Assembly (NCBI GenBank): GCA_963631065.1
Contig: CAVGPE010000052.1
Span: 1 to 49,534, forward strand
Reading direction: 5' to 3'
Length of the DNA stretch: 49,534 bases
DNA from: Ruminococcus bicirculans (ex Wegman et al. 2014)
Lineage (GTDB): Bacteria > Bacteroidota > Bacteroidia > Bacteroidales > UBA932
Shown here: positions 1 through 49,534 of the stretch, piece by piece
Layout of the letters: the number at the start of each line of letters is the position of its first letter
Position numbering within the stretch: the stretch's first letter is position 1
Translations under genes and position numbers: made by a program
Notes under the pieces: generated by a model
Seen by the model: the letters and a program-made list of their open reading frames with translations, nothing else
What the model was told of the DNA's origin: nothing
Databases searched by the model: none

Positions 1-64
1 TTTTTGCGGAATTGCAAGAACTACGGCAAAAAACTTGAAACCACAGCGGGAGTCGCCTCCAGGG

Positions 65-220
65 AGAATCACAGCCAAAATGCAATTTTTTACCTCGTTT
101 TGGCTGAGATTCTTATTATTGATTCTATTAATCATATAATAATCAAGGAATTAAGACTGTTGTCGCGTATCCGGAAATCTCAGCCAAAATGCGATTTTTT
201 GCCCCGTTTTGGCTAAGATT
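65..220. repeat. Two copies of a ~46-49 bp imperfect palindrome (AATCwCAGCCAAAA-N17-TTTTGGCTrAGATT) upstream of the ATPase gene
   Basis: Copy 1 spans 65-113 (arms 65-80 and 98-113). Copy 2 spans 176-220 (arms 176-189 and 207-220). The spacers are also similar (tgcrattttt...cg). Confidence 0.85.
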
Positions 221-244
221 CCTTGCGAATCACAAGAAAGAACT

Positions 245-252
245 TATATTTG
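245..252 (+). promoter_or_regulatory. Bacteroidetes -7 promoter box for the ATPase gene
   Basis: TATATTTG(C) matches TAnnTTTG and lies 18 nt before the ATG at 271. Confidence 0.6.
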
Positions 253-270
253 CGGAAACTGTACGCAAAT

Positions 271-1731
271 ATGAACACCGAAAACATCATCGGCAGGAAA
301 AGGGAGCTGGAGCTGATAAGCCGGCTCTACCGATCGGACAAGTCTGAGTTTCTGGCCATCTACGGGCGGCGGCGCGTTGGGAAATCATATCTGATTGACG
401 AGAGTTTCCGCGGCGAGATGGCGTTTTCCGCAGTAGGCACGTTCAGAAAATATGCGACCGGGGAAGAAGCGCAGCACAAAAGGACTCAGCTCAAGCACTT
501 CTACCGCAGTCTGCTCGAATACGGACTGGACCCGTCCTGCGGCGAGCCGGAAGCTTGGATTGACGCCTTTGACTTGCTCAAGAAGCTGCTGAGCGCCAAT
601 CCGTCCCCGAGAAAAGTGGTCTTTATGGATGAACTCCCGTGGCTTGCAGGGCCGAAATCCTCGGAACTCATAGAGGAACTCGGATATTTCTGGAACGGTT
701 GGGCCGTGAAGCAGAGAAACATTTTCCTCATCGTATGCGGTTCGGCCACAAGCTGGATGCTGGACAATGTCATCAGAGACTACGGCGGGCTGTACGGCCG
801 CCTGACGGAGAAGATGCATCTCGCCCCGTTCAGCCTCTGCGAGACAAAGCAATACTACATCCGGAGGGGATTCAATATGTCAGACTACGAAATGGCGCTC
901 AGCTATATGGCTATCGGCGGCATTCCATATTATATGGACCGTATGCTTCCGGGAAGAACTCTTAGCCAGAACATCAACGAATTCTTCTTCCGCAACCCTT
1001 CCGTCAACCAGGAGTTCAAAGATGTTTATACGGGTCTGTTCCAGTCTGCGGACAAATATGTGGAAACGGTGCGCCTGCTGGGCGGGAAGTTCTACGGTAT
1101 GACGAGAAACGAGCTTCTGGAAGCCACAGGATTCAAAGGCGGCGGCACATTCACGAAAATGCTCGAAAACCTTCAGGAATGCGGGATAATCCGGTCTTTC
1201 TCGAGATACGGCAGGCAACGGAGGGAAACCGTCTGGCAGCTGTGCGACTTTTTCTCGCTGTTCTATCTTAATTTTGTGGGAGGCAGGACACAGAGAAAGG
1301 ACTGGATATATTTCCAACGGTCACACGAATATGAGAACTGGAGTGGAAGGACTTTCGAACTTCTGTGTTCAAGACATCTGGAGCAGATCAAATATGCCTT
1401 GAGAATCAAATCATTGGGGCAGGACTACTGCTGGGCCGGTTCCGGTCCGGACGGAGCCGGGGTACAGGTGGATATGATGATTCCGTCTCCGGAAGAGAGG
1501 ACGGACTATCTGTGCGAAATGAAGTTCTCGGAAAATCCGTATTACATCACGGCGGAGTACGAGAAGAGCCTGCTGGGCAAGCTTGCCGCGTTCAGACTCT
1601 CGAAAAATCACAAGGCCTCACATTCTCTCCTGCTGGTGATGGTGACCTCGATGGGGCTGGGCGAATCCGTCCACAACGGCGCGGTCAACGCCAAAGTGAG
1701 CCTGCAGGACCTGTTCCGCGAGACAGAGTAA
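271..1731 (+). CDS. AAA/archaeal-type ATPase with winged helix and C-terminal PD-(D/E)XK-like (DUF234-type) domain
   Basis: IIGRKRE start, Walker A GRRRVGKS, Walker B VVFMDE, CGSATSW, GGIPYY, and C-terminal QVDMMI...LCEMKFS. The ATG at 271 is preferred over the upstream start at 223. Confidence 0.85.
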   Translation: MNTENIIGRKRELELISRLYRSDKSEFLAIYGRRRVGKSYLIDESFRGEMAFSAVGTFRKYATGEEAQHKRTQLKHFYRSLLEYGLDPSCGEPEAWIDAFDLLKKLLSANPSPRKVVFMDELPWLAGPKSSELIEELGYFWNGWAVKQRNIFLIVCGSATSWMLDNVIRDYGGLYGRLTEKMHLAPFSLCETKQYYIRRGFNMSDYEMALSYMAIGGIPYYMDRMLPGRTLSQNINEFFFRNPSVNQEFKDVYTGLFQSADKYVETVRLLGGKFYGMTRNELLEATGFKGGGTFTKMLENLQECGIIRSFSRYGRQRRETVWQLCDFFSLFYLNFVGGRTQRKDWIYFQRSHEYENWSGRTFELLCSRHLEQIKYALRIKSLGQDYCWAGSGPDGAGVQVDMMIPSPEERTDYLCEMKFSENPYYITAEYEKSLLGKLAAFRLSKNHKASHSLLLVMVTSMGLGESVHNGAVNAKVSLQDLFRETE

Positions 1732-1756
1732 TCCATCCCCCGCCCCCGGGGAAATA

Positions 1757-1796
1757 CGACAGGAGGCCGGAATCTTTCGATTCCGGCCCCCTGTCG
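1757..1796. terminator. Hairpin between the convergent ATPase gene and tRNA-Pro
   Basis: CGACAGG-AGGCCGGAATC-TTTC-GATTCCGGCC-CCCTGTCG, with a GAAA tetraloop on the minus strand. Confidence 0.65.
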
Positions 1797-1867
1797 GGAT
1801 GATCCGACTCGAACGGACGACCCCCACGTCCCGAACGTGGTGCGCTAGCCAACTGCGCTACATCCCG
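1794..1867 (-). tRNA. tRNA-Pro (CGG)
   Basis: Reverse complement CGGGATGTAGCGCAGTTGGCTAGCGCACCACGTTCGGGACGTGGGGGTCGTCCGTTCGAGTCGGATCATCCCGA folds as a cloverleaf with anticodon CGG. CCA is not encoded. Confidence 0.95.
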
Positions 1868-1881
1868 TCAAAGTCCCGCGC

Positions 1882-2136
1882 CTACGCGAGCTTGTTGATA
1901 TGGACTGCGATGCCGCTCTTGAGATTGGACGCCTTGTTCTTGTGGATAAGTCCGATTTTCGCAAGCTTGTCAATCATCGCATATACCTTCGGGGCGTTCT
2001 TCTCCGCCGTAGCCTTGTCCGCAGTGTTGCGGATGTCGCGGATAGCGTTCCTCGTCGTTTTTGCATAATACCTGTTATGCAGTCTGCGCCTCTCGTTCTG
2101 ACGGTCGGCCTTCTTTGCTGAAGCTGTGTTTGCCAT
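1882..2136 (-). CDS. rpsT: 30S ribosomal protein S20
   Basis: MANTASAKKADRQNERRRLHNR...IHKNKASNLKS is typical S20. Confidence 0.97.
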   Translation of the reverse strand: MANTASAKKADRQNERRRLHNRYYAKTTRNAIRDIRNTADKATAEKNAPKVYAMIDKLAKIGLIHKNKASNLKSGIAVHINKLA

Positions 2137-2159
2137 TATTGTATTTTTTAATATTTTAG

Positions 2160-2231
2160 TAGTGGGTAGGAGAATCGAACTCCTATTGCAAGAATGAAAA
2201 TCTTGAGTACTAGCCGTTATACGAACCCACC
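2160..2231 (-). tRNA. tRNA-Glu (TTC)
   Basis: Reverse complement GGTGGGTTCGTATAACGGCTAGTACTCAAGATTTTCATTCTTGCAATAGGAGTTCGATTCTCCTACCCACTA, anticodon TTC. Confidence 0.95.
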
Positions 2232-2269
2232 GTTACCTCCCTCTCCGACCCCAGTCCGGATAGGGAGTG

Positions 2270-2300
2270 CAAATATAGAAATTATTTTAGACTTGGCAAA
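2270..2300 (-). promoter_or_regulatory. Bacteroidetes -33/-7 promoter for tRNA-Glu-rpsT-tRNA-Pro
   Basis: Minus strand reads TTTG-N19-TATATTTG. Confidence 0.75.
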
Positions 2301-3290
2301 TTAATTTTCCTCCTTTCTGTTCCACTCCCAGGAATAGAGCAGAGATTCGACCTGACGCAGATACTGCCGCTTGTCGTAGCGCGGAGCATAGACAAAGGCC
2401 TCAATCACAATAATCTCCTTTCCGTCAGGACTATAGAACGAATGGGACACGAACGGGCCTCCCATATAGTCGTTCTGCACCTCCCACATGCCCCTGGTCT
2501 GCACGATATCCCGCCCCCGGTATTTAAGATACTCTATCATAGGTGTGAAGTACGCACTGGTGGTCATGTAGGTATTGTCGAACATTCCCGGCACGTTGGC
2601 CTTGAGGATTTCGTTGCGGTGACGGATGATGTTGGCGGAAGAGAACGGATGGTCCTCCTCTGCGGGATACCTGTATACGAATACATCCTGATAGACATAC
2701 TGCTTGTCGTTGGCCACCCAGTAGAAGTCCTGCGAGGCCGTCTTGAGCTTGTAGCCCACCGGGAAATGCAGCGACCCGCCGAAGACTCCGGAGATGCTCT
2801 CGGCTATGCCCTTCTCCTCGTAGAGCAGGGTGTTGCGGATAACCCTGTCGCGCTCGGCCTGCTCGATGGCGCGCACGATGGTCTTGCCCTTGCTCTTGAG
2901 CATATCGACAGCCGCGTCCGCGTCATAGGCCGCAATCTGGATTACGCACTGCGGCTGCGACCAGACATCGTTGCGGTAGAACACTCCGGCGCTGTCTATC
3001 TGAGGATCTATATTGAACATCACGACATTGCGATGTATCTTGAAAAGATCCGCAAACCCCGCCGGGGCCACGTTCACAAGGGAGTAGAGCGGCTCCCTCT
3101 GAGGGAGATAAGGACATTCGTCGGCAAGCAGTTCGCGGGTAGCGGTCCCCACTGCACCTTCCCAATAGGACTTGTCCATCACCACGAGGACCTCCCCCGC
3201 CTTGCCGCTTACGCTCGGAAGGAGAGTTCCGGTACCCTTGCAGCCCGCCAACGCGAGAGCAAGCGCGAATACAGCGATAATCTTCTTCAT
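2301..3290 (-). CDS. DUF4837-family lipoprotein
   Basis: Lipobox LALAGC, then SGKAGEVLVVMD, LPQREP and MGGPF motifs. Start taken at MKKIIAV. Confidence 0.8.
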   Translation of the reverse strand: MKKIIAVFALALALAGCKGTGTLLPSVSGKAGEVLVVMDKSYWEGAVGTATRELLADECPYLPQREPLYSLVNVAPAGFADLFKIHRNVVMFNIDPQIDSAGVFYRNDVWSQPQCVIQIAAYDADAAVDMLKSKGKTIVRAIEQAERDRVIRNTLLYEEKGIAESISGVFGGSLHFPVGYKLKTASQDFYWVANDKQYVYQDVFVYRYPAEEDHPFSSANIIRHRNEILKANVPGMFDNTYMTTSAYFTPMIEYLKYRGRDIVQTRGMWEVQNDYMGGPFVSHSFYSPDGKEIIVIEAFVYAPRYDKRQYLRQVESLLYSWEWNRKEEN

Positions 3291-3300
3291 AACCAGATGT

Positions 3301-4596
3301 TTATATAATTCTTGATATGTCATTTCCAAAGGCGAGGAACATCAGGGCCAGCAGCAGGACCATCCCCAGCGTCTGCGCGACGGTAAGGAAGAGGTCGCTC
3401 GGCTTGCGGCCTGTAATCATCTCATAGAGAGTGAAGAGTATATGTCCTCCGTCCAGCGCGGGTATTGGGATTAGGTTCATCACGGCGAGCATTATCGAAA
3501 GCAGCGCGAGGATATTGATGAACTGATACCAGTTCCAGCTGGAAGGGAACACCTGCCCTATGGCGATGAAGCTGCCCACCGACCTGTAGGCTCCTGTAGA
3601 AGGGCGCACCAGCAGCCCCAGATCCCTCACATAGCCCCCTATCGTGCTACCTGTCAGCCTAATGCCCGCAGGAATCGCGCTCAGCACATCATAATGCTTC
3701 ACCTTGACGGACGGGGACATCATATAGACCCCTATGCGTCCGGTGGTATCCACGCTCACCGGAACGCTCAGCGTGTCCCCGTCCCTCAGCACCGTGGCCT
3801 CGACCGTCCGGGACTTCATCCCGGAGAGCAGCGGCCGCGAATCCTGCACATACTCCACCGCATTCCCGTCGAACGCCACAATCCTGTCCCCACGCCGCAG
3901 TCCCGACGAGGCATTGGGGCCTGCGGCCACCGAATCCACCACGAAAGGCACTGCAAGGTCAAACATCAGCGGCGAGTTGAGTACCTCCCCTATCATCGCC
4001 TGGTCCACATAGATGTCGAGGGTGTCCGTCCCGCGCAGCACCGTGGCCTTGCGCACGTCGCGCCGGGCAAGGTCCGCCTGGAGCATTCCGAAATTCTCCG
4101 GGCGGTAGTCGTCGAAGCTCAGGATACGGTCTCCGGTGCGGAACCCCATCTCGTAGGCCAGGTCGTTGACATATATGCGGCTGTCGCCGTTGTCCACATA
4201 GGACTGCCCCCACGCGGCCATAATGCCGATATAGGCAAGCACCGCAAAGATGAAGTTGTTCAGCACCCCTCCGGCCATCACCAGCAGCCGCTGCCACGCG
4301 GGATGGGAGCGGAATTCCCAGGGCTGCGGGTCCCGGCGCATCTGCTCCAGATCCATCGACTCGTCGATCATACCGGAAATCTTGCAGTATCCTCCGAAAG
4401 GCAGCCAGCCTATGCCGAACTCGGTCTCCCCCCACTTCCAGCGGGCTATCGCCTTGCCCCCGATGTCGAAGAAGAGGTAGAATTTCTCCACTCTTATCCC
4501 GAACATCCGAGCCCAGAGGAAATGTCCGAGCTCGTGGATGAGAATCAGCCCCGAAAGGGCGAGAATCACCTGGAGAGTCTTAATCAATATAACCAT
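3301..4596 (-). CDS. rseP: RIP metalloprotease RseP
   Basis: HELGH, GGYCKI, PDZ-like domains and NLIPIPALDGG. Lies downstream of dxr. Confidence 0.93.
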   Translation of the reverse strand: MVILIKTLQVILALSGLILIHELGHFLWARMFGIRVEKFYLFFDIGGKAIARWKWGETEFGIGWLPFGGYCKISGMIDESMDLEQMRRDPQPWEFRSHPAWQRLLVMAGGVLNNFIFAVLAYIGIMAAWGQSYVDNGDSRIYVNDLAYEMGFRTGDRILSFDDYRPENFGMLQADLARRDVRKATVLRGTDTLDIYVDQAMIGEVLNSPLMFDLAVPFVVDSVAAGPNASSGLRRGDRIVAFDGNAVEYVQDSRPLLSGMKSRTVEATVLRDGDTLSVPVSVDTTGRIGVYMMSPSVKVKHYDVLSAIPAGIRLTGSTIGGYVRDLGLLVRPSTGAYRSVGSFIAIGQVFPSSWNWYQFINILALLSIMLAVMNLIPIPALDGGHILFTLYEMITGRKPSDLFLTVAQTLGMVLLLALMFLAFGNDISRII

Positions 4597-5734
4597 CGGC
4601 AATCAAAGCTGTCTCCCTGTTTGTCTTGAAAATATCATCGATGTCCGGATTGGCGGCAAAATTCAGGCCATCAAGACAACGCTCGTTGATTCTCGCGATG
4701 TCGTAGAATCCGATGAGGCCCTTGAGATACGCCGCCACGGCCACCTCGTTGGCGGCGTTGAGCGCGCAGGGGGCGTTGCCTCCCCTGCGGAGAGCCTCGT
4801 AGGCGAGTTCCAGACAGGGGAACTTCTTCATATCCGGAGCTTCGAAGCTGAGATGTCCGAGAGCGGCGAAGTCCAGCTTGCGGTTGCCGACGGAGAGTCT
4901 TGCCGGGAACGCCAGGGCGAACCCTATCGGCTCCCTCATATCCGGCCATCCCAGCTGGGCGATCACCGCCCCGTCGGTGAACTCCACCATAGAGTGTATC
5001 ACCGACTCCGGATGGACCACTACGCTGATGCGCTCCGGACTGACGTCGAAGAGCCACCTGGCCTCTATCACCTCGAAGCCCTTGTTCATCATCGTGGCGG
5101 AATCTATCGTGACCTTCGCGCCCATATTCCAGTTGGGATGCTTCAGCGCGTCGGATGCCGTCGCAGCGGCTATCTTCTCCCTGTCCCAGCTGCGGAACGG
5201 GCCTCCGGATGCCGTGAGGTGGATTTTCTCGACCTCGTTGCCCTGCGCCGCAAGCAGACACTGGAAGATGGCGGAATGTTCCGAGTCAACCGGAAGTATG
5301 ACGGCCTTGTGGCGGCGCATCGTATCCGTGACTATGCTCCCGGCGGCGACAAGAGTCTCCTTGTTGGCGAGGGCCACTATCTTCCCGGCCTCAAGCGCGG
5401 CTATCGTCGGGCGGAGTCCGCTGAAGCCCACCATCGCTCCGACCACTATATCCACCGACGGCATACGGACCAGTTCGCACAGGCTGTCGATGCCGGCCCA
5501 CACCTTGATGCCCTTTGGCTGGAGGGCATCGGCCACCTCGCGGTAGCGCGAATCGTCGCATATCACCACGTTCGCCGCATTGAATTCAAGAGCCTGTCCG
5601 ACAAGCAGGTCCACGCTGCGACGGGCGGAGATGAGCTCCACTTCGAAGAGTTCCGGATGCCGGCGGATGACATCCAGGGTCTGCGTGCCTATGGAGCCGG
5701 TGGAGCCGAGTATGGCTATCTTCCTTTTTTTCAC
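4580..5734 (-). CDS. dxr: 1-deoxy-D-xylulose-5-phosphate reductoisomerase
   Basis: GSTGSIG, LANKE, PVDSEHSA, HPNWNMG. GTG start. Confidence 0.97.
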   Translation of the reverse strand: MKKRKIAILGSTGSIGTQTLDVIRRHPELFEVELISARRSVDLLVGQALEFNAANVVICDDSRYREVADALQPKGIKVWAGIDSLCELVRMPSVDIVVGAMVGFSGLRPTIAALEAGKIVALANKETLVAAGSIVTDTMRRHKAVILPVDSEHSAIFQCLLAAQGNEVEKIHLTASGGPFRSWDREKIAAATASDALKHPNWNMGAKVTIDSATMMNKGFEVIEARWLFDVSPERISVVVHPESVIHSMVEFTDGAVIAQLGWPDMREPIGFALAFPARLSVGNRKLDFAALGHLSFEAPDMKKFPCLELAYEALRRGGNAPCALNAANEVAVAAYLKGLIGFYDIARINERCLDGLNFAANPDIDDIFKTNRETALIADGYID

Positions 5735-5741
5735 TGAAAAT

Positions 5742-6593
5742 CTAAAAACTTATGAACTGAGCAGGATTGAGAGGGCGTCCTTCGTGCCAGAGCTCGAAGC
5801 GCAGACTCCCCTTCCCGTCTCCGGCGGATGACCCGCCGGAAAGGGCTATCGGAGAGCCGGCCTTGACTTCGTCTCCGGGCTTGCGGAGAACCTTCATATT
5901 GTTGGCGTATATGCTTATCACATTGTCCTTGTGCTGCAGCACAATCACATATTCAAGCTCGTCGTCCCAGCCGGAATACACCACGAACCCGTCCAGAACC
6001 GCGCTCACCACCGTTCCGGCGGGAGCAGTTATGTCTATGGCGGGACGGGCTATGCCGTCATAACCTCCGGCCACCACGCCCTTGATCGGGGTGAAGAAGT
6101 GCAGGCCCTCCACGGGAAGCGACCTCCCGGACGTGGAGCTGACCCCGAACTTCTCCTCGCTGCGTACCGTCTCCCTCAGCAGGGAGTCGCGCCGGCTGAG
6201 CTCTGCGGCCGATTTGTCGGACAGATAGCGTACGGCATTGCCGCCAAGGATGCTGTCGAGGTCTATCGTGCTCTCTCCGGTGAGCACGCGGCTGAGATTC
6301 TCCGCATAGAGATTCCAGCGCGTGACGGCGCTTTCGAGAGAGTCTATCTTTATCGCGTTGGAGAGGGCCGTTTTCTTGAAATTGGCGTCAGGGTAGCCGG
6401 GGATGGCCAGACGCAGCGGAGTGAAGGCTATAAAACAGTATATCAGGAGGACAAAAACCACCACCGCCGTGGTGGCGGCGATGATGAAACCCATTCTCGT
6501 GAAGATTATCGTGCGTATGCTCCTGTGGGTGTCGTTGTCCACAAGCGCCAGTCTATAGACCCTGTTTCTCCTTTCAGGATTTTGTCGTCCCAT
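5742..6593 (-). CDS. M23-family peptidase-like protein
   Basis: N-terminal TM segment, then a C-terminal M23 fold (AIDI, V+G+V, LQH, FELW...LNP). The metal-binding His residues look degenerate. Confidence 0.75.
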   Translation of the reverse strand: MGRQNPERRNRVYRLALVDNDTHRSIRTIIFTRMGFIIAATTAVVVFVLLIYCFIAFTPLRLAIPGYPDANFKKTALSNAIKIDSLESAVTRWNLYAENLSRVLTGESTIDLDSILGGNAVRYLSDKSAAELSRRDSLLRETVRSEEKFGVSSTSGRSLPVEGLHFFTPIKGVVAGGYDGIARPAIDITAPAGTVVSAVLDGFVVYSGWDDELEYVIVLQHKDNVISIYANNMKVLRKPGDEVKAGSPIALSGGSSAGDGKGSLRFELWHEGRPLNPAQFISF

Positions 6594-6616
6594 ACTTTTT
6601 AGCTAATTTCGCAGTG

Positions 6617-7033
6617 ATGAAAAGATCCGTCGGGATAGATTACGGCAATGCCAGAACGGGGGTCGCGGTCAGTGACCCTCTCGGCATATTCGCATCTCCC
6701 GCAGAAACCGTTCCCTCTGCAAAGATAATAGAATATCTCCAAAAATACTCCCGCACCGAGACCATAGAGAGATTTGTGGTAGGCTATCCGCTCAATCTCA
6801 ACGGCGCTCCGGCGCAGTGCGCCCCGGACGTGGACAAGTTCATAGCGAGGCTGCGGAAGGAGTTCCCCGACGTGCCGATAGTCCTCGAAGACGAGCGCTT
6901 CACCACAGTGCTGGCCCACAGGGCGATGATAGACGGGGGGATGAAGAAAAGCGCGCGCCGCGACAAGAACTCCGTGGACAGAATCAGCGCGGCAATAATT
7001 TTGCAGAGCTACCTCGACAAGAATAAACGATAA
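6617..7033 (+). CDS. ruvX: Holliday junction resolvase-like / pre-16S rRNA nuclease YqgF
   Basis: GIDYGNARTGVAVSD, VVGYP, DERFTT, DRISAAIILQSYL. Confidence 0.93.
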   Translation: MKRSVGIDYGNARTGVAVSDPLGIFASPAETVPSAKIIEYLQKYSRTETIERFVVGYPLNLNGAPAQCAPDVDKFIARLRKEFPDVPIVLEDERFTTVLAHRAMIDGGMKKSARRDKNSVDRISAAIILQSYLDKNKR

Positions 7034-7035
7034 AG

Positions 7036-7590
7036 ATGATACAACCCATTTACCTATACGGGTCCGGAGTGCTGCGGGAAGTGGCTGCGGAGGCGGACCT
7101 CAACGACAAGGAATCACTCACCTCGCTTGTGACAGACCTCTGGGACACGCTCGCATCCTCGGAAGGCTGCGGTCTCGCCGCTCCACAGATAGGAGTCAGC
7201 CTCAGGGTGGCCGTGGTCGACGGAGACATCATGTCTGACATCTATCCCTATCTCAAGGGCTTCAAGCGCACTTTCATCAATCCGGTGATACTCTCAGAGA
7301 GCGACAGTTTCTGCGAATACAACGAAGGCTGCCTCAGCGTGCCTGGCATCTATGCCGACATACGCCGCCCGGAAAGCATCGAAGTCGAGTATTTCGACGG
7401 GAACTTCGAGAAGAAGCGGGAGAGTTTCGACAAGTTCGCGTGCAGGATGATCCAGCACGAGTTCTCCCACCTCGACGGAGTGATGTTCACCGACCTCGCC
7501 GCGCCCATACGCCGCAAAATGCTGACGCGCAAGCTCCAGAACATAGCCGGCGGCAGGGTTCGCGCCTCCTACAAGACAGTACTCAAATAA
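7036..7590 (+). CDS. def: Peptide deformylase
   Basis: GCGLAAPQIG, EGCLS, QHEFSHLDG. Confidence 0.96.
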   Translation: MIQPIYLYGSGVLREVAAEADLNDKESLTSLVTDLWDTLASSEGCGLAAPQIGVSLRVAVVDGDIMSDIYPYLKGFKRTFINPVILSESDSFCEYNEGCLSVPGIYADIRRPESIEVEYFDGNFEKKRESFDKFACRMIQHEFSHLDGVMFTDLAAPIRRKMLTRKLQNIAGGRVRASYKTVLK

Positions 7591-7598
7591 AAATCATT

Positions 7599-8963
7599 AT
7601 GGGAGCATTTCACGCATATGACATAAGGGGAGTCTACGGGAAGGACTTCGACAAGGAGACGGTCTATAAGATAGGACGCTTCCTGCCGGAACTCCTCAAG
7701 ACCGACAGGGTGCTTGTGGGACGCGACTGCCGCGTCTCCTCGCCGGAGATTCACGACAGCCTGCTGGAGGGCATCTGTGATGCCGGGGCCGACATCTATG
7801 ACATAGGGCTGAGCAGCACGCCTATGGTCTATTTCGGCACGGCCAACTACGGATTCAAGGCTTCGGTGCAGATTACCGCCAGCCACAACCCGGCGGAATA
7901 CAACGGACTCAAGGTCAGCCGGGAGAACGCGCTTCCGGTGGGATTCGACAGCGGTCTCGGCCAGATAAAGGCGTGGATTGACGAGGGGAAGCCGACCCCT
8001 GTGGCGGCAAGGCGCGGAGAAGTCCGCAAGATGGACATACACGATGACTATATCGCCTTTATGAAGGGCTTCAAGGGCGACTACGGCAACCTCACCCTCG
8101 CCTTCGACCTCTCCAACGGTATGGCCAACCTCTTCGCGAAAGAGATTTACGGCGAGAGCCCGTCATATATCTTCGACACCATCGACGGGCGATTCCCGAA
8201 CCACGAACCCAACCCGCTCGTGGCGAAGAACGTGGAGCCGCTCAAGGCTCTCGTGCTGCGCAACGGAGCTGACATCGGAGTCATCTACGACGGTGACGCG
8301 GACAGGGTGATGTTCGTGGACGACAGGGGAAGATTCGTCGCGCCGGATCTGGTCATCGCGCTGATGTCCCTCTACTTCTGCGATATGAAGGGGGCCTCGC
8401 ATCCCCGCGTGCTTCAGGAAATCCGCAGTTCCAAGGCGGTGGGCGAATTCCTCGACAGATACGGCGCGGACCTGCACACCTGGAAGGTGGGACGCGCATT
8501 CGCCGCTCCGAAGCTCCGCGAGATAGACGGGCTGTGGGGCGGAGAACTCGCCGGACACTATTATTTCAAGGACTTCTTCTATTCCGACAGCGGGCTGCTC
8601 GCCTCGATGATAGTGCTGAGCATCGTGTCGTCCCTCAAGAAGCGCGGCATCACCCTCAGCGCACAGATAGACTCTATGAGTTCCTACCACAACTCCGGAG
8701 AAATCAACTTCCGGCTCGACGACAAGGCAGGGGCGATGGACGCGGTGCGCGACCACTTCGCCTCGCAGTGCAAGCCGCTCAGGATAATGGATTTCGACGG
8801 CTACCGCCTGGAATACGGGGACTGGTGGTTCAACATCCGCCCGTCCAATACGGAACCGTATCTGCGCTTCATCTGCGAAGCGAAGTCGGAGGACACCCTC
8901 AGGCGCATAGTGGCGGAGACGGAAGAGATACTCAGGACAAGATTCGGAGCTGTGAGGTCATAA
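7599..8963 (+). CDS. Phosphomannomutase/phosphoglucomutase
   Basis: AYDIRG, ITASHNP, DGDADR, GGELAGH, RPSNTEP. Start at ATG 7599, just after def. Confidence 0.92.
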   Translation: MGAFHAYDIRGVYGKDFDKETVYKIGRFLPELLKTDRVLVGRDCRVSSPEIHDSLLEGICDAGADIYDIGLSSTPMVYFGTANYGFKASVQITASHNPAEYNGLKVSRENALPVGFDSGLGQIKAWIDEGKPTPVAARRGEVRKMDIHDDYIAFMKGFKGDYGNLTLAFDLSNGMANLFAKEIYGESPSYIFDTIDGRFPNHEPNPLVAKNVEPLKALVLRNGADIGVIYDGDADRVMFVDDRGRFVAPDLVIALMSLYFCDMKGASHPRVLQEIRSSKAVGEFLDRYGADLHTWKVGRAFAAPKLREIDGLWGGELAGHYYFKDFFYSDSGLLASMIVLSIVSSLKKRGITLSAQIDSMSSYHNSGEINFRLDDKAGAMDAVRDHFASQCKPLRIMDFDGYRLEYGDWWFNIRPSNTEPYLRFICEAKSEDTLRRIVAETEEILRTRFGAVRS

Positions 8964-8978
8964 CGGATACCGAAAGAA

Positions 8979-9010
8979 AGGGCTGACTAAAAATATTTCA
9001 GTCAGCCCCT
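8979..9010. terminator. Inverted repeat between convergent PMM and ABC permease genes
   Basis: GGGCTGACT...AGTCAGCCC stem. Confidence 0.6.
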
Positions 9011-9034
9011 TCAGGAAGTTTTCAGTGATGTGTA

Positions 9035-10195
9035 TCAGCAGTAGTTTCTGTTTATCCTCCTCTCGATGCGCTTCTCCAGCTTGTCCACGAGGGTCTCGTA
9101 GTGGTTGCGCTCGCTCATATCCATTATGAACGCGGTGATGCTGTAGAACGCGAACTGGCAGACAAGCCCGATAATCTGAGGCCTTATCATATCCAGCGTG
9201 CAGGCGGCGTTGTTGATATTGTTGAATCCCTGAATCATAAAGGTTGAAGGGAAAATATACGAGAACGCCTTCCAGAACGGAGGGAAAGCGCTGACCGGCC
9301 ACGCGCATCCGCTGAGGAACAGACAGAGCGAGGACATAAAGAGCAGCACTACGAACACCGTCTCCCTGTGATGCACGAACCGGCTGAAAGTGAAGCTGAA
9401 GGCCACGCAGGTGATGATGAAGAGAAGTATCAGCACGAGCATATCTCCCAGCTCCCCCCTCTGCGGCATACCGAACATCATCGGCACGAGCAGCAGGCCG
9501 TAGATGGCGATACCTATATATATCACCGCATACGCGCAGGCCCTGCCTATCAGGGAGCCGTCGTGGGTCGCGCCGCCCTCGCGCATAGAGCCGTTCATCA
9601 CGCTTACGCCGTAGAACATAGTCTGCTGCACCACGAGAATCAGGGCGGCGGAAAGGAAGAATATCAGGAAGGACATATTGGTGTTGAACGGTATCTCCTC
9701 CTCGGCGGGTATCGCGTTGATGAGCTGTCTGATGCTCTCGTCGCTCATACCGGTGGCGGCATAGCGTGAGGCCTCTATCTGGCCCATCTCATCGAGCATC
9801 ACGTGGTTCACGGCCATAGTTATATCCTTGTAGTAGAGGAAACTGGCCATATCCGCATAGGTCGATACCGTAGCCTGCTCCAGATTGGCGAGGCGCTCGC
9901 TGTAGTCTTCCGGGAAGAATACGACCCCGTGCACCTTGCGCTCCTGCATCAGCTGCTCGGCCTCCTGCATAGTCGCGCACCTGTAGGCAACCTCCACCTC
10001 CCGTGTGGCGTCCAGCTTGCGGGCGAACCTGCGGCTCTCCGCGCTGTTGCTCATATCCACTATCGCGAGAGGCATATCGTCCACCGTCCCTCCGTGATAC
10101 ACTATCCCGTATACGAGCGGATAGATGAGACCTCCGAGCAGGAAGATGACTATGACATACGAGTCGGCGAATATTCTTTTGAGTTCCTTAATCAT
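9035..10195 (-). CDS. ABC-2 type transporter permease
   Basis: TM helix, large periplasmic loop (VDMSNSAESR), five further TM helices and LSGCAWP. Confidence 0.88.
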   Translation of the reverse strand: MIKELKRIFADSYVIVIFLLGGLIYPLVYGIVYHGGTVDDMPLAIVDMSNSAESRRFARKLDATREVEVAYRCATMQEAEQLMQERKVHGVVFFPEDYSERLANLEQATVSTYADMASFLYYKDITMAVNHVMLDEMGQIEASRYAATGMSDESIRQLINAIPAEEEIPFNTNMSFLIFFLSAALILVVQQTMFYGVSVMNGSMREGGATHDGSLIGRACAYAVIYIGIAIYGLLLVPMMFGMPQRGELGDMLVLILLFIITCVAFSFTFSRFVHHRETVFVVLLFMSSLCLFLSGCAWPVSAFPPFWKAFSYIFPSTFMIQGFNNINNAACTLDMIRPQIIGLVCQFAFYSITAFIMDMSERNHYETLVDKLEKRIERRINRNYC

Positions 10196-11349
10196 ATATC
10201 GTAATTCTGATTAACCCACGCTCCCCTGAGCCTGCCGCACACGCAGAGCGGGCCGACAAGGAAAAGGAGCATATATACCATATACTGCCACCATCCGGCG
10301 AAACCGGTGCCGAAAATCACCTCCTGCACATAGAGCAGGTAGTAGAATCTCAGCGGGAACAGCATGGAGATACCCTGAATCGCGGTCGGCATAGCCTCCA
10401 CGGGGAAGGTGAAGCCGGAGAACGAGAATCCGAGTATCGTGAACAGGGCGGCGATGCTCAGCGCATAGCGCAGGGTCGGGAGCAGCCCTATCAGGGTCAC
10501 GGCCACGGCCTCATTGGCGAGTATGAACACCACCATCGCCAGCATCATATTGAGCACGCTTCCGTTGAGCGGGTAGCCGCATACTCCGAACATCAGCAGA
10601 TCGAGTCCAAGCCCGAGAAGCAGATATATCAGCGTATAAGGCAGCAGCTTGCCTATAAGAGCCGCAGTCATCGAGCCGTCGGCAGTCTCCATCAGTTCCC
10701 TGGAAGAGCCGTAGCGCAGCTCCGAGCCGAGGGCGTAGATAAGCACGAAGATAATGCTCAGAGCCAGCAGCCCGGGGAGAATGATATTGTTGAGATACAC
10801 CCCGTAGTTGGTCGTGGCGTTGCCTATTTTGTGTTCGTCTATCACGATAGGCTGTATCAGCCCCATTATCGCCCCCTCGGAATATCCCTTCGCCCTCAAC
10901 ACCTCCCTCTGGACGGCGCCTCCGGTCAGAGTGACCATTGTCAGTATATCCTTGTAGCTCAAGGCGCCGCCGATGAGATAGAGGGAGTTTACATAATAGG
11001 TGAAGACCGGCCTGCGGTTGGCGTTGACATCTTCGTTCATACCACGCGGGATTACGCACAGGGAGGTGACTTCCCCCGTCTGCATCGCATCCCTCGCGGT
11101 GGTGAAGTCTTCGAACTTGATGACCTTGCCGAGCTGTGTCGCGTCGAGCTGGCGGCAGAAGTTACGGGAAAGCGAAGAATTGTCCAGATCCAGCACCCCG
11201 ATAGGAAGGTTCTCCGGAAGGCCCGCCTTGAAGAAGGTCAGGTAGAACAGGCAGCAGACTGCCATCACCCCCACTGACCCCAGAAGGTAAACCGGTTTGC
11301 GGCGTATTATCCCGAACTCCCGCCGCATTACTTTCAAGATGCTGTTCAT
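10192..11349 (-). CDS. ABC-2 type transporter permease
   Basis: LPIGVLDLDNSSLSR and FSGFTFPVEAMP. Overlaps the next gene by 4 bp. Confidence 0.88.
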   Translation of the reverse strand: MNSILKVMRREFGIIRRKPVYLLGSVGVMAVCCLFYLTFFKAGLPENLPIGVLDLDNSSLSRNFCRQLDATQLGKVIKFEDFTTARDAMQTGEVTSLCVIPRGMNEDVNANRRPVFTYYVNSLYLIGGALSYKDILTMVTLTGGAVQREVLRAKGYSEGAIMGLIQPIVIDEHKIGNATTNYGVYLNNIILPGLLALSIIFVLIYALGSELRYGSSRELMETADGSMTAALIGKLLPYTLIYLLLGLGLDLLMFGVCGYPLNGSVLNMMLAMVVFILANEAVAVTLIGLLPTLRYALSIAALFTILGFSFSGFTFPVEAMPTAIQGISMLFPLRFYYLLYVQEVIFGTGFAGWWQYMVYMLLFLVGPLCVCGRLRGAWVNQNYDI

Positions 11350-11350
11350 T

Positions 11351-12340
11351 TTACTTTACTACTATTGCTGTCATTCCCGGACGGAGTCCGTCGATTGCGG
11401 ATGCCGGAACGGCCCTTACCTCGAAGGTCTTGGCATCGTACTTGTCGGTCTCGCTCGTGGCTCTCCAGGTCGCGTAGGACTCTCTGGCGGCGATATAGTT
11501 GACCGTAGCCTTGACGGTGAGGCCGTTGAGAGCAGGTATCTCGAGCGTGAGCTCGCTGCCGTTCTTGATGCTGTTGAGCTTGTCCTCACGGATGTTGAAG
11601 GTGAACCAGATGTCGCTCAGGTCGGTCACGGTCATAATCGGAGAACCGGTCCCGACGAGTTCGCCCACATGCGGATAGCGGGCGCTGATGACACCGTCCA
11701 CCGGAGAGGTGAGCTTGAGTTCGGAGAGGTAGGACTCCACTTCCATCACGGCCCCGTTGGCCTGGTCCACAAGGGCGATGGCGGCGGCCTTGTCCTCGTC
11801 GCGCGCTCCCTTGACGGCCATATCATACTGAGACTTGGCGGCCTGTGCCGTGGCTGCCGCGGCGTTGTACTGCGCGGTGGCCTCGTCGAACTTCTGGTCG
11901 CTGATCACCTTCTGCTCGTGCAGACGGGTGGCGCGGTCGAGAGTCTTCTTGGCGATGTCCTCTCCGACGAGAGCCTTCTGGTAGAGTTCATAGGCTCCGG
12001 CTATCTCCTCCTGGCGGGCCCCGGCGTTGGCCTTGTTGCGCTGGGCTGATGCCGCGGCATAGACGGCCCTCGCCTGGGCGAGCTTGGCCCTCACTTCAGG
12101 AGAGTCGATATCCACAAGCACATCCCCTTTGCGGACAATATCCCCCTCTTTGGCATAGAATGCCTCTATTCTTCCCGGCACCTTGCCGGACACGCGGTAT
12201 TCCGTGGCCTCGGCCTCGCCCTGGATGACGGCCGGCTTCGGTCTTGAGAAAATGATGCCGAGTACAGCTACCGCTGCGATGAGCGCAACCAGCACGATGA
12301 TTCCAAGCAGCAGGTTGCCTTTGTTCTGAGTCTTTTCCAT
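11351..12340 (-). CDS. HlyD-family membrane fusion protein
   Basis: N-terminal TM, lipoyl-like halves (VSGKVPGRI, LTSPVDGVI), coiled coil and LRPGM. Confidence 0.9.
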   Translation of the reverse strand: MEKTQNKGNLLLGIIVLVALIAAVAVLGIIFSRPKPAVIQGEAEATEYRVSGKVPGRIEAFYAKEGDIVRKGDVLVDIDSPEVRAKLAQARAVYAAASAQRNKANAGARQEEIAGAYELYQKALVGEDIAKKTLDRATRLHEQKVISDQKFDEATAQYNAAAATAQAAKSQYDMAVKGARDEDKAAAIALVDQANGAVMEVESYLSELKLTSPVDGVISARYPHVGELVGTGSPIMTVTDLSDIWFTFNIREDKLNSIKNGSELTLEIPALNGLTVKATVNYIAARESYATWRATSETDKYDAKTFEVRAVPASAIDGLRPGMTAIVVK

Positions 12341-12372
12341 ATTGTGTTTTCTTTTTTAAATTTCGTTGTCAA

Positions 12373-13866
12373 TTAAAGCCTGCCCTCCGCTTTCGCGAGA
12401 TTGACGCTGCACATCTGCAGCTCCACTCCGGATTCGATTACTTCGGAGTTGGCCTGAAGCCAGGCCGTCTGGGCCTGCAGGACCACATTGGAGGCTATCA
12501 TACCTTCGTTCCATCCGGCGGTCGCCACTCTGAGGTTCTCCTCAGCGTTGCGCAGGTTGCTCTCGGCGGTGGTAAGTTTCTCGAGAGCCTCGGTCTCCTG
12601 CTGACGCAGCTGGGCCACCTGGAGGGATATCATCTCCTTGGCGTCGTCAAGTTTGATGCGGGTCATCACGGCCTCGGCCTTGGCCTTGCGGGTCTTGTTG
12701 AGGTTCTCTCCCCCGTGGAAAAGAGGGACGGACACCACCACCCCGGCGGTGAAGAAGTCTCCGAATTTCTTCTGATAACCGTTGAGGAGATTAGGGTTTG
12801 TCACTATATAATTGGCGGTGAGGGCCACGGTCGGGAGCATCTCCGCACGGGCGATGTCCACCTTGCGTGCATAGATGTCCTCGGCGAGTTTCAGGCTCTT
12901 TATCTCCGGACGGGCTTCGTATATCTCCTCGTCGGAGATGACAGGACTCATCTGAGGGACAGGGATTCTGTCGAGCGACTCGTCCGCAAGGCTTATCTCA
13001 CTGTCGAGCGGCAGTCCGCACTCCTTGCAGAGAAGCATCTTGGCAAGGGCGAGTCCGTTGGTGGCCTTGGTCAGAAGCATATCGGCTTCGTTGGCCTTGA
13101 CCTTGACGGTGAGAGCGTCGGACGGGGTCGCGAAGCCCTCGGCTATCAGCGCGTCGGTATCCTTCTCCATCTGGTGCAGCAGGTCGGCATAGCCCTCGGC
13201 GAGCCTCTTTTTGCCCGATATGGACACTATCTGCCAGTAGGCCTGCTCGATGTCGACAAGAACCTGGCTGTGCTCCTGGTCGTACTGCGCCTCGGCGAGC
13301 TTCCGGGCGGAGGCCGCCATCCTGTTGGCCGCCACAATCTTGCCGCCCACGAATACAGGCTGCTGCACGGAGACTATCGCGGCTGCGGTATTGCTGACGT
13401 CAATGTTCAGAGCCTCGCTTATCTTCCCGCCGATGGCATTGATCGGGGTGGCGATGTCGGTATTCTTGGCATAGCCGATGAGCTTCTGCAGGGCAGGGTC
13501 GGTCATCACCTTCTGAAGGATGACCGGGTCGGAGAGAATCGACGTGAGCTTGTCGTTGATGTCATTCTGCAGGATGGTTCCGGCATTGGTGAGTTCGGCG
13601 GTGGTCTCGTCGCTTATGAACTTGAGATCCTTGTTGACATACATATATGTGCCTGATGCCGTGATTTTCGGGAAATAGTTGGCTGCGGCGATTTTGCGGT
13701 CATAGCCGGCGATTTCCACTTTCTGCTTCGCCGTCTTGAGCGAATTGCTGTTGTCGACCGCCATTTGTCTGCACTCGTCTAATGTCAGCACCCGCTGGGC
13801 CCCCGCCTGCACCGGCAGGAGAGCGAGCGCACTCGTCAGAATGATGATGATTCTTTTCATTTCCAT
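12373..13866 (-). CDS. TolC-family outer membrane efflux protein
   Basis: Signal peptide, LTLDECRQMA, QPVFVGGK, VSVPLFHGG. Confidence 0.9.
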   Translation of the reverse strand: MEMKRIIIILTSALALLPVQAGAQRVLTLDECRQMAVDNSNSLKTAKQKVEIAGYDRKIAAANYFPKITASGTYMYVNKDLKFISDETTAELTNAGTILQNDINDKLTSILSDPVILQKVMTDPALQKLIGYAKNTDIATPINAIGGKISEALNIDVSNTAAAIVSVQQPVFVGGKIVAANRMAASARKLAEAQYDQEHSQVLVDIEQAYWQIVSISGKKRLAEGYADLLHQMEKDTDALIAEGFATPSDALTVKVKANEADMLLTKATNGLALAKMLLCKECGLPLDSEISLADESLDRIPVPQMSPVISDEEIYEARPEIKSLKLAEDIYARKVDIARAEMLPTVALTANYIVTNPNLLNGYQKKFGDFFTAGVVVSVPLFHGGENLNKTRKAKAEAVMTRIKLDDAKEMISLQVAQLRQQETEALEKLTTAESNLRNAEENLRVATAGWNEGMIASNVVLQAQTAWLQANSEVIESGVELQMCSVNLAKAEGRL

Positions 13867-14056
13867 ATAATATCTGTTTTTGTTTTATCGGGTCAGGCGT
13901 CTCCTTTCGGGAGAGCGCGGTATATAGATTCAAATTCTCTACCATCTGTAAGAAAAAGTGCATAACAAAAGGGGGTGCGAATTATACATTCGGTCGAAAA
14001 AAGCGACTTTTTAATATTTTTTGCGTATTTTTGTAAGAACTTGAAAACCACCGCAG

Positions 14057-14971
14057 ATGCAGAAATATCGTGAAGTGAACATCCGGGAGCTGCGCAGACG
14101 CTTCCCCGCCGCTATGGTCTGTGACGATTTGTCAGAAGACCTCTTCATCGCCGAACTCCAGTACGAGTCCGATATGGACGTAATCAAGCACCCCTGCCGC
14201 TTCGACGGCTATCTGGCGTTTTTCTGCTACAGGGGGCACTTCGATGTGGAGGTCAATCTCAGGACATTCCAGGTCAAGGAGGGTTCGCTTTTCGTATATA
14301 CGCCGGGGAACATAGTCCGCGTGTCGGGAATCGCCCCTGAAGACAAGCGGGACGTGCATTTCCTCGTGATTGCAGTGTCCAACAACCTGATGAGGATGAC
14401 GCGCTTCGACTTCAACAAGCTCTACGACGAGAGCCTGAGGCTGCTGGAAAATCCCTGCGTGGTCATCAGCGGCCGCGAACGGGACATCTGCAGGAAGTAT
14501 CTCGACCTTGTCAAGGATATCTCGGCGGCATCCCTTCCCAACTCCCGCGACGCCATATCATCGCTCATCACCTCAGTATTCTATCTGGCGGGGGCGCTGT
14601 GGGCTGACAGATTGTCAGAGGCCCGCCAGAAGTCAGAAGACAACCGCTCCGTGCGCTCAAAGGCGGTGCTTGAGGACTTCCTGACCCTTGTCAGGGACAA
14701 CCACAACAGGGAGAGAAGCCTCTCCTTCTATGCGGAGAAACTCTATCTGACCCCGAAATATCTCTCGAAGCTCGTCAAGACCGTGAGCGGCAAATCGGCG
14801 CACGAGTGGATAGACTCCTTCGTGATACTGGAAGCGAAGAATATGCTCAAATACTCCGATATGAGCATCAAGACCATAGTATGGGAACTGAACTTCCCCA
14901 ACCAGACCACCTTCTACCGCTTCTTCAAAGCCCACACCGGGATGACCCCGTCGGAATACAGAAAGAGCTGA
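14057..14971 (+). CDS. AraC-family transcriptional regulator
   Basis: C-terminal FYAEKLYLTPKYLS...FYRFFKAHTGMTPSEYR. Divergent from the efflux operon. Confidence 0.92.
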   Translation: MQKYREVNIRELRRRFPAAMVCDDLSEDLFIAELQYESDMDVIKHPCRFDGYLAFFCYRGHFDVEVNLRTFQVKEGSLFVYTPGNIVRVSGIAPEDKRDVHFLVIAVSNNLMRMTRFDFNKLYDESLRLLENPCVVISGRERDICRKYLDLVKDISAASLPNSRDAISSLITSVFYLAGALWADRLSEARQKSEDNRSVRSKAVLEDFLTLVRDNHNRERSLSFYAEKLYLTPKYLSKLVKTVSGKSAHEWIDSFVILEAKNMLKYSDMSIKTIVWELNFPNQTTFYRFFKAHTGMTPSEYRKS

Positions 14972-14989
14972 GCCCCCCGTAAACCAAAA

Positions 14990-15015
14990 TCGCCGACCCC
15001 GCAAGGGGTCAGCGA
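14990..15015 (-). terminator. Intrinsic terminator after rpmH, possibly bidirectional
   Basis: TCGCCGACCCC-GCAA-GGGGTCAGCGA hairpin followed by TTTTGGTTT on the minus strand. Confidence 0.7.
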
Positions 15016-15042
15016 CTTATGGGTCTGCGGAGAGTCCGGCTG

Positions 15043-15195
15043 TTAGAAGTGGTTCTCTGAAGATACTGTGAGCCTCTTGCGTCCGTGTGCGCGGCGGGAT
15101 GCAAGCACCCTGCGGCCGTTCGCTGTGCTCATACGCTCGCGGAAGCCGTGCTTATTGACTCTCTTGCGGTTTGACGGTTGAAATGTCCTTTTCAT
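15043..15195 (-). CDS. rpmH: 50S ribosomal protein L34
   Basis: [22 protein letters not shown]. Confidence 0.97.
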
Positions 15196-15212
15196 TATCT
15201 GTTCTTTTTTAA

Positions 15213-15827
15213 TTATTCGGATTCGGGAGGGCAAAGATAAGATTTTCCTATCTCAATTACAAATTTTTCTGCGAAATAATCGTCCTTGAGCCAGTCGGAT
15301 ATCTTCCAGCAGCGGATATTGTCCGGCTTCAGGGAGCATCTGCGCAGCAGTTCGGAGATCTCCCCGTTGACATCTCCGCCCTTCAGACAGAGTATGCTCC
15401 TGCGGAACTTCCCCTTCACCCAGGGGTAGAACCTGTCCAGAGACGTCACGGCCCGGGACACCACCCAGTCATAGCTGCCCGGGAGGGTTTCAGCGCGGGC
15501 GTTGACGCACCGCACGTTGGTGAGTCCAAGTGCCTCCGCGACAGCGCCGGCGACGGTTATCTTCTTGCCTATGGAGTCGCAGAGCGTGAATCCGGTATCG
15601 GGGAACTCCATCGCGAGAGGGATGCCGGGAAAACCTCCTCCCGTACCCACGTCCAGCACCGTCGCCCCGCTCCAGACCCCTTCGGGGTAGAAACGGCGGA
15701 GGTATTCGGCTATCGCAAGCGAATGCAGGATATGATGCCCGTAGATATTGTCCATATCCTTGCGGGATATCACGTTGATCCTGGCGTTCCACTCGGTGTA
15801 GAGTTCTATAAGTCGCGTATAATCCAT
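15213..15827 (-). CDS. rsmG: 16S rRNA m7G527 methyltransferase
   Basis: [38 protein letters not shown]. Confidence 0.95.
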
Positions 15828-15828
15828 A

Positions 15829-16416
15829 TCATTCCGATGATTTCATCTCGTCTATTATCGCCTTGGCGCGTCTGATGCGCGTGCGCACGGTGTTGAGCTC
15901 CATATCGAACTCCTCCGCTATCTCCTTGTACTGCAGACCGTCCAGAAGCCTGCGGCGGGCGATGTCGCGGTAGAGTTCCGGGAGAGAGTCGATGCAGGCC
16001 CTGAGCTTCTCCTCGTCCTCGTCCTTTATGATGCTCTCCAGAGGGGTCGCGTCGGCATCCCCTATGGTCTCTATCGCTATGCCGGCAGTGGGGCTGTCGT
16101 CTATGGAGACCATCTTGCGCTGCGTGCGCGTCTCGGCCTCTATGGTGTCCAGGGCCGTGTTGCGGGCTATGGCCTTGAGCCAGGTGGAGAACAGGCTCCG
16201 GGAGGGGTCATAGCTGCGTATCTGCCTGAAAGCCTTCTCGAAGCTGCGCGAGCAGATGTCGTCGATATAGAAGCCGTCAAGCTGCTTCATAGTGCCGGCG
16301 AGATATGCCCTGAGAGACTCGATATTGGTGTCCCAGAGTTCGGTGAACGCGGTGCCGTCGCCGATTATCGCCCGGCGGACAAGTTCGTCAGTGGGCGTCG
16401 AGCCAGTTTTTGCCAT
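15829..16416 (-). CDS. ECF-type RNA polymerase sigma factor
   Basis: Region 2 (FSTWLKAIARNTALD) and region 4 (YKEIAEEFDMELNTVRTRIRRAK). Confidence 0.9.
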   Translation of the reverse strand: MAKTGSTPTDELVRRAIIGDGTAFTELWDTNIESLRAYLAGTMKQLDGFYIDDICSRSFEKAFRQIRSYDPSRSLFSTWLKAIARNTALDTIEAETRTQRKMVSIDDSPTAGIAIETIGDADATPLESIIKDEDEEKLRACIDSLPELYRDIARRRLLDGLQYKEIAEEFDMELNTVRTRIRRAKAIIDEMKSSE

Positions 16417-19006
16417 AATTGCACTCTACTGTGAGCGGAACTGTAAGCTTTGTCACATTCTCCATCTCCCCGACGAGGATTTCCCGCACCCTGTCCGTTT
16501 CGGCGCAGGGTACTTCGAGCAGGAGTTCGTCGTGAATCTGGAGTACCATAGCGGATTTCAGACCCTCCTCGCGCAGCCGCCTGTCCACGGCCGTCATAGC
16601 GAGTTTGATGATGTCCGCCGCACTGCCCTGAATAGGGGCGTTCACGGCATTGCGCTCGGCAAGGGAGCGGACGGTGGCGTTGGAGGAATTGATGTCCGCG
16701 ATATAGCGCCTGCGTCCGAAAAGCGTCTCCACGAATCCGTCGCGCCTGGCGGCAGCTGTCGTGTCATCTATATATTGTCTGATTGCGGGAAAGGAGGCGA
16801 AGTAGTCGTCGATGATGCGTCTGGCCTCCTGACGCGTGCAGTGCAGCCTCTGGCTCAGACCGAAAGCGGAGATGCCGTACATTATGCCGAAATTGGCCGT
16901 CTTGGCCACACGGCGCTGCTCCGCTGTGACCTGCCCTGCGGGAACGTCGAAAATCTTCGCGGCAGTGGCCGCGTGTACGTCCATCCCCTCCCGGAATGCG
17001 CTGACAAGATGCCCGTCACCGCTGAAATGCGCCATCAGCCTGAGTTCTATCTGGGAATAGTCCGCCGACATCATCACGCTGCCCTCCTCTCCGGCCACGA
17101 ACGCGCGGCGTATCTCCCTGCCGAGATCGGTGCGGACAGGGATGTTCTGCAGGTTGGGATTGGACGAGGAGAGCCTCCCCGTCGAGGTAAGCGTCTGGTT
17201 GAAGGTGGTGTGTACGCGACCGTCGCGGGGCGAAACATAGCCGGCGAAGGGTTCGATATAGGTCGAAAGCAGCTTGCGAAGCCCCCTGTAGTCGAGTATG
17301 GCCTCTATTATCGGGCTGCGGTCCGAGAGTTCCTGAAGGGTCTGCTCGTCCGTCGGCCAGTTGCCGGAGCGGGGCTTTTTCGCCTTGGGGTCAAGGGCGA
17401 GCTTCTCGAAGAGGACCGCACCTATCTGCTTGGGGGAAGAGACGTTGAGCTGCGGCTCTCCGGCGAGTTCCCGCACTTCCCTCTCCCGCTCCGCCATACG
17501 GCTCCGCAGCATCGCGGCGAAATCGGACAGCGAGTCGAGGTCCACCTTGACACCCTTCATCTCCATCCTCGAAAGCACTCCGATGAGCGGCTCCTCTATC
17601 TCGTCATACAGCCTTCTGAGACCTTCAACAGCATCAATTTCCCTGTTCAGGCACTCGTCGAGCCGGAGCAGCGCGAGCGCGGACTTCGACATATCGGGGC
17701 AGTCCGACTCCTGAGGCGAGTCGTCGAAAAGCGTTGCCTCGCGCTCCCCGCTCTCCGCCGCAAGGTCCACGCCGAGATAGGCGCTGACCAGGGTTTCGAA
17801 CTTGTGGCTGCGTTCCGGATTGAGCAGATAGTGCATCAGTTCCACATCCTCCAGCCTTCCCGCAAGGGATATCCCGTCCGCCGCGAGAGTATTCATCAGA
17901 TGTTTGATCCCGGCTCCCACCTTCACCGTCCCGCCGTCCTGGAGAAGCGCTCGGAATTCTTCCGGAGTCCCGGACGCGCACTTCGAGGCGGACGCCGCGA
18001 AGATGCGGTTTCCGCTCAGGCACAGGGCGACTTTCTTCTCTGCGGAGACAAGACGCGCGAACTCCTCCGACGGCAGTGTCTCCACCTCAAGGGAGACGGC
18101 CTTTCTGGATGAAGCCTCTCTTCCTGAAGACAGACCTCCGGATATCTTCTCCAGCAGGCGGCGCAGGGAAGGCATCTCGTATTCGTCCAGCAGGGCCTCC
18201 AGAGCCGGAGTGTCGCAAGGATTGAATACCATATCCTCCCGACTCACTTCAAGCGGCACGTCGGTGCGTATCGTGACAAGCTCCCCGGAGAGGCCGATAT
18301 GCGGTTCGGCGGCGCGGAACAGTTCCTGCTGTCTGGGGGTGAGTTCTTCCAGATGGGCGTATATCCCCTCCGTGCTGCCGTATTTCGAGAGCAGTTTCGC
18401 CGCCCCCACCGGGCCCACGCCCTGCACTCCGGGGACATTGTCGGAAGAGTCGCCGCAGAGCGTCAGTATGTCCCTGACCTGAGAGGGAGAGGAGATGTTC
18501 CACTTGGCGCAGACCGCAGCCTCGTCGAGGATTTCATTGTCGGAGCCGGATTTACCCGGCTTGTACTGGAATATGTGCGGGGCGACCAGCTGCCCGTAAT
18601 CCTTGTCCGGGGTCACCATATATACGTCGAAGCCTTCGGCGGCGAAGCGTTTCGCTGCCGTGCCTATCACATCGTCCGCCTCGAATCCGGAGACCATCAG
18701 CACGGGGATGCCGAGCGAACGCACGATATCTGTCAGCGGCTCGAGAGCATCTATCACAAGCTGAGGGGTTTCGCTCCTGTTGGCCTTGTAGAGGGGATAG
18801 AGCGCGTTGCGGAAAGTGCCTCCGGGAGGGTCGAAACTGACCGCGACGTGCGTAGGCTTCTCGCGGTCAATCATCTCCAGCAGATATTTGGTGAAGCCGA
18901 AGAGGATTGAGGTATCCGCACCCTTGGAATTGACCATAGGGCGACCGAGGAAGGCATAGTACATCTTGAAGATCAGCGCGTGACCGTCAATGAGAAAAAG
19001 TTTCAT
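16388..19006 (-). CDS. polA: DNA polymerase I
   Basis: LIDGHAL 5'-3' exonuclease domain, TGRLSSSNPNLQNIP, ADYSQIELR, QGSAADIIK, LQIHDEL. Confidence 0.97.
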   Translation of the reverse strand: MKLFLIDGHALIFKMYYAFLGRPMVNSKGADTSILFGFTKYLLEMIDREKPTHVAVSFDPPGGTFRNALYPLYKANRSETPQLVIDALEPLTDIVRSLGIPVLMVSGFEADDVIGTAAKRFAAEGFDVYMVTPDKDYGQLVAPHIFQYKPGKSGSDNEILDEAAVCAKWNISSPSQVRDILTLCGDSSDNVPGVQGVGPVGAAKLLSKYGSTEGIYAHLEELTPRQQELFRAAEPHIGLSGELVTIRTDVPLEVSREDMVFNPCDTPALEALLDEYEMPSLRRLLEKISGGLSSGREASSRKAVSLEVETLPSEEFARLVSAEKKVALCLSGNRIFAASASKCASGTPEEFRALLQDGGTVKVGAGIKHLMNTLAADGISLAGRLEDVELMHYLLNPERSHKFETLVSAYLGVDLAAESGEREATLFDDSPQESDCPDMSKSALALLRLDECLNREIDAVEGLRRLYDEIEEPLIGVLSRMEMKGVKVDLDSLSDFAAMLRSRMAEREREVRELAGEPQLNVSSPKQIGAVLFEKLALDPKAKKPRSGNWPTDEQTLQELSDRSPIIEAILDYRGLRKLLSTYIEPFAGYVSPRDGRVHTTFNQTLTSTGRLSSSNPNLQNIPVRTDLGREIRRAFVAGEEGSVMMSADYSQIELRLMAHFSGDGHLVSAFREGMDVHAATAAKIFDVPAGQVTAEQRRVAKTANFGIMYGISAFGLSQRLHCTRQEARRIIDDYFASFPAIRQYIDDTTAAARRDGFVETLFGRRRYIADINSSNATVRSLAERNAVNAPIQGSAADIIKLAMTAVDRRLREEGLKSAMVLQIHDELLLEVPCAETDRVREILVGEMENVTKLTVPLTVECNYGKNWLDAH

Positions 19007-19048
19007 ACGGCAAAGATGAAACTTTTTCCGAAACTTCGCAACAGCTTC

Positions 19049-20521
19049 CTAAGCCGCGAGGGCCTTGCGGACTGCGGCGGCCCAGGCGGCCTTGGATTCG
19101 GCCATCCGCCGCTCCGAAGCCCTGCGGGAGAAGCGGCGCTCCGCTTCCCAATGGTCCTTGAGTTCAGCGACGGAAGTCCATATCCCGACTCCGAGACCGG
19201 CCATATACGCCGCGCCGAGACCGGTGATTTCGGTGACCTTCGGGCGTATCACCTCCGTGCCGAGTATGTCGGCCTGGAACTGCATAAGGAGGTTGTTGCG
19301 GGAGGCTCCCCCGTCGACCTTCAGCTCGGATATCAGTATCCCGGCATCCCGCTCCATCGCCGCCACTATATCCATAGTCTGGAAGGCTATCCCTTCGAGG
19401 GTGGCTCTTGCGATATGCGCCGCGCTCGACCCTCTTGTCAGTCCTACCAGCACTCCGCGCGCTTCCTGGTCCCAGTACGGAGCGCCCATTCCGGTCAGGG
19501 CGGGCACGAAATATACGCCGCCGTTGTCCGGAGCGGAAGCGGCTAGAGCTTCGACCTCGGAAGAACTCCTGATGATGCCCAGACCGTCACGGAGCCACTG
19601 CACTGCGGCCCCGGCCACGAAGATGCTTCCCTCAAGGGCATAGTCCACCCTGTCACCTATCTTCCAGGCCACAGTGGTAAGCAGCCGGTTTTCGGAAGCG
19701 ATGGGCTTGTGTCCGCAGTTCATAAGCAGGAAGCAGCCCGTGCCGTAGGTATTCTTGACCGCGCCCTCGTCTATGCACATCTGCCCGAACAGTGCGGACT
19801 GCTGGTCGCCGATGACTCCGGTGATGGGGATGCCGTGTCCGAGTACCTTGGCCTCTCCGAACGCGGCGGCGGAATCCCTCACTTCCGGCATCATCGAGAG
19901 CGGTATCCCGAACAGGCCGAGCAGTTCTTCATCCCAAGTCAATGTATTGATGTTGAAGAGCATAGTGCGCGACGCATTGGTCACGTCCGTGGCATGTACG
20001 CGCCCTGAGGTAAGATTCCATACAAGCCAGCTGTCCACCGTCCCGAACCGCAGCCGGCCTGCAGCCGCCTTGGCCTTCGCCCCCGGCACGTTGTCGAGTA
20101 TCCAGCGGATTTTGGTCGCGCTGAAGTAGGCGTCGATGATGAGTCCGGTCCTGCTCCTTATCATATCCGTAAGTCCCTTCTCCTTCAGGGAGTCGCAGAA
20201 TGCGGCGGTGCGCCTGTCCTGCCAGACGATGGCGTTGCAGATGGGACGGCCCGAGGCCGCGTCCCAGACTATGGTGGTCTCTCTCTGGTTGGCTATCCCC
20301 ATCGCGGCAATCTCCCCGTCCCTGACTTCCGAGACGGCTTCGTTCATCACCGCACGCACGGAGGAGAGTATTTCCAGCGGGTTCTGTTCCACCCACCCCT
20401 GACGCGGGAAAAGCTGCGTGAACTCCCTCCCGCAGGAATATACCGGATGTCCGGCATCGTCAAACACTATCGCCTTCGAGCTGCTGGTGCCCTGGTCGAC
20501 AGACAAGATATATCGCTTCAT
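19049..20521 (-). CDS. glpK: Glycerol kinase
   Basis: [47 protein letters not shown]. Start at MKRYIL. Confidence 0.96.
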
Positions 20522-20524
20522 AGG

Positions 20525-20555
20525 GCAAAGATAGCGCGAAAAACGGTATCTTTGC
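20525..20555. promoter_or_regulatory. Divergent pair of -7 promoter boxes (glpK and hydrolase)
   Basis: GCAAAGATA (TATCTTTGC on the minus strand) and TATCTTTGC on the plus strand, within a 55-bp intergenic region. Confidence 0.65.
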
Positions 20556-20576
20556 ACCGGACCAACAACGCTTCAG

Positions 20577-21494
20577 ATGAAATCATTCAAACTCGAATCC
20601 TCCGCCGACGGCCTCGAACTCTCCGCACTCGTCTGCGAGCCGGAGGGGAAGCCGCACGGCGTCGTGCAGCTCGTCCACGGGATGTGCGAACATAAGGAGA
20701 GATATGTGCCGTTTATGGAATTCCTCGCGTCCAAGGGCTATGTCTGCGTCATCCACGACCACCGCGGCCACGGGGAGTCGGTGAAGTCGCCGGAAGACCT
20801 CGGATATATGTATGCAGGCGGCTGGAAAGCTATGGTGGAGGATGTGAAGACGGTCGCCGACTGGGCGAAGGCGCATTATCCCGGCTTGAAATACGCCCTC
20901 TTCGGGCATAGTATGGGATCGATGGTAGTCCGCTCGTTCACAAAGCGCTACGACGATATTCCCGACTCTCTTTTCGTCTGCGGCTGTCCGAGCGACAACC
21001 CTGCCAAGGCCGCCGGCAAGCTGCTCGCGGACTTCTTTGTCCTCTTCAAAGGCGGGCACAGCCGTCCGAAACTGCTCCAGAAGCTCTCGTTCGGCACATA
21101 CAACGCCCCGTTCGCCGACGAAGGATACCCCTGCGCCTGGGTCTGCTCCGATAAGGAGACGCTCAAGGCCTACCACAGCGACCCGCTCTGCATGTTCCGC
21201 TTCACCGCCAACGGCTTCTCCAACCTGACGGCCCTGATGTCGGACTGCTATTCGCCCAAGGGGTGGAAGGTCTCCAATCCGCAGCTGCCGGTACACTTCA
21301 TCTCAGGGGCCGACGACCCTTGCCTGAGAAGCGAAGAGGCCATAGGACGGGCCGTAGCGCTGATGAAGAAAGTCGGCTACGCCCGCACCGACCTCAAGCT
21401 CTACGAGGGGATGCGCCACGAAATCCTCAACGAGACAGGCCGCCTGCAGGTATGGAACGATGTGCTTGCAACTCTGGAACGGGATGGAATATAA
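20577..21494 (+). CDS. Alpha/beta hydrolase (lysophospholipase-like)
   Basis: HGMCEH, DHRGHG, GHSMGS nucleophile motif, RHEILNE. Confidence 0.9.
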   Translation: MKSFKLESSADGLELSALVCEPEGKPHGVVQLVHGMCEHKERYVPFMEFLASKGYVCVIHDHRGHGESVKSPEDLGYMYAGGWKAMVEDVKTVADWAKAHYPGLKYALFGHSMGSMVVRSFTKRYDDIPDSLFVCGCPSDNPAKAAGKLLADFFVLFKGGHSRPKLLQKLSFGTYNAPFADEGYPCAWVCSDKETLKAYHSDPLCMFRFTANGFSNLTALMSDCYSPKGWKVSNPQLPVHFISGADDPCLRSEEAIGRAVALMKKVGYARTDLKLYEGMRHEILNETGRLQVWNDVLATLERDGI

Positions 21495-21918
21495 GGAGAA
21501 ATATATGCGTGAGGCTCTGCGCGAGGCCGCCCTCGCCGCAGAGGAGGACGAGGTGCCGGTAGGGGCCGTGGTGGTCTGCCGGGACAGAATCATCGCCAGA
21601 GGCCACAATATGACCGAGAGGCTGCACGACCCCACCGCGCACGCTGAGATGATAGCCCTCACCGCCGCCACAGAGGCGCTCGGAGGCAAATATCTGGACG
21701 ACTGCACGCTCTATGTCACGGTGGAACCCTGCCCGATGTGCGCCGCCGCCCTCTGCTGGGCCAAGCTCGGACATCTGGTCTACGGGGCTTCCGACCCCAA
21801 GCGGGGATTTTCTCTCTTCTCCCCCTCCCTGCTCCACCCCAAAACGGAGACCGAGAGCGGAATACTTGCCGGAGAATGCTCCTCGGCCATAAGCGGATAT
21901 TTCAAAAACAAGAGATAA
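21484..21918 (+). CDS. tadA: tRNA adenosine deaminase TadA-family protein
   Basis: EVPVGAVVV, PTAHAE, TVEPCPMC. Confidence 0.85.
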   Translation: MEYKEKYMREALREAALAAEEDEVPVGAVVVCRDRIIARGHNMTERLHDPTAHAEMIALTAATEALGGKYLDDCTLYVTVEPCPMCAAALCWAKLGHLVYGASDPKRGFSLFSPSLLHPKTETESGILAGECSSAISGYFKNKR

Positions 21919-21941
21919 TTGCTACCTTTGCAGCCCGGAAT

Positions 21942-22012
21942 TGAGGTATGGTGTAATGGTAGCACTACAGATTTTGGTTCTGTCTGCCCAGGTTCGAATC
22001 CTGGTACCTCAA
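21942..22012 (+). tRNA. tRNA-Gln (TTG)
   Basis: TGAGGTATGGTGTAATGGTAGCACTACAGATTTTGGTTCTGTCTGCCCAGGTTCGAATCCTGGTACCTCAA. A TACCTTTG promoter box lies at 21923-21930. Confidence 0.95.
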
Positions 22013-22025
22013 CGGCTTCCAAAAC

Positions 22026-22057
22026 GAACAGCCTGCGGAAATCTCCGCAGGCTGTTC
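22026..22057. terminator. Bidirectional terminator between tRNA-Gln and infB
   Basis: GAACAGCCTGCGGA-AATC-TCCGCAGGCTGTTC, a perfect 14-bp stem. Confidence 0.85.
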
Positions 22058-22077
22058 TCTTAACATATTATCCCCGA

Positions 22078-24918
22078 TTACAGCGTCCTCTTGACCTCCA
22101 CAATCTGGAAAGCCTCGATGATGTCGCCCTCCTTGATGTCGTTGTATCCGGCTATGGCCATACCGCACTCCTTGCCGGCGATGACTTCCTTGACGGAGTC
22201 CTTGCCTATCTGGAGAGAGCCTAGCTCGCCGGTATAGATGACGATGCCCTCGCGGATCAGGCGCACCTTGGACTTCTGCACCATCTTGCCGTCCCGGACG
22301 AGACAGCCGGCGATGGTGCCGACCTTGCTGATGCGGAAGGTCTGCTTGACCTCGGCGGCGGCCGTAATCTCCTCCTTCTTCTCCGGCTCAAGCATACCCT
22401 CGATACCGTCCTTGACCTCGTTGATGCAGTCGTAGATTACGGAATAGAGGCGGATTTCGATGCCCTCCCGCTCCGCAGCCTTGCGCGCTTCCACGGTAGG
22501 ACGCACCTGAAAGCCCACTATCACCGCATCGGAAGCCTCCGCAAGCAAAACGTCGGACTCGGAAATCCCTCCGACAGCCTTGTGGATTACATTGACCTTG
22601 ACCTCCTCGGTGGAGAGCTTGATGAGGGAATCGGAGAGCGCCTCCACAGAACCGTCCACGTCGCCCTTGACGATGATGTTGAGTTCCTTGAAGTTGCCTA
22701 TCGCGATACGGCGGCCTATCTCCTCGAGAGTCATATGCTTCTGGGTCTTGATGCCCTGTATGCGGAGCAGCTGCTCGCGCTTGTTGGCTATGTTCTTGGC
22801 CTCCTTCTCGTCAGAGAGTACGTTGAACTTCTCGCCCGCAGCCGGAGCCCCGTTCAGACCGAGGACGGACACAGGGGTGGAAGGCCCCGCCGCCATAACC
22901 TTCTGGCCGCGCTCGTTGAACATAGACTTGATTCTGCCGTAATAGCTGCCGCAGAGCATCACGTCTCCCTGATGCAGAGTACCCTCCTGCACAAGCACCG
23001 TGGCAAGGTAGCCGCGGCCCTTGTCGAGGGACGACTCGATGACGGCTCCCAGCGCGAGCTTGTCCGGATTGGCCTTGAGGTCGAGAAGGTCGGTCTCAAG
23101 CAGCACCTTTTCAAGCAGTTTGTCGACATTGAGCCCCTGCTTCGCGGAAATCTCCTGACACTGGTACTTTCCGCCCCAGTCCTCCACGAGGATGTTCATC
23201 TCGGAAAGCTGTCTCCGAATCTTCTCCGGGTCGGCTCCCGGCTTATCTATCTTATTGATGGCGAATACCATCGGCACATTCGCGGCCTGAGCGTGGTTGA
23301 TGGCCTCTATGGTCTGCGGCATCACCGCGTCATCTGCAGCCACTATGATGATGGCAAGGTCGGTGAGCTGCGCTCCGCGCGCACGCATCGCCGTGAACGC
23401 CTCGTGTCCCGGGGTGTCGAGGAAAGTGATGCGGCGGCCGTCGGAGAGTTCCACATTATATGCTCCGATATGCTGGGTGATGCCTCCGGCCTCGCCCGCA
23501 ATCACATTGGACTTGCGGATATAGTCGAGCAGGGAGGTCTTGCCGTGGTCGACGTGTCCCATCACGGTGATGATAGGCGGTCTCGGCACGAGGTCCTCCG
23601 GACGGTCGCTCTGCTCCGAATGGCTGATCTCCTCCGTGATGTCCGCAGTCACGAACTCCACCTTGTAGCCGAACTCCTCCGCCACCAGCACCAGAGTCTC
23701 GGCGTCGAGCCTCTGATTGATGGACACCATCAGGCCGAGGCTCATACAGGCCCCGATGACCTTCACGACAGGCATATTGTTCATCAGGGTCGCGAGGTCG
23801 TTGACGGTCACGAACTCCGTTACCTTCAGCACCTTCTTGTCGGCTGCGGCCTCCGCTATCTCCTCCTGCGTACGCTGGGCGGCAGCTTCGCGCTTCTCCT
23901 TGCGGTACTTAGCGCCGAAGTTGTTTTTCTTGCCCTCGTTCATCTTGGCGTAGGTCTCCTTGACCTGCTTCTGTATCTCCTTCTGAAGCTCCTCCTGCTC
24001 AGTCTCGCTCAGAGCCGGCTTGAAGCGGTCGCGCCTGCGGCCCTTGCCCTGGGTCTGCTGCTGGGACTGCTGCTGGGCCGGACGGCGGGAATTGTTGTTG
24101 CCTCCGTCCTTTTTCGGGGACTTCTCGATATGCTCCCCGGCTTTCGCCACGTCCACTTTTCTGGTTCCCTTGCTGATGCGCTCGCGCTTCTTGGCAGGCT
24201 TGCGGTCGAACTGGCTGAGGTCAATCTTGCCGACCACCTTCAGCGACACTCCACCCGCTGCGGCGGCAGCTGTCCCGACCGTCTCCGCCGGTTCAGGCGC
24301 AGGTGAAGGGACGCTCTCCTCCTCTCCGGAAGGAATCCCGTCCGGGGTCTCAGGAGCAGGTTCCTCGCTTACCTCCGGCTCTGCCTTCAGCGGAGAAGGC
24401 TCCGGAGAATATTCTTCGGTCTTCTCCTCAGACACCGGCCCGGCCGGGGCCTCAGATACGGACTCGGGAGCATATTTCGGTTCGGGGGCGGTGACCGCCG
24501 TTTCCGGGACCGCCGTTTCGATGGCGGCGGGTTTCACCTCCGGGGTCTCCGACTTTTCCTGCGGCTTCTCCTCCGCGACGGCGGCAGGCTTGGGGGCAGG
24601 CTGCTCCTTCTTCGTATTGAAGAAAGTATTGCTCTTGATGACCGTCTCGTGCTCTTCTTCTTCCTCCTCTTCTTCGGCCCTCGTCCTGCGTCCGCTCTTC
24701 TCGATGATTTCCGTAATCTTGATGTCCACCTTGTCGGCGGCCTGCTTCATCTCAAGATCCTTTCCGAACTGACGGGAAATGGCGGGAAGGTATTCGTCGG
24801 ATATCTTCCCGTTGGGGTTGGCGTCGACCTCGACCCCTATCTTGTGGAGAAAGCCCACGAGATCGTCGAGACCGATGTTGTATTGTCTGATTATCTTATT
24901 TAGTCTGATTTCTGCCAT
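22078..24918 (-). CDS. infB: Translation initiation factor IF-2
   Basis: [21 protein letters not shown], and a long acidic Pro-rich N-terminal region. Confidence 0.97.
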
Positions 24919-24920
24919 TC

Positions 24921-26189
24921 TCAATCCTCGAATTCTGCTTTTAATACATTAACGACATCCGCAACAGTCTCATCCTCAAGGTCAGCCCTCTTGGCTATAT
25001 CCTCCGGAGCGAGAGCAAGCACGCTCTTGGCCGTATCGCAGCCGATGGATTCGAGACGGTCTATTATCCACTGGTCGATGACATCGGAGAATTCGCTGAG
25101 AAGTACATCCTCTTCCTCGGCCTCCTCGCCCTTGGGAAGTTCCCTGTAAACCTCTATCTCGCGGCCAACGAGCATACCGGCGAGCTGGATGTTGACTCCG
25201 TGCCGCCCTATGCCCTTGCTCACCTGGTCAGGCTGCATAAACACCTTGACCTTGTCCTCCGGATTGTCGGACATCTCGATATACGAAACGACGGCGGGGT
25301 TGAGGGCGCGCTGAATCATCAGCTTAGGGTTCTGCGACCACTGGATTACGTCGATATTCTCGTTGCGGAGCTCGCGGACGATACCCATAATGCGGCCTCC
25401 CTTCACTCCGATGCAGGCCCCGATAGGGTCGATGCGGTCATCGTAAGACTCAACGGCGACCTTGGCGCGCTCGCCCGGCACGCGGACAACCTTCTTGACC
25501 GTGATCAGTCCGTCGGCTATCTCCGGCACCTCCTGTTCGAAAAGTCTTTCGAGGAATTCGTTGGACACCCTGCTCAGGGTGATGTACGGAGTCGTGTTGT
25601 TCTTCATCTCCACGCTCTTGATTATCGCGCGGACGGAGTCGCTCTTCTTGAACCTCTCGCCCGGAATCTGCTCCGCCTTCGGAATGTGGAGTTCGTTGCC
25701 GTCCTCATCGAGGATAAGCACCTCCTTGGACCAGGTCTGATAGATTTCGCCGTAGAAGAGTTCCCCGACCTTCTCGGAGTATTTCTTGAACACGTTGGCT
25801 TTCTCTATGTCCATAATGCGGCCCTGGAGATTCTGCCTGATATTGAGAATCCCGCGCCTGCCGAAAGCCGCGAGCGGCAGCCTCTTGGAATACTGGTCGC
25901 CGACCTCGTAGTCATCGGCGTCGCCGCCGTCTTCGCGGATGCCGTCGAGGGTTATCTCGGAATTGGGATTCTCCACCTCCTCCACGACATCGAAGTTCTG
26001 ATAGATTTCGCAGGTCCCCTTGTCCACATTGACAATCACGTCAAAGTTGTCAGACGAGCCGTAGGTCTTGGCTATCTGGGTAAGGAACACGTCCTTGAGC
26101 ACCTGCATCATAACCGGGCGGTCAATGTTCTTCTCTTCCTTGAAGTCCTTGAACGCATCGATCAGCGTAATCACTTTTTCCTTTTCCAT
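24921..26189 (-). CDS. nusA: Transcription termination/antitermination factor NusA
   Basis: S1 and KH domains ([23 protein letters not shown]). Confidence 0.96.
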
Positions 26190-26209
26190 TTCGGTATATC
26201 TTCTATTCT

Positions 26210-26394
26210 CAAGTTTCGCAAGTAATAAAATTTATTGTAAAATAAGCATTGTGCAGGTACTTGCAAAACTTTTCCCTCCCGCACAAGCTTCGCTTATTGT
26301 TATTACGTCACCCTTTCCCTAAATCCCTTTCCTCGGGAAAGGGACTTACTTTCGGCCCTGCGGGCCTCTAAAACTGTGTTTCGCAAGTGCGAAA
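26210..26394. mobile_element. Structured ~185-bp MITE/REP-like insertion between rimP and nusA
   Basis: Flanked by the 10-bp direct repeat CTTCTATTCT (26200-26209 and 26395-26404). Ends are AAGTTTCGCA/TGCGAAACTT, there are several internal hairpins, and a 48-bp part recurs at 42124-42171. Confidence 0.55.
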
Positions 26395-26397
26395 CTT

Positions 26398-26670
26398 CTA
26401 TTCTTTTATTGATTTCAGCATCTCGTCCGCTTCGGCGGCGTCCATCCCGGCGGAGCCGACCGTCAGCGCGTAATCCTCGACATTGCGGTCAAAGGCCGCA
26501 AGCACGGCACGGTGCACATATTCGCAGTCGGAAAGGTCGACGTTGCCACCCTCCTTCGATATGACGACCTCGAAGATGTTGTCGTCATCGTCAAACTTCA
26601 GCTCCACGAGCGAGCAGCCGCGCTCCCCCACAGCCGTGTCCACAACATTCTGAAACTTCTCTCTGTCCAT
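26398..26670 (-). CDS. rimP: Ribosome maturation factor RimP-like protein (N-terminal domain only)
   Basis: VDLSDCEYVHR...EDYALTVGSAG, directly upstream of nusA-infB. Only about 90 aa. Confidence 0.8.
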   Translation of the reverse strand: MDREKFQNVVDTAVGERGCSLVELKFDDDDNIFEVVISKEGGNVDLSDCEYVHRAVLAAFDRNVEDYALTVGSAGMDAAEADEMLKSIKE

Positions 26671-26678
26671 ATGCATTC

Positions 26679-26711
26679 AAAAAAAATAAAGGAAGACCGC
26701 CCCGGCCTTCC
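26679..26711 (-). terminator. Leader terminator/attenuator upstream of rimP-nusA-infB
   Basis: Minus strand GGAAGGCC-GGGGC-GGTCTTCC-TTTATTTTTTTT, between the TATATTTG box (26726-26733) and the rimP start. Confidence 0.65.
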
Positions 26712-26769
26712 ATCTCGTTCACGGTGCAAATATAGGAAAATTTTGTAATTTTGCCAAAATTAATGTTTT

Positions 26770-27186
26770 ATGCACAGAATTATCAGAACCGCCGCCGTTC
26801 TGCTCACGGGGATTCTCGCGCTGGGCGCGTGCAGCCTCGACAAACCGCAGAACTATACCTTCTCCTACTCCCTCTACTATGCCGTGGCGGAGGAAGACAC
26901 GCAGAAGGCAGTAGTCGAATACTTCAAGGAGAAGATAGACTTCAGCCGGACCTTCCAGATATACGGAGAGCAGTATGAAGTCCTGACTCAGGCCAACGAG
27001 AAGTTTCTCGAAGACATCAAGGTCATAAAGAACGAGGAAGTGCTCGAACTGCTCGGAGAGAACGACTTCGCACAGATGAACCTCAATATGGCATCGTCGA
27101 AAGGGTCCTCAGGCGCGGTGAGCTCGGTATATTGGTTCCACGAGAAGAACGGGGACGGCTCCGACGGGAACGATTCTACAGAATGA
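26770..27186 (+). CDS. Hypothetical lipoprotein
   Basis: Lipobox LALGAC. A TAATTTTG promoter box lies at 26746-26753. Confidence 0.7.
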   Translation: MHRIIRTAAVLLTGILALGACSLDKPQNYTFSYSLYYAVAEEDTQKAVVEYFKEKIDFSRTFQIYGEQYEVLTQANEKFLEDIKVIKNEEVLELLGENDFAQMNLNMASSKGSSGAVSSVYWFHEKNGDGSDGNDSTE

Positions 27187-27769
27187 AGTCCAGGGACGAG
27201 GGGCCCTCGTTGAAGACCAGATCCATCACGGAGAGATTGCCCTTGAATCCCATCTTATCAGCAAATACTTGATAATAAGGTCTTTCCAATCCAAGTTCGC
27301 GCAGGATTGAGTCAGGCCTTTTAGGATGTATGTCGTAGTCCGGGCCGACATATTCAGAAGTTTCCCTCAATTCCGCGGTCAGTCCTATCCTGTCCATAAA
27401 AAACCGTATAATGCGCATATCGAGTTCCCATAGAGTCCGCGGGTGTGAATCCAGAATCGCGAACAGCCCGTCGCGGTAATAGTCGAAGAACGCGGAGGAG
27501 CGGTAGGCCGTGTCGATGCAGCGCTCGGTCTTCGCGACCCACGGGGTCGAATAATCCACCTCCACTTCCTTTATCGGGATGGATATGGAGCCTTCCCTGT
27601 GCCGTACCGGGAAACTGAGGGACTGCACGCCGTCGGAAGCGTAGAATCTGCAGCGGTTGCGATAGGACTGCTTCTGATAGTTCTCGCAGGCCTCGATATA
27701 AACCAAAGAATACTTTGCGAGCAGGGCAAAGTATTCTATAGGAGGGAAATATGCTATCGTCAGGGTCAC
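27176..27769 (-). CDS. WbqC-family protein
   Basis: YFPPIEYF, ENYQKQSYRNR, YYQVF, LSVMDLVFNEGP. GTG start abuts the lpxA stop. Confidence 0.88.
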   Translation of the reverse strand: MTLTIAYFPPIEYFALLAKYSLVYIEACENYQKQSYRNRCRFYASDGVQSLSFPVRHREGSISIPIKEVEVDYSTPWVAKTERCIDTAYRSSAFFDYYRDGLFAILDSHPRTLWELDMRIIRFFMDRIGLTAELRETSEYVGPDYDIHPKRPDSILRELGLERPYYQVFADKMGFKGNLSVMDLVFNEGPSSLDFIL

Positions 27770-28582
27770 CTACTCGATGATTCCCTTGGAAGAGGAGTCA
27801 CTCGCACGGACAATACCGCGCTTGGAATTCCTGATGAAATCGAGGATGTTGTCCCGCTCTTCGGACGGAGGGAAGCCGGCCTCCACTTTGGCGCATCCGT
27901 CGGAGAAGTTGAAGCCCTGATAGTATATCGTGTCGTATATGTCCTTGATGTTGCGGATGGTGTCGGAGTCGAAGCCGCGCCTGCGAAGCCCCACGATATT
28001 GATTCCGGCATAGCAGATAGGGGTGCGCCCGCAGATGGAATACGGAGGTATGTCCTTGTTGACCGCAGAGCAGCCGCCCACCATAGCGTGCGTCCCGATG
28101 TGGGAGAACTGATGCACGGCGGTATTGCCACCGATGATGGCCCAGTCATCCACATCCGTCTCTCCGGCTATGCCGACATAGCTGACGAGAATGCAGTGGT
28201 TGCCGACCCGGCAGTCGTGTGCCACGTGCACATAGGACATTATCAGAGTGTTATTGCCGATTTTCGTAACACCCTTGCCGCTGGCCTTGGTACCCCTGTT
28301 GATTGTGGCGCACTCGCGTATCGTGACATAGTCCCCGATTTCAACATAAGTGACTTCTCCGTCGAACTTGAGGTCCTGAGGCACTCCGCCAACTACCGCT
28401 CCCGGGAACACCGAGCAATGGCTGCCCATCTTCACATACGGGAAGATGTTGGCGTGGGGATAAATCTTGCAGTTGTCGCCTATCTCGACATTGTCGTCTA
28501 TGAAGGCGTAAGGCCCTACTTCTACGTTGTCGCCAAGTTTTGCATTTGCGCTTACGGTCGCAAGCGGATGAATTTTAACCAT
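27770..28582 (-). CDS. lpxA: UDP-N-acetylglucosamine O-acyltransferase
   Basis: Hexapeptide repeats, PQDLKF, HVAHDC, VHQF, GLRRRGF. Confidence 0.96.
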   Translation of the reverse strand: MVKIHPLATVSANAKLGDNVEVGPYAFIDDNVEIGDNCKIYPHANIFPYVKMGSHCSVFPGAVVGGVPQDLKFDGEVTYVEIGDYVTIRECATINRGTKASGKGVTKIGNNTLIMSYVHVAHDCRVGNHCILVSYVGIAGETDVDDWAIIGGNTAVHQFSHIGTHAMVGGCSAVNKDIPPYSICGRTPICYAGINIVGLRRRGFDSDTIRNIKDIYDTIYYQGFNFSDGCAKVEAGFPPSEERDNILDFIRNSKRGIVRASDSSSKGIIE

Positions 28583-28584
28583 AA

Positions 28585-29484
28585 TTACTTGATTTTTTCC
28601 ATTACGGCCGCTGCTGCGGCGCTGTTGATTTTATGGCCTGGTTTGTACGCGCTTATATTCGCCCGCAGGTATCCGCCCACGAGTCTCATATCCCCTATGA
28701 GGTCGAGCAGCTTGTGCCGCCCGCATTCGTTGGGGAAGTGAAGTTTAAGATTGCTGAGGTATCCCTTGTCGGTCACGGACAGTCTCGGCTGCCCGAAGAT
28801 GGAACACATACTGTTTACCTGCTCCTCCGTGACCGGATGCTCCACGATGACTATCGCGTTGTCCACGTCTCCGCCCTTGATGAGGCCGCCCGCCGCAAGG
28901 ACTTCGAGTTCGTGGAAGAAACAGAAAGTACGGCAGGGGGCTATCTGCCCGACATAGTCGGCATTCTCGCTCCAATGTGCGCTCTGCACTCCCAATACCC
29001 GGGAAGCGAAATCCACCGTCACGTCATAGGAGAGACTGTCGGCGGGGGATATCTTCACCCACGAGCCGGTCTTTTCGTCCCTGATTTCCACCTCTTCCTT
29101 CACCGTGATATATTTCCTTTCGGCAGACTGCTCCTGAAGTCCGTCCGGCGCTATCGCCCTAACATAGCACTCCGCGCTGCCGTCGAGTATGGGAACTTCC
29201 AGATTGTCGACTTTCAGCAGGGCGTTGTCTATCCCGAGTCCCGTAAGGGCCGAAAGCAGATGCTCTATGGTGACCACCGAGGCCTCCCCTTCGGAGATGG
29301 TGGTACTTCTGTCCGTACGGCTCACCTTGGTGGCAAGCGCAGGGATTTCCACATTCAAATCGGTGCGAAGAAAGCGTATTCCAAAATTCTCCGGGGCGGG
29401 ACAAATCGTCAAATGTGCGTAACGTCCTGTGTGAAGCCCTCTTCCCTCGAAATTGTATTCTCTTTTAACTGTCTGTTGATTCAT
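28585..29484 (-). CDS. lpxC: UDP-3-O-acyl-GlcNAc deacetylase (stand-alone, no FabZ domain)
   Basis: GRGLHTG, TIEHLLSAL, PILDGS, CRTFCF, HKLLDLIGD, KPGHKIN. Start at MNQQT, after a TATCTTTGC box at 29491-29499. Confidence 0.93.
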   Translation of the reverse strand: MNQQTVKREYNFEGRGLHTGRYAHLTICPAPENFGIRFLRTDLNVEIPALATKVSRTDRSTTISEGEASVVTIEHLLSALTGLGIDNALLKVDNLEVPILDGSAECYVRAIAPDGLQEQSAERKYITVKEEVEIRDEKTGSWVKISPADSLSYDVTVDFASRVLGVQSAHWSENADYVGQIAPCRTFCFFHELEVLAAGGLIKGGDVDNAIVIVEHPVTEEQVNSMCSIFGQPRLSVTDKGYLSNLKLHFPNECGRHKLLDLIGDMRLVGGYLRANISAYKPGHKINSAAAAAVMEKIK

Positions 29485-29509
29485 TGGGGTGCAAAGATAG
29501 AAAAAATTT

Positions 29510-30496
29510 TTATTCTTCACCCGACTGCTTGAATTTGGCGTATGCCCGCAGGAAAGTCGCGTGAGGAATCGCCGGGATGCCGAAATACGCCTGATCCGGC
29601 TTCCGTATATTCCCTATCACTCCTGATTTTGCGCCTATCTTTGTCCTGTCCGCAATCGTGACATGGCCCACAATCCCCACCTGTCCGGCAAGGATGCAGT
29701 TACCGCCTATCTTCGTCGAGCCGGCTATGCCGGTCTGGGCCGCTATCGCGGTATTCTTCCCGACCACCACATTGTGGGCTATCTGGCAGAGGTTGTCAAT
29801 CCGCACGCCGTCTCCGATGACAGTGGATTCCATCGGAGCCCTGTCGATGGTGGTATTGGAACCCACCTCCACGTCGTCCCCTATAATGACATTGCCCATA
29901 TGCTCTATCTTGCGCCAGCTTCCGTCGGGCTGAGGGGCGTTGCCGAATCCGTCATCCCCTATGATGCAGCCGGCGTGAAGTATCACCCTGTCCCCTATCA
30001 CCATTCCGGGGAAAATATGCACCCCGGGGTAGATTATGCAGTACGAGCCTATCCTGGTCCCCTCGCCTATGGTCACATTGTCATAGATCTTCGTACAGTC
30101 CCCTATCCTGCAGTCCTTCCCTATCGTGACAAAATCCCCCACGGACACCCTTTTGCCTATCTTCGCGCTCCAGGCTATGCGGCAGCGTCCGCGATGCCGG
30201 CGATATTTCTTCTTGTGGTCGGAGACATACTTGAGCAGCTCCGCAAGGGCGGTGTAGGCATTCTCCACTCTCACCAGAGTGGACGTCACCGGCTGTTTCG
30301 GCGTAAAGTCCGCATTTACCAGCAGGACGGAGGCCCTGCTGGAATATGCATATTGTTCGTACTTCAGATTGGCGAGAAAGCAAAGCTGCCCGGGCTTGCC
30401 GTGTTCGATTTTCGCGAATGATGAAACTTTTTCCTGAGGATTTCCTTCGACCGTCCCGTGAAGGATATCGGCAAGCTGTTTGGCTGTAAATTCCAT
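29510..30496 (-). CDS. lpxD: UDP-3-O-(3-hydroxyacyl)glucosamine N-acyltransferase
   Basis: [27 protein letters not shown], and hexapeptide repeats. Confidence 0.95.
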
Positions 30497-30511
30497 AAAT
30501 TGATGAGACTC

Positions 30512-32230
30512 TTAGAAGCGCCAGCCGAAAGTCAGGGCCACGTTCCAGAGATTAGGTCTGTTTAATATCCGCGGAGACTTCACGTTCACAAGCGAGCCTG
30601 CCGCATTGTAGTTGTCGTAATCGTAATATGGCGAGAATGTCGCTTCCGGATATCTGGTCAGCTTCGCTCCCAGATCGGCGAAGAAGGAACCGGCGGACGA
30701 GTACCCCACGCCGAATGACAGCGAAACCGTCCTGTCCTTATAGTAGCTGGAGGACACCAGATTCTTCGCGTGACTGTTGTAGGTGTCGAACTCGCGCAGA
30801 TACCGGTCGGCGGTGACATCCTGTCCCTCGCTGTCGAGCCAGTGGCGCTCAGGAGAGCTGAGAACCGAGCCGCCCGCACGCAGGGAGAACGCCGGCGAGA
30901 GTTTCATCTCCGCCCCTATTCTCAGGGCGTGGGAGAGTCCGGCGAAATTTCTGTTGGTTTCGTTGAGGTCGAGATATCTGTCGCCGGACATATAGTCGGA
31001 GTCCGGGTCCGAGAAGCGCATCACGCTGTAGTCGGTCAGCTCATAATCCACGCTGACGAAACCGTACTGGCCGAAAGTGTAGGCCAGACCGAGATTGGCG
31101 ACATACGGGGACTTGAGATAATATGTATACTCTCCTGTCGGAGAAGTCTGACTGTCATTGAAATAGGAATCATCGAAACTCGTAGAGGCCCCGTAGCGCC
31201 ATTTCTCCGTGATGGTGTAGGCCGTCGGAGTCTGTATGGCCGCGCCTATGCGCAGTCCCGTCACCGGAACGGCGATGAAGCCTATCTTGGCATAGATGCC
31301 GTCTATGTCGGCGGTATAGTTATATGTATAGGTGCTGCTCCTGAAATAAGTCGTGGACTCATCCCCGTTATCCAGAATGAAGGACACGGGGAACATATCC
31401 GGATTGACGGCCGCCTCATAGAAAGCTTCGGAGTATCTGTAGCTCGCGGTCGGCGTGCCGAGATTGACGCCGAAGAAGAAGCGGTCGGAGATATTTGCCC
31501 CGAAGTTGAACACGAGGTCGTTCTTGCGTCCCTCCTTCGTCACCGATGAAGTCTGTGAAAGTTCCCCCGGCACAAAATGGTATCCCCCGTCGTAATCCAG
31601 GCCCTCGGTCACTCCGACATATTTCCCGTCCCGTCCGTAAGAGCTGAACATACCGCTCTGGTATGCTGTAAGGATATCCCAGGAGACGGAACTGCTGTTA
31701 TAGGAGTTGTAATTGGCCAGCACGCTCTCCGCTATCCCCTCGGCGGAGGCCGCGAACTCTGCTATCTTGGAGGTCATTGAGTTAGTGCCGAACGCGGAGG
31801 CCGAATAGTTGTACTGCACGGTCTGGTTGGACACCACGGCGAAAGTGAATGACTTAAGTCCGCTGCGGCTGCCGGTGTTCATCACCATCGAGATACCGAG
31901 ATTGGGGAGATTGAGCTGCGAGCGGGACGTATTGCCGAACGCGCCGAAACGGGCGTCGCCCTCCGGCGAATATGCCGAAGATACTGAAGATATGGCCAGC
32001 CCCGGAGTGACCGTCAGCTGTCCGTAGTTGGCCACCGCCGAACCGGCAGGATTGATGCCTATCGTACCGAGATCCCCGCCTATGGCGGTGACCGCATTGC
32101 TCAGCGCCATCGTGCGTGCCGTTCCGAGATAGTCGTTACGGCTGAAGTTGATGGCATCGTACATATTCTGCGCGCCGGCGAAAGTCACGGATGCGACAAG
32201 CGCAACGGCGAAGGATATCGTTTTCTTCAT
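30512..32230 (-). CDS. FadL/OmpP1-like outer membrane beta-barrel protein
   Basis: Signal peptide, GTARTMALSNAVTAIGGDLGTIGINPAG, and C-terminal LTFGWRF. Confidence 0.82.
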   Translation of the reverse strand: MKKTISFAVALVASVTFAGAQNMYDAINFSRNDYLGTARTMALSNAVTAIGGDLGTIGINPAGSAVANYGQLTVTPGLAISSVSSAYSPEGDARFGAFGNTSRSQLNLPNLGISMVMNTGSRSGLKSFTFAVVSNQTVQYNYSASAFGTNSMTSKIAEFAASAEGIAESVLANYNSYNSSSVSWDILTAYQSGMFSSYGRDGKYVGVTEGLDYDGGYHFVPGELSQTSSVTKEGRKNDLVFNFGANISDRFFFGVNLGTPTASYRYSEAFYEAAVNPDMFPVSFILDNGDESTTYFRSSTYTYNYTADIDGIYAKIGFIAVPVTGLRIGAAIQTPTAYTITEKWRYGASTSFDDSYFNDSQTSPTGEYTYYLKSPYVANLGLAYTFGQYGFVSVDYELTDYSVMRFSDPDSDYMSGDRYLDLNETNRNFAGLSHALRIGAEMKLSPAFSLRAGGSVLSSPERHWLDSEGQDVTADRYLREFDTYNSHAKNLVSSSYYKDRTVSLSFGVGYSSAGSFFADLGAKLTRYPEATFSPYYDYDNYNAAGSLVNVKSPRILNRPNLWNVALTFGWRF

Positions 32231-32254
32231 ACTGTTTCCCATTTGATGTAAAGA

Positions 32255-33301
32255 CTACCTGCGTCCGCCTCCGCGGCTGCTCCCGCCGCCTCCGCCGCCG
32301 CTGCGCGACGAACTGCCTCCTCCGTAGCTCCTGGAAGAGGAAGAACCGCCGGAATAGCTTGACCCGCTGCTGCGGCTGTAGCTGCTCGAACTGCTCGAAC
32401 TTGAGCTGCTGCGGCTGTAGATGCTTGAGTTGCTTGAACTTGAACTTGAACTTGAACTTGAACTTGAGCTGCGGCTGTAGCTGCCTGAACCGCTTGAGCT
32501 GCCGGAGGATTCGTTACGGCTGCCGTAGCTGCGCGAATAGTTGTATCCGCTGCCGGAATTGACTCCCGTGCGTCCGGAAGCAGAAGAAGATGATGTGGAC
32601 CTGTTCACCGCACCGTTGCCGCCGGAAACGGAGCGCCTGTTGTTCAGAACTGCGGATCCGGACGAGCCGTAGCTGCCGCCGCTGACTCCCGGCCTGTAAT
32701 TGTAGCCGCTTCCGCCGCCCCTGTTGCCCTGCGTCCCGCCGTCCTGGGTATATCTGCGCTCGCCGTAGTAGTGCCTTCCGTCAGGAGAAAGTCCCGGCTT
32801 CGGAGGTGCGGGATTCCAATGCCAGCCGTAGTGGTGGTGATGATAGCCCGGACCGTACCAAGGGTCGTAACGCCAAGGGTCATAATACCACGGATCGTAA
32901 TGCCAAGGGTCGTAGTACCAAGGGCTGTATCCCCAATGTCTGCCGTAAGAATACCACGGGTCATAATGCCACCAGTGCCGACTCCAGCCCCAACTCCAGC
33001 TCCATCCGTACCTCCAGGCCCAGTCGGAATACCAGTTGTCATAAAGGCTTGAGTACGCGGTGCCGGTATCGTCCCTCAGCACCACGTACACCGTATCCGC
33101 GACCTGCTTGTCGCGGGCGATATTCTGCGCGGCCATAGCCGCGAAATCATCCTTGGAATACAGCCGCACCGGCATCGACGCCGGTTCTACACGCACATAT
33201 ATGCCGTCCGGATACCGCTGCTGCCCGGAATACCACGCAGCCGGCCCGCACGAAGCGAGAGCAAAAAGAAGAGGCAGTAAAAGCGCCAGAATCCGTTTCA
33301 T
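32255..33301 (-). CDS. Lipoprotein with W/Y/D/P repeats and a Gly/Ser low-complexity tail
   Basis: Lipobox FALASC, DGIY motif, (YDPWx)n repeats and an S/G-rich C-terminus. Confidence 0.8.
32433..32462. repeat. (CTTGAA)5 hexanucleotide repeat encoding poly-Ser
   Basis: Read directly from the sequence. It is in frame within the lipoprotein tail. Confidence 0.85.
32856..32929. repeat. 15-bp period repeat encoding (Y-D/S-P-W-x)5
   Basis: ccaagggtcgta-like units every 15 bp. Confidence 0.8.
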
Positions 33302-33422
33302 ATTACAGTCCCCCGTTAATCATATAAAATTTGTATCTTTGCGTCGGCAAAGACTCGGGCTCACTCCCGATTCTGTATATAGATGCAAATTTCGGAAAAA
33401 AACGCAGATTTTCAACAGGAAT

Positions 33423-34901
33423 ATGGCAAAAGAGGTTACCAAACGGTCTGAGAATTATTCTCAATGGTACAATGATCTGGTGCTGAAGGCAGATCTGGCG
33501 GAGCAGTCCGCCGTGAGAGGATGTATGGTCATCAAGCCATACGGTTACGCAATCTGGGAGAAGATGCAGAGCGCCCTCGACGGGAGATTCAAGAAGACGG
33601 GCGTGCAGAACGCCTACTTCCCGCTCTTCATCCCGAAGTCGTTCTTCAGCCGCGAGGCCGAACACGTGGCCGGATTCGCCAAAGAATGCGCGGTTGTCAC
33701 CCATCACCGCCTGAAGAACGACCCCGACGGCAATGGAGTCGTGGTTGACCCGGACGCGAAGCTGGAAGAGGAGCTGATTGTCCGCCCGACCTCCGAGACC
33801 ATCATCTGGAGCACTTATAAAAATTGGATTACCTCCTGGAGAGACCTCCCGGTACTCTGCAACCAATGGTGCAACGTGGTGCGTTGGGAGATGCGCACGA
33901 GACTCTTCCTCCGCACCGCCGAATTCCTCTGGCAGGAGGGACACACGGCCCACGCGACCTCCGAAGAGGCGCAGGCCAAGGCTATGGAGATGGTCGGCGT
34001 CTATGCGGACTTCGCGCGCAACGTACTGGCCCTGCCGGTGATAGTGGGACACAAGAGTCCCAACGAAAGGTTCGCCGGAGCGCTCGACACCCTCACGATA
34101 GAGGCTATGATGCAGGACGGCAAGGCCCTGCAGGCCGGCACCTCACACTTTCTGGGACAGAACTTCGCCAAGTCGTTCGACGTGCAGTTCACCAACAGGG
34201 AGGGCAGACAGGAATATGTCTGGGCCACATCCTGGGGAGCCAGCACCAGACTTATGGGAGCCCTCGTGATGGCGCACGGAGATGACAACGGACTCGTGCT
34301 GCCTCCGAAACTCGCTCCTATACAGGTGGTGACGGTCCCTATATACAAGACCGACGGAGAGCGTGCGGAAATCCTCGCCAAGATGGAAGAGCTGCGGGAC
34401 GCCCTCGGCGCTCTGGGCATCAGCTGCCGCATAGATGACCGCGACACGCTGCGTCCGGGATTCAAATTCGCGGAATGGGAGCTCAAGGGAGTGCCTGTAC
34501 GCATCGCGATGGGCGCAAGGGATCTCGCGTCCGGCACCGTCGAAGTGGCCCGCCGCGACACGCTCACCAAGGAGACTATGGCCTTCGACGGCATCGCCGC
34601 GCATATCTCCGGACTGTTGGACGACATACAGGACAACATCTACAGAAAGGCCCTCGCGTTCCGCGACTCGCGCATGGAGAAGTGCGACAGCTGGGACGAG
34701 TTCAGGGAGAAGATTCAGACCGGGAAGTTCCTGCTCTGCCACTGGGACGGCACAGCCGAGACCGAGCAGGCCATCAAGGACGCGACCAAGGCCACCATCA
34801 GGTGCATCCCTATCGACAGCTGCGTCTGCGAAGAGGAAGGCAGGGACATATTCTCCGGAAAGCCTTCTCACAGAAGAGTGGTGTTTGCGATTTCATATTA
34901 A
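33423..34901 (+). CDS. proS: Proline-tRNA ligase (eukaryote/archaea-like type)
   Basis: [39 protein letters not shown], and a C-terminal Tyr. Start at MAKEVT. Confidence 0.96.
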
Positions 34902-34916
34902 TCAAACCGTCTTGTT

Positions 34917-35924
34917 ATGAAACGGATACTTATATTCTCACTCGCCCTTCTCTGCGGCCAGTCTCTTATGCTGGCGCAGGACGATGAACTTCAGAAAGCG
35001 ATGGCGGCGGCGACGGCGGCGATGCAGGAGGCCCCGGCGTCCAAGGCCGCCGAGGAGAAGCCGCAGTACTGGAAAAGTTCTATGCAGTTCGACCTCGGCA
35101 CCAGCAACACCAGCTTGTGGAACTGGGCTGCCGGAGGCTACAACACCCTGACACTCAGCCTCGGAGTTGATGCCAACGCCAACTACTCCAAGGGGCTTGT
35201 CAGCTGGAACAACCGTCTTCAGCTCAAATACGGCTTCCTCTGGTCTCAGGACAAGGAGGACCTTCTCCAGAAAAGCAACGACCTCATCAAGCTCGAAAGC
35301 CGACTGGGATACAAGATATTCAAGGACAGCGACTGGAACTACACCGCATCGTTCGACTTCCGTTCACAGTTCACCGACAGCTACGACTCCTACAAGCAGG
35401 ATGCGGAGACGGGGAAGTGGAACGGCACGCTCAAGTCCGGATTCCTCTCCCCGGCCTACACCACGGTCGCATTCGGTATGGAGTGGACTCCGACCGACTG
35501 GTTCAATGTCAACATAGCCCCGATTACGGGAGGATTCACCATCTGCACGGAGCCGAGCCTCAGGAAGACATACGGAATGAAGCTGACCTCTCCGGAACTC
35601 GACCCTGCGGTCGGAGACAATTATTACAGCCGTCTCTTCCAGTTCGGAGCCCAGGTGAAGGTCAACTTCAGGACATCCGTCAACGACAACTTCAAATACG
35701 AGACCCAGCTGGTGCTTTTCACCGACTACCTCAACACCCCGTTCCGGCACAACCGCGTGAACTGGGACAACAAGTTCTCCTGGCAGGTCGCAAAATATTT
35801 CAGCATAGGACTCAACACCTGGCTCATCTACGACCCGGTCGTGATGATTGACGGCAGGGAGAGGATACAGCTCAAGGAATTCTTCTCAATCAACTTCACC
35901 TACCTGATCAGCAACAAGCGATGA
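34917..35924 (+). CDS. DUF3078-family outer membrane protein
   Basis: Signal peptide, NWAAGG, WNNRLQLKYG, FRSQF, FLSPAY. Confidence 0.82.
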   Translation: MKRILIFSLALLCGQSLMLAQDDELQKAMAAATAAMQEAPASKAAEEKPQYWKSSMQFDLGTSNTSLWNWAAGGYNTLTLSLGVDANANYSKGLVSWNNRLQLKYGFLWSQDKEDLLQKSNDLIKLESRLGYKIFKDSDWNYTASFDFRSQFTDSYDSYKQDAETGKWNGTLKSGFLSPAYTTVAFGMEWTPTDWFNVNIAPITGGFTICTEPSLRKTYGMKLTSPELDPAVGDNYYSRLFQFGAQVKVNFRTSVNDNFKYETQLVLFTDYLNTPFRHNRVNWDNKFSWQVAKYFSIGLNTWLIYDPVVMIDGRERIQLKEFFSINFTYLISNKR

Positions 35925-37153
35925 AAAGCATCCTTCTCGCAGTCAGCGGAGGCATAGATTCGATGTATATGGCAAACAGGGCTCCGGAACTTTTTCCCGG
36001 GGCCCGTATTGCCGTAGCCCACTGCAACTTCCGTCTTCGCGGCGAAGAATCCAACGCTGACGCGGAGTTCGTGGAGGAATGGTGCCGCAGACGCGGGACG
36101 GAATATTTCGTCAAATGTTTTGACACCCGTGAATACGCCCTTCGCAAAGGCGTCAGCATCGAGATGGCGGCACGGGAGCTGCGCTACGGATGGTTCGGGC
36201 AGCTGTGCCGCGAGCGGGGTTTCGATGCCGTAGCCGTGGCCCACAATGCGGACGACAATGCGGAGACGCTGATGCTCAACCTTCTGAGAGGTACTGGGCT
36301 CAAGGGAATCCGGGGAATGGGAGACCGTCCGGGGGTGGTGCGCCCGCTGCTCGGAACCGAAAGGGCGGAAATCAAGTGCTGGATGGAAGAACACGGCTGC
36401 TCCTGGCGCGAGGACAGGACCAATTACGAAAACGGATACAGGCGCAACCGCATACGCAACGAGGTATTCCCTATCTTCCGGCAGATCAATCCGTCGTTCG
36501 TGCGCACCCTCAACGAGGATATGTCCAGATTCGCGCAGGCGGACGACATAGCCGAAGACTACTTCTCTCAGGCGCGGGAAAGAGTCCTGAACGAAGACGG
36601 CAGCATCCGCATAGCCGGACTCAGGGAACTCAAGCACTGGGAATATATGCTGTGGAGGCTGCTCGAAGACAGCGGCATAGGGAGACGGGAGTTCGACTCG
36701 CTCCGCGACGCGATACGCTGCGGCAGACAGCTGGGCGGCAAACGCTTCGGCCCGGTGGACGCGACATCGTCCAGCCTGCTGCTCCGCCGGGAAAGACCGC
36801 GCAGGGAACTCCGCTGCGAAATCCTCTCCCGCGAAGAAATCGGAGAACTCAGGCAGCCGGAGGGGGTAATCATAGCGGACTTCGCAAAGATCGAATTCCC
36901 CCTGAAGCTGCGCGGGTGGAGGCCCGGGGACTGGATGTGTCCACTGGGGATGGGAGGCCGCAGAAAGAAGCTCTCGGACATATTCACCGACCTCGGATGG
37001 TCCGCTGCGGACAAGGAAGAGGCGGAAGTGATAGAACTCGACGGACAGCATGTGGCGGCGCTGCTCTGCTGCCGTATCGATGAGGCGGTGAAGGTGGGGG
37101 AAGACTGCGGGAAGGTGGTGCGCCTGAGCTACCGTCCGGTTTCGTCGATATAG
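35921..37153 (+). CDS. tilS: tRNA(Ile)-lysidine synthase
   Basis: AVSGGIDS, HCNFRLRG, ARELRY, AHNADDNAET, RPLL, RNRIR. Confidence 0.94.
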   Translation: MKSILLAVSGGIDSMYMANRAPELFPGARIAVAHCNFRLRGEESNADAEFVEEWCRRRGTEYFVKCFDTREYALRKGVSIEMAARELRYGWFGQLCRERGFDAVAVAHNADDNAETLMLNLLRGTGLKGIRGMGDRPGVVRPLLGTERAEIKCWMEEHGCSWREDRTNYENGYRRNRIRNEVFPIFRQINPSFVRTLNEDMSRFAQADDIAEDYFSQARERVLNEDGSIRIAGLRELKHWEYMLWRLLEDSGIGRREFDSLRDAIRCGRQLGGKRFGPVDATSSSLLLRRERPRRELRCEILSREEIGELRQPEGVIIADFAKIEFPLKLRGWRPGDWMCPLGMGGRRKKLSDIFTDLGWSAADKEEAEVIELDGQHVAALLCCRIDEAVKVGEDCGKVVRLSYRPVSSI

Positions 37154-37461
37154 ACATCGTCACCCGGAGCCGCGAAGAAGTAGGTCTCCCTCGCATACCT
37201 CTCAAGCGAATCCCTGTTGCCGGTCAGGTCGGAAATCTGTCTGTCGAGTCCGGCGTTCCTCCGCTCAAGCTGTTCTATCTGGCGGCGCTGCGCCCCGAGT
37301 GTGAATCCGGCATTGATCCATGTGATGACATTGTCCTTCTTGACAAGCATAAAAACGGCAAACAGGGCGGTGGCGACTATGGCGTAGCGCAGGAAGCTGC
37401 GCTGCTCCCTCCTGCCGCCATCCTTGCCGCGGTCCCATAAATCTTTGCCTATACCCGACAT
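37129..37461 (-). CDS. Septum formation initiator (FtsB/DivIC-like)
   Basis: TM helix plus coiled coil, ending LERYARETYFFAAPGDDVY. Confidence 0.8.
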   Translation of the reverse strand: MSGIGKDLWDRGKDGGRREQRSFLRYAIVATALFAVFMLVKKDNVITWINAGFTLGAQRRQIEQLERRNAGLDRQISDLTGNRDSLERYARETYFFAAPGDDVYIDETGR

Positions 37462-37524
37462 CGTTAAACTTTTTCACGCAAAAATAATTAAATTTGTGGA
37501 ACAATAACTATTAACATTTCTATT

Positions 37525-38457
37525 ATGAAACCTGCACTTTTGGTCCTCGCCGCCGGTATGGGCAGCCGCTATGGAGGCCTGAAACAGATGGACGGTCTCG
37601 GCCCCGACGGGGAGACCATCATCGACTATTCAATCTACGATGCGGTACACGCCGGATTCGGCAAGGTGGTATATGTCGTGAGGGAGTATTTCCTCGATGT
37701 CTTCAAGGAGACGGTCAAGAAAAAATACAGCTCAGTGAAATGTCCCGACGGCACTCCGCTGGAGTTCGTCTTCGTGACCCAGGAGCTGGACCGGATTCCG
37801 GAAGGCTTCAGCCTCAATCCTGAGCGGCAGAAGCCGTGGGGGACGGCACACGCGGTGCTGATGGCCAAGGATGTCATCAGGGAGCCGTTTCTCGTGATTA
37901 ACGGCGATGACTTCTACGGAAGGGAATCATTCGTCAAGGCGGCGGAATGGTGCCGTGCACACGCCGACAGCAAGGGGGTCTATGCCATCATAGGATTCGA
38001 GCTCGACCACACCCTCAGCGAATCGGGAGGCGTGTCCAGAGGCATCTGCCACTACGACGGGGCTATGCATCTGACCGACGTGGTGGAACACCTCAATATA
38101 ATAAAGGACTCCGACGGTCTTGTCAGCGGGGACAACTCCTGCACGGGCGAGCATACGGAACTTCGCGGGAAGGACCTCTGTTCTATGAACATGTGGGGCT
38201 TCACCCCGGATTTCTTCCCGAAGGCGGAAGCGATATTCAGGGATTTCCTCCGGGACAACGCGCAGGAACTCAAGAAGGAGTTCTACATACCGTATGCCGT
38301 GGACGTAATGATAAAGGGCGGCGAAGCCGAGTGCGAGGTGCTCTCCACTCCGTCCCGCTGGTTCGGCGTAACCTACAAGGAGGACAGGCCGGCGGTGGTG
38401 GCGAAGTTCGCCGAGCTTGCCCGCGAAGGAGTGTATCCAAGTCCGTTATACAGATAA
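37525..38457 (+). CDS. Nucleotidyltransferase (NTP_transferase family)
   Basis: LAAGMGSRYGGLKQ, KPWGTAHA, INGDDFYG, WFGVTY. Confidence 0.9.
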   Translation: MKPALLVLAAGMGSRYGGLKQMDGLGPDGETIIDYSIYDAVHAGFGKVVYVVREYFLDVFKETVKKKYSSVKCPDGTPLEFVFVTQELDRIPEGFSLNPERQKPWGTAHAVLMAKDVIREPFLVINGDDFYGRESFVKAAEWCRAHADSKGVYAIIGFELDHTLSESGGVSRGICHYDGAMHLTDVVEHLNIIKDSDGLVSGDNSCTGEHTELRGKDLCSMNMWGFTPDFFPKAEAIFRDFLRDNAQELKKEFYIPYAVDVMIKGGEAECEVLSTPSRWFGVTYKEDRPAVVAKFAELAREGVYPSPLYR

Positions 38458-38460
38458 TCT

Positions 38461-39345
38461 ATGCACAAGGTAAGGAACTACAGGTTCTTCGACAATTACT
38501 CCTGGTATGTGCCGGGGGTGAAGGAGATGTTCGTCCTCATAGCGATGCTCCTGCTCGGCACGGTGCTGGGCAATATCGCCACAATCGCGTTCGCGGCGGC
38601 GTTTTCCGCTGAAGCGTCATCGGAATATGCGATGATTATCGCCTATCCGCTGATGTTCATCCCCGCTATGATTTACGCCTATGCCAAAAGCCGCGCCGGA
38701 AGTTTCACCGGAGAGGGACTGAAGATGGACAGCGGGCATTTCAGCCCGCCGGGGGGACTGTCGTGCGCCGTCTCTGCAGTCCTATCGACGCTGGCTCTGT
38801 CGTTCTGCGCCGACGCCTTCAACGGACTGCTCCCCCCGATGCCGGAGTGGCTTGAGAGTATGCTCAAAGGTATGACTCAGGGTAACCTGCTCGTGAACTT
38901 CCTGTGCGTCAGCATATTCGCTCCCTTCTTCGAGGAGTGGCTGTGCCGGGGCATGGTGCTGCGTGGGCTGCTCGGCAGAGGGATGAAGCCCGGTTGGGCG
39001 ATAGCGGTGTCGGCCCTGTTTTTCGCCGTCATCCACGCCAATCCGTGGCAGGCCGTGCCGGCGCTGCTGCTCGGCGGCCTCTTCGGCTATGTATATTATA
39101 GGACTGGTTCGCTGAGGCTGACGATGCTGATGCACTTCACCAACAACACTTTCGCCCTCGTGATGTCCAATGTCGACGCCCTCAGGGACGCGGACAGCTG
39201 GACGGAGGTGTTCACCGGAGGCAGCTACTGTATTGTATTCGCCGCCTGCCTGATTCTGCTTGCGCTGATAATCCTGCGCTACAGGACCATCCCGGTCAGC
39301 GGGAACTGCAACTGCGACAGAGTCCCGTCCATCTTCGAAGACTGA
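38461..39345 (+). CDS. CPBP (CAAX/Abi) intramembrane metalloprotease
   Basis: APFFEEWLCRG, FAVIH, HFTNN and multiple TM helices. Confidence 0.9.
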   Translation: MHKVRNYRFFDNYSWYVPGVKEMFVLIAMLLLGTVLGNIATIAFAAAFSAEASSEYAMIIAYPLMFIPAMIYAYAKSRAGSFTGEGLKMDSGHFSPPGGLSCAVSAVLSTLALSFCADAFNGLLPPMPEWLESMLKGMTQGNLLVNFLCVSIFAPFFEEWLCRGMVLRGLLGRGMKPGWAIAVSALFFAVIHANPWQAVPALLLGGLFGYVYYRTGSLRLTMLMHFTNNTFALVMSNVDALRDADSWTEVFTGGSYCIVFAACLILLALIILRYRTIPVSGNCNCDRVPSIFED

Positions 39346-39360
39346 GAAGACAGATTTTTT

Positions 39361-40092
39361 TCATTGTAGCCCGGCAGTCCGCCGGGCTTTTTTGATGTCG
39401 TGGACGCGGAGGATGTCCGCACCCCGGGAGATGGCGATGCGATGGGCCTTCTCGGTGTCGCCGCCGGTGAAGCGCTTGTCCGCGGCTCCTATCAGAATCG
39501 GTCTTCCGAACACGCGCAGCGCTTCCAGACCCTCAAGTATCTCCCAGTTCTGCTCCGCCGTCTTGGCGAAGCCCAGTCCGGGGTCGAGAATCCAGTCGTT
39601 GATATGATATTCCGCCGCCCGGTGTCCGAATTCTTCGAAATACTCTTTCAGTGCCGGGATGACCCCTTCCGGGTAGCTGCACTGTGAATCCATCGTCCGG
39701 GGGTTGCCCCTCTTGTGCATTGCGATGTACCTCAGTCCGAGTTTCCCTACCGTCGGGAGCATCTCCGGGTCGTCCTCCCCCGCCGATATGTCGTTGACGG
39801 TGAACCGTCCGAAAGTCTCGAACGCCCTGCGGACAATCAGGGCGCTGGTGGTGTCTATGGAAATGTCCAGTCCCGGGTCAAGCTTCTCAAGCACGGGGGC
39901 GAGCCGTCCCCACTCCTGCTCCTCGCTCACTGCAGCGGCTCCGGGACGGGTGGACACCGCGCCGATGTCTATGATGTCCGCTCCGTCGGCAATCATCTTC
40001 TCTATGCGCTGCGGCGCCTCTTCCGGCAGCGTCCTGCTGTCCGCCCAGAACGAATCCGGTGTCAGATTCACTATTCCCATTATTTTTACCAT
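39361..40092 (-). CDS. folP: Dihydropteroate synthase
   Basis: MGIVNLTPDSF, DIGAVSTRPG, SIDT, NDIS, DPGLGFAK, ILRVHD. Confidence 0.93.
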   Translation of the reverse strand: MVKIMGIVNLTPDSFWADSRTLPEEAPQRIEKMIADGADIIDIGAVSTRPGAAAVSEEQEWGRLAPVLEKLDPGLDISIDTTSALIVRRAFETFGRFTVNDISAGEDDPEMLPTVGKLGLRYIAMHKRGNPRTMDSQCSYPEGVIPALKEYFEEFGHRAAEYHINDWILDPGLGFAKTAEQNWEILEGLEALRVFGRPILIGAADKRFTGGDTEKAHRIAISRGADILRVHDIKKARRTAGLQ

Positions 40093-40134
40093 AGTGCGAA
40101 GATAATATTTAATGGTATTTCTTGTATCTTCGCC
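40085..40134. repeat. 50-bp inverted repeat arm A1 (folP start plus divergent promoter), partner at 49401-49450
   Basis: 45/50 identical to the reverse complement of 49401-49450. Confidence 0.9.
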
Positions 40135-40350
40135 GAGGACGCATACGCCAGAAGGGTGGCGATGGAAGAAGGCGAGGCTAAAGGCAGAGAAGAAGGCAGA
40201 GAAGAAGGCAGAGAGGAAGGTCGGGAGGAAGGTCGGGAGGAAGAAAGAACTTCCCTCGTCTCCAAATTGCTTAAGTCCGGCCTGAGTGCCGAGACTATAG
40301 CCTCAGCCACCGGACTGTCAGTGGAGACAGTGCTGGGGTGTCGCGGCTGA
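40131..40350 (+). repeat. 220-bp perfect inverted copy of the Rpn gene 3' end (45361-45580)
   Basis: Identical base for base by manual comparison. The match ends at the TGA stop codon. Confidence 0.95.
40162..40350 (+). CDS. Putative stand-alone Rpn C-terminal small protein (62 aa, RpnS-like antitoxin candidate)
   Basis: MEEGEAKG(REEG)4REEERTSLVSKLLKSGLSAETIASATGLSVETVLGCRG, with a TATCTTCG -7-like box at 40125-40132. Expression is unproven. Confidence 0.45.
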   Translation: MEEGEAKGREEGREEGREEGREEGREEERTSLVSKLLKSGLSAETIASATGLSVETVLGCRG

Positions 40351-40361
40351 AGGCTTCCTTA

Positions 40362-42110
40362 CTATTTCACCTCAATCCTGTTCTCCATCCTTGCAAGCAT
40401 CTGGGGAGCTGTCAAATCCTTGAGAAATCCAAGCCGGGCGGCTATGCCGTCAGCACCGCTGCCCCCTATCTTGGAGAGGATTTTCTCCATCTGGCTCTGA
40501 GGGGCGGGATAGCCGCAGATGTTCCATCCGGAGAGCGCCGGATCTCCGGCAAGAGCGGCGGCATACTGCACCGCATCCTCAAGCGTCCCGATTTCGTCCA
40601 CGAGATGGACCGTGAGGGCGTCAGCCCCCGTCCACACGCGGCCCTGCGCGATGGAATCCACTGTCGTCTCAGGCAGCGACCTGTTCTCGGCGACTATGGA
40701 GACGAATTTGCCGTAGATGGTCTCGATGGACCTGGTCATATAGTTGTACTCGCTCTGGTCGAAAGGTCGCGTCAGACTGAACATGTCACCGTGCCTGTGG
40801 GAACTTACGCTCTCCACCCCTATATGAAGCACGTCTTTCGCGGTCTTCGAGAAGTCCGGGACCAGGCCGAACACCCCGATCGAGCCGGTGAGGGTCGTCG
40901 CATCGGAGAATATCTTCTCGCATCCGTTGGAAATCCAGTATCCTCCGGATGCCGCATAGCCGCCGTATGAGGCCACTACCGGTTTGGTCTCCTTGAGATT
41001 GTCCAGCTCGGTCTTTATCTTCTCTGAAGCAAGCACGCTTCCTCCCGGAGAATTGACGCGCAGCACGACGGCCTTGACCGTGGAGTCGGCGCACACCTTG
41101 GAGATGAGCGAGGCGAACCTGTCCCCTGCCACTCCGGATTTGCCGCCGCCGTCGACAATCTCTCCGTCGGCGTAGATGACGGCAATCTTCCGCTTCGCCT
41201 TGGAAGGCGCGGACTTCACAGCCACATAGTCCTCGAACGGAATCAGGCTGACATCTTTGAAACTGTCCTTGACGGCCAGCACCGCCAGTTTGTCCTCCAG
41301 CTCGGAACGGGTCAGGAGTTCATCGACGAGCCCGCATTCCACGAAATCCTGCGGCAAATTGAGCTTGAGGCCGTTGATGGCGCCGTCCAGCTCCGCCGCC
41401 GTGATGTCGCGGCTTCCGGTTATGCTCTCCGACATACTCTCCCAGATGGAGTCCACCAGCCTCTGGTTCTGCTCCCGGTTCTCTTCACTGGAATTCGCGC
41501 GGGTGAACATCTCCCCCGCAGACTTGTATTTCCCGTGGCGAATGAGCTGCACATTGACTCCCAGCCGCTTGAGTATGTCGCCGAGGAACACCGACTGGCT
41601 GGACACTCCCGTCAGCATATAGGTACCTCCGATATGGGAGGTCATATAGATCTTGTCGGAGACGGAGGCGAGGTAGTACGATCCGGTGGTCGGAGCTTCG
41701 ATATATGACACTATCGGCTTGCCGCTGCGCTCACGGAAGAGGGAGAGGGACTTGCGCAGCTCCTCCAGCGACGCGACATCGCCGCCCACCCCGTCCGTCT
41801 TCAGATATATATACTGTACCGCAGGGTCTGCCGCGGCGGCATTGATGGCCTGCACCGCATCCCACAGCCCTATTATGTTCACATCGCTGCCCCCGGTGAC
41901 TGAAGCCAGAGGATTCGCCCCCTCGCTCCGCTCGCCTATCGCGAAGCGTGACATATCCATCACGAGAACTCCGGATTTGGGAATCGCGGGCGTGCCGCTG
42001 CCGGCTGCGACAAGTGCGCCGAGCATCCCGAATCCGAGTATGAAAACGATTACACCCACAACTATCAGACCGCAGACCACGGCCAGAGTCATCTTGACAA
42101 AATCTTTCAT
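40362..42110 (-). CDS. sppA: Signal peptide peptidase A (protease IV), 67K type
   Basis: YYLASVSD, GKYKSAGE, LRVNSPGGS, AASGGYWI, TGSIGV, QGRVWTG. Confidence 0.95.
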   Translation of the reverse strand: MKDFVKMTLAVVCGLIVVGVIVFILGFGMLGALVAAGSGTPAIPKSGVLVMDMSRFAIGERSEGANPLASVTGGSDVNIIGLWDAVQAINAAAADPAVQYIYLKTDGVGGDVASLEELRKSLSLFRERSGKPIVSYIEAPTTGSYYLASVSDKIYMTSHIGGTYMLTGVSSQSVFLGDILKRLGVNVQLIRHGKYKSAGEMFTRANSSEENREQNQRLVDSIWESMSESITGSRDITAAELDGAINGLKLNLPQDFVECGLVDELLTRSELEDKLAVLAVKDSFKDVSLIPFEDYVAVKSAPSKAKRKIAVIYADGEIVDGGGKSGVAGDRFASLISKVCADSTVKAVVLRVNSPGGSVLASEKIKTELDNLKETKPVVASYGGYAASGGYWISNGCEKIFSDATTLTGSIGVFGLVPDFSKTAKDVLHIGVESVSSHRHGDMFSLTRPFDQSEYNYMTRSIETIYGKFVSIVAENRSLPETTVDSIAQGRVWTGADALTVHLVDEIGTLEDAVQYAAALAGDPALSGWNICGYPAPQSQMEKILSKIGGSGADGIAARLGFLKDLTAPQMLARMENRIEVK

Positions 42111-42123
42111 CTGCTATAACTCA

Positions 42124-42171
42124 AATAAAATTTGTTGTAAAATAAGCATTGTGCAGGTACTTGCGAAGCTT
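42124..42171. repeat. 48-bp copy of part of the rimP-nusA intergenic element
   Basis: AATAAAATTTrTTGTAAAATAAGCATTGTGCAGGTACTTGCrAArCTT, 45/48 identical to 26224-26271. Confidence 0.9.
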
Positions 42172-42228
42172 AAATGATATAAATTGTGTAATTTTTACCA
42201 AAAGTAGTAAATTCGCGAGATAAAACAA

Positions 42229-43593
42229 ATGTCAATGGCACAGAAACCGTCAATCCCGAGGGGAACCAGGGACTTCGGCCAGAGCGAGATGGCCGGCAGA
42301 AACCACATCTTCGATACCGTACGCTCGGTATTCCGCACTTACGGATATTCTCAGATTGAGACTCCGGCTATGGAGAATCTCTCGACTCTGCTCGGAAAAT
42401 ACGGCGAGGAGGGGGACAAGCTGCTGTTCAGGATACTCAATTCCGGAGATGCCTTCGCGGATGTGGATCCGTCCAGACCGCTTGCTCCGCAGGTGTGCGA
42501 GAAGGGATTGCGCTACGACCTTACGGTGCCTTTCGCCCGCTATGTGGTGCAGCACCGCGACGAGCTGTCATTCCCGTTCAAGCGTTTCCAGATTCAGCCT
42601 GTATGGAGGGCCGACCGTCCGCAGAAGGGGCGTTACCGCGAATTCTATCAGTGCGACGTAGACGCGATAGGCAGCCGCAGCCAGCTCTGCGAACTCGAAC
42701 TTGTGCAGATAGTGGACGAAGTGTTCAGAAGGCTGGGAATCAATGTGCTGATAAAGATCAACAACCGCAAGGTCCTCACCGGACTCGCCGAAATATGCGG
42801 ATTTCCGGACAAGGTGGTCGATATCACCGTGGCGATAGACAAGCTCGACAAGACAGGTCTTGACGCGGTGCGGGACGAGATGCGCGGCAAGGGCCTGAGC
42901 GACGAGGCGATATCCCTGCTTGAACCGGTCCTTTCCCTCAGCGGGACGACGGAGGAGAAAATCGGGAAGATGCGCGGGATTATGGCCGCCTCGGAGACCG
43001 GGATGAAGGGTCTGGAGGAGCTGGAGGAGCTGTTCGGCTTTATAGGTGCCGCCGGCATCAGCGCCCCTGTGGAGCTCGATCTCTCGCTTGCGAGGGGACT
43101 CAACTACTATACCGGAGCCATCTTCGAAGTCAAGGCCTTGGACTGGCAGATAGGAAGCATCTGCGGCGGCGGGCGCTACGACAACCTCACCGGCATTTTC
43201 GGCCTTCCGGATATGTCCGGAGTGGGCATAAGTTTCGGTGCGGACCGGATTTATGACGTGCTCTGCGGACTTGACAAGTTCCCGGAAGGCCTCAGGAGCA
43301 GTACAACCCTTCTGTTTGCCAATATGGGGATTGATGAGGTCGGATATATATTCCCTGTGGCATCAGCCCTGCGCGCGGAGGGTATTGCGGTGGAGATTTA
43401 TCCCGATTCCTCCAAGCTCAAGAAGCAGTTCGACTATGCCGGGCGCAAATTCATCCCGTTCATCTCCATCACCGGAGCTTCGGAGGCCGAAGCCGCCGTC
43501 GTGAACATCAAGAACCTCGCTTCCGGAGAGCAGAAGAGCTTCGGGAAGGATGATGTGGCAGGGATGAAGGCCTTTCTGCTGGCGCGGCCCTGA
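42229..43593 (+). CDS. hisS: Histidine-tRNA ligase
   Basis: [44 protein letters not shown]. Confidence 0.97.
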
Positions 43594-43599
43594 GGGGGC

Positions 43600-44622
43600 T
43601 TACAACAGCAGCATCACGGCGAATACATACAGCAGAAAAGCCTGAAGCCTGAGCTTCGGAGCATTGTTTTCCGCTATCAGCGACTCTGTAGGGTCGGTTC
43701 CGGCAAGGACTTCGAGCTTGTCTTTTTTCGGCGTACGGTTGACGGACCACTTCGCGATTATCTGCCCGTCGGCTATGAAACTGACTCCGCCGTTGGAGCG
43801 GTTGAGGGTCAGGAGGGTCTTGCGGTCGGCGAAGTAGGTGTATTGCAGTATTTCCTGTCCGGCGTATTCCGCAATCTCGTCGGGGTAGGATGCCGCCAGC
43901 ACCAGCGGGGTGAATCCTGCGGCGGCGGCCTGCTCCATCAGACCTGCGATCTTCTGCCACTTGCGTCCGGAGAGCCGTTCCGGATTATAGACGGACGATA
44001 TCAGCACCCTGCTGTCAAATGCGAGCGAATCGGCGTATTCGCCTCCGGCGTCGCTGAACGAGAGTTCCGCAGGGTCGAGTTCCGCTCCGGGCCGGTAATC
44101 GGTGAAGTCAATCACGGGGACTGACAGGACGGAATATAGAAAGAAGAGACACACCGAGACGCCGGCGATCGAGAAACTGACATATTTCACCTTGCGAGTC
44201 GGCTCCTGAACGCCGGGAGGCACGAACGCCACGGCCCACAGCACCAGCAGCACCAGATTCTTGACGAAGCTCTGCAGATGTGTGAGGTGAATCGCCTCCC
44301 CGAAGCAGCCGCAATCCATAGATGGATTGAATATCAGAGTGATGGCCGTGAGGACGGTGAAGAATCCGAGGATGGCGAGTGTCACCGCGGCGCACACCTG
44401 CCTCCACACGCCGGTAATCAGCGCGGCTCCGAGCAGAGTCTCGATGAGAGCCCCGGCCCCGCCGACAAAGCCCGACAGCGGGCGCAGAAAGCCCAGATGC
44501 AGGAACTTGAAATACTCCTCCACGACCAGACCCGCCCCGACCGGATCCATAAGCTTGAACAGCCCCGCGAAAAAGAACACGAACCCTATGACTACGGCGC
44601 TAATTCTCTTTATTATTCTCAT
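43600..44622 (-). CDS. DoxX/MauE-family membrane protein with C-terminal thioredoxin-like region
   Basis: FAGLFKLMDP, DCGCFGEAI, SFVKN, RSNGG. Start at MRIIKR, overlapping the end of tmk. Confidence 0.8.
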   Translation of the reverse strand: MRIIKRISAVVIGFVFFFAGLFKLMDPVGAGLVVEEYFKFLHLGFLRPLSGFVGGAGALIETLLGAALITGVWRQVCAAVTLAILGFFTVLTAITLIFNPSMDCGCFGEAIHLTHLQSFVKNLVLLVLWAVAFVPPGVQEPTRKVKYVSFSIAGVSVCLFFLYSVLSVPVIDFTDYRPGAELDPAELSFSDAGGEYADSLAFDSRVLISSVYNPERLSGRKWQKIAGLMEQAAAAGFTPLVLAASYPDEIAEYAGQEILQYTYFADRKTLLTLNRSNGGVSFIADGQIIAKWSVNRTPKKDKLEVLAGTDPTESLIAENNAPKLRLQAFLLYVFAVMLLL

Positions 44623-45283
44623 ATATCGACCGTATCTTTTCGAAAATGGCCTCCGGAGGGAGCATGACTCCACGCTCGTCAGCGCAGTTCACCGTGATGA
44701 AACTCGGGTCTTCCGCAGCTTGCCTGCGGTACATATCCCGCACCCGCTCCTGAAATGCGATATCCGCCTCGTGGATGTCGCCGCCGCCGTGCAGATACTC
44801 CCTGTCCCCTCCGCCGCGATGCGCCGAGAGGCTCTTCTCCACAAAGCCGAGAGGCACGTCGAGGAAGATGTTGAGGTCGGGACGGGGCAGGTTGAAGTCT
44901 CCGTATTCGGTGTTGAAGATCCACTTCCTCAGCTCCTCGGCCCCGGCATCGGAGGACATTTTGGCGCACTGGTAGGCTATGTTGGAATATACATACCTGT
45001 CCAGCAGTACCGTAGCCCCCTCCTCAAGCGCCCGGCGTATCTGAGGTGCCGCCCCGTGGCGGTCCTCCGCGAAGAGCAGCGCCACAAGCTGCGGGTGTAC
45101 GATGCCGATGCTGCCGAAATCCCCTCTGAGGAAACGGCTTATCAGTTCCCCGTACACGGGAGCGCCGTAACGCGGGAAATGGATGTATTCGACTCGCGGA
45201 CATACGCTCTCAAGATGCTCCTTGAGCATCTTTACCTGAGTGGATTTCCCCGCTCCGTCCAGTCCTTCAAGTACTATCAGCAT
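44600..45283 (-). CDS. tmk: Thymidylate kinase
   Basis: EGLDGAGKST, FPRY, LDRYVYSNIAYQ, PDLNIFLDV. Confidence 0.92.
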   Translation of the reverse strand: MLIVLEGLDGAGKSTQVKMLKEHLESVCPRVEYIHFPRYGAPVYGELISRFLRGDFGSIGIVHPQLVALLFAEDRHGAAPQIRRALEEGATVLLDRYVYSNIAYQCAKMSSDAGAEELRKWIFNTEYGDFNLPRPDLNIFLDVPLGFVEKSLSAHRGGGDREYLHGGGDIHEADIAFQERVRDMYRRQAAEDPSFITVNCADERGVMLPPEAIFEKIRSIYENNKEN

Positions 45284-45360
45284 ATACTTTTAAAGCTTTC
45301 CAGGATTCCGGTTTGTGGCGGCTTTCCGTTCTTCAGTAGTGCGCCTCAACGCCTGGCCTC

Positions 45361-46302
45361 TCAGCCGCGACACCCCAGCACTGTCTCCACTGACAGTCCG
45401 GTGGCTGAGGCTATAGTCTCGGCACTCAGGCCGGACTTAAGCAATTTGGAGACGAGGGAAGTTCTTTCTTCCTCCCGACCTTCCTCCCGACCTTCCTCTC
45501 TGCCTTCTTCTCTGCCTTCTTCTCTGCCTTTAGCCTCGCCTTCTTCCATCGCCACCCTTCTGGCGTATGCGTCCTCGGCGCGTTTATCGAGTTCCCGTAT
45601 CATATCCTGTTCGAAAATCATTTTCTTTCTTCTGTCGAAGCCGGCCACCTCGCACGCGCGGAGCAACTCTCCCGAGAACCCTGACCTGTGTTCCTCCGCC
45701 AGATGCTCCAGCACGCTGCCCTGTCTGAATATGTGGAAGAGCCAGTCCCGGTCAGAAACGCACTCCGCCTCCGTCTTAGTGAAGCGCCTCAACTCGGCAA
45801 AGATACAAGAAATTGTCGGAGGCGCAAGTTCTCCGGTCCGTTTTTCAGTCATCTGGTATTCGGACACGATATGCTCCGTGTCCCAGAGTGATTCGTCCGC
45901 GTGTCCGAGATTGTAGTCGAGGATGCCGACCACATACACCGGGCGCAGCTGCGTATAGAGTCCGCCCCTGAGCAGCCTCTGCCTATAGAGTCCGCTGCCG
46001 TAGTAGACGCACCTCTCGAAGAACGCTTCCTTCTCCCGGCGCTGCATCTCGACGATGAAGCGCCTTCCGTCATCCGTGCGGCAGAGCACGTCAAGTTCCG
46101 ACCCCTTGCCTCCACGGAAGTCCGGAAGCCGCTCACGGTCAAGGTACTCTTCGATTTCGGCAATCGCGTCGCTCTCCGGGAGCAGGAGGTTGAGCATCTT
46201 GCGGAGGAGTTCCCGGTTGTTGCGGTCAGCGAATACCGCAGTGAAACCCGCATCGAGTTTGAGATCCACATAGCGCGGGAGTGAGAATTGAGAGTTTTCC
46301 AT
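45361..46302 (-). CDS. Rpn family recombination-promoting nuclease / PD-(D/E)XK nuclease (PDDEXK_2)
   Basis: LDAGFTAVF, LDVLCRT...FIVEMQ, ERCVYY, IFAELRRF, and (REEG)n followed by an HTH-like IASATGLS tail. Confidence 0.9.
   Translation of the reverse strand: MENSQFSLPRYVDLKLDAGFTAVFADRNNRELLRKMLNLLLPESDAIAEIEEYLDRERLPDFRGGKGSELDVLCRTDDGRRFIVEMQRREKEAFFERCVYYGSGLYRQRLLRGGLYTQLRPVYVVGILDYNLGHADESLWDTEHIVSEYQMTEKRTGELAPPTISCIFAELRRFTKTEAECVSDRDWLFHIFRQGSVLEHLAEEHRSGFSGELLRACEVAGFDRRKKMIFEQDMIRELDKRAEDAYARRVAMEEGEAKGREEGREEGREEGREEGREEERTSLVSKLLKSGLSAETIASATGLSVETVLGCRG
45798..45828 (-). promoter_or_regulatory. Candidate intragenic promoter in the Rpn gene
   Basis: Minus strand CTTG-N19-TATCTTTG(C), upstream of internal ATGs at 45621, 45603 and 45549. 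Confidence 0.45.
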
Positions 46303-46485
46303 AATCTGAAGTCTTTAAGTTCATCATCCGTCCCCGGCCCTTCCGGAGACTGCCCGCGAACATAGCGAGTCTTTTCCGGCAATCCTATAGGGCGGACATA
46401 AGAAACATAAAAGAACAGTGCAAAACAGAAAATACTTTCATAAAATCTTATCTTTGTCTCCACTGACAGTCAAAAACACTTTGAG

Positions 46486-47619
46486 ATGGCGAACAAGAAT
46501 GGTAACCTGGGCTCGGCCAAGGTCAACAAGAACGACGAATTCTATACCCAATATCCGGACATACAGAAAGAAGTCAATGCCTATATTGAGTACGACAAGG
46601 ATACATTCAGGGGCAAGACCGTCCTGCTTCCCTGCGATGACCCTGAATGGAGCAACTTTACCAAGTTCTTCGCCCAAAACTTCGAGCGCTACGGGTTGAA
46701 GAAACTCATATCGACGAGTTATGCCCGCAACAGCAAGAAAGCCCGCTACGGCATCGTCTCCGAGCCGTCCCTATTCGAACAGGAGTCTGACATCTACGAC
46801 GAAGACAAATCGAGGGACAACGGCAGAATCTTCGTTCTTGAGAAGAAAGACATCAGCGAAGACGGGCGGGTGGACTATGAAGACCTCATCTGGGATTATC
46901 TCGAAGGAGACGGTGATTTCCGCTCTGATGAAGTCAAGAAGTTGAGGGACGAGGCTGACATCATCGTCACTAACCCTCCGTTCAGTATGTTCAGGGAGTT
47001 TCTGGCCTGGATACTTGAAGCCGGCAAGAAATTTTTGGTTATCGGGAATATGAACGCGATAACTTACAAGGAGGTATTCCCTTTGATAAAGGACAACGGG
47101 GTCTGGCTGGGTGCAACCGGATTCACTACAGATATGGTTTTCGCTGTGCCGGAGGGGGCGGATGTCGCTGAAAGCGACAGGGCCAAAGCCGCTAAGATGG
47201 GTTATGTCGGCAACTATACCAGACTGGGCAATTCCTGCTGGTTCACCAACATAGACCACGGCAGACGCCATCAGCCGCTGTCCCTGATGACTATGGCGGA
47301 CAATCTCAAGTTCAGCCGGCATAAGGATATAAGGGGCAAGGAGGCTTATGACCGCTATGACAACTACGATGCGATTGAAGTCCCCTACACGGACGCGATT
47401 CCGAGTGACTATACTGAATGCCTCGGTGTTCCGATTTCATTTCTGGACAAATACTGCCCCTTTCAATACCAAATTATCGGGGCGACGGAGAGCGAGGGAC
47501 GGGGATTCTCGGCCGGACTGTGGAATCCTGAAAGCGGCATACATCAGGCGACAATCAATGGGAATAAGATTTATAAGCGGTTATTTATCAAGAAGTTAAC
47601 GGAAGAGAGAGAGCTATAG
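46486..47619 (+). CDS. Adenine-specific DNA methyltransferase, EcoRI family
   Basis: KNDEFYT, LPCDDP.SNF, GDGDFRS, catalytic [35 protein letters not shown]. Confidence 0.9.
   Translation: MANKNGNLGSAKVNKNDEFYTQYPDIQKEVNAYIEYDKDTFRGKTVLLPCDDPEWSNFTKFFAQNFERYGLKKLISTSYARNSKKARYGIVSEPSLFEQESDIYDEDKSRDNGRIFVLEKKDISEDGRVDYEDLIWDYLEGDGDFRSDEVKKLRDEADIIVTNPPFSMFREFLAWILEAGKKFLVIGNMNAITYKEVFPLIKDNGVWLGATGFTTDMVFAVPEGADVAESDRAKAAKMGYVGNYTRLGNSCWFTNIDHGRRHQPLSLMTMADNLKFSRHKDIRGKEAYDRYDNYDAIEVPYTDAIPSDYTECLGVPISFLDKYCPFQYQIIGATESEGRGFSAGLWNPESGIHQATINGNKIYKRLFIKKLTEEREL
47604..47613 (+). repeat. (AG)5 dinucleotide tract just before the MTase stop codon
   Basis: gaAGAGAGAGAGcta tag. Confidence 0.7.
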
Positions 47620-47638
47620 AAGCATAATTGAAGCGATT

Positions 47639-47905
47639 GTGGCTATGGGTATCGCAAGGGAGGAAATAACATATTATTCCGGCGTTATGGGCGTTCCTAT
47701 TTCGTTCCTTGACAAATATTGTCCGGAACAGTTTGAGATTATTGGAAGCTTTAATAATAGCCATTTACAAGAAAAAGGGAAAGATGGATATGTTCTTAGC
47801 AATGATACCGAAACTCTTATTAATGGGAAAGTCGGCATTTGGAATGGCCCGGTGGTGAATAGGCAACCTTTATACAAGAGAATATGCATTCGTAAAATAA
47901 AGTGA
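47639..47905 (+). CDS. Extra C-terminal module of the EcoRI-family MTase (alternative variable-region cassette)
   Basis: [24 protein letters not shown]...LYKRICIRK is paralogous to the MTase C-terminus, with a different central segment. AT-rich. Start uncertain. Confidence 0.7.
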
Positions 47906-47907
47906 TT

Positions 47908-49074
47908 ATGAGAACAAAACTGCATACGGACTGGACGGTGGCGGACATCTGCAAGGGCTTCGTTTACAATGAGTACGAGGGCAAGGGTCTGTTCGGCCTT
48001 GACGGTCATCTGGTCATCCAGCCGGAGTACCAGAGAAATTACATATATGCCGATGGAAAAAAAGATGTGGCGGTAATCCAGTCCGTCCTGAGCGGCTATC
48101 CTTTGGGGTTGATATATTTCAACACTGTAGGCGAATTCGAATATGAGGTGCTGGACGGGCAGCAGCGTATTACTTCGCTTGGAAGGTTTCTTAATGACCG
48201 GTTCGCGATAAAATTTGGAGAGAGCGATATCCCCCAGTATTTCTCAAGCCTTCCTAAAGACAAACAGGAACTCATCCTGAATACAAAACTGCTGATATAC
48301 GAGTGCGAGGGAGTGGAGAGTGAAATCAAAGATTGGTTCAGAACCATCAATATCGCCGGTGTTCCGCTCAACGAGCAGGAACTGCTTAACGCCATTTATT
48401 CGGGTCCGTTCGTCACTCTCTGCAAGGCGGAATACAGCAACAGCAACAACTCCAACCTTCAGAAATGGAGCGCTTATATCAGTGGTGACTGTAAGAGGCA
48501 GGACTATCTTGCTACAGCGCTGGAATGGGTCAGTAGAGGTAAGGTGCAGGACTATATGAGCAGACACCGCTATGATGACGGGATCAATGAGGTGAAGACC
48601 TATTTCAGCTCCGTCATCGAGTGGATTTCCAAAGTATTCAGGGATGTGGAGAGCGAGATGAAGGGGCTGCCTTGGGGCGAGTATTACGAGACCTATCACA
48701 CCAGACCTTATTCAGCGGAATATGTCTCTCGGAGAGTGCGTGAACTCTATGCCGATCCATATGTAAAGAATCGCAAAGGTGTCTTTGAGTTTATCCTCGG
48801 AGGCGAGACAGAAACCAAACTTCTTGATGTAAGAATTTTTGATGAGGCCACCAAAAGAGCCGTGTATGAACGACAAACCGCAGAAGCAAAAAGAAGAGAA
48901 GAATCAAACTGTCCGCTCTGCGCTATGGGCAATGATGCCAACCGCACCAGAATATATAAGCTGTCCGAAATGGATGCCGACCATATAACTGCCTGGTCTC
49001 ACAACGGGGCGACCGACATCGCCAACTGCCAGATGCTCTGCAAGACCCACAACAAGGCGAAAGGCAACAGATAG
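47908..49074 (+). CDS. DUF262 (ParB/GmrS-like) plus HNH endonuclease, putative restriction partner
   Basis: [16 protein letters not shown], and C-terminal CPLC...DADHI.AWS.GG.T...NCQMLC..HN..KGN. Confidence 0.88.
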
Positions 49075-49085
49075 CGGTCCGTTTT

Positions 49086-49394
49086 TCAGTCTTCCCCGTC
49101 GACGACGAAGTCGCAGGCGACGCGCGATTCGCGGACTTTGCCGCAATATGACGATATCGCGATGTGTGCGGGATGGTTTTTGTACCGATCAAGAGCCTCC
49201 AGTGACTCGAAAGTCGCGATGAGGCAGGCATCGTAGTTGCCGTCCTTTATGTTGATTCCCACCTCGCAGGAGAGCAGTTCAGGTACCACCCCCGTCAGCG
49301 ACTCAAGATTCGTCTTCATCCACCGGGCATTTTCTCCGGCGCTCTTCCCCTCGGCCTGAGGCAGAAGTTTCCACATTACCACGTGCTTAATCAT
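49086..49394 (-). CDS. Dabb (stress-responsive A/B barrel) family protein
   Basis: MIKHVVMWKL, FESLEALDRYKNHPAH, CDF. A TATCTTTGC box lies just upstream. Confidence 0.88.
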   Translation of the reverse strand: MIKHVVMWKLLPQAEGKSAGENARWMKTNLESLTGVVPELLSCEVGINIKDGNYDACLIATFESLEALDRYKNHPAHIAISSYCGKVRESRVACDFVVDGED

Positions 49395-49400
49395 AACGGG

Positions 49401-49450
49401 GGCAAAGATACAAGAAATACCATTAAATCTTACCTTCGCGCTATGGTGAA
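49401..49450. repeat. 50-bp inverted repeat arm A2 (Dabb promoter plus remnant of the folP start)
   Basis: Reverse complement is 45/50 identical to 40085-40134. Weaker folP-like similarity continues to about 49481 (TCTGACAC). Confidence 0.88.
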
Positions 49451-49534
49451 GGAAGATAATGTGGACACGGAAGTCTGACACTTCCATAGGCTGGAAATCT
49501 TCATAAATATTCCGTAACCGCTGAAAATTAATAA

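What the first reader, a model, noticed from the sequence alone, without database searches (positions are those of the whole stretch)
40125..40350. Stand-alone perfect copy of the Rpn C-terminus under its own promoter: candidate trans-encoded antitoxin cassette
Seen: 40131-40350 is identical to the reverse complement of 45361-45580, and the match stops exactly at the TGA. It sits behind a TATCTTCG box, a variant also seen before folP and hisS, and contains an ATG-started 62-aa ORF with (REEG)n and an HTH-like tail. Established: in characterised enterobacterial Rpn proteins the C-terminal part is translated separately as a small intragenic antitoxin that neutralises the toxic anti-phage nuclease. 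Inference: the antitoxin module has been copied out and promoter-captured. It could be a second antitoxin dose, a donor cassette for tail exchange among Rpn paralogues, or a domestication step. The two copies also form a 220-bp inverted repeat able to flip sppA-hisS-doxX-tmk.
Basis: partly seen in the sequence, partly recalled or inferred. Interest (0 to 1): 0.8.

Follow-up and report, generated by a model that had tools for sequence, protein, structure and literature searches.

The report
Rearrangement scar copied from Rpn tail
A 220-base exact copy of the tail of an anti-phage toxin-antitoxin gene sits at the edge of an inverted gene block, but it lacks the start codon that the gene's relatives keep, so it is likely a rearrangement scar and not a working extra antitoxin; stand-alone copies of such tails are already known.

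Summary
40131-40350 is a 100% inverted copy of the last 220 bp of rpn (45361-46302), behind a TATCTTCG box, with a 62-aa ORF.

The antitoxin reading is weak. The copy begins at codon 241/242, after the Met that homologues conserve (M234, 56 of 62). The ORF starts at M252 (1 of 62), in a poor start context. Stand-alone RpnS genes are published (Zhong 2023: ypaA/rpnESs, rpnCSs).

The copy sits at the left junction of a ~9-kb block (sppA to dabb) that is inverted against relatives; 0 of 20 loci with both genes share the folP/sppA junction. The box in front descends from rpn's own intragenic promoter, conserved at synonymous sites in 29 of 30 loci and earlier captured by dabb. Near strains, seen only as proteins, encode just Rpn residues 151-313 with fewer repeats, so the copy is recent. 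It is likely a templated repair patch (0.6). An expressed short antitoxin remains possible (0.2). No reads were available.

More interesting in passing: detached rpn internal promoters precede host genes, and tmk seems to depend on one. The scan's earlier notes held nothing similar.

The parts
40131..40350 (+). 220-bp exact copy of the rpn 3' end (last base of codon 241 to the stop codon); left arm of the inverted repeat
40162..40350 (+). 62-aa ORF from the non-conserved M252 (repeat helix plus HTH-like end); lacks residues 234-251 of the predicted RpnS
40125..40132 (+). -7 box TATCTTCG spanning the junction; the C comes from the copied tail or a later change (TTTG in the source promoter, at 49401-49450 and in G121/G169)
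40085..40130 (.). divergent folP promoter region (folP's own box TATCTTCG at 40104-40097 on the minus strand); its right part is identical to the dabb promoter
40362..45283 (.). sppA, hisS, BT_3928/DoxX-like gene and tmk, lying between the arms; order reversed with respect to folP compared with relatives
45361..46302 (-). full-length rpn (313 aa); D17, D71, E85, Q87 and R97 match the homologue consensus; T at the near-invariant K21
45361..45580 (-). source arm of the inverted repeat
45361..45603 (-). predicted natural RpnS, 80 aa from the conserved M234
45798..45827 (-). predicted intragenic promoter of rpn (TTG at codon 159, TATCTTTG at codons 166-169); also the nearest box upstream of tmk
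46455..46471 (.). 17-nt exact copy of rpn tail sequence (45382-45398) inside the methyltransferase promoter; 5 of 17 positions differ from the homologous G146 spacer
46486..49074 (+). type II methyltransferase and HNH restriction enzyme, lower G+C; inferred to have entered together with the rpn 5' half
49075..49094 (.). 17-20-nt direct repeat of rpn codons 150-156 over the dabb stop; leftover of the dabb/rpn-half fusion seen in near strains
49086..49394 (-). dabb (stress-responsive A/B barrel) gene
49401..49465 (-). dabb promoter with a remnant of the folP start; inverted partner of 40085-40134; right end of the inverted block

Best explanation
The 220-bp stretch is an exact but start-less copy of the rpn tail, and it is likely a recent templated repair patch laid at the left junction of an older ~9-kb inversion, not a selected antitoxin gene. 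Shown: the copy; the missing M234; the reversed gene order; the identity of 40111-40130 with the dabb promoter; the 18-nt identity of that promoter with rpn's internal promoter; and GCCGAG at both ends of a 219-nt in-frame gap in rpn. Inferred steps: (1) the block from dabb through rpn and tmk to sppA was inverted, leaving related folP-promoter sequence at both ends. (2) Later a broken strand at the folP promoter paired with its homologue at 49401-49450 and copied the -7 box. It then slipped over short homologies (dabb promoter to internal promoter, then GCCGAG to GCCGAG) into the tail, copied to the stop codon and rejoined at the sppA end over a ~4-nt near-match. (3) The product may be transcribed weakly but is predicted to be translated poorly. 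A duplication followed by deletions would give the same sequence and cannot be told apart here.
For: Gene order: full order folP(rev)-tmk-doxX-hisS(rev)-sppA on one contig in G028, G003, G014, G005 and in G146 and G121 (G121 has dabb between folP and tmk). folP is divergent within 150 bp of tmk in 45 of 80 metagenome loci, and none of the 80 has an rpn-like hit. Of 259 loci examined, 20 hold both a folP start and an sppA end, and 0 of 20 have the window's junction (some loci repeat a genome). Missing start: column 234 is Met in 56 of 62 homologues (5 Lys with Met one column on, 1 fragment); column 252 is Met in 1 of 62 (62 of the 120 listed, of 3879 hits). 47 of 120 small stand-alone homologues begin at the M234 equivalent, and 1 of 120 has repeats within its first 10 residues. 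Start context of M252 scores -4.0, below 98% of 158 promoter-anchored starts; M234 scores -0.3. The AUG is predicted paired (unpaired probability 0.10; median 0.51). Promoter origin: the G169 dabb promoter matches rpn codons 156-169 even with the -7 box left out (0 of 5000 shuffles against the G091 rpn, 7 of 5000 against this rpn). Recency: near-strain Rpn halves carry one REEG, while both window copies carry four with identical DNA.
Against: No reads and no same-species DNA were available, so neither junction of the copy was seen in a second assembly. The box-to-ATG spacing gives a leader of about 25 nt, close to the 23-nt mode in B. thetaiotaomicron. TATCTTCG is folP's conserved box in G121 and G169, and 6 of 29 internal boxes end in TTCG, so the variant can work. 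The frame is intact from junction to stop. The leader hairpin is not unusual against shuffles (z -1.21), and -12..+6 accessibility is average. The start model was trained on A+T-rich promoter-proximal starts, and M234 itself scores only in the 6th percentile. The small-protein search used the 80-aa form as query, which favours proteins that have that start. A GCCGAG slip predicts T, not C, at 40131, so one more change is needed. The 62-aa peptide got weak support for binding the full protein (see the first rival).
Confidence: 0.6

Rival explanations
1. It is an expressed, shortened stand-alone antitoxin (an RpnSs-like gene). The folP-side box drives a 62-aa peptide that pairs with the full Rpn through the repeat helix, and it buffers a nuclease that this lineage likely regained recently.
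For: Box, ~25-nt leader and open frame are in place. The repeat number is identical to the full protein, which E. coli RpnC requires (PMC10400941). The peptide keeps residues 252-289 of the predicted helix 224-289 and both short helices. Complex prediction gave weak support: score 0.54, best of 3 controls 0.01, runs agree in at least 99% of contacts, partner pLDDT at least 85. The mark was reached by 116 of 157 solved complexes and 2 of 215 mismatched pairs, but at 0.60 or under by only 18 of the 157 and by both mismatches. The RpnA-S homodimer is solved (7TH0), so the pass may reflect likeness. Near strains seem to lack the nuclease half.
Against: It lacks the conserved M234 and 18 residues. 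The start context is poor. The -7 box has C at a position that is near-invariant T in F. johnsoniae; TAnnTTCG occurs in 21 of 468 A+T-rich upstream regions against 136 for TAnnTTTG. The gene already has its own predicted internal promoter and M234 start. The toxin carries T at K21, where 60 of 61 homologues have K. No other genome examined has such a copy at this site.
Confidence: 0.2
2. The arms act as a recombination switch. Homologous recombination would flip sppA-hisS-doxX-tmk and move tmk-doxX from rpn's promoters to the folP-side box.
For: 220-bp perfect arms 5010 bp apart. A flip breaks no gene and puts the tmk start 296 nt from the box. tmk has no -7 box in the 78 bp after the rpn stop.
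Against: No recombinase family among 47 window ORFs scanned with Pfam (ORFs past the gap were not scanned). The arms are seen in one genome only. The assembled orientation keeps the rpn-tmk link seen in G169 and G121 and the G146-type tmk leader. No evidence of two orientations.
Confidence: 0.07
3. The copy, or its perfect identity, is an assembly artefact of a metagenome-assembled genome.
For: Draft genome of 115 contigs, 77.6% complete. rpn pieces often lie at contig ends in the nearest species. Neither the 62-aa ORF nor the 313-aa Rpn is in the protein collection as an exact sequence.
Against: Both junctions of the copy are unique sequence, and the longest exact overlap with the internal promoter is 14 nt. 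The other end of the inversion is supported independently: the N-terminal extension of a near-strain Dabb reads through the same sequence on both sides of the scaffold gap. Collapse of a few variants could explain 100% identity but not the copy's presence.
Confidence: 0.08
4. It is a silent donor cassette kept for tail exchange among rpn paralogues.
For: Relatives show mosaic tails on similar N-terminal halves and tandem tail copies. The C94 tail is 83% identical over 132 nt.
Against: A donor identical to its only visible recipient carries no variation. One full-length PF12784 gene was found in this assembly. Flank copies are no more frequent for rpn (6 of 61) than for control windows (52 of 498).
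Confidence: 0.05

Closest known systems
Stand-alone RpnSs genes of E. coli (ypaA/rpnESs, rpnCSs; DUF4351, PF14261), PMC10400941
   Same: A second copy of the small C-terminal region, derived from the neighbouring rpn gene, with four-residue repeats (main text parts 1-3 of 5 read).
   Different: Those lie downstream of rpn, and RpnESs was detected as protein. This copy is inverted, 5 kb away, lacks the conserved start and the first 18 residues, and sits at a rearrangement junction. Tandem tail copies that keep the conserved Met occur in L130 and in G169 contig C30 and fit the known kind better.
RpnL/RpnS gene-within-gene toxin-antitoxin systems (TIGR01784, PF12784; E. coli RpnA-E, PF04754)
   Same: PD-(D/E)XK-type N-terminal half, variable repeat helix, HTH-like end and an internal promoter.
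   Different: Function is untested in this subfamily. The internal promoter is of the Bacteroidota type. This protein has T at K21. Near strains appear to hold only residues 151-313.
Templated insertions at rearrangement junctions (template switching) and asymmetric tandem inversion-duplications
   Same: Nearby sequence copied into a junction with short homologies at each switch.
   Different: The comparison is recalled from general knowledge; one search gave only a listing, mostly of human work, and no paper was read. The mechanism here is inferred from one sequence.
Invertible promoters and shufflons of Bacteroidales
   Same: Inverted repeats around genes, with a promoter at one arm.
   Different: The arms are a 220-bp gene fragment, no recombinase was found among the window ORFs scanned, and no second orientation is known. 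Features of these systems are recalled, apart from a passage.

Membership tests
Rpn family (source gene 45361-46302) | PF12784 / TIGR01784 match over the curated cut-off | tested here: met
   119.2 bits vs 27.4 and 105.4 vs 52.1
Rpn family (source gene 45361-46302) | Catalytic residues like RpnA D11, D63, E82, Q84, R94 | tested here: met
   D17, D71, E85, Q87, R97 are conserved in at least 60 of 62 homologues and present here. RpnA residues are from passages of PMC5350276; the pairing is by motif spacing, not by direct alignment. K21 is T here.
Rpn family (source gene 45361-46302) | Internal promoter and internal start giving RpnS | tested here: inconclusive
   Conserved box in 29 of 30 loci and conserved M234; transcription and translation not observed
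Rpn family (source gene 45361-46302) | Toxic nuclease and phage defence | not testable with these tools
   No PADLOC model matched; needs experiments
Stand-alone RpnSs antitoxin (copy 40131-40350) | Derived from the cognate rpn tail with the same repeat number | tested here: met
   220 of 220 identical
Stand-alone RpnSs antitoxin (copy 40131-40350) | Keeps the RpnS start, with repeats beginning 8-20 residues after the Met (PMC10400941) | tested here: not met
   M234 is absent. From M234 the first repeat-like word is at residue 20; from M252 it is at residue 2. Counting only REEG gives residue 9, so the published range alone does not exclude it; the conservation test does.
Stand-alone RpnSs antitoxin (copy 40131-40350) | Own promoter | tested here: inconclusive
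   TATCTTCG is present, a minority variant (21 vs 136 of 468); no RNA data
Stand-alone RpnSs antitoxin (copy 40131-40350) | Protein is made and neutralises the long form | not testable with these tools
   Only a weak complex prediction, 0.54 vs best control 0.01
Stand-alone RpnSs antitoxin (copy 40131-40350) | DUF4351 (PF14261) domain or fold like RpnA-S (7TH0) | tested here: inconclusive
   No PF14261 hit for the 62- or 80-aa form. The model has one long and two short helices. 7TH0 was not among the listed matches.
Site-specific invertible segment | Recombinase nearby | tested here: not met
   None among 47 window ORFs scanned; genes beyond the gap not scanned
Site-specific invertible segment | Both orientations present in the population | not testable with these tools
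   No run was listed

The most novel reading that the evidence does not exclude
In this Bacteroidales group rpn works as a promoter-seeding element. Its conserved internal antitoxin promoter is left behind by deletions and taken over by host genes (dabb, a 4-alpha-glucanotransferase, the essential tmk). This pins a nuclease-less rpn half in place while the toxic half comes and goes by recombination. The 220-bp copy would be a snapshot of this process: a new promoter-plus-tail unit that makes a short antitoxin for the regained nuclease, and an invertible switch that moves tmk between two rpn-derived promoters. Promoter capture alone is more likely (about 0.6) than the whole reading.
Probability: 0.2. 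Interest if true: 0.65.

Novelty: new variant of a known kind. Interest (0 to 1): 0.35.

Why it matters
As a scar it matters little, and as an extra antitoxin copy it would be a variant of the published RpnSs genes. The side results carry the value. The internal promoter and internal start of Bacteroidales rpn genes can be placed to the base from synonymous-site conservation, which makes the RpnL/RpnS model directly testable outside enterobacteria. Detached copies of that promoter in front of host genes, including tmk, suggest one reason why rpn remnants persist in genomes. Searches of the paper library found no account of either point; subscription journals are largely missing from it.

Tried and rejected
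Same-species DNA: the metagenome scan with tmk reached 78% at best, and a second genus draw found nothing closer than G146. Near strains were seen only as proteins.

The idea that rpn generally sheds short copies into its flanks was rejected: 6 of 61 rpn genes against 52 of 498 control windows. In this genome rpn is the only one of 718 tiles with four nearby exact copies, but two of them are explained by descent (the promoter and the dabb fusion).

My first reading, that the box is simply the ancestral tmk promoter and that the inversion ran between the two arms, was dropped. The nearest species show dabb under this promoter and rpn pieces before tmk. My reading of 49075-49094 and 46455-46471 as remains of one tandem rpn copy was replaced by the dabb fusion; the 17-nt piece stays unexplained.

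The sigma-70 promoter scan is not suited to this phylum, and no terminator-like site was found at 39900-40700. Fold searches gave no match at E<=0.001. The sequence search of solved structures gave only a designed repeat protein. Earlier scan notes: nothing relevant. The alignment figure with Bacteroides fragilis RpnS in PMC10400941 (Fig. S6) is held as a picture, so the published start could not be compared with M234.

Full report
Observation. The repeat finder and a direct comparison show that 40131-40350 is the exact reverse complement of 45361-45580, with 5010 nt between the arms, and that the match ends on the stop codon. The source is a 313-aa Rpn. It is the only PF12784 match in this 1.35-Mb, 77.6%-complete assembly. 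One more tail-like stretch lies on contig C94 (83% over 132 nt). The box TATCTTCG is at 40125-40132; folP has the same box on the other strand, and hisS has TAAATTCG.

The copy lacks the conserved start. I aligned 62 of the 120 listed homologues (3879 hits). Column 234 is Met in 56, Lys with Met one column on in 5, and a gap in 1; column 252 is Met in 1. The copy begins at the last base of codon 241, so M228 and M234 are both missing and the first ATG is M252. Among 120 small stand-alone homologues, 47 begin at the M234 equivalent and 1 has repeats in its first 10 residues; the query was the 80-aa form, which biases this. A start-context model from 158 promoter-anchored starts of this genome scores M252 at -4.0 (2nd percentile of true starts) and M234 at -0.3 (6th percentile). 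The M252 AUG is predicted paired, though the hairpin is not exceptional. The missing residues belong to a predicted helix 224-289 (mean pLDDT 71).

rpn has an internal promoter. In 29 of 30 genus loci, the window's included, codons 166-169 spell TAnnTTYG although the residues differ (CIFA, VIFV, VTFV, VNFA). Codon 166 ends in T in 30 of 30 (6.5 expected from the family's codon use) and codon 159 in 29 of 30 (5.5 expected); these are the two most T-biased of 229 positions. The loci are kin, so these counts are not independent. The spacing fits the published -33 TTTG / -7 TAnnTTTG consensus (passages of PMC7366714 and PMC6847099). An internal promoter is also reported for E. coli rpn genes (PMC10400941).

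Where the box in front of the copy comes from. The word TTCTTGTATCTT(C/T)G occurs three times in the genome: before the copy, inside rpn and before dabb. In G121 and G169 folP is divergent from dabb under this same promoter. There the promoter still reads as decayed rpn codons 151-169; with the box left out, 0 of 5000 shuffles match the G091 rpn as well, and 7 of 5000 match this rpn as well. In the window, 40085-40134 and 49401-49450 are inverted partners that share a deletion of about 45 nt relative to G121. Their differences lie on the folP side, apart from the C/T at the junction. GCCGAG stands at both ends of a 219-nt in-frame gap between the internal promoter and the start of the copy.

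The copy marks an inversion junction. Four relatives and G146 and G121 have folP divergent from tmk, followed by doxX, hisS and sppA on one contig. G221 and G319 show the same in two contigs each; in G169 the folP-tmk link is broken by a contig end. After sppA comes tRNA-Met in 4 of these 5 nearest species. In 80 metagenome tmk loci, 45 have folP divergent within 150 bp, 12 show the full order and none has an rpn-like hit. None of 20 loci holding both a folP start and an sppA end has the window's junction. The rpn-tmk link is older than the copy: G169 has a tail before tmk, G121 a deleted remnant, and the G146 spacer maps to both sides of rpn. So the inverted block runs from the sppA end to the dabb promoter, about 9 kb. 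Its right junction is shared with a near strain, whose Dabb was called with an extension that reads through both sides of the scaffold gap (P0266).

Near strains, seen as proteins only. Cluster members at 96-99% identity exist for tmk and folP, and five of ten for hisS. On contigs of the same lengths, four proteins consist of Rpn residues 151-313 only, nearly identical to this one but with one REEG instead of four. The last residue of Dabb predicts residue 2 of these halves, as expected if the dabb stop overlaps the M151 codon, in 3 of 3 length-matched pairs. The window keeps that fusion as a 17-20-nt repeat at 49075-49094. The restriction enzyme has no other cluster member. I infer that this genome regained the nuclease half with the restriction-modification pair, and that the copy, which carries this genome's own repeat number, is younger than the inversion or was overwritten since.

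Mechanism. Most likely (0.6) a break at the folP promoter was repaired on its homologue before dabb, slipped through short homologies into the rpn tail, and rejoined at the sppA end; duplication followed by deletion is equivalent. Against this: a usable leader length, a box variant that folP uses in three species, an intact frame, and weak predicted binding of the 62-aa peptide (0.54 against 0.01 for the best control; a pass at 0.60 or under was reached by 18 of 157 solved complexes and by both mismatches that passed). These keep an expressed short antitoxin at 0.2. A switch (0.07), an artefact (0.08) and a donor cassette (0.05) are less likely. The readings are not fully exclusive.

Comparison with what is known. 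Zhong et al. 2023 (PMC10400941; parts 1-3 of 5 read, passages, supplement search) show that RpnS neutralises RpnL, needs the same repeat number, and can be encoded by a separate downstream copy. The stand-alone concept is therefore known. This copy works at best like such a gene and fails one defining test, the conserved start. Kingston et al. 2017 (PMC5350276; passages) give the catalytic residues and suggest that off-target cuts could feed microhomology-mediated assembly; whether Rpn caused the break here is untested.

In passing. A 34-nt pattern of the internal promoter matched 12 places in 9 of 401 genomes: 7 in rpn frames, 2 in truncated remnants, and 3 directly before a host ATG (dabb twice, a 4-alpha-glucanotransferase once). 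The pattern was drawn partly from those three, so this is not a frequency. A second subfamily's box matched 6 of 301 genomes; three of these lack the nuclease half, one of them before tmk in G121 and one on this genome's C94, which keeps box and conserved Met and is the better stand-alone antitoxin candidate.

Verdict. A real but probably incidental copy; a new variant of a known kind; interest 0.35, most of it from the internal-promoter results.

Noticed in passing
window 45798-45827 (-) and L105-L134: Conserved intragenic Bacteroidota-type promoter in rpn genes, visible as T-ending codons 159 and 166 (29 and 30 of 30; about 6 expected).
   Followed up: yes
G000 contig C94 7877-8240 (-) (L264): Nuclease-less rpn half of a second subfamily, with internal box TAATTTTG and a 76-aa ORF from the conserved Met; a better stand-alone antitoxin candidate than the finding. 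No cognate long form in the assembly.
   Followed up: partly
L247 590-640 (G146:C3); L248, L250 (G121, G169): rpn codons 150-169 detached and placed 7-9 nt before the ATG of a 4-alpha-glucanotransferase gene or of dabb.
   Followed up: partly
window 45284-45360; L208 7180-7685: tmk has no -7 box of its own after the rpn stop; in G121 a deleted rpn remnant with its internal box precedes tmk.
   Followed up: partly
P0296, P0297, P0410, P0411: Near strains encode only Rpn residues 151-313, apparently overlapping the dabb stop, with fewer repeats.
   Followed up: partly
window 46240-46242 (-), codon 21 of rpn: Thr where 60 of 61 homologues have Lys; the nuclease may be weakened.
   Followed up: no
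window 46455-46471: 17-nt exact copy of rpn tail sequence inside the methyltransferase promoter; 5 of 17 positions differ from the G146 homologue. Unexplained.
   Followed up: partly
window 47639-47905 (+): 88-aa ORF resembling the C-terminal end of the upstream methyltransferase (PF13651 positions 276-344), between it and the HNH gene; similar pieces in L179 and L180.
   Followed up: no
window 26224-26271 and 42124-42171: A ~48-bp intergenic element with at least 12 further copies in the genome and many in G121 and G146.
   Followed up: no
window 223-1731 (+); L211 between folP and tmk: AAA-type ATPase gene matching PADLOC PDC-S27 (E=4e-155); a gene of similar look sits in the folP-tmk spacer of G221, which is an insertion hot spot in this group.
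   Followed up: no
L215 1144-1800; L130 1120-1610; L145; L162: Tandem rpn tail copies; those read (L215, L130) keep the conserved Met, as in known RpnSs genes.
   Followed up: partly
window 32357-32503 and 32858-32924: Two short coding repeat tracts (39-nt and 15-nt periods) in ORF 32255-33301(-), which has no Pfam match.
   Followed up: no
window 67-112 and 176-221: Two copies of a 46-nt element with inverted ends before the ATPase gene.
   Followed up: no
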